Virus record (IMG/VR): IMGVR_UViG_2724679293_000010 | Location: 1-11,399 of that record | Direction: 5' to 3' (one strand) | Origin: a virus | Taxonomy: Duplodnaviria; Heunggongvirae; Uroviricota; Caudoviricetes | DNA: 11,399 nucleotides | In this document: positions 1-11,399 of the stretch, piece after piece | How positions within the stretch are numbered: the stretch's first letter is position 1 | Layout of the letters: every line of letters starts with the position of its first letter | The notes under the pieces: model-generated | Told to the model about the DNA's origin: nothing | Databases searched by the model: none | The model's input: only the letters and a program-made list of their open reading frames with translations | Position numbers and translations under genes: made by a program

Positions 1-290
1 TCATCCTCCGACATGGCACCGAGAAAATCATTCAGCGTACCGGGTTGAGAATCTTCATACACGGTGATGGTCCCGGCATGTGACGGCGGGAATCCTTCCA
101 CCAACAGAATGACGCTGTACTGACCGTACTCAACGTCCATGCTGTAACGACCGGCTTCATCCGGATTTTCAGAGGCCACCGTGTTCACCACCACCGTGCT
201 GCTGGTCCGTCTGGCTTTCAGTTGAATGGTGCAGTTCTCTACCGGTTTTCCTGTGCCGTCTTTCAGTACACCTGAAATCTTTACTGCCAT
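1..290 (-). CDS. stf: side tail fibre protein Stf, N-terminal 96 codons only (gene runs off the window start)
   Basis: Not in the ORF track because no stop lies in the window. Minus-strand ATG at 290-288 preceded by GGGGTGA RBS; hand translation MAVKISGVLKDGTGKPVENCTIQLKARRTSSTVVVNTVASENPDEAGRYSMDVEYGQYSVILLVEGFPPSHAGTITVYEDSQPGTLNDFLGAMSEDD is open to position 1 and matches the lambda Stf (orf-401) N-terminus as remembered; position downstream of lom fits lambda synteny. Confidence 0.85.
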   Translation of the reverse strand, partial: MAVKISGVLKDGTGKPVENCTIQLKARRTSSTVVVNTVASENPDEAGRYSMDVEYGQYSVILLVEGFPPSHAGTITVYEDSQPGTLNDFLGAMSED

Positions 291-300
291 ATTCACCCCA

Positions 301-328
301 CAAAAAAGCCCGCCTGAACCGGCGGGCT
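301..328 (-). terminator. rho-independent terminator downstream of lom
   Basis: On the minus strand: 8-bp GC-rich stem AGCCCGCC / GGCGGGCT (plus 307-314 and 321-328) with 6-nt loop, followed by TTTTTT (plus 301-306); starts 27 nt after the lom stop. Confidence 0.6.
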
Positions 329-354
329 GTCATAACACTGTGTTACCTGGCTAA

Positions 355-954
355 TCAGAACTTATAACCGACACCCACGATGAAACCGTCAGTGCGCCAG
401 TCGCCACTGCCGGAGCCTTCATAAGCAATATCAATGGCCACGGATTCGGTCGGGTTAAACTGCACGCCAGCTCCCCACGCCAGAGACGTGTTGCTGTGGC
501 GACCGTCATCACTTCCGGTCAGCACATCATGCGTTTTCCCCTTGTTGTCGGTCACCTGCAGATAATCTCCGGAGAAAGTCGACACACGGCTGTAAGACAC
601 ACCCGCCATCGCATACGCGCTGAACAATTCATTCACGCGCACAGACGGCCCCGCCATCACGCTGAACCAGCGGTTACGCACGGAATCTTCATGCCAGCGG
701 GTATCGCTGTAACGGGTCAGCTGGCGATTCTTGTCTCCTGCATAGCTGAATGACGTCACCATTCCCAGAGTGTCCGTAAACTCATAACGGTATTTCACGT
801 TAATCCCGTTCAGTTCATCGCTGCCAGGAACGTTCGTCGAGACATGAAGATACCCCGCGCTCAGCGTGGACTGATGTTCAGACGCCCATGCAGGCGCACC
901 GGATACGGCCAGACAAATGGCTGCGGACAAAATGGCGGCATAAAGTTTACGCAT
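355..954 (-). CDS. lom: Lom outer-membrane protein (Ail/Lom/PagC beta-barrel family), lysogenic-conversion moron
   Basis: 199-aa ORF; signal peptide MRKLYAAILSAAICLAVSGAPAWA, C-terminal aromatic ...GVGYKF typical of OM beta-barrels; near-identical to lambda Lom as remembered; GAGAGGT RBS upstream of ATG at 954; sits between J and stf as in lambda. Confidence 0.95.
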   Translation of the reverse strand: MRKLYAAILSAAICLAVSGAPAWASEHQSTLSAGYLHVSTNVPGSDELNGINVKYRYEFTDTLGMVTSFSYAGDKNRQLTRYSDTRWHEDSVRNRWFSVMAGPSVRVNELFSAYAMAGVSYSRVSTFSGDYLQVTDNKGKTHDVLTGSDDGRHSNTSLAWGAGVQFNPTESVAIDIAYEGSGSGDWRTDGFIVGVGYKF

Positions 955-975
955 AATTACCTCTCGCTTTTCTGC

Positions 976-1002
976 AATAAAAAAGGCGCCATTTCTGGCG
1001 CC
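976..1002 (-). terminator. rho-independent terminator between J and lom
   Basis: On the minus strand: stem GGCGCCA / TGGCGCC (plus 996-1002 and 985-991) with GAAA tetraloop, followed by TTTTTTATT (plus 976-984); lies 20 nt downstream of the J stop codon. Confidence 0.6.
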
Positions 1003-1021
1003 CGTATATGGGTTATAAAAT

Positions 1022-4000
1022 TCAGCTGATACTGATGCCTGCGGTGGCTTTCTTCATCACCACAACCAGCAAATCGCTGATACTTGCTGTGGGATACCAG
1101 TTATTCACCAGCCATGCTGATACCGAAAACTCCAGCGTCATGTGACCGTGACCGGCAGGCATATCAATAACGCCACTGTAAATCAGCGTATTATCCAGCG
1201 CGGTACGGTTATAAATTTCAGCACCGTTTTTCCGCACTATCAGACGGCATGAGGAGTAAATATCAGTATGCTCTCTCTCATGCTTAGCGCCACTGAATGC
1301 CACCGCCGGAATAACAATCTGCCGGTCAAACGGCTGATCGTCATAAACCCTGACGGTAATGGTCCCTGATGGCCACCGCTCCGGTGCCCGGGAGTCCCGC
1401 GGAAAAGCCTTACCCACTGTTTTGACTATATCGCCTTCAATCTGGTTGGCTGACAGTTTCCCCTTAATCTGACAGTTCTCATTAATTGTGACATTGTTGA
1501 GCGTCCCGGCGTTCGCATTCACACTGCCACTGATATCTGCATTTTTAGCGGTCAGCTTTCCGTCCGGTGTCAGGGAAAATGCCGGAGGATTACCGCCGCT
1601 GGTAATGGTGGGAGCCGTCAGGCGTTTCAGGAACACGTCGTTCATGAATATCTGATCGCCCTGACCAACAAACATCGGCTTTGTGTTGCCATTCGCAGGA
1701 TTAATCATCGCAATCCTGTCTGCCGCCAGCAGCACCTGACTCTGCATTCCTGCTGGCGTATTCTCAATACCGGCACCGATACCCGCAATATAAAGGCGTC
1801 CGTCCTTCATCTGTTGCAGCTTCACAGCCCACATGCTGTTCAGATTATTATTTGTATCAACCTGAACCTTCTGTATCTGCTGGATCGCTGCACTCTGGTC
1901 TTCCAGTTTCTTATTGACGGTCTGCGTGATTTCATTACTGACATCCGTGATGGACGTTCTGATTTCCGCCAGGTCAGGCGCAAGCTGACCGTTATCAATC
2001 TGAGTCCACAACTCCTGAGCCAGATGGGTTTTCCCTATCTCTCCTTTGAAAAAATCCAGATAGCCGGATGCATCATCACTCGGCTGGCCAACAGCCTCCA
2101 CAAATGCCGATTTGCCAACGGTGTTCACACTGCGGATATAAAAGTAATAATCATGGCCCGGTTTGATATTGATACTGGCGGCTATCCAGTACAGCCCCGT
2201 GCCAAGGTAGCGGGCTGTGGTTTCAACCTGCCTGATATCGGTAATCCGCGTTTCCGAAAACCAGAACTCAAACTGTACCGTCGGGTCATACACCGCAAGA
2301 CGCGGGACCGCTGTTATCTGAAAATAGCCCGGTGTCAGCTCAATCTGTGACGGCGCTGCCGGTGCGGCAATCCGGAACGATACCGACGCCGGATCGCCCT
2401 GCTGCCCCCACGCATTTACCGCCCGGACTGTCAGCCTGTAGTTCCCCGGCGCCAGTTGCGTGAAGCGGTATGTGGTTTCCGTCGTCCGGGCCGTGCTGAC
2501 CAGCCGCTCACTGCCGTCATCCGCGACCACGGTCAGGCGAAGCATAAAGCTCACGCCCTTCACCACCTTCGGCGTGTCCCATTTCGCCTGCGCCAGATAC
2601 TGACCGTCAGCTGCGCTCACCTCCACCGTCAGGTGCTGCACTGCCGGAGGGATGACGCTGTTCAGGGTGCCTGACTGCGGCTCAAAGCTGGCCCCGTTAT
2701 CCACGATGGCTTCCTTTTCCGGTACGTGCTGCACCGCCGTGATGGCAAAGGTGCCGTCCGTGTTTTCCCGGATGGAGACACAGCGGAACAGGCGACGACA
2801 CAGTGACGGCAGGGAGAGTCCCCATACACCGTATGTCTCCACACCATCAGGCAGGGTGCTGACCTGTATCCGGTCCGGCGCGGGGTGTGCAGTGATGGCC
2901 ACGCTCACCGGCTTACCGCTGCCGTTAATCAGGTTCACCGTGGCGGCACCTGTCTCCGGCAGGGTCACCTCACGGTCCAGTGTCAGGGTGCGGCTGGCGG
3001 CATCGATGGACAGGATACGTCCGCCGGTCATGGTCCCGGCATAGTCGTTATCACAGATTTCAATAATGTCACCGGGTGTGTGACGCAGCCCCTGTGACCC
3101 GAGCGTGAAATCCACCGTCTGCGTTTCCAGCAGTCCGGTCTTTATCACCCACAGCCCGGCACGGTGGGCCTGACCGCGACTGGTGCAACCGAACGCATCC
3201 ATCTTCAGCAGGTTGCGCCCGTAGCGCAGTATGGCTTCCGGGTCTTCCACCAGTTCCGTGGAGGTCTGCCAGCCGTTCTGCGGGTCGGNNNNNNNTGTCC
3301 CACAGGCACCAGGCCGGGTTGTTGCTGTATGCCGGTTTCAGGCTGCCGTCCCAGATGCCGCTGTACGTGCGTTTTTCCGGGTCATAGTTTGACGGCACCT
3401 GGATGATGCGACCGCGGATATGGTAGTTCACCGTCATCTGCTGACCGCCAAACTGCTCCGCATCCACCTGCAGCCCCACAATCGCCGTGTTCGGGTAGCA
3501 CTGTTTCACATCGATGATTTCGGTGTATGACGACCAGAGCGTTCTGTTCTGCAGCTGGTCCGTGGTGCTGTCCGCCGTCTCCCGGACCATCCGGATGTTA
3601 AAGGGACGGGGAGGCAGATTCTCCAGAATCACCGACGCCAGGTACTGTGAGGTGGTCTTGCCGTTAATGGTGACATCCTTTTCCGTCACCCAGTTACCGT
3701 TACGCTGCAACTGAATCAGCAGTCGGACAGAAGAGGGATTACGGTCGCCCTTTGAGGTGGTCTCCAACAGTGACTGCACCCCGAAGGTGACCCGCAGGCG
3801 GTCAATGTTCGCGGACGTAATGGTGCGCGTCACCGGCTTTGCCTTCGTCACTTCCACGCCCAGTGCGGTTTCCGCCCCGGAGGACTCAAAGCCTTCAGGT
3901 GGTGTCTGCTCCTGCTCCCCGGCGCGCCAGACCGCTGTCACACCATGTATCACAGGATTACCGTCCGTGTCCGTCAGCGGGGTTTTGTTCACCAGGATAC

Positions 4001-4130
4001 TCTGCAGCCCCTTCACCGGACCTTCAATCGGCCCTTCACCAATGGCATCAATCACGCTCATCATCTGCGTGGACTTAAGATTGTCCTTTGCCTCTACCGG
4101 CGTGTGCGCCTTGCCGCCACCTTTGCCCAT
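1022..4130 (-). CDS. J: central tail fibre / host-specificity protein J; one gene split into two track ORFs by an N-run assembly gap
   Basis: N-terminal part (4130 down to 3296) begins [22 protein letters not shown]... with GGGGGAG RBS and reads through ...AWCLWD before the N run. C-terminal part (3288 down to 1022) resumes ...[25 protein letters not shown]... in a different apparent frame and continues to the stop at 1024-1022. Both parts are collinear with lambda gpJ as remembered, with roughly 100 residues unaccounted for at the gap. The track ORF start at 4172 (MFLCVTVITVKGET) is an upstream in-frame ATG inside the terminator T-tract and is not used. Confidence 0.9.
3289..3295. other. assembly gap (7 N) inside gene J
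   Basis: Literal nnnnnnn in the sequence; the J reading frame differs on the two sides, so the N count does not represent the true missing length. Confidence 0.95.
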
Positions 4131-4162
4131 TGTCTCCCCCTTTACTGTGATAACTGTTACGC

Positions 4163-4194
4163 ACAAAAACAACAGGCATCCCGGAGGATGCCTG
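4163..4194 (-). terminator. intrinsic terminator-like hairpin immediately upstream of J
   Basis: On the minus strand: perfect 9-bp stem CAGGCATCC / GGATGCCTG (4194-4186 and 4181-4173) with TCCG loop, followed by TTGTTTTTGTG (4172-4162); ends 32 nt upstream of the J start codon. Confidence 0.55.
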
Positions 4195-4325
4195 TATCAT
4201 GACTGAATAAAACTTCTGAATATCTTCACATTTTCACAAACTGACTGTGGTGCTAATAATTTCTCTGCATTAATGTTTTTTGTCGTGACATAAGAATAAC
4301 TCTCTATAGTTAATCTTCGTAACTC

Positions 4326-4370
4326 TCCCGCAGTTCCTGTCCGTGAGCACTGCGGGATTTTTTATGTTTT
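4326..4370 (+). terminator. plus-strand hairpin followed by a T-run (weak terminator-like element) just downstream of the I stop
   Basis: Plus strand: 8-bp stem TCCCGCAG (4326-4333) / CTGCGGGA (4350-4357) with a 16-nt loop, followed by TTTTTTATGTTTT (4358-4370). The long loop makes this a weak call. Confidence 0.3.
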
Positions 4371-5049
4371 ATGCCTGCCGCCCGATAACCACCACCTTCC
4401 CGTCACCGCCTTCATCACGGGTACTGATGTCCTGGGAGATTCGCCGGGAGCCAACCAGCATTTCACCATAAGGCACCGGCATCGGGTTCCCCTGGGCAAT
4501 CATGTTATCCAGCGAGGAAAAGTACGTGTTCTGTCTGCCGTTATCCGTTGCGCGGTAATCCGGTGTTTTTGCCTTCGGGGCCAGCATCTGGGCCACACCA
4601 CCCAGAATCATGCTGGCCCCCAGTGAAAACAGCATCGTGGTGGCAGAAAAACCACCGGCTGCCAGGGCTGAACCCCATAACGCCATTGATGCCCCGGCCG
4701 TGAAGAACGACCCCACGATGGCTGCCGCCCCCAGCACAATCTGCAGTCCACCCTTTCCGGCCCCGGCCAGTCGCGGCACAATGTGGATGACCGTTCCCTC
4801 ACCCAGCTGTTCGTGAAGACGGGCGTACACCGCCTCCGGTGCCGTGTCCTCACCGCGAATACGTATCTGGTACCAGCCTTCGTTCATCTGACGGCGGAAT
4901 CCCGGCATCTGCATCGACAGGGCACGGATGGCTTCCGCTGCCGTGTTCACATACAGGCTGAGGCGGCGGCCAAATCGTTGTAAATCCCCGTGAAGGCAGA
5001 TGCGGACCAGTGGCGGTGACGCCAGACAGAATGCGTTCGTCGTTGCCAT
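4369..5049 (-). CDS. I: tail tip assembly protein I
   Basis: 226-aa ORF MATTNAFCLASPPLVRICLHGDLQRFGRRL... with glycine-rich hydrophobic central segment; collinear with lambda gpI as remembered; start overlaps the 3' end of K by 103 nt as in lambda. Confidence 0.93.
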   Translation of the reverse strand: MATTNAFCLASPPLVRICLHGDLQRFGRRLSLYVNTAAEAIRALSMQMPGFRRQMNEGWYQIRIRGEDTAPEAVYARLHEQLGEGTVIHIVPRLAGAGKGGLQIVLGAAAIVGSFFTAGASMALWGSALAAGGFSATTMLFSLGASMILGGVAQMLAPKAKTPDYRATDNGRQNTYFSSLDNMIAQGNPMPVPYGEMLVGSRRISQDISTRDEGGDGKVVVIGRQA

Positions 5050-5690
5050 TTTTCAGAATACCTCTCCCGTTTACTCAGTTGTTCAGGCAGATGGTGAAGC
5101 AGTTCACCGTTGCCGCAGTAAATGGCGGCATGATTGGCCACCGATGCGCCAAAGCAGCACAGCAGGATATCGCCCGCCTGTGCAGAGGACAGGGGCACCC
5201 GGTAAAAGCCGGTGACCGCCATATTGTCCAGGTAAAGGTTCTGACCGTTGCGCCACCAGTCATCCTCACGCTCAAAATCCGGCATATCAATTCCCGCCAG
5301 ATGGCAGGCATCCCGGAACAGCGTGTAACAGTCCGTCACCCCGTGCTCAAAGCGCCGTCCTGTCAGATGTGGTACACAGCGGAATTTATGAATTTCCCCC
5401 CGGCAGACCAGCCACCAGGACAGTGCACTTTTTATCTGCAGCCGCCGGTCGGCCTCGCTCAGCCAGGGCAGACCACCGGGATGACTGTGGACCAGTGCCA
5501 CAATCTCCCCCTGCATCTCTGCCCACAGCCAGTCTTCCGGTGCAATACGAAAATACGCCTCCGGCTCTGCAGAGATATTCACACAAGGGATATACCGCTC
5601 CCCCTCCGGCGTTCTCACCACGAAGCCGCACGACTCCGCAGGCGCACACCGCCGGGCATGCGCCAGAATCGCTGATTCAGTCTGTGTCAT
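4947..5690 (-). CDS. K: tail tip assembly protein K (MPN/JAMM domain plus NlpC/P60 domain)
   Basis: Start taken at the ATG at 5690 (MTQTESAILAHARRC...), 10 nt after the L stop, not at the track's upstream ATG at 5951, which overlaps L in another frame. JAMM motif HSHPGGLPWLSEAD (HxHx7Sx2D) and NlpC/P60-like Cys/His (GVTDCYTLF, ANHAAIY) are present; collinear with lambda gpK as remembered. Confidence 0.85.
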   Translation of the reverse strand: MTQTESAILAHARRCAPAESCGFVVRTPEGERYIPCVNISAEPEAYFRIAPEDWLWAEMQGEIVALVHSHPGGLPWLSEADRRLQIKSALSWWLVCRGEIHKFRCVPHLTGRRFEHGVTDCYTLFRDACHLAGIDMPDFEREDDWWRNGQNLYLDNMAVTGFYRVPLSSAQAGDILLCCFGASVANHAAIYCGNGELLHHLPEQLSKRERYSEKWQRRTHSVWRHRHWSASAFTGIYNDLAAASACM

Positions 5691-5700
5691 AAACCGGGAT

Positions 5701-6399
5701 TTACTGCGAAAGTTTATTAATGGAAAGGAAACCGCCAAAATTAGCCACCATGCCGCGCATCTCACACCCGCGCATGCACTTGCTGCATCTGTCCTTACGG
5801 ATATCGGTGGTGGGTTTATCGAACTCATCCGCCACAGCCCCGCCCGTGTAACCACACTCATCAGAGCGGTAGGTCCACATACAGGTATTCGCCAGCATAA
5901 TGCGACCGGGAAACAGCGCTCCGTCCGTCTCCGTCGGTGTTGCCAGCACAAACGAGGCTGTCATGGCCGTCAGCTCTGACATCTGCTCCACCACCCAGCG
6001 GTCGCTCAGCTCCTGCTCCGGGTCCGCTTCCGGATTGCCCGCCACAAAATTCACCGCATCCAGAAAACGGGCATACACCCGGCGGCGGACCACCGTGGCC
6101 CCCACCAGGCTCTGCAGGTCCTCCGCCATCCCGGTGACCAGACCAAACAGATTGGACACCGTCAGCGACGGTCTGGCACTGCTGCCCTTCCCGTTCATCT
6201 CAAAACCGCTGCCGTCAATCGGGTATACCTGATATTGCCGCCCCTGCCAGGTGACCGCCTCCCCTTTTTCATTCAGCTCATTACAGAAAAAATACCGCTC
6301 ACCGCCCTGCACCGTCAGGTCAATTTCCCAGAGCACCACCCGCGGTGACTGCTCTGATTTAACCGACTCGTTCAGACTTTCTTCGTGAATATCCTGCAT
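5701..6399 (-). CDS. L: tail tip protein L
   Basis: 232-aa ORF MQDIHEESLNE...; C-terminal four-cysteine cluster (CGYTGG...CSKCMRGC), consistent with the Fe-S site described for lambda gpL; start codon overlaps the M stop as TGATG, as in lambda. Confidence 0.95.
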   Translation of the reverse strand: MQDIHEESLNESVKSEQSPRVVLWEIDLTVQGGERYFFCNELNEKGEAVTWQGRQYQVYPIDGSGFEMNGKGSSARPSLTVSNLFGLVTGMAEDLQSLVGATVVRRRVYARFLDAVNFVAGNPEADPEQELSDRWVVEQMSELTAMTASFVLATPTETDGALFPGRIMLANTCMWTYRSDECGYTGGAVADEFDKPTTDIRKDRCSKCMRGCEMRGMVANFGGFLSINKLSQ

Positions 6400-6728
6400 C
6401 AGTTCACCACCTGCTTAAACTCCGCGCTGAATTCAACCCGCAGCATGCGAACCCGTGATGACCAGGCGGCACAGGTCACCTTTATCTGCCGCCAGGCATA
6501 AGGCGGTGTCCACAGAAACGCCTTCCAGCCACCGTGCTCTGCCAGGAATGCCTCCAGATGTCGGGCCTCCTCCCGGGTCACGGAAAGCGTCACACGGTAT
6601 GTTTTCAGGTCAGCATTCAGCCCCGCCGCCATACGCTGCGAATACCCGTCACCAAAACGCACTTCACGCACCGATGGCTGCGAGTTCACCTCCATATCCG
6701 GCTTCACTTTCCAGCGAAATGTTTTCAT
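6399..6728 (-). CDS. M: tail tip protein M
   Basis: 109-aa ORF MKTFRWKVKPDMEVNSQPSVREVRFGDGYSQR...EFSAEFKQVVN, same length and near-identical to lambda gpM as remembered. Confidence 0.95.
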   Translation of the reverse strand: MKTFRWKVKPDMEVNSQPSVREVRFGDGYSQRMAAGLNADLKTYRVTLSVTREEARHLEAFLAEHGGWKAFLWTPPYAWRQIKVTCAAWSSRVRMLRVEFSAEFKQVVN

Positions 6729-6803
6729 CGCCTGCCTCCGGAAAAGACGCCGCCATCACGCATCTGCGCCTGAATCTCATCCTGCGCCCCCTTGCGGGCC
6801 ATG

Positions 6804-11399: not shown

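Follow-up and report, generated by a model that had tools for sequence, protein, structure and literature searches.

The C-terminal end of the tail tip protein J encoded in the window, by which we mean the whole analysed stretch of 11,399 nucleotides of viral DNA, is probably a known OmpC-specific module of the VT1-Sakai type that was gained by modular exchange and that would bind OmpC of the EDL933 type, not LamB. On the minus strand, positions 1022-1510 hold the last 162 codons and the stop codon (1022-1024) of the gene for a lambda-type tip attachment protein J (central tail fibre), and thus its C-terminal end. The finding is correct but ordinary, as the domain is of a common and already characterised J type of pathogenic E. 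coli prophages.

Gene J and its genomic neighbourhood

The window contains a lambda-like block of tail genes on the minus strand, in which J is located after H, M, L, K and I and before lom and stf, and the same gene order is annotated in E. coli RM6067W, lambda and 434. The genes of the block are as follows:

6804-9368, minus strand: tape measure protein H, 854 residues, full-length Pfam match
6399-6728, minus strand: M, full-length Pfam match
5701-6399, minus strand: L, full-length Pfam match
between L and I, minus strand: K, named from its open reading frame and from how matching E. coli and lambda records are annotated
4369-5049, minus strand: I, full-length Pfam match
4130 down to 1022, minus strand: J, full-length Pfam matches to a series of domains
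355-954, minus strand: lom, a full-length Ail/Lom outer-membrane protein (Pfam E 1.4e-117), downstream of J
3-290, minus strand: N-terminus (phage_tail_N) of the side tail fibre gene stf, cut by the edge of the window

At the other end of the block, a heptamer A AAA AAG is found at 9756-9762 (minus strand) just before the stop of a G-like tail chaperone open reading frame (9738-10232), which is followed in another frame by a T-like open reading frame (9403-9711). This heptamer is a candidate site of programmed -1 frameshifting, as in lambda G/GT.

Gene J itself is interrupted by a short run of N, which breaks it into two frames in a mechanical list of open reading frames. Its parts are the following:

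3296-4130, minus strand: 5' part of J, 278 codons, aligning to lambda J residues 1-278 at 78%, with FNIII-A_GpJ at E 3e-42
3289-3295: run of 7 N inside J, equivalent to 375 bases (125 codons; lambda J residues ~279-404) in the closest complete genome
1022-3288, minus strand: 3' part of J, 754 codons and the stop, equivalent to lambda J residues 405-1132, with the Pfam domains Phage-tail_3, Ig_J, Ig_J_second, Phage_Tail_Tip and Ig_GpJ_C

The 3' part shows a single mismatch in 2267 bases (99.96% DNA identity) to the gene for gpJ WP_000514959.1 of E. coli O157:H7 RM6067W, with 753 of 754 residues identical, and the 5' part is 98.4% identical to the same gene in DNA and at 274 of its 278 residues. 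In the alignment, bases 1-835 of J correspond to bases 1-835 of the RM6067W gene and bases 843-3109 to bases 1211-3477, the N run standing in for bases 836-1210. The change of frame across the run is an artefact of its length and reflects no mutation. The RM6067W protein is intact, with 1158 residues, and both readable parts of J are open and match it, with 375 bases masked between them. From the hub to the receptor-binding domain, the domain series of J reads FNIII-A_GpJ, Phage-tail_3, Ig_J, Ig_J_second, Phage_Tail_Tip and Ig_GpJ_C, all far over their cut-offs.

Mosaic structure of J relative to lambda

Protein and DNA identities by segment reveal J to be a mosaic relative to lambda. The segments, named according to the description of lambda J in PMC11101478, compare with lambda at the protein level as follows:

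lambda J 1-640: hub domains, 68-83% identity (68% over 405-640)
lambda J 641-808: FNIII/Ig region, 92% identity, with DNA stretches at 99%
lambda J ~809-896 (window ~1700-2096, minus strand): helical shaft, 37% identity and 28 extra residues
lambda J ~897-980 (window 1436-1690, minus strand): beta-prism (central straight fibre), 87% identity
lambda J 981-1132: receptor-binding domain, 44% identity

The original prediction had J tracking lambda closely up to a divergent receptor-binding end. The upstream half of this claim stands in part: the 84 residues adjoining the divergent end (87%) and the segment equivalent to lambda 641-808 (92%) are indeed lambda-like, but the segments equivalent to lambda 809-896 (37%, with the 28 extra residues) and 405-640 (68%) are not. 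The shaft at ~1700-2096, where DNA identity is 12-71% to lambda, 82-100% to VT1-Sakai and 51-76% to BP-4795, is by these alignments a second exchanged, divergent module of J. In lambda the shaft flips upon receptor binding, and the longer shaft of the J described here might alter fibre length or triggering. The FNIII/Ig_J segment at 2097-2546 (minus strand) is 84-99% identical to lambda in DNA as against 52-84% in the flanking segments of J, which suggests a recent exchange with lambda-like phages.

The divergence of the C-terminal end is abrupt. When protein identity to lambda J (NC_001416) was computed in blocks of 40 residues, it amounted to 80% over residues 897-936 and 95% over 937-976, and to 52, 50, 42 and 31% in the four blocks spanning lambda J 977-1131. 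The last 156 residues are 44.9% identical to lambda by tblastn, and the 137 residues from the motif GDIVK to the C-terminal end are 43.1% identical. The DNA is 86-97% identical to lambda over 1691-1467 and 35-66% over 1466-1022; at finer resolution, identity is 97% at 1601-1512, 66% at 1511-1422 and 35-54% below, a fall from 97% to ~50% within ~100 bases near 1500-1420. Identity to VT1-Sakai, by comparison, is 83-86% across this junction and 93-100% below ~1420. The expected difference of the C-terminal ~150 residues from lambda is thereby confirmed by pairwise alignment, with an identity of 43-45%, far under the >90% that had been named as refuting it, and with a sharp break at the place where it had been noted.

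Identity and distribution of the allele

From GDIVK to the end, the domain is 97.8% identical to that of VT1-Sakai, 63.2% to BP-4795, 62.4% to A8 and 43.3% to 434, the value for lambda being that given above. The match to VT1-Sakai covers 134 of 137 residues, and the three differences are I/L (in GDIVK), R/K (in HEREH) and S/T (in AGISIS). Phage records at 95-97% protein identity include VT1-Sakai, Stx2a_WGPS2, JLK-2012 and PPompW. Many complete E. coli genomes, O157:H7 and O26 included, contain the 489 bases at 1022-1510 at 100% identity, and 250 records match them at 99% or more. The allele family was found in 3805 of 5426 complete E. coli genomes, with a median of 2 and up to 12 copies per genome; DNA of lambda's own receptor domain is present in 98 of the same 5426 genomes, and the five matches listed for it are all laboratory strains. 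These alignments show that the domain belongs to an allele family different from that of lambda, namely the one of VT1-Sakai and many enterohaemorrhagic E. coli prophages. The allele is already known, and it is also present in engineered lambda particles in the form of the near-identical 1A2 module.

Fold and variable loops of the receptor-binding domain

The domain and its four most variable stretches are located as follows:

1025-1417, minus strand: receptor-binding domain (Ig-like, Pfam Ig_GpJ_C, PF12421), the divergent module
1367-1408, minus strand: variable loop 1, between predicted strands 58-64 and 79-87, high entropy
1265-1291, minus strand: variable loop 2, hairpin GAKHEREHT, highest entropy in the domain
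1190-1198, minus strand: variable loop 3 (LDN), between predicted strands 127-134 and 138-147, raised entropy
1073-1108, minus strand: variable loop 4, SAWLV before the NNW.P motif that is common to A8 (ANNWTP)

The match to PF12421, which Pfam describes as the 'C-terminal receptor binding domain' of J, covers the whole profile (1-135 of 135) and scores 129 bits against a cut-off of 26.2. An AlphaFold2 model of the monomer, built from a 46-sequence alignment and a 192-residue query, is of moderate confidence overall (mean pLDDT 79.9), with pLDDT values of 82-97 across the core (query residues 61-160). Its top Foldseek matches in the PDB are 9wca, 8xck, 9wcb and 8xcj, with E values of 5e-22 to 1e-19, and the next match is at 2e-4. 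Of these structures, 9wca is the closed A8 gpJ713 fibre and 9wcb is A8 gpJ713 bound to OmpC G17 of EDL933, while 8xck is the closed lambda fibre and 8xcj is lambda gpJ713 bound to LamB; a separate PDB sequence search found three OmpC chains in 9wcb. Structure prediction, which had been proposed as a check on the C-terminus, thus produced a model that matches the solved gpJ domains of both lambda and A8, and this model shows the last ~131-137 residues as a receptor-binding domain with lambda's fold, a beta-sandwich.

Column entropy over 48 distinct homologous domains placed most of the variation in four stretches, which include DSRAPERW, HEREHTDIY and AWLVNNWYP, and one 17-residue and one 12-residue motif of the domain are conserved among the homologues. 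A conserved core with variable loops is the pattern expected under selection. In the predicted strand order the variable stretches are every second loop, and they therefore fit the four bottom loops L1-L4 that lambda pushes into LamB (PMC11101478). It is plausible that the four variable loops are the receptor-facing bottom loops and that the conserved loops face the fibre; top and bottom are assigned here from strand order and from the loops of lambda, and loop orientation is deduced from a model of the monomer. Loop 1 has the same length as in lambda and exceeds that of A8 by 4 residues. Loop 2, which is 5 residues shorter than in A8 and holds the R/K difference from VT1-Sakai and 1A2, probably contacts the receptor.

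Receptor specificity

Experimental data on receptor use are available for a chimera with a near-identical domain. Brödel et al. (Nature 2024, PMC11338833) joined C-terminal parts of naturally occurring J variants to lambda J, and two of their chimeras use OmpC. The A8 chimera works with OmpC of both K-12 and EDL933; 1A2, when first tried on these two variants, worked with that of EDL933 alone, and it accepts some but not all OmpC variants of a panel of 23 (PMC11338833). The delivery values in the source data of that paper, those of 1A2 having been obtained on a lambda tail whose side fibre is engineered and not with a native phage, are as follows:

1A2 on MG1655 (LamB, K-12 OmpC), MOI 50: delivery 5%
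wild-type lambda on MG1655, MOI 174: delivery 98%
1A2 on a lamB ompC double deletion with K-12 OmpC, MOI 38.7: delivery 2%
1A2 on MG1655 carrying EDL933 OmpC, MOI 26 and above: delivery 93-99%

The DNA of gpJ 1A2 printed in the supplement is recoded, and its machine-read text drops bases and has no single-frame translation; owing to the dropped bases, a tblastn search with the window's domain gave broken matches in three frames. The comparison was made with exact 4-residue words in any forward frame of the printed DNA. It recovered 128 of 137 domain residues of VT1-Sakai (the other 9 of 137 being unconfirmed for 1A2 in the machine-read text), 123 of 137 of the window, 33 of 138 of A8 and 19 of 138 of lambda. 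In addition, 1A2 has GDLVK, HEKEH and AGITIS in this text and thus carries L, K and T, as VT1-Sakai does, at each of the only three positions that distinguish VT1-Sakai from the window. From the word counts and these readings, the 1A2 insert is identified as a VT1-Sakai-type domain, from which the domain in the window differs by I/L, R/K and S/T, all of them conservative substitutions. Since this near-identical allele (97.8%) uses OmpC, OmpC is also the most likely receptor here, and the domain would discriminate between its variants. The same evidence supports the suggestion of a target different from LamB, or of a variant of it, as the OmpC-using 1A2 carries the J domain of VT1-Sakai, to which the domain in the window shows 97.8% identity.

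By analogy with lambda, three copies of the domain would form the tip of the central tail fibre, and the four loops on its underside would dock on a trimeric porin, which would start the rearrangement that opens the tail. The porin would be OmpC, with a preference for the EDL933/O157 type over the K-12 type, and not LamB. Exchange between beta-prism and receptor domain is the usual route by which host-range modules are swapped in lambdoid phages, and the domain would have come by recombination at the junction of the beta-prism and the receptor-binding domain.

Alternative explanations

It is barely conceivable that the divergence is simple drift of a domain that has kept LamB as its receptor, in the manner of lambda and phi21. 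The fold, the length of the domain and the lengths of loops 1 and 2 do match those of lambda, and phi21, a lambda relative, natively uses LamB (PMC11336670). However, identity to lambda is only 43-45%, the loop sequences differ, and the divergence is abrupt at a module boundary and not gradual; the J of phi21 is 94% identical to lambda in DNA and so is not comparable, and 1A2, whose domain is 97.8% identical, gave only 5% delivery at MOI 50 into the LamB-positive MG1655. It is also very unlikely that J is a decaying remnant in a defective prophage, its divergent end being without present function, even though many lambdoid prophages of enterohaemorrhagic E. coli are defective, the J of VT1-Sakai is annotated as truncated by mutation, and the J studied here is unreadable across the 375 bases of the N run. 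Both readable parts are open reading frames and are 99.96% (3') and 98.4% (5') identical in DNA to an intact gpJ of 1158 residues, the neighbouring H, M, L, I, lom and stf have full-length Pfam matches, and the conserved core with variable loops is a pattern of the kind expected under selection.

The three substitutions that separate the domain from that of VT1-Sakai might direct it to another outer-membrane protein such as OmpF, or give it a range of OmpC variants unlike that of 1A2. This seems improbable on the whole: although the change from K to R falls in loop 2, the most variable loop, and a few point mutations in lambda J suffice to add OmpF (PMC11101478, PMC11336670), all three changes are conservative, the exact allele of the window and the VT1-Sakai-type allele both occur in O157:H7, the same host type, and A8 still uses OmpC at 62% identity, so that the receptor has been kept across much larger sequence distances. 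We likewise regard it as unlikely that the three substitutions, above all that from K to R in loop 2, shift the set of accepted OmpC variants; if they did, co-resident prophages of enterohaemorrhagic E. coli would have finely tuned and non-equivalent host ranges. An OmpC-specific module of the VT1-Sakai type acquired by exchange thus is the preferred reading.

Comparison with known J systems

The closest known system is the gpJ chimera 1A2, which carries the C-terminus of a J of the VT1-Sakai type (AP000400, BAB19562) and has a domain of the same receptor-binding allele family as the one described here (97.8% between the window and VT1-Sakai J over 137 residues). The engineered junction of 1A2, after ...AKNADISG, lies within ~20-35 codons of the point at which identity to lambda falls in the natural sequence. 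The two proteins differ in the last layers of the beta-prism, which read SVNANAG...CQIK in the window and NVNANSG...CRVL in 1A2, and in the remainder of J, as 1A2 is carried on the body of lambda J whereas the J of the window comes with a shaft and hub modules of its own.

A8 (9wca/9wcb) has the same fold and is the best solved match both by sequence (E 1.8e-80) and by structure. It has the core and, in loop 4, the NNW.P motif in common with the domain; its receptor is OmpC, and domain identity is only 62%. Relative to A8, loop 1 is longer by 4 residues, loop 2 is shorter by 5 and of other sequence, and loop 4 is similar. A8 takes K-12 OmpC whereas 1A2, which is of the window's type, does not, and differences in the loops plausibly underlie the differing OmpC-variant ranges of 1A2 and A8. 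The phage phi330, which comes from a clinical enterohaemorrhagic strain, needs OmpC: it fails on the ompC mutant of the Keio collection, and complementation restores it (PMC12502783). The hairpins quoted for it are T918-Y921, E953-S962 and A1015-P1020, of which E953-S962, equivalent to loop 2 of the window, is predicted to point into the OmpC barrel (PMC12502783). By a count of coordinates on the sequence of A8, not of phi330, these hairpins fit A8 exactly, as TNSY, ENFNSNNQQS and ANNWTP.

Lambda J (8xck, 8xcj), which uses LamB, has the same architecture of hub, FNIII/Ig region, helical shaft, beta-prism and Ig-like receptor domain with four bottom loops. Its beta-prism (87%) and FNIII region (92%) are close to those of the window, but its receptor domain (43%) and its receptor are different. 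The central tail fibre of phage 434 (OL657226) carries a homologous domain, uses OmpC and represents the classical J swap from lambda to OmpC; at 43% identity and with other loop lengths, it is a separate lineage that is no nearer to the window than lambda is.

Several other candidates for comparison were set aside. Phi21 was rejected as an OmpC-binding relative, being a native LamB user with a lambda-like J (94% DNA identity; PMC11336670). The J of Gifsy-1, an OmpC user, is no guide here, its C-terminus being only 18% identical to that of lambda. The statement that long-tailed Stx phages use OmpC, cited in PMC12502783, goes back to a source on the T-even phage PP01 and is irrelevant, and a preprint on receptor prediction (10.64898/2026.04.02.716166) deals with gpJ of Drexlerviridae, a different domain.

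Significance

The analysis points to OmpC of the EDL933 type as the likely receptor for a J allele that is found in the prophages of a large proportion of E. coli genomes, O157:H7 and O26 among them. This is relevant to the range of strains open to infection by phages of this kind, some with Shiga toxin genes, and to the selection of tail tips for engineered lambda particles. No new biology is added, as the exchange of receptor modules in J has been known since the lambda/434 hybrids and the module itself has already been used and assayed as 1A2.

The receptor allele family of the window's J is also carried by PhiR40.1 (89%) and PhiR55.1 (~95%). For the PhiR phages with this allele family, the paper on SNIPE (PMC13190303) gives dependence on ManYZ and no outer-membrane receptor. 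PhiR40.1 and PhiR55.1 are only modestly sensitive to the SNIPE nuclease, and sensitivity to SNIPE follows tape measure clade and ManYZ dependence (PMC13190303).

What the first reader, a model, noticed from the sequence alone, without database searches (positions are those of the whole stretch)
4131..4232. Strong intrinsic terminator-like hairpin placed just upstream of the J start codon, inside the late operon
A perfect 9-bp GC-rich stem with tetraloop and a TTGTTTTTGTG tail on the coding (minus) strand at 4194-4162 sits 32 nt before J. Within a Q-antiterminated late operon it would be read through. It could modulate J dosage relative to upstream genes, act as a processing or stability element for the J 5' UTR, or be the 3' end of a short transcript from the AT-rich spacer. 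The I-J spacer is about 238 bp here, whereas my recollection of lambda is about 60 bp.
Basis: partly seen in the sequence, partly recalled or inferred. Interest (0 to 1): 0.45.

Follow-up and report, generated by a model that had tools for sequence, protein, structure and literature searches.

The report
Terminator hairpin before phage gene J
The hairpin is a real, conserved transcription-terminator-like element found just before the tail-tip gene J in many lambda-like phages, including lambda itself, and the unusually long gap it sits in is explained by a known small-RNA gene (PasB/EcOnc22-24) on the opposite strand, so the finding is largely ordinary.

Summary
On the minus (tail-gene) strand, 4195-4172 is a perfect 10-bp stem with a UCCG loop (-19.3 kcal/mol, z -5). 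A UUGUUUUUGUG-type tail follows, and the J start codon lies 31 nt further on. Only 1.3% of shuffled windows give such a site.

It is not peculiar to this locus. All 78 evaluable IMG/VR copies of this hairpin family lie directly upstream of a J start. Hairpins of unrelated sequence occupy the same position in lambda (inside its 60-bp spacer), mEp235, HK97 and phiKO2. The HK97 and phiKO2 records annotate theirs as putative terminators. The T-run and the G·U pairs point to the tail-gene strand.

The extra ~180 bp is a low-GC "reverse moron": a variant of the Hfq-dependent sRNA PasB (EPEC), which is the same family as EcOnc22/23/24 (EHEC Sakai). It lies on the plus strand with its own promoter (4233-4260) and terminator (4326-4363).

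Best reading: an intrinsic terminator that closes the I/J cargo slot. It would stop polymerase lacking Q from running into J in the lysogen and be read through by Q-modified polymerase. Termination activity and biological role were not tested. Sakai Term-seq data (GSE143631) would decide.

Interest is low.

The parts
4172..4195 (-). Stem-loop of the terminator-like hairpin: ACAGGCATCC / TCCG / GGATGCCTGT, 10 perfect pairs
   Evidence: Folding gives -19.3 kcal/mol, z -4.97. In 13 sequence variants, 97.7% of pair cells are paired and one pair shows a compensatory change (CG 6, UA 4, UG 2).
4162..4171 (-). T/U-rich tail TGTTTTTGTG directly after the stem
   Evidence: The 10 nt after the stem hold 5-7 T on the tail-gene strand in all 13 variants, against 2-3 T on the opposite strand.
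4131..4161 (-). J 5' leader carrying the Shine-Dalgarno-like AAGGGGGAG; J ATG at 4130-4128
   Evidence: The J N-terminus is MGKGGGK and the protein matches the FNIII-A_GpJ Pfam domain.
4197..4235 (.). Most conserved block of the whole spacer, GAAAATGTGAAGATATTCAGAAGTTTTATTCAGTCATGA on the minus strand. It lies upstream of and overlaps the -35 of the pasB promoter and contains the imperfect palindrome TGAAGATATTCA. Its role is undetermined: UP element or regulator site for pasB, or the body of a hypothetical sense RNA.
   Evidence: Conservation track over 32 distinct spacers. The block precedes the hairpin in 79 of 80 IMG/VR loci.
4233..4260 (+). pasB promoter, TTCACA-16-AATAAT. The E2348/69 homologue is TTCACA-16-TATAAT.
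4282..4364 (+). Variant of the sRNA PasB (same family as EcOnc22/23/24), antisense to the tail operon. The ends are mapped by homology to the published 83-nt E2348/69 RNA; the primary start predicted from the promoter is near 4267.
   Evidence: PasB coordinates and probe come from PMC8550237 table S8 and the E2348/69 locus. The EcOnc22/23/24 Northern probe maps to window minus strand 4329-4297. Homology mapping is; identity to E2348/69 PasB is 59%, with the same terminator stem and the conserved AAUCUUC seed region.
4326..4363 (+). pasB intrinsic terminator (stem UCCCGCAGU / ACUGCGGGA) followed by a U6 run; it ends 6 nt from the I stop codon
   Evidence: -16.8 kcal/mol, z -3.2.
4369..5049 (-). 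Tail assembly gene I, upstream neighbour of the spacer
   Evidence: Lambda_tail_I Pfam match; ORF list.
1022..4130 (-). Tail-tip gene J, downstream neighbour of the hairpin. In this window it is broken by a 368-bp internal deletion near 3288-3296 that shifts the frame.
   Evidence: An identical spacer sits before an intact 3477-nt J in E. coli DEC9B.

Best explanation
The hairpin is an intrinsic (Rho-independent) transcription terminator on the tail-gene strand. It belongs to the J-proximal edge of the I/J junction, a recurrent cargo ('moron') insertion slot in lambdoid phages. Cargo sits between the I stop codon and this hairpin. Here the cargo is the antisense sRNA gene pasB; in relatives it is sodC, a lipoprotein gene, another sRNA, or the HK97 moron and reverse moron.

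Proposed mechanism. In a repressed prophage, RNA polymerase without Q modification that travels towards J would form the 10-bp hairpin and release at the U-run. Such polymerase could start at a cargo promoter, come from divergent firing of the symmetric pasB -10 element, or start at spurious sites in the AT-rich insert. J and the genes beyond it would then stay silent. Together with the pasB terminator facing the other way, this makes the insert a closed transcription unit. After induction, Q-modified polymerase from pR' reads through, and the hairpin remains as a structured element in the J leader.

Shown here: the sequence anatomy, significance against shuffles, conservation, strand assignment, exclusive pre-J position, and analogous elements in lambda, HK97, mEp235 and phiKO2.

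Inferred, not tested: actual termination, read-through under Q, and the insulating role.
For: 1. Canonical anatomy and significance.
2. Strand assignment. The T-run is conserved only on the tail-gene strand, with 5-7 of 10 T against 2-3. Seven G·U cells in the sense RNA would be A-C mismatches in the antisense RNA. Pairing is 127/130 cells on the sense strand against 122/130 on the antisense strand.
3. The stem is maintained across 13 variants, with one compensatory pair.
4. All 78 evaluable IMG/VR occurrences of this hairpin family lie within 140 nt upstream of an MGKG J start.
5. Hairpins of different sequence but the same architecture (hairpin, T-run, Shine-Dalgarno, J ATG) occur elsewhere. 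Lambda has AACCGCC-TGCG-GGCGGTT followed by TTGTCATTTAT, in about 30 variants. One lambda-type variant carries an A-T to G-C compensatory change (AGCCGCC...GGCGGCT) and lies downstream of a sense-strand lipoprotein moron. mEp235 and phiKO2 also have such hairpins. The 342-bp spacer type carries a different hairpin, CCCCGGTATC-TGCT-GATACCGGGG followed by TTTCTCTTT.
6. Record authors annotated 'putative terminator' at this position in HK97, 11 nt before J and next to a 'moron product' and a 'reverse moron product', and in phiKO2.
7. The insert is moron-like in composition: 35.8% GC, against 60% for I and 56.5% for J.
8. The window's three strongest terminator-like sites on the tail-gene strand are all intergenic: before J, after J, and after lom.
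Against: No 3'-end or termination data were available to me, so activity is inferred from sequence alone. The covariation statistics are weak: 45 of 500 shuffles reach the observed score, because the variants are closely related. The element is dispensable for the gene order. The sodC-type spacers and mEp044, S135, the Providencia phage and the Buttiauxella loci have no sense-strand terminator before J. No sense-strand promoter that would need blocking is predicted in four spacer variants, so the insulating role has no demonstrated substrate. In plain lambda there is no cargo at all, yet the hairpin is conserved, which suggests a role tied to the late transcript itself.
Confidence: 0.55

Rival explanations
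1. RNA stability or processing element of the late polycistronic mRNA. Q-modified polymerase reads through, and the hairpin then acts in the transcript. It could be a 3' exonuclease barrier protecting the upstream tail-gene segment, a 5' stem-loop protecting a processed J mRNA, or a local fold that keeps the J ribosome-binding site free of long-range pairing. Where pasB is present, the fully complementary PasB RNA could pair with the late mRNA just upstream, leading to cleavage and leaving the hairpin near the new 5' end of J mRNA.
For: The hairpin is conserved in plain lambda, where there is no cargo promoter to insulate against. It always sits a short, fairly constant distance upstream of the J Shine-Dalgarno. 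J is the first tail gene after a run of overlapping, coupled genes that needs independent initiation (ORF layout). PasB is by construction perfectly complementary to the spacer part of the late mRNA.
Against: A stability element has no need for a T-run, yet the T-run is conserved in every lineage examined. The 10-bp stem is too short for RNase III, by general knowledge. No processing data are available. Several lambdoid phages do without any such hairpin.
Confidence: 0.2
2. Terminator of a separate short sense-strand RNA of roughly 80-90 nt. Its body would be the highly conserved block 4197-4235 plus flanks. It would be transcribed divergently from the symmetric -10 region of the pasB promoter, giving a back-to-back sRNA pair in the I-J slot.
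For: The block plus hairpin plus T-run is the most conserved stretch of the spacer, more conserved than the pasB body. It is retained when pasB is replaced by a different sRNA (L047, L050) or when an IS element lies immediately upstream of the block in place of the pasB side of the spacer (L038, L025, L026). A U-rich stretch (GUUUUAUUC), then a hairpin, then a U tail resembles the Hfq-binding 3' module of sRNAs, by general knowledge. The pasB -10 (AATAAT or TATAAT) read on the other strand, offset by one base, gives AATTAT, which keeps the two key positions (A at 2, T at 6).
Against: No consensus sigma-70 promoter is found on the sense strand in four spacer variants. The list of Hfq-bound orphan RNAs in Sakai has no minus-strand peak in Sp11, Sp14 or Sp15 near the coordinates of the plus-strand EcOnc22-24 peaks. 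No 'pasB.E2348C_1437.IGR' or E2348C_1437 entry appears in the stored parts of the EPEC RIL-seq tables. The block's conservation can equally be explained as the UP element and -35 region of the pasB promoter.
Confidence: 0.12
3. DNA-level palindrome rather than an RNA element. It would be a binding site for a dimeric regulator of the pasB promoter about 40-70 bp away, or a recombination joint that marks module boundaries.
For: Symmetric changes in both half-sites would also mimic 'compensatory' changes. Recombination breakpoints do fall at or inside the element. L036 and L037 are hybrids with a break in the loop, and the 342-bp type breaks just before the hairpin.
Against: G·U-compatible asymmetric changes break the DNA symmetry but keep the sense RNA paired; there are 7 such cells. 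The adjacent T-run is conserved. Analogues of unrelated sequence with the same hairpin-plus-T-run form occur in phages that lack pasB.
Confidence: 0.05

Closest known systems
HK97 putative terminator 15107..15129, just upstream of gene J, next to Gp22 'moron product' and Gp23 'reverse moron product' (record NC_002167)
   Same: Same position: between tail genes I and J, 11 nt before J, on the late-operon strand. Same neighbourhood logic: cargo including a reverse-oriented unit with its own terminator lies between I and this terminator. Same form: GC-rich hairpin plus T-run.
   Different: Unrelated sequence (AGCCACC-TTTG-GGTGGCT followed by TTTTTAT). The HK97 cargo is two small protein genes, whereas here it is an sRNA gene. 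The hairpin here has a longer stem and lies further from J (31 nt against 11). Neither has been tested experimentally, as far as I could find.
Lambda I-J intercistronic hairpin (AACCGCC-TGCG-GGCGGTT followed by TTGTCATTTAT, about 15465-15495 in NC_001416)
   Same: Same position relative to J and same order: hairpin, T-run, Shine-Dalgarno, ATG. Conserved in about 30 variants, with one compensatory variant.
   Different: Unrelated sequence, a shorter and weaker stem (-12.3 kcal/mol, z -1.4), and no cargo between I and the hairpin. It is not annotated in the lambda record.
phiKO2 putative terminator 15298..15320, between the I-like gene 20 and the J-like gene 21 (record AY374448)
   Same: Annotated by the record's authors as a terminator at the same junction. 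Hairpin GGCCACC-TTGC-GGTGGC followed by T7.
   Different: A linear-plasmid prophage of Klebsiella with a different sequence, a 65-bp spacer and no cargo.
PasB (EPEC E2348/69, PMC8550237) and EcOnc22/23/24 (EHEC Sakai, PMC4104026): Hfq-dependent sRNAs of about 83-85 nt
   Same: This is the neighbour of the hairpin, not the hairpin itself. It occupies the same I-J spacer, lies antisense to the tail genes, and has the same promoter architecture and terminator stem. The published probes map to the window's spacer.
   Different: The window's copy is a divergent variant, 59% identical to E2348/69 PasB and 65% to the Sakai type over the RNA. No Rfam family exists for it, and it is not annotated in the RefSeq loci examined (E2348/69 and DEC9B).
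Lambda tR' with Q antitermination
   Same: An intrinsic terminator within the late transcription unit that unmodified polymerase obeys and Q-modified polymerase overrides (established knowledge).
   Different: tR' lies directly after pR' and is the regulatory checkpoint, and in Stx phages its product is the sRNA StxS (PMC7547250). The pre-J hairpin is about 15 kb downstream and has no associated promoter or known RNA product.

Membership tests
Intrinsic (Rho-independent) terminator | GC-rich stem of about 5-14 bp with a short loop (3-8 nt) | tested here: met
   10 perfect pairs, 6 of them G-C, with a 4-nt loop; -19.3 kcal/mol.
Intrinsic (Rho-independent) terminator | U-rich tract immediately 3' of the stem on the transcribed strand | tested here: met
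   UGUUUUUGUG, or UUGUUUUUGUG counting the last stem U. The 10-nt tail holds 5-7 T in all 13 variants on the sense strand, against 2-3 on the other strand.
Intrinsic (Rho-independent) terminator | Intergenic position, in the same orientation as the transcription it would stop | tested here: met
   Lies between I and J on the tail-gene strand.
Intrinsic (Rho-independent) terminator | RNA 3' ends at the U tract, or termination in vitro | not testable with these tools
   Sakai Term-seq data exist (GSE143631, PMC7547250), but no tables were available to me.
Moron / reverse-moron cargo unit with flanking terminator (as annotated in the HK97 record) | Extra DNA between two genes that are adjacent or nearly adjacent in related phages | tested here: met
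   The spacer is 238 bp here, 60 bp in lambda and 9-33 bp in mEp044, S135 and the Providencia phage. Several alternative cargoes occupy the same slot.
Moron / reverse-moron cargo unit with flanking terminator (as annotated in the HK97 record) | Own promoter and own terminator, allowing expression from the repressed prophage | tested here: met
   For pasB: a predicted promoter at 4233-4260 and a terminator at 4326-4363. Homologues are expressed in lysogens by Northern blot (PMC4104026, PMC8550237). For the sense-strand hairpin no promoter of its own is found.
Moron / reverse-moron cargo unit with flanking terminator (as annotated in the HK97 record) | Base composition different from the flanking phage genes | tested here: met
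   35.8% GC in 4196-4368, against 60.4% for I and 56.5% for J.
PasB / EcOnc22-24 sRNA (considered for the hairpin itself) | Lies within the mapped RNA (E2348/69 1466261-1466343) on the strand antisense to the tail genes | tested here: not met
   The hairpin (4172-4195) lies 87 nt upstream of the homology-mapped PasB 5' end (4282), beyond the pasB promoter, and its T-run is on the other strand. The hairpin is therefore not part of PasB.
Hfq-dependent sRNA on the sense strand (novel-case reading) | Own promoter, a detectable discrete transcript and Hfq binding | tested here: inconclusive
   No promoter is predicted. No entry appears in the CRAC table or the stored RIL-seq tables. The raw data were not examined.

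The most novel reading that the evidence does not exclude
The conserved block 4197-4235 plus the hairpin and U tail would be a second small RNA of about 85 nt. It would be made on the tail-gene strand by divergent firing of the symmetric pasB -10 element, so the I/J slot would carry a back-to-back pair of prophage sRNAs. A related reading is that PasB acts in cis on the late mRNA, pairing across the spacer so that cleavage leaves the hairpin as the protective 5' end of a separate J-lom message. Either reading would make the hairpin part of an RNA-level control of tail-tip gene expression rather than a passive boundary.
Probability: 0.12. Interest if true: 0.5.

Novelty: new member of a known kind. 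Interest (0 to 1): 0.2.

Why it matters
In itself it matters little. Terminator-like hairpins before gene J were already annotated in HK97 and phiKO2, and lambda has one, so this is another member of a common class.

Three modest points of value come out of the check.

1. It gives a clear map of the I/J junction as a cargo slot, bounded on the J side by a sense-strand terminator, in prophages of pathogenic E. coli. This helps annotate more than a thousand genomes in which neither the hairpin nor pasB is annotated.
2. PasB (EPEC) and EcOnc22/23/24 (EHEC) turn out to be the same sRNA family in the same slot. The papers I read do not state this link.
3. It sets up a concrete question that existing data can answer: does unmodified polymerase stop here, and is there a divergent sense transcript?

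If the pre-J terminator does keep J silent in lysogens, it would be one small example of how prophages keep cargo expression apart from structural genes.

Tried and rejected
- **Rfam.** Nothing reaches the gathering score in the window. Only chance-level hits appear in 4050-4450. There is no family for PasB even in E2348/69.
- **AgvB/AsxR-type anti-sRNAs.** I suspected these because the plus strand reads CACAAAAACAACA next to the hairpin. I rejected the idea because those genes lie downstream of pR', not in the tail region.
- **HnrS (EcOnc10-12).** This is a different locus near the lysis genes.
- **EcOnc22 coordinates taken at face value.** In NC_002695.2 they put the Hfq peak on the plus strand exactly over the hairpin. 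This proved to be an artefact of record versions. AgvB lies about 137-146 nt away from its tabulated position. The PasA/EcOnc51 calibration was ambiguous. The published Northern probe settled it: it maps to the PasB body.
- **Genome-contig search with the J N-terminus.** It returned mostly lambda contamination in unrelated assemblies, so it was of little use.
- **Search with a distant J (Buttiauxella).** It gave one locus.
- **Literature on 3'-end mapping of the lambda late operon.** Searches found nothing usable. The phiKO2 genome paper is not held. The Sakai Term-seq paper has no supplementary tables held.
- **Covariation test.** The stem is kept, but the test is statistically weak because the variants are too similar.
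- **Small ORFs on the sense strand of the spacer.** They are at most about 12 codons or overlap J out of frame, so I did not pursue them.

Full report
**1. The observation**

The minus strand of the window carries a lambda-type tail operon. Pfam matches identify G, T, the tape-measure gene H, M, L, K, I, J and lom in that order. The I stop codon is at 4371-4369 and the J ATG is at 4130, so the spacer is 238 bp.

On the minus strand, 4195-4186 (ACAGGCATCC) pairs perfectly with 4181-4172 (GGATGCCTGT) around the loop TCCG. The tail TGTTTTTGTG (4171-4162) follows, and then a 31-nt leader with a Shine-Dalgarno-like AAGGGGGAG.

The hairpin folds at -19.3 kcal/mol, against -7.1 +/- 2.45 for shuffles (z -4.97). 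A perfect stem of at least 9 bp with a T-rich tail turns up anywhere in only 1.3% of 300 dinucleotide shuffles of the whole window. The feature is real and is not a chance event.

**2. What fills the long spacer**

A second hairpin lies next to the I stop codon (4326-4357). On the plus strand it is followed by T6. A promoter-like site, TTCACA-16-AATAAT, lies at 4233-4260 on the plus strand.

This is the gene for a known sRNA. PasB of EPEC E2348/69 was mapped to NC_011601 1466343-1466261 on the minus strand. It is 83 nt long, needs Hfq for stability and was confirmed by Northern blot with the probe AATCCCGCAGTGATCGCGGAGCT (PMC8550237). That interval is the I-proximal part of the 240-bp I-J spacer of prophage PP6, antisense to the tail genes. 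The window aligns with it throughout, and the probe site is recognisable at window 4359-4337.

The EHEC Sakai sRNAs EcOnc22/23/24 are the same family. They are about 85 nt and are destabilised without Hfq (PMC4104026 Table S2). Their Northern probe maps to the tail-gene strand of the I-J spacers of Sp15, Sp14 and Sp11, and to window minus strand 4329-4297. The RNA is therefore on the window's plus strand.

Taken at face value in NC_002695.2, the tabulated EcOnc22-24 coordinates fall on the hairpin. That is an offset of about 140 nt between record versions, shown by the position of AgvB.

By homology the window's PasB copy is plus strand 4282-4364. It is a divergent variant, 59% identical to E2348/69 PasB. 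This part of the spacer is 35.8% GC, against 56-60% in the flanking genes. In the terms used in the HK97 record, it is a reverse moron.

**3. The hairpin is separate from pasB and belongs to J**

It lies upstream of the pasB promoter, and its T-run is on the other strand.

- Across 13 sequence variants, 97.7% of pair cells are paired. One pair changes on both sides (CG 6, UA 4, UG 2). The shuffle control is weak (45 of 500) because the variants are close relatives.
- The strand is indicated by two facts. The 10 nt after the stem hold 5-7 T on the tail-gene strand in every variant, against 2-3 on the opposite strand. Seven G·U cells in the sense RNA would be A-C mismatches in the antisense RNA.
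- A pattern search of IMG/VR found this hairpin family only in front of J. Of 80 loci read, 78 of 78 evaluable have an MGKG start within 140 nt, and 79 of 80 carry the conserved block AATGTGAA... just upstream.
- The hairpin is kept when an IS element lies immediately upstream of the conserved block in place of the pasB side of the spacer, and when pasB is replaced by a different antisense sRNA.

**4. The same architecture in other lambdoid phages**

Lambda's 60-bp spacer is itself mostly a hairpin plus T-run, AACCGCC-TGCG-GGCGGTT followed by TTGTCATTTAT and then GGAG...ATG. It is conserved in about 30 variants. One variant carries an A-T to G-C compensatory change and lies downstream of a sense-strand lipoprotein moron inserted between I and the hairpin.

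mEp235 (HK022-like) and phiKO2 have GGCCACC-type hairpins followed by T6-7 directly before the J Shine-Dalgarno. The phiKO2 record annotates a 'putative terminator' there. The HK97 record annotates, between I and J, a 'moron product', a 'reverse moron product' with its own terminator, and a 'putative terminator' 11 nt before J.

A 342-bp spacer type keeps pasB and the conserved block but has a different strong hairpin before J.

The element is not universal. sodC-carrying spacers have no sense-strand terminator before J. mEp044, S135, a Providencia phage and the Buttiauxella loci have I and J nearly adjacent.

**5. Interpretation**

The best-supported reading is an intrinsic terminator marking the J-side edge of a cargo slot. 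Polymerase lacking Q that moves towards J would stop there, so the cargo unit is closed on both sides by outward-facing terminators. Q-modified polymerase would read through. That read-through is established lambda biology and was not tested here.

Three points count against over-confidence.
- No termination data were available.
- No sense-strand promoter is predicted in four spacer variants.
- The hairpin is conserved in lambda even without cargo, which leaves room for a role within the late mRNA, such as stability or isolation of the J ribosome-binding site.

A more novel reading is that the very conserved block plus the hairpin is a divergent sense sRNA. It has no support in the Hfq CRAC list or the stored RIL-seq tables, but it is not excluded.

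**6. Novelty and verdict**

The hairpin is another member of a known kind, the pre-J putative terminators of lambdoid phages. The long spacer is explained by a published sRNA gene. Interest is low (0.2).

The decisive data already exist: the Sakai Term-seq and dRNA-seq sets under GSE143631.

Noticed in passing
window 4233-4364 (+): A complete, unannotated sRNA gene of the PasB family (promoter, body, terminator) lies antisense to the tail operon. PasB (EPEC, 2021) and EcOnc22/23/24 (EHEC Sakai, 2014) are the same family in the same I-J slot. The Pearl Mizrahi table lists no EHEC homologue for PasB, and the 2026 Pas preprint does not mention EcOnc names.
   Followed up: yes
window about 3288-3296 (-), within J (1022-4130): J carries a 368-bp internal deletion relative to close relatives: J nt 836-842 replace 375 nt. 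This shifts the frame and splits J into ORFs 4130-3069 and 3250-1022, so this prophage's tail-tip gene is a pseudogene. E. coli DEC9B has an identical spacer before an intact 3477-nt J.
   Followed up: partly
window 1003-984 (-) and 328-307 (-): Two further strong terminator-like hairpins lie on the tail-gene strand, one between J and lom and one after lom. J and lom are each bracketed by sense-strand terminators, which is the classic layout for lom as a moron.
   Followed up: no
window 4197-4235: This is the most conserved stretch of the whole spacer across 32 variants. It contains the imperfect palindrome TGAAGATATTCA and an A/T-rich run just upstream of the pasB -35. It could be an UP element or a regulator site for pasB. 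It is kept even where a different sRNA replaces pasB (L047, L050).
   Followed up: partly
L017 350-1200; L148 784-1134; L038/L025/L026; L047/L050; L046 (342-bp type): The I/J junction is a cargo hotspot. Relatives carry an antisense sodC next to a pasB body that has lost its promoter, a sense-strand 116-aa lipoprotein gene, an IS insertion immediately upstream of the conserved block in place of the pasB side of the spacer, an unrelated antisense sRNA-like unit with its own terminator (TCTCCCGTAATA...TATTACGGGAGA), or an extra ~100-bp segment with a two-way hairpin.
   Followed up: partly
L023, L029, L095 and the Sakai-type J leaders (between hairpin and J start): In the Sakai-type J leader, the heptamer CAGACAT just upstream of the J Shine-Dalgarno is repeated a variable number of times: one or two copies in most variants and about four in L029. 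This is a small variable tandem repeat in a 5' leader.
   Followed up: no
Sakai coordinates in PMC4104026 Table S2, compared with NC_002695.2: The published sRNA coordinates refer to the older Sakai record and are offset by about 137-146 nt at 1.94 Mb in the current RefSeq record. The offset at 2.17-2.90 Mb appears about the same, judging from where the EcOnc22/23/24 probe maps. Used naively, they place EcOnc22-24 on the wrong part of the spacer.
   Followed up: yes
window 2124-2151 (+): A second TTCACA-16-AATAAT promoter-like site, with the same hexamers and spacing as the pasB promoter, lies inside J on the antisense strand. It may be chance, since 6 sites were found in the window against 5.8 expected.
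   Followed up: no

Follow-up and report, generated by a model that had tools for sequence, protein, structure and literature searches.

What does the spacer between two tail genes of a lambdoid prophage encode when it is unusually rich in A and T and carries transcription signals on the strand opposite to these genes? The DNA analysed here (the window, 11,399 nt in total) represents the tail module of such a prophage, with the genes H (tape-measure, 6804-9368), M, L, K, I and J on the minus strand, and its closest matches over the whole length are E. coli O157:H7 prophages with ~97% identity. Gene I (4369-5049, 226 aa, homologues annotated as tail assembly protein I) terminates with a stop codon at 4371-4369. 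The 5′ part of J (3069-4130, tail tip/host specificity, homologues annotated gpJ) begins with an ATG at 4130-4128 preceded by the Shine–Dalgarno sequence GGGGGAG at 4140-4134; the J ORF is interrupted by an N-run at 3289-3295. From the J start codon to the I stop codon this leaves a spacer of 238 nt (4131-4368). The GC content is 0.40-0.42 over 4101-4400 and 0.54-0.61 in the flanking sequences, and the AT-rich island in GC-rich surroundings that had been described in an earlier note on this DNA is thus real. The same note considered the spacer to be free of any ORF longer than a few codons, which is slightly too strong since a 26-aa GTG ORF exists on the minus strand at 4270-4350. Homologous spacers contain indels of 1, 2 and 5 nt in this segment, so that the reading frame is not conserved, and the sole candidate for a coding function of the spacer could be ruled out.

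We propose that positions 4233-4364 on the plus strand very probably correspond to a self-contained sRNA gene, a moron lying antisense in the I-J spacer of EHEC/EPEC-type lambdoid prophages, which would belong to the same family as PasB of EPEC and EcOnc22, EcOnc23 and EcOnc24 of EHEC.

The signals that delimit such a gene can be recognized in the window itself. A consensus scan of the plus strand detects a sigma70-like promoter with a −35 hexamer TTCACA (4233-4238), a spacing of 16 nt and a −10 hexamer AATAAT (4255-4260), a 10/12 match to the consensus at exactly the position where the earlier note had placed it. The TG at 4251-4252, previously noted as preceding the −10, is found two bases and not one upstream of the hexamer; it makes no canonical extended −10 and the scan for this element was negative, leaving a promoter with AATAAT instead of TATAAT and without extended −10. 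Between 3900 and 4700 there are two promoter-like sites compared to 0.7 ± 0.9 in shuffled sequences. At the other end a Rho-independent terminator (4326-4363) is predicted, made up of a 9-bp stem (4326-4334 pairing with 4349-4357), a 14-nt loop and a U6 tract (4358-4363). The consensus scan reports here a plus strand terminator-like hairpin ending at 4356 and followed by ATTTTTT, and the folding z-score of the 99-nt RNA is −2.65. The hairpin at 4326-4357 followed by a T-run that had been noticed before is therefore confirmed by both approaches, with the T-run (4358-4363) present on the plus strand only. The loop of 14 nt and the 10/12 match also justify the caveats attached to these signals at the time, a long loop and a moderate promoter. 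Taken alone, they would constitute a weak case against chance, an explanation that is overcome because of their conservation.

The closest experimentally studied counterpart in terms of gene order is PasB (pathogenicity-associated sRNA B), a validated Hfq-dependent sRNA of 83 nt from prophage PP6 of EPEC O127:H6 E2348/69 (Pearl Mizrahi et al. 2021, PMC8550237). It is listed at 1466343-1466261 on the minus strand of NC_011601.1, between E2348C_1436 and E2348C_1437 and antisense to both (PMC8550237 Table S6). In RefSeq, these neighbours are the tail assembly protein I, ending at 1466255, and gpJ, starting at 1466496, both on the plus strand; PasB thus lies within the homologous I-J spacer, which is 240 nt long in this strain, and like the unit in the window it is oriented against the tail genes. 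The two spacers show 88% column identity, and the alignment preserves the −35 hexamer, the spacing, the position of the −10, the start region, the 3′ arm of the terminator and the U-tract. The RNA bodies are only 68% identical but have the aAUCUUC core, the A-rich A-R-N block and the 5′ U-run in common. Differences concern the −10 (TATAAT in PasB, AATAAT in the window), the terminator loop, which is 11 nt in PasB and 14 nt in the window, and the segment linking the conserved block to the stem (GUAACUCU in the window, AUUUGUCUGUC in PasB).

In uninduced E2348/69, PasB reaches a baseMean of 482 compared to 4.8 for I and 15 for J in what is apparently the sheet for the activating condition, and the value is higher still, 1082, in the non-activating condition (PMC8550237). 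PasB being so far above I and J, it must be transcribed from its own promoter and not as part of the late operon. For PasB, log2 fold changes of −6.8 and −2.4 are given (PMC8550237); read as hfq mutant versus wild type they are consistent with the published northern blot. In addition, PasB was found in 37 RIL-seq interactions and occupies the second position in at least 98.7% of its chimeras, as is typical for sRNAs; the partners in these Hfq-bound chimeras comprise many mRNAs from the chromosome and the accessory genome (PMC8550237).

A second set of homologues had been described in EHEC O157:H7 Sakai, where EcOnc22, EcOnc23 and EcOnc24 from prophages Sp15 (Stx1), Sp14 and Sp11, respectively, were identified as homologous Hfq-crosslinked RNAs (Tree et al. 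2014, PMC4104026 Table S2). They migrate at ~85 nt on northern blots and are destabilized in an hfq deletion strain (PMC4104026). The published coordinates refer to NC_002695.1 and were mapped to NC_002695.2 with an offset of ~+140 nt derived from AgvB, the position being settled by the northern probe: its complement is GTTAATCTTCATCGTTCTCTCCC on the Sakai plus strand, exact over 23 nt, a segment homologous to 4309-4329 of the window. All three RNAs fall into the I-J spacers of their prophages on the strand opposite to the tail genes. With the window they share the AATAAT −10, the GUUAAUCUUC block and the terminator stem; they differ by a distinct −35 region, which fails the consensus scan, and by being six to seven nucleotides shorter. 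The EcOnc22 RNA body is 70% identical to that of the window.

The northern probes for both homologues hybridize to a plus strand, i.e. antisense, RNA. The location of PasB and EcOnc22-24 in homologous I-J spacers, their antisense orientation and a probe directed against a homologous segment show that they form one family. This equation is made neither in PMC8550237 nor in PMC4104026 nor in a 2026 preprint on Pas sRNAs (10.64898/2026.05.13.724894); the name EcOnc is absent from the latter, and no EHEC homologue of PasB is listed in PMC8550237 Table S6.

We built a covariance model (R1) from 13 PasB-, EcOnc22- and YYZ-2008-type sequences, purposely leaving out all window-type sequences, and searched with filters turned off. 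The model matches the window at 4267-4364 on the plus strand over its entire length (model positions 1-96 of 96) with 57.4 bits and an E-value of 3.7e-9; the next best match in the window, at a sense strand hairpin (4162-4195), scores 11.8 bits with an E-value of 0.68. R1 also retrieves other EHEC-type spacers and finds no match in the 60-nt spacers of lambda-type phages. The features by which we define the family can be read from the window: a predicted promoter of its own (10/12, aligned with the 11/12 promoter of E2348/69), similarity in sequence and structure over the full length (57.4 bits with R1, 68-70% pairwise identity), the location in the I-J spacer opposite to the tail genes common to the window, PasB and EcOnc22-24, and a 3′ stem-loop CCCGCAG...CUGCGGG followed by a U-tract. 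The unit in the window is thus homologous from end to end to experimentally validated RNAs, and the homology together with the R1 match speaks in favour of the suggestion, initially advanced as speculative, that the plus strand produces a roughly 100-nt RNA antisense to the tail operon.

A covariance search of the segment against Rfam had also been proposed as a check. It identified no family: the whole window gave no match at gathering score, and a search restricted to 4050-4450 with E-values up to 10 returned only chance-level matches (BTnc201, RT-9, Pseudomon-1). The EcOnc22-24 loci of Sakai have no Rfam match either, while AgvB, used as a control, was found there with 96.5 bits. It follows that the PasB/EcOnc22-24 family is absent from Rfam 15.

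The promoter region merits a closer comparison. At the homologous position, PasB of E2348/69 has TTCACA-16-TATAAT, an 11/12 match, and Stx2_14040 a 10/12 match, whereas AATAAT is the −10 of Sakai Sp15, Sp14 and Sp11. According to the alignment, the promoter of the window therefore has its −35 in common with PasB and its −10 in common with EcOnc22, both of them validated RNAs. The unit at 4233-4364 is thus predicted to be served by its own sigma-70 promoter, at the position homologous to that of PasB and independent of the late operon. In the Sakai and YYZ-2008 variants, no promoter passes the consensus scan; since EcOnc22 is expressed nevertheless, a simple sigma-70 picture must be incomplete. 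Directly 5′ of the −35 hexamer, about −35 to −71 from the predicted start, lies a conserved AT-rich block (4196-4232) whose end forms together with the −35 a direct repeat TTCACA-TT-TTCACA (4225-4238). The block shows no change or almost none among the 12 spacers located by BLAST or through published coordinates, even where the −35 differs. It could correspond to an UP element, a regulator binding site for the sRNA promoter or a part of the ancestral I-J junction, and may help to explain the activity of Sakai-type promoters with a poor −35.

To describe variation within the family, spacers from 10 phage records and ~120 viral contigs were aligned, yielding 69 distinct spacers and 42 distinct sRNA regions. 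The viral contigs were gathered by means of a pattern within 4207-4233, which partly forces the conservation of this block in that set; it is conserved also in the spacers found by BLAST or published coordinates. Across the variants, the −10, CTGCGTTA near the predicted start, the U-run, the A-rich block, UUAAUCUUC, a 7-bp stem and the U-tract are maintained, while the segments separating these blocks and the terminator loop vary. The core stem CCCGCAG/CTGCGGG is paired in 96% of the alignment cells of the 42 variants, with loops of 4-16 nt, and represents the only consensus structure of the alignment. As this stem is almost invariant, its covariation is slight (one G-C to A-U double change among the variants) and the support for the structure comes mainly from conservation.

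On these grounds a tentative picture of the RNA can be drawn. Transcription would start near G4267, 7 nt past the −10, and end in the U-tract at about 4363, giving a primary transcript of ~97 nt (predicted at 4267-4364 from the R1 match) that might be trimmed to ~83 nt. The published 5′ end of PasB aligns at ~4282, which would produce an RNA of ~83 nt in the window as well; the size of PasB is based on coverage and an approximate northern size (PMC8550237). An internal U6 tract near the 5′ end (4276-4281) recurs as a U-run in most variants and is a putative Hfq contact. Further downstream, AAG-AAU-AAC (4292-4300) forms three A-R-N triplets that the distal face of Hfq may bind; the corresponding block is AAC-AAA-AAC-AAC in PasB and AAA-AAU-AAC in EcOnc22, and it reads as three or four A-R-N triplets across the variants. 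Such repeats are described as Hfq sites (PMC4104026). Hfq would hence contact both the 3′ hairpin with its U-tail and the (A-R-N)x3 block at 4292-4300.

The best-conserved internal block, UUAAUCUUC (4310-4318), is near-invariant in the 42 variants in spite of variable flanks and is located in a single-stranded region immediately 5′ of the terminator, and the seed of PasB has been placed just 5′ of its terminator (preprint 10.64898/2026.05.13.724894). We consider it the candidate seed, through which, together with the variable adjacent bases, mRNAs would be regulated by base pairing in trans. It may be partly paired itself, in a weak helix between 4292-4300 and 4310-4318 that is 78% paired among the 42 variants and displays some U-A to C-G changes but is broken in 13 rows of the alignment. 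The complement of the seed, GAAGATTAA, occurs nowhere in the window besides the antisense copy of the sRNA gene itself. Since the bases adjacent to the seed differ from those of PasB and EcOnc22, the set of targets of the window RNA may also differ. Variants of PasB are said to differ by a few nucleotides (Zhu, Shabalina & Storz 2026, bioRxiv 10.64898/2026.05.13.724894), and the variant in the window was therefore probably not part of the set considered in the preprint.

The spacer is widespread among E. coli and its phages. Matches exist in 1378 of 5426 complete E. coli genomes, the carriers having a median copy number of 2 and a maximum of 8, as well as in 149 phage records, the majority of them Stx1a-, Stx2a- and Stx2c-converting phages. 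Among species-representative genomes it is present only in E. albertii and on three short contigs from unrelated taxa, the latter probably due to contamination. None of the best 20 RefSeq genome matches carries an annotation in the spacer. The predicted transcript is perfectly complementary to the late mRNA of its own prophage and partially to those of other lambdoid prophages in the cell.

The arrangement lends itself to a different interpretation, namely that the RNA acts mainly in cis or as a decoy by virtue of its complementarity to the late tail mRNA between I and J. A duplex of the two might be cleaved by RNase III so that the I and J cistrons become separated, and transcription from the opposing promoter might lower read-through into J. 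Conversely, the late mRNA synthesized upon induction could soak up the sRNA and free its host targets. Such a function would agree with a gene lying wholly within the late operon on the opposite strand, at a strictly conserved position directly past the I stop codon and in genomes that harbour a median of 2 copies of the spacer. However, the RNA stays clear of coding sequences and ribosome-binding sites, with its 3′ end 5 nt from the I stop codon and its 5′ end ~137 nt from the J start. Moreover, the published trans chimeras on Hfq were obtained from uninduced cells in which the tail genes are nearly silent (PMC8550237), and the accessible part of the published RIL-seq and CRAC tables contains no sense strand partner of the spacer. 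As the principal role of the RNA we regard this as unlikely, though by no means negligible; it is compatible with a mechanism in trans.

A wider reading, which we find improbable, would treat the whole I-J junction as one modular, recombining sRNA cassette with PasB and EcOnc22-24 as two of its alleles and with an sRNA that is titrated upon induction. The promoter, the 5′ part, the seed-adjacent bases and the terminator loop would be shuffled between phages at the short conserved blocks. The variants are mosaic, as illustrated by L004, whose J-proximal half is of the window type and whose sRNA is of the YYZ-2008 type, the changeover falling within the conserved block. If this is true, each prophage would possess an sRNA with a different target range. 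As to titration, an sRNA perfectly complementary to the late tail mRNA could be sequestered when the prophage is induced, in which case its control of host genes would mirror the state of the prophage, silent or induced.

The functional sRNA gene that we favour has also to be weighed against the view that the copy in the window makes no functional RNA at all, its promoter having arisen by chance or decay and the hairpin merely blocking stray antisense transcription into I. The 10/12 promoter with its non-consensus −10 and the 14-nt loop are in keeping with this view, as is the failure of the terminator predictor of Tree et al. to flag the terminators of EcOnc22-24 (PMC4104026), and some homologues are clearly broken, for instance L062, where an IS element has inserted directly past the −10. 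Against it, the −35, −10, start region, U-run, A-R-N block, UUAAUCUUC, stem and U-tract of the window are all intact and in register, the AATAAT hexamer drives an RNA detected by northern blot in Sakai, and the spacer recurs without any difference (100% identity) in three complete E. coli genomes, NZ_CP074756, NZ_CP074760 and NZ_CP074819, and with at least 99% identity in 22. A dead copy is accordingly very improbable.

The probable sRNA unit has a structured neighbour. On the minus strand, in tail-gene orientation, a terminator-like hairpin (4162-4195) consists of a 10-bp stem and a 4-nt loop followed by UGUUUUUGUG, 31 nt 5′ of the J start. It is found at the equivalent place in E2348/69, Sakai, YYZ-2008 and Stx2_14040, with a compensated T-A to C-G change. 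We also considered a second sRNA on the minus strand ending at this hairpin and rejected it, as no minus strand promoter was found in the window or in the four homologous spacers scanned; no RNA ending there figures in the accessible part of the CRAC and RIL-seq tables of the EPEC and EHEC studies. In lambda-type phages, whose I protein is ~65% identical, only 60 nt separate I from J and no such sRNA gene is present; a Salmonella phage has a spacer of 60 nt, too. Homologues of the I protein with at least 90% identity exist in ~130 phage records. In lambda this short spacer contains a sense strand GC hairpin and then a U-rich run ahead of the J ribosome-binding site. Because lambda carries one too, we take the hairpin at 4162-4195 as the ancestral junction hairpin; it is a neighbour of the sRNA cassette and not part of it. 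That the conserved sequence as a whole serves the tail operon in sense, by influencing the processing or stability of the mRNA or by terminating transcription ahead of J, with the plus strand signals as a by-product, is hardly credible: the conserved hairpin before the J ribosome-binding site, its compensatory change and the analogous hairpin of lambda would fit, but this function covers only 4162-4232 and not ~4233-4368, which is absent from lambda, the U-tract lies on the plus strand and the northern probes of both homologues detect plus strand RNA.

With the sRNA gene and the ancestral junction distinguished in this way, the sequences are most simply explained by insertion of the cassette at a point separating the I stop codon from a lambda-like junction. 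The RNA-coding part and the promoter hexamers amount to ~135 nt (4233-4368), and the whole spacer is ~180 nt longer than that of lambda. Given that the I-J spacer of lambda comprises 60 nt without this gene, the element looks like a moron of ~135-180 nt. The possibility of a decayed moron remnant had been raised as an equally plausible interpretation of the region; the moron-like insertion relative to lambda is in agreement with it, but the conserved and intact sRNA cassette is not what one would call a remnant.

The family has escaped Rfam although roughly one complete E. coli genome in four, and the majority of the long-tailed Stx phages examined, contain its spacer. The copy in the window ties together two separately described sRNAs, PasB of EPEC and EcOnc22-24 of EHEC, and this link, the mosaic variability of the family and its insertion into a lambda-like I-J junction are what the present analysis adds. 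Variation within the family goes far beyond the small number of nucleotide differences described for PasB, and diverged alleles may be present in lineages reported to be without it. During annotation, these loci could be labelled with a covariance model of the R1 type.

AgvB and AsxR are likewise short Hfq-dependent moron sRNAs of EHEC lambdoid prophages that are expressed in lysogens. Identity with either (RF02702 and RF02703, respectively) was rejected, as their models do not match and they are encoded downstream of PR′ instead of within the tail operon; they are also shorter, 51-60 nt, and act as mimics sequestering GcvB and FnrS, nothing comparable being described for PasB. The OOP RNA of lambda exemplifies another type, a small terminated transcript made against a phage operon from its own promoter. 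Classical cis-antisense RNAs of phages such as OOP overlap the coding sequence or the ribosome-binding site of their target. In contrast, the RNA at 4267-4364 would overlap no more than the untranslated spacer, and its homologue PasB has trans partners on Hfq. The term antisense is therefore positional only, the published data for the homologues being trans interactions on Hfq. Being just 68-70% identical to PasB and EcOnc22, the window RNA would be a new member of a family already known, and the element appears as a diverged allele of these prophage sRNAs rather than a new kind of element.

The AT-rich block of 37 nt that adjoins the −35 element of the sRNA promoter on its upstream side (window 4196-4238 region) is better conserved than the −35 itself and is closed by a direct repeat, TTCACA-TT-TTCACA (4225-4238). 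This block could serve as a site for a regulator or as an UP element of the sRNA promoter. Alternatively, it could represent a recombination junction; it is within this block, upstream of the −35, that the mosaic spacer variants switch from one type to the other.

Among the homologous I-J spacers, one copy of the sRNA gene has been disrupted in nature. At locus L062 (IMG/VR contig IMGVR_UViG_2534681940_000025) the sRNA body is replaced, directly 3′ of the −10 (the homologue of window position ~4261 onward), by unrelated sequence. Since this sequence resembles a transposase gene that begins with MTKNTRFSPEVRQRAV, the insert probably represents an IS element. A group of longer spacers of about 343 nt (L009, L014, L028, L039 and comparable loci such as that of phage PPompW_EH1992) retains an intact sRNA cassette; here, other sequence takes the place of the usual sense hairpin and contains a different hairpin, CCCCGGTATC-AGCA-GATACCGGGG. 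Because T-rich runs flank it on both sides, this hairpin could act as a terminator in both directions. A further variation is found in phage YYZ-2008 (L007) and its relatives, which carry tandem TGTCTGA/GTCTGAT repeats between the sense hairpin and the ribosome-binding site of J. The number of copies varies from two to four among these phages; no such copies are present at the matching place in the window.

The spacer of E. coli prophages also turns up in genome assemblies from unrelated bacteria, on short contigs of 460-3408 bp, namely in Asaia platycodi (L012), Parendozoicomonas haliclonae (L013, where the match to the Sakai-type sRNA scores 103 bits) and Streptomyces flavalbus (L015), most likely as contaminating E. 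coli DNA. Some phage records have a 'hypothetical protein' annotated over the stretch that holds the sRNA, on the strand of the tail genes, as in phage 1720a-02 (KF030445; positions 498-650 of L006) and phage ASU11 (ON416862). As the variants are separated by indels, the ORF was probably miscalled. In the window itself, a run of seven Ns inside gene J (3289-3295) interrupts the reading frame, so that J appears as two ORFs, 3069-4172 and 1022-3250. An assembly gap or a masked stretch at this position would explain why the best full-length genome matches are ~378 bp longer than the window (11,777 versus 11,399 bp).

On the minus strand, the covariance model of the sRNA gave a weak full-length match at 4165-4253 (11.8 bits, E 0.68) which ends at the sense hairpin. 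No promoter was found for it, and it probably reflects only a similar arrangement, in which AU-rich sequence leads into a GC hairpin and then a U-run. The sense hairpin itself (4162-4195, minus strand) is terminator-like, reading ACAGGCATCC-TCCG-GGATGCCTGT followed by TGTTTTTGTG, with the J start codon 31 nt downstream. It is kept in all EHEC-type spacers, including a compensated change from T-A to C-G. In an operon read by antiterminated polymerase, such a hairpin may stop unmodified polymerase; it may alternatively define an mRNA end or act as a stability element. An analogous hairpin is present in the 60-nt I-J spacer of lambda.
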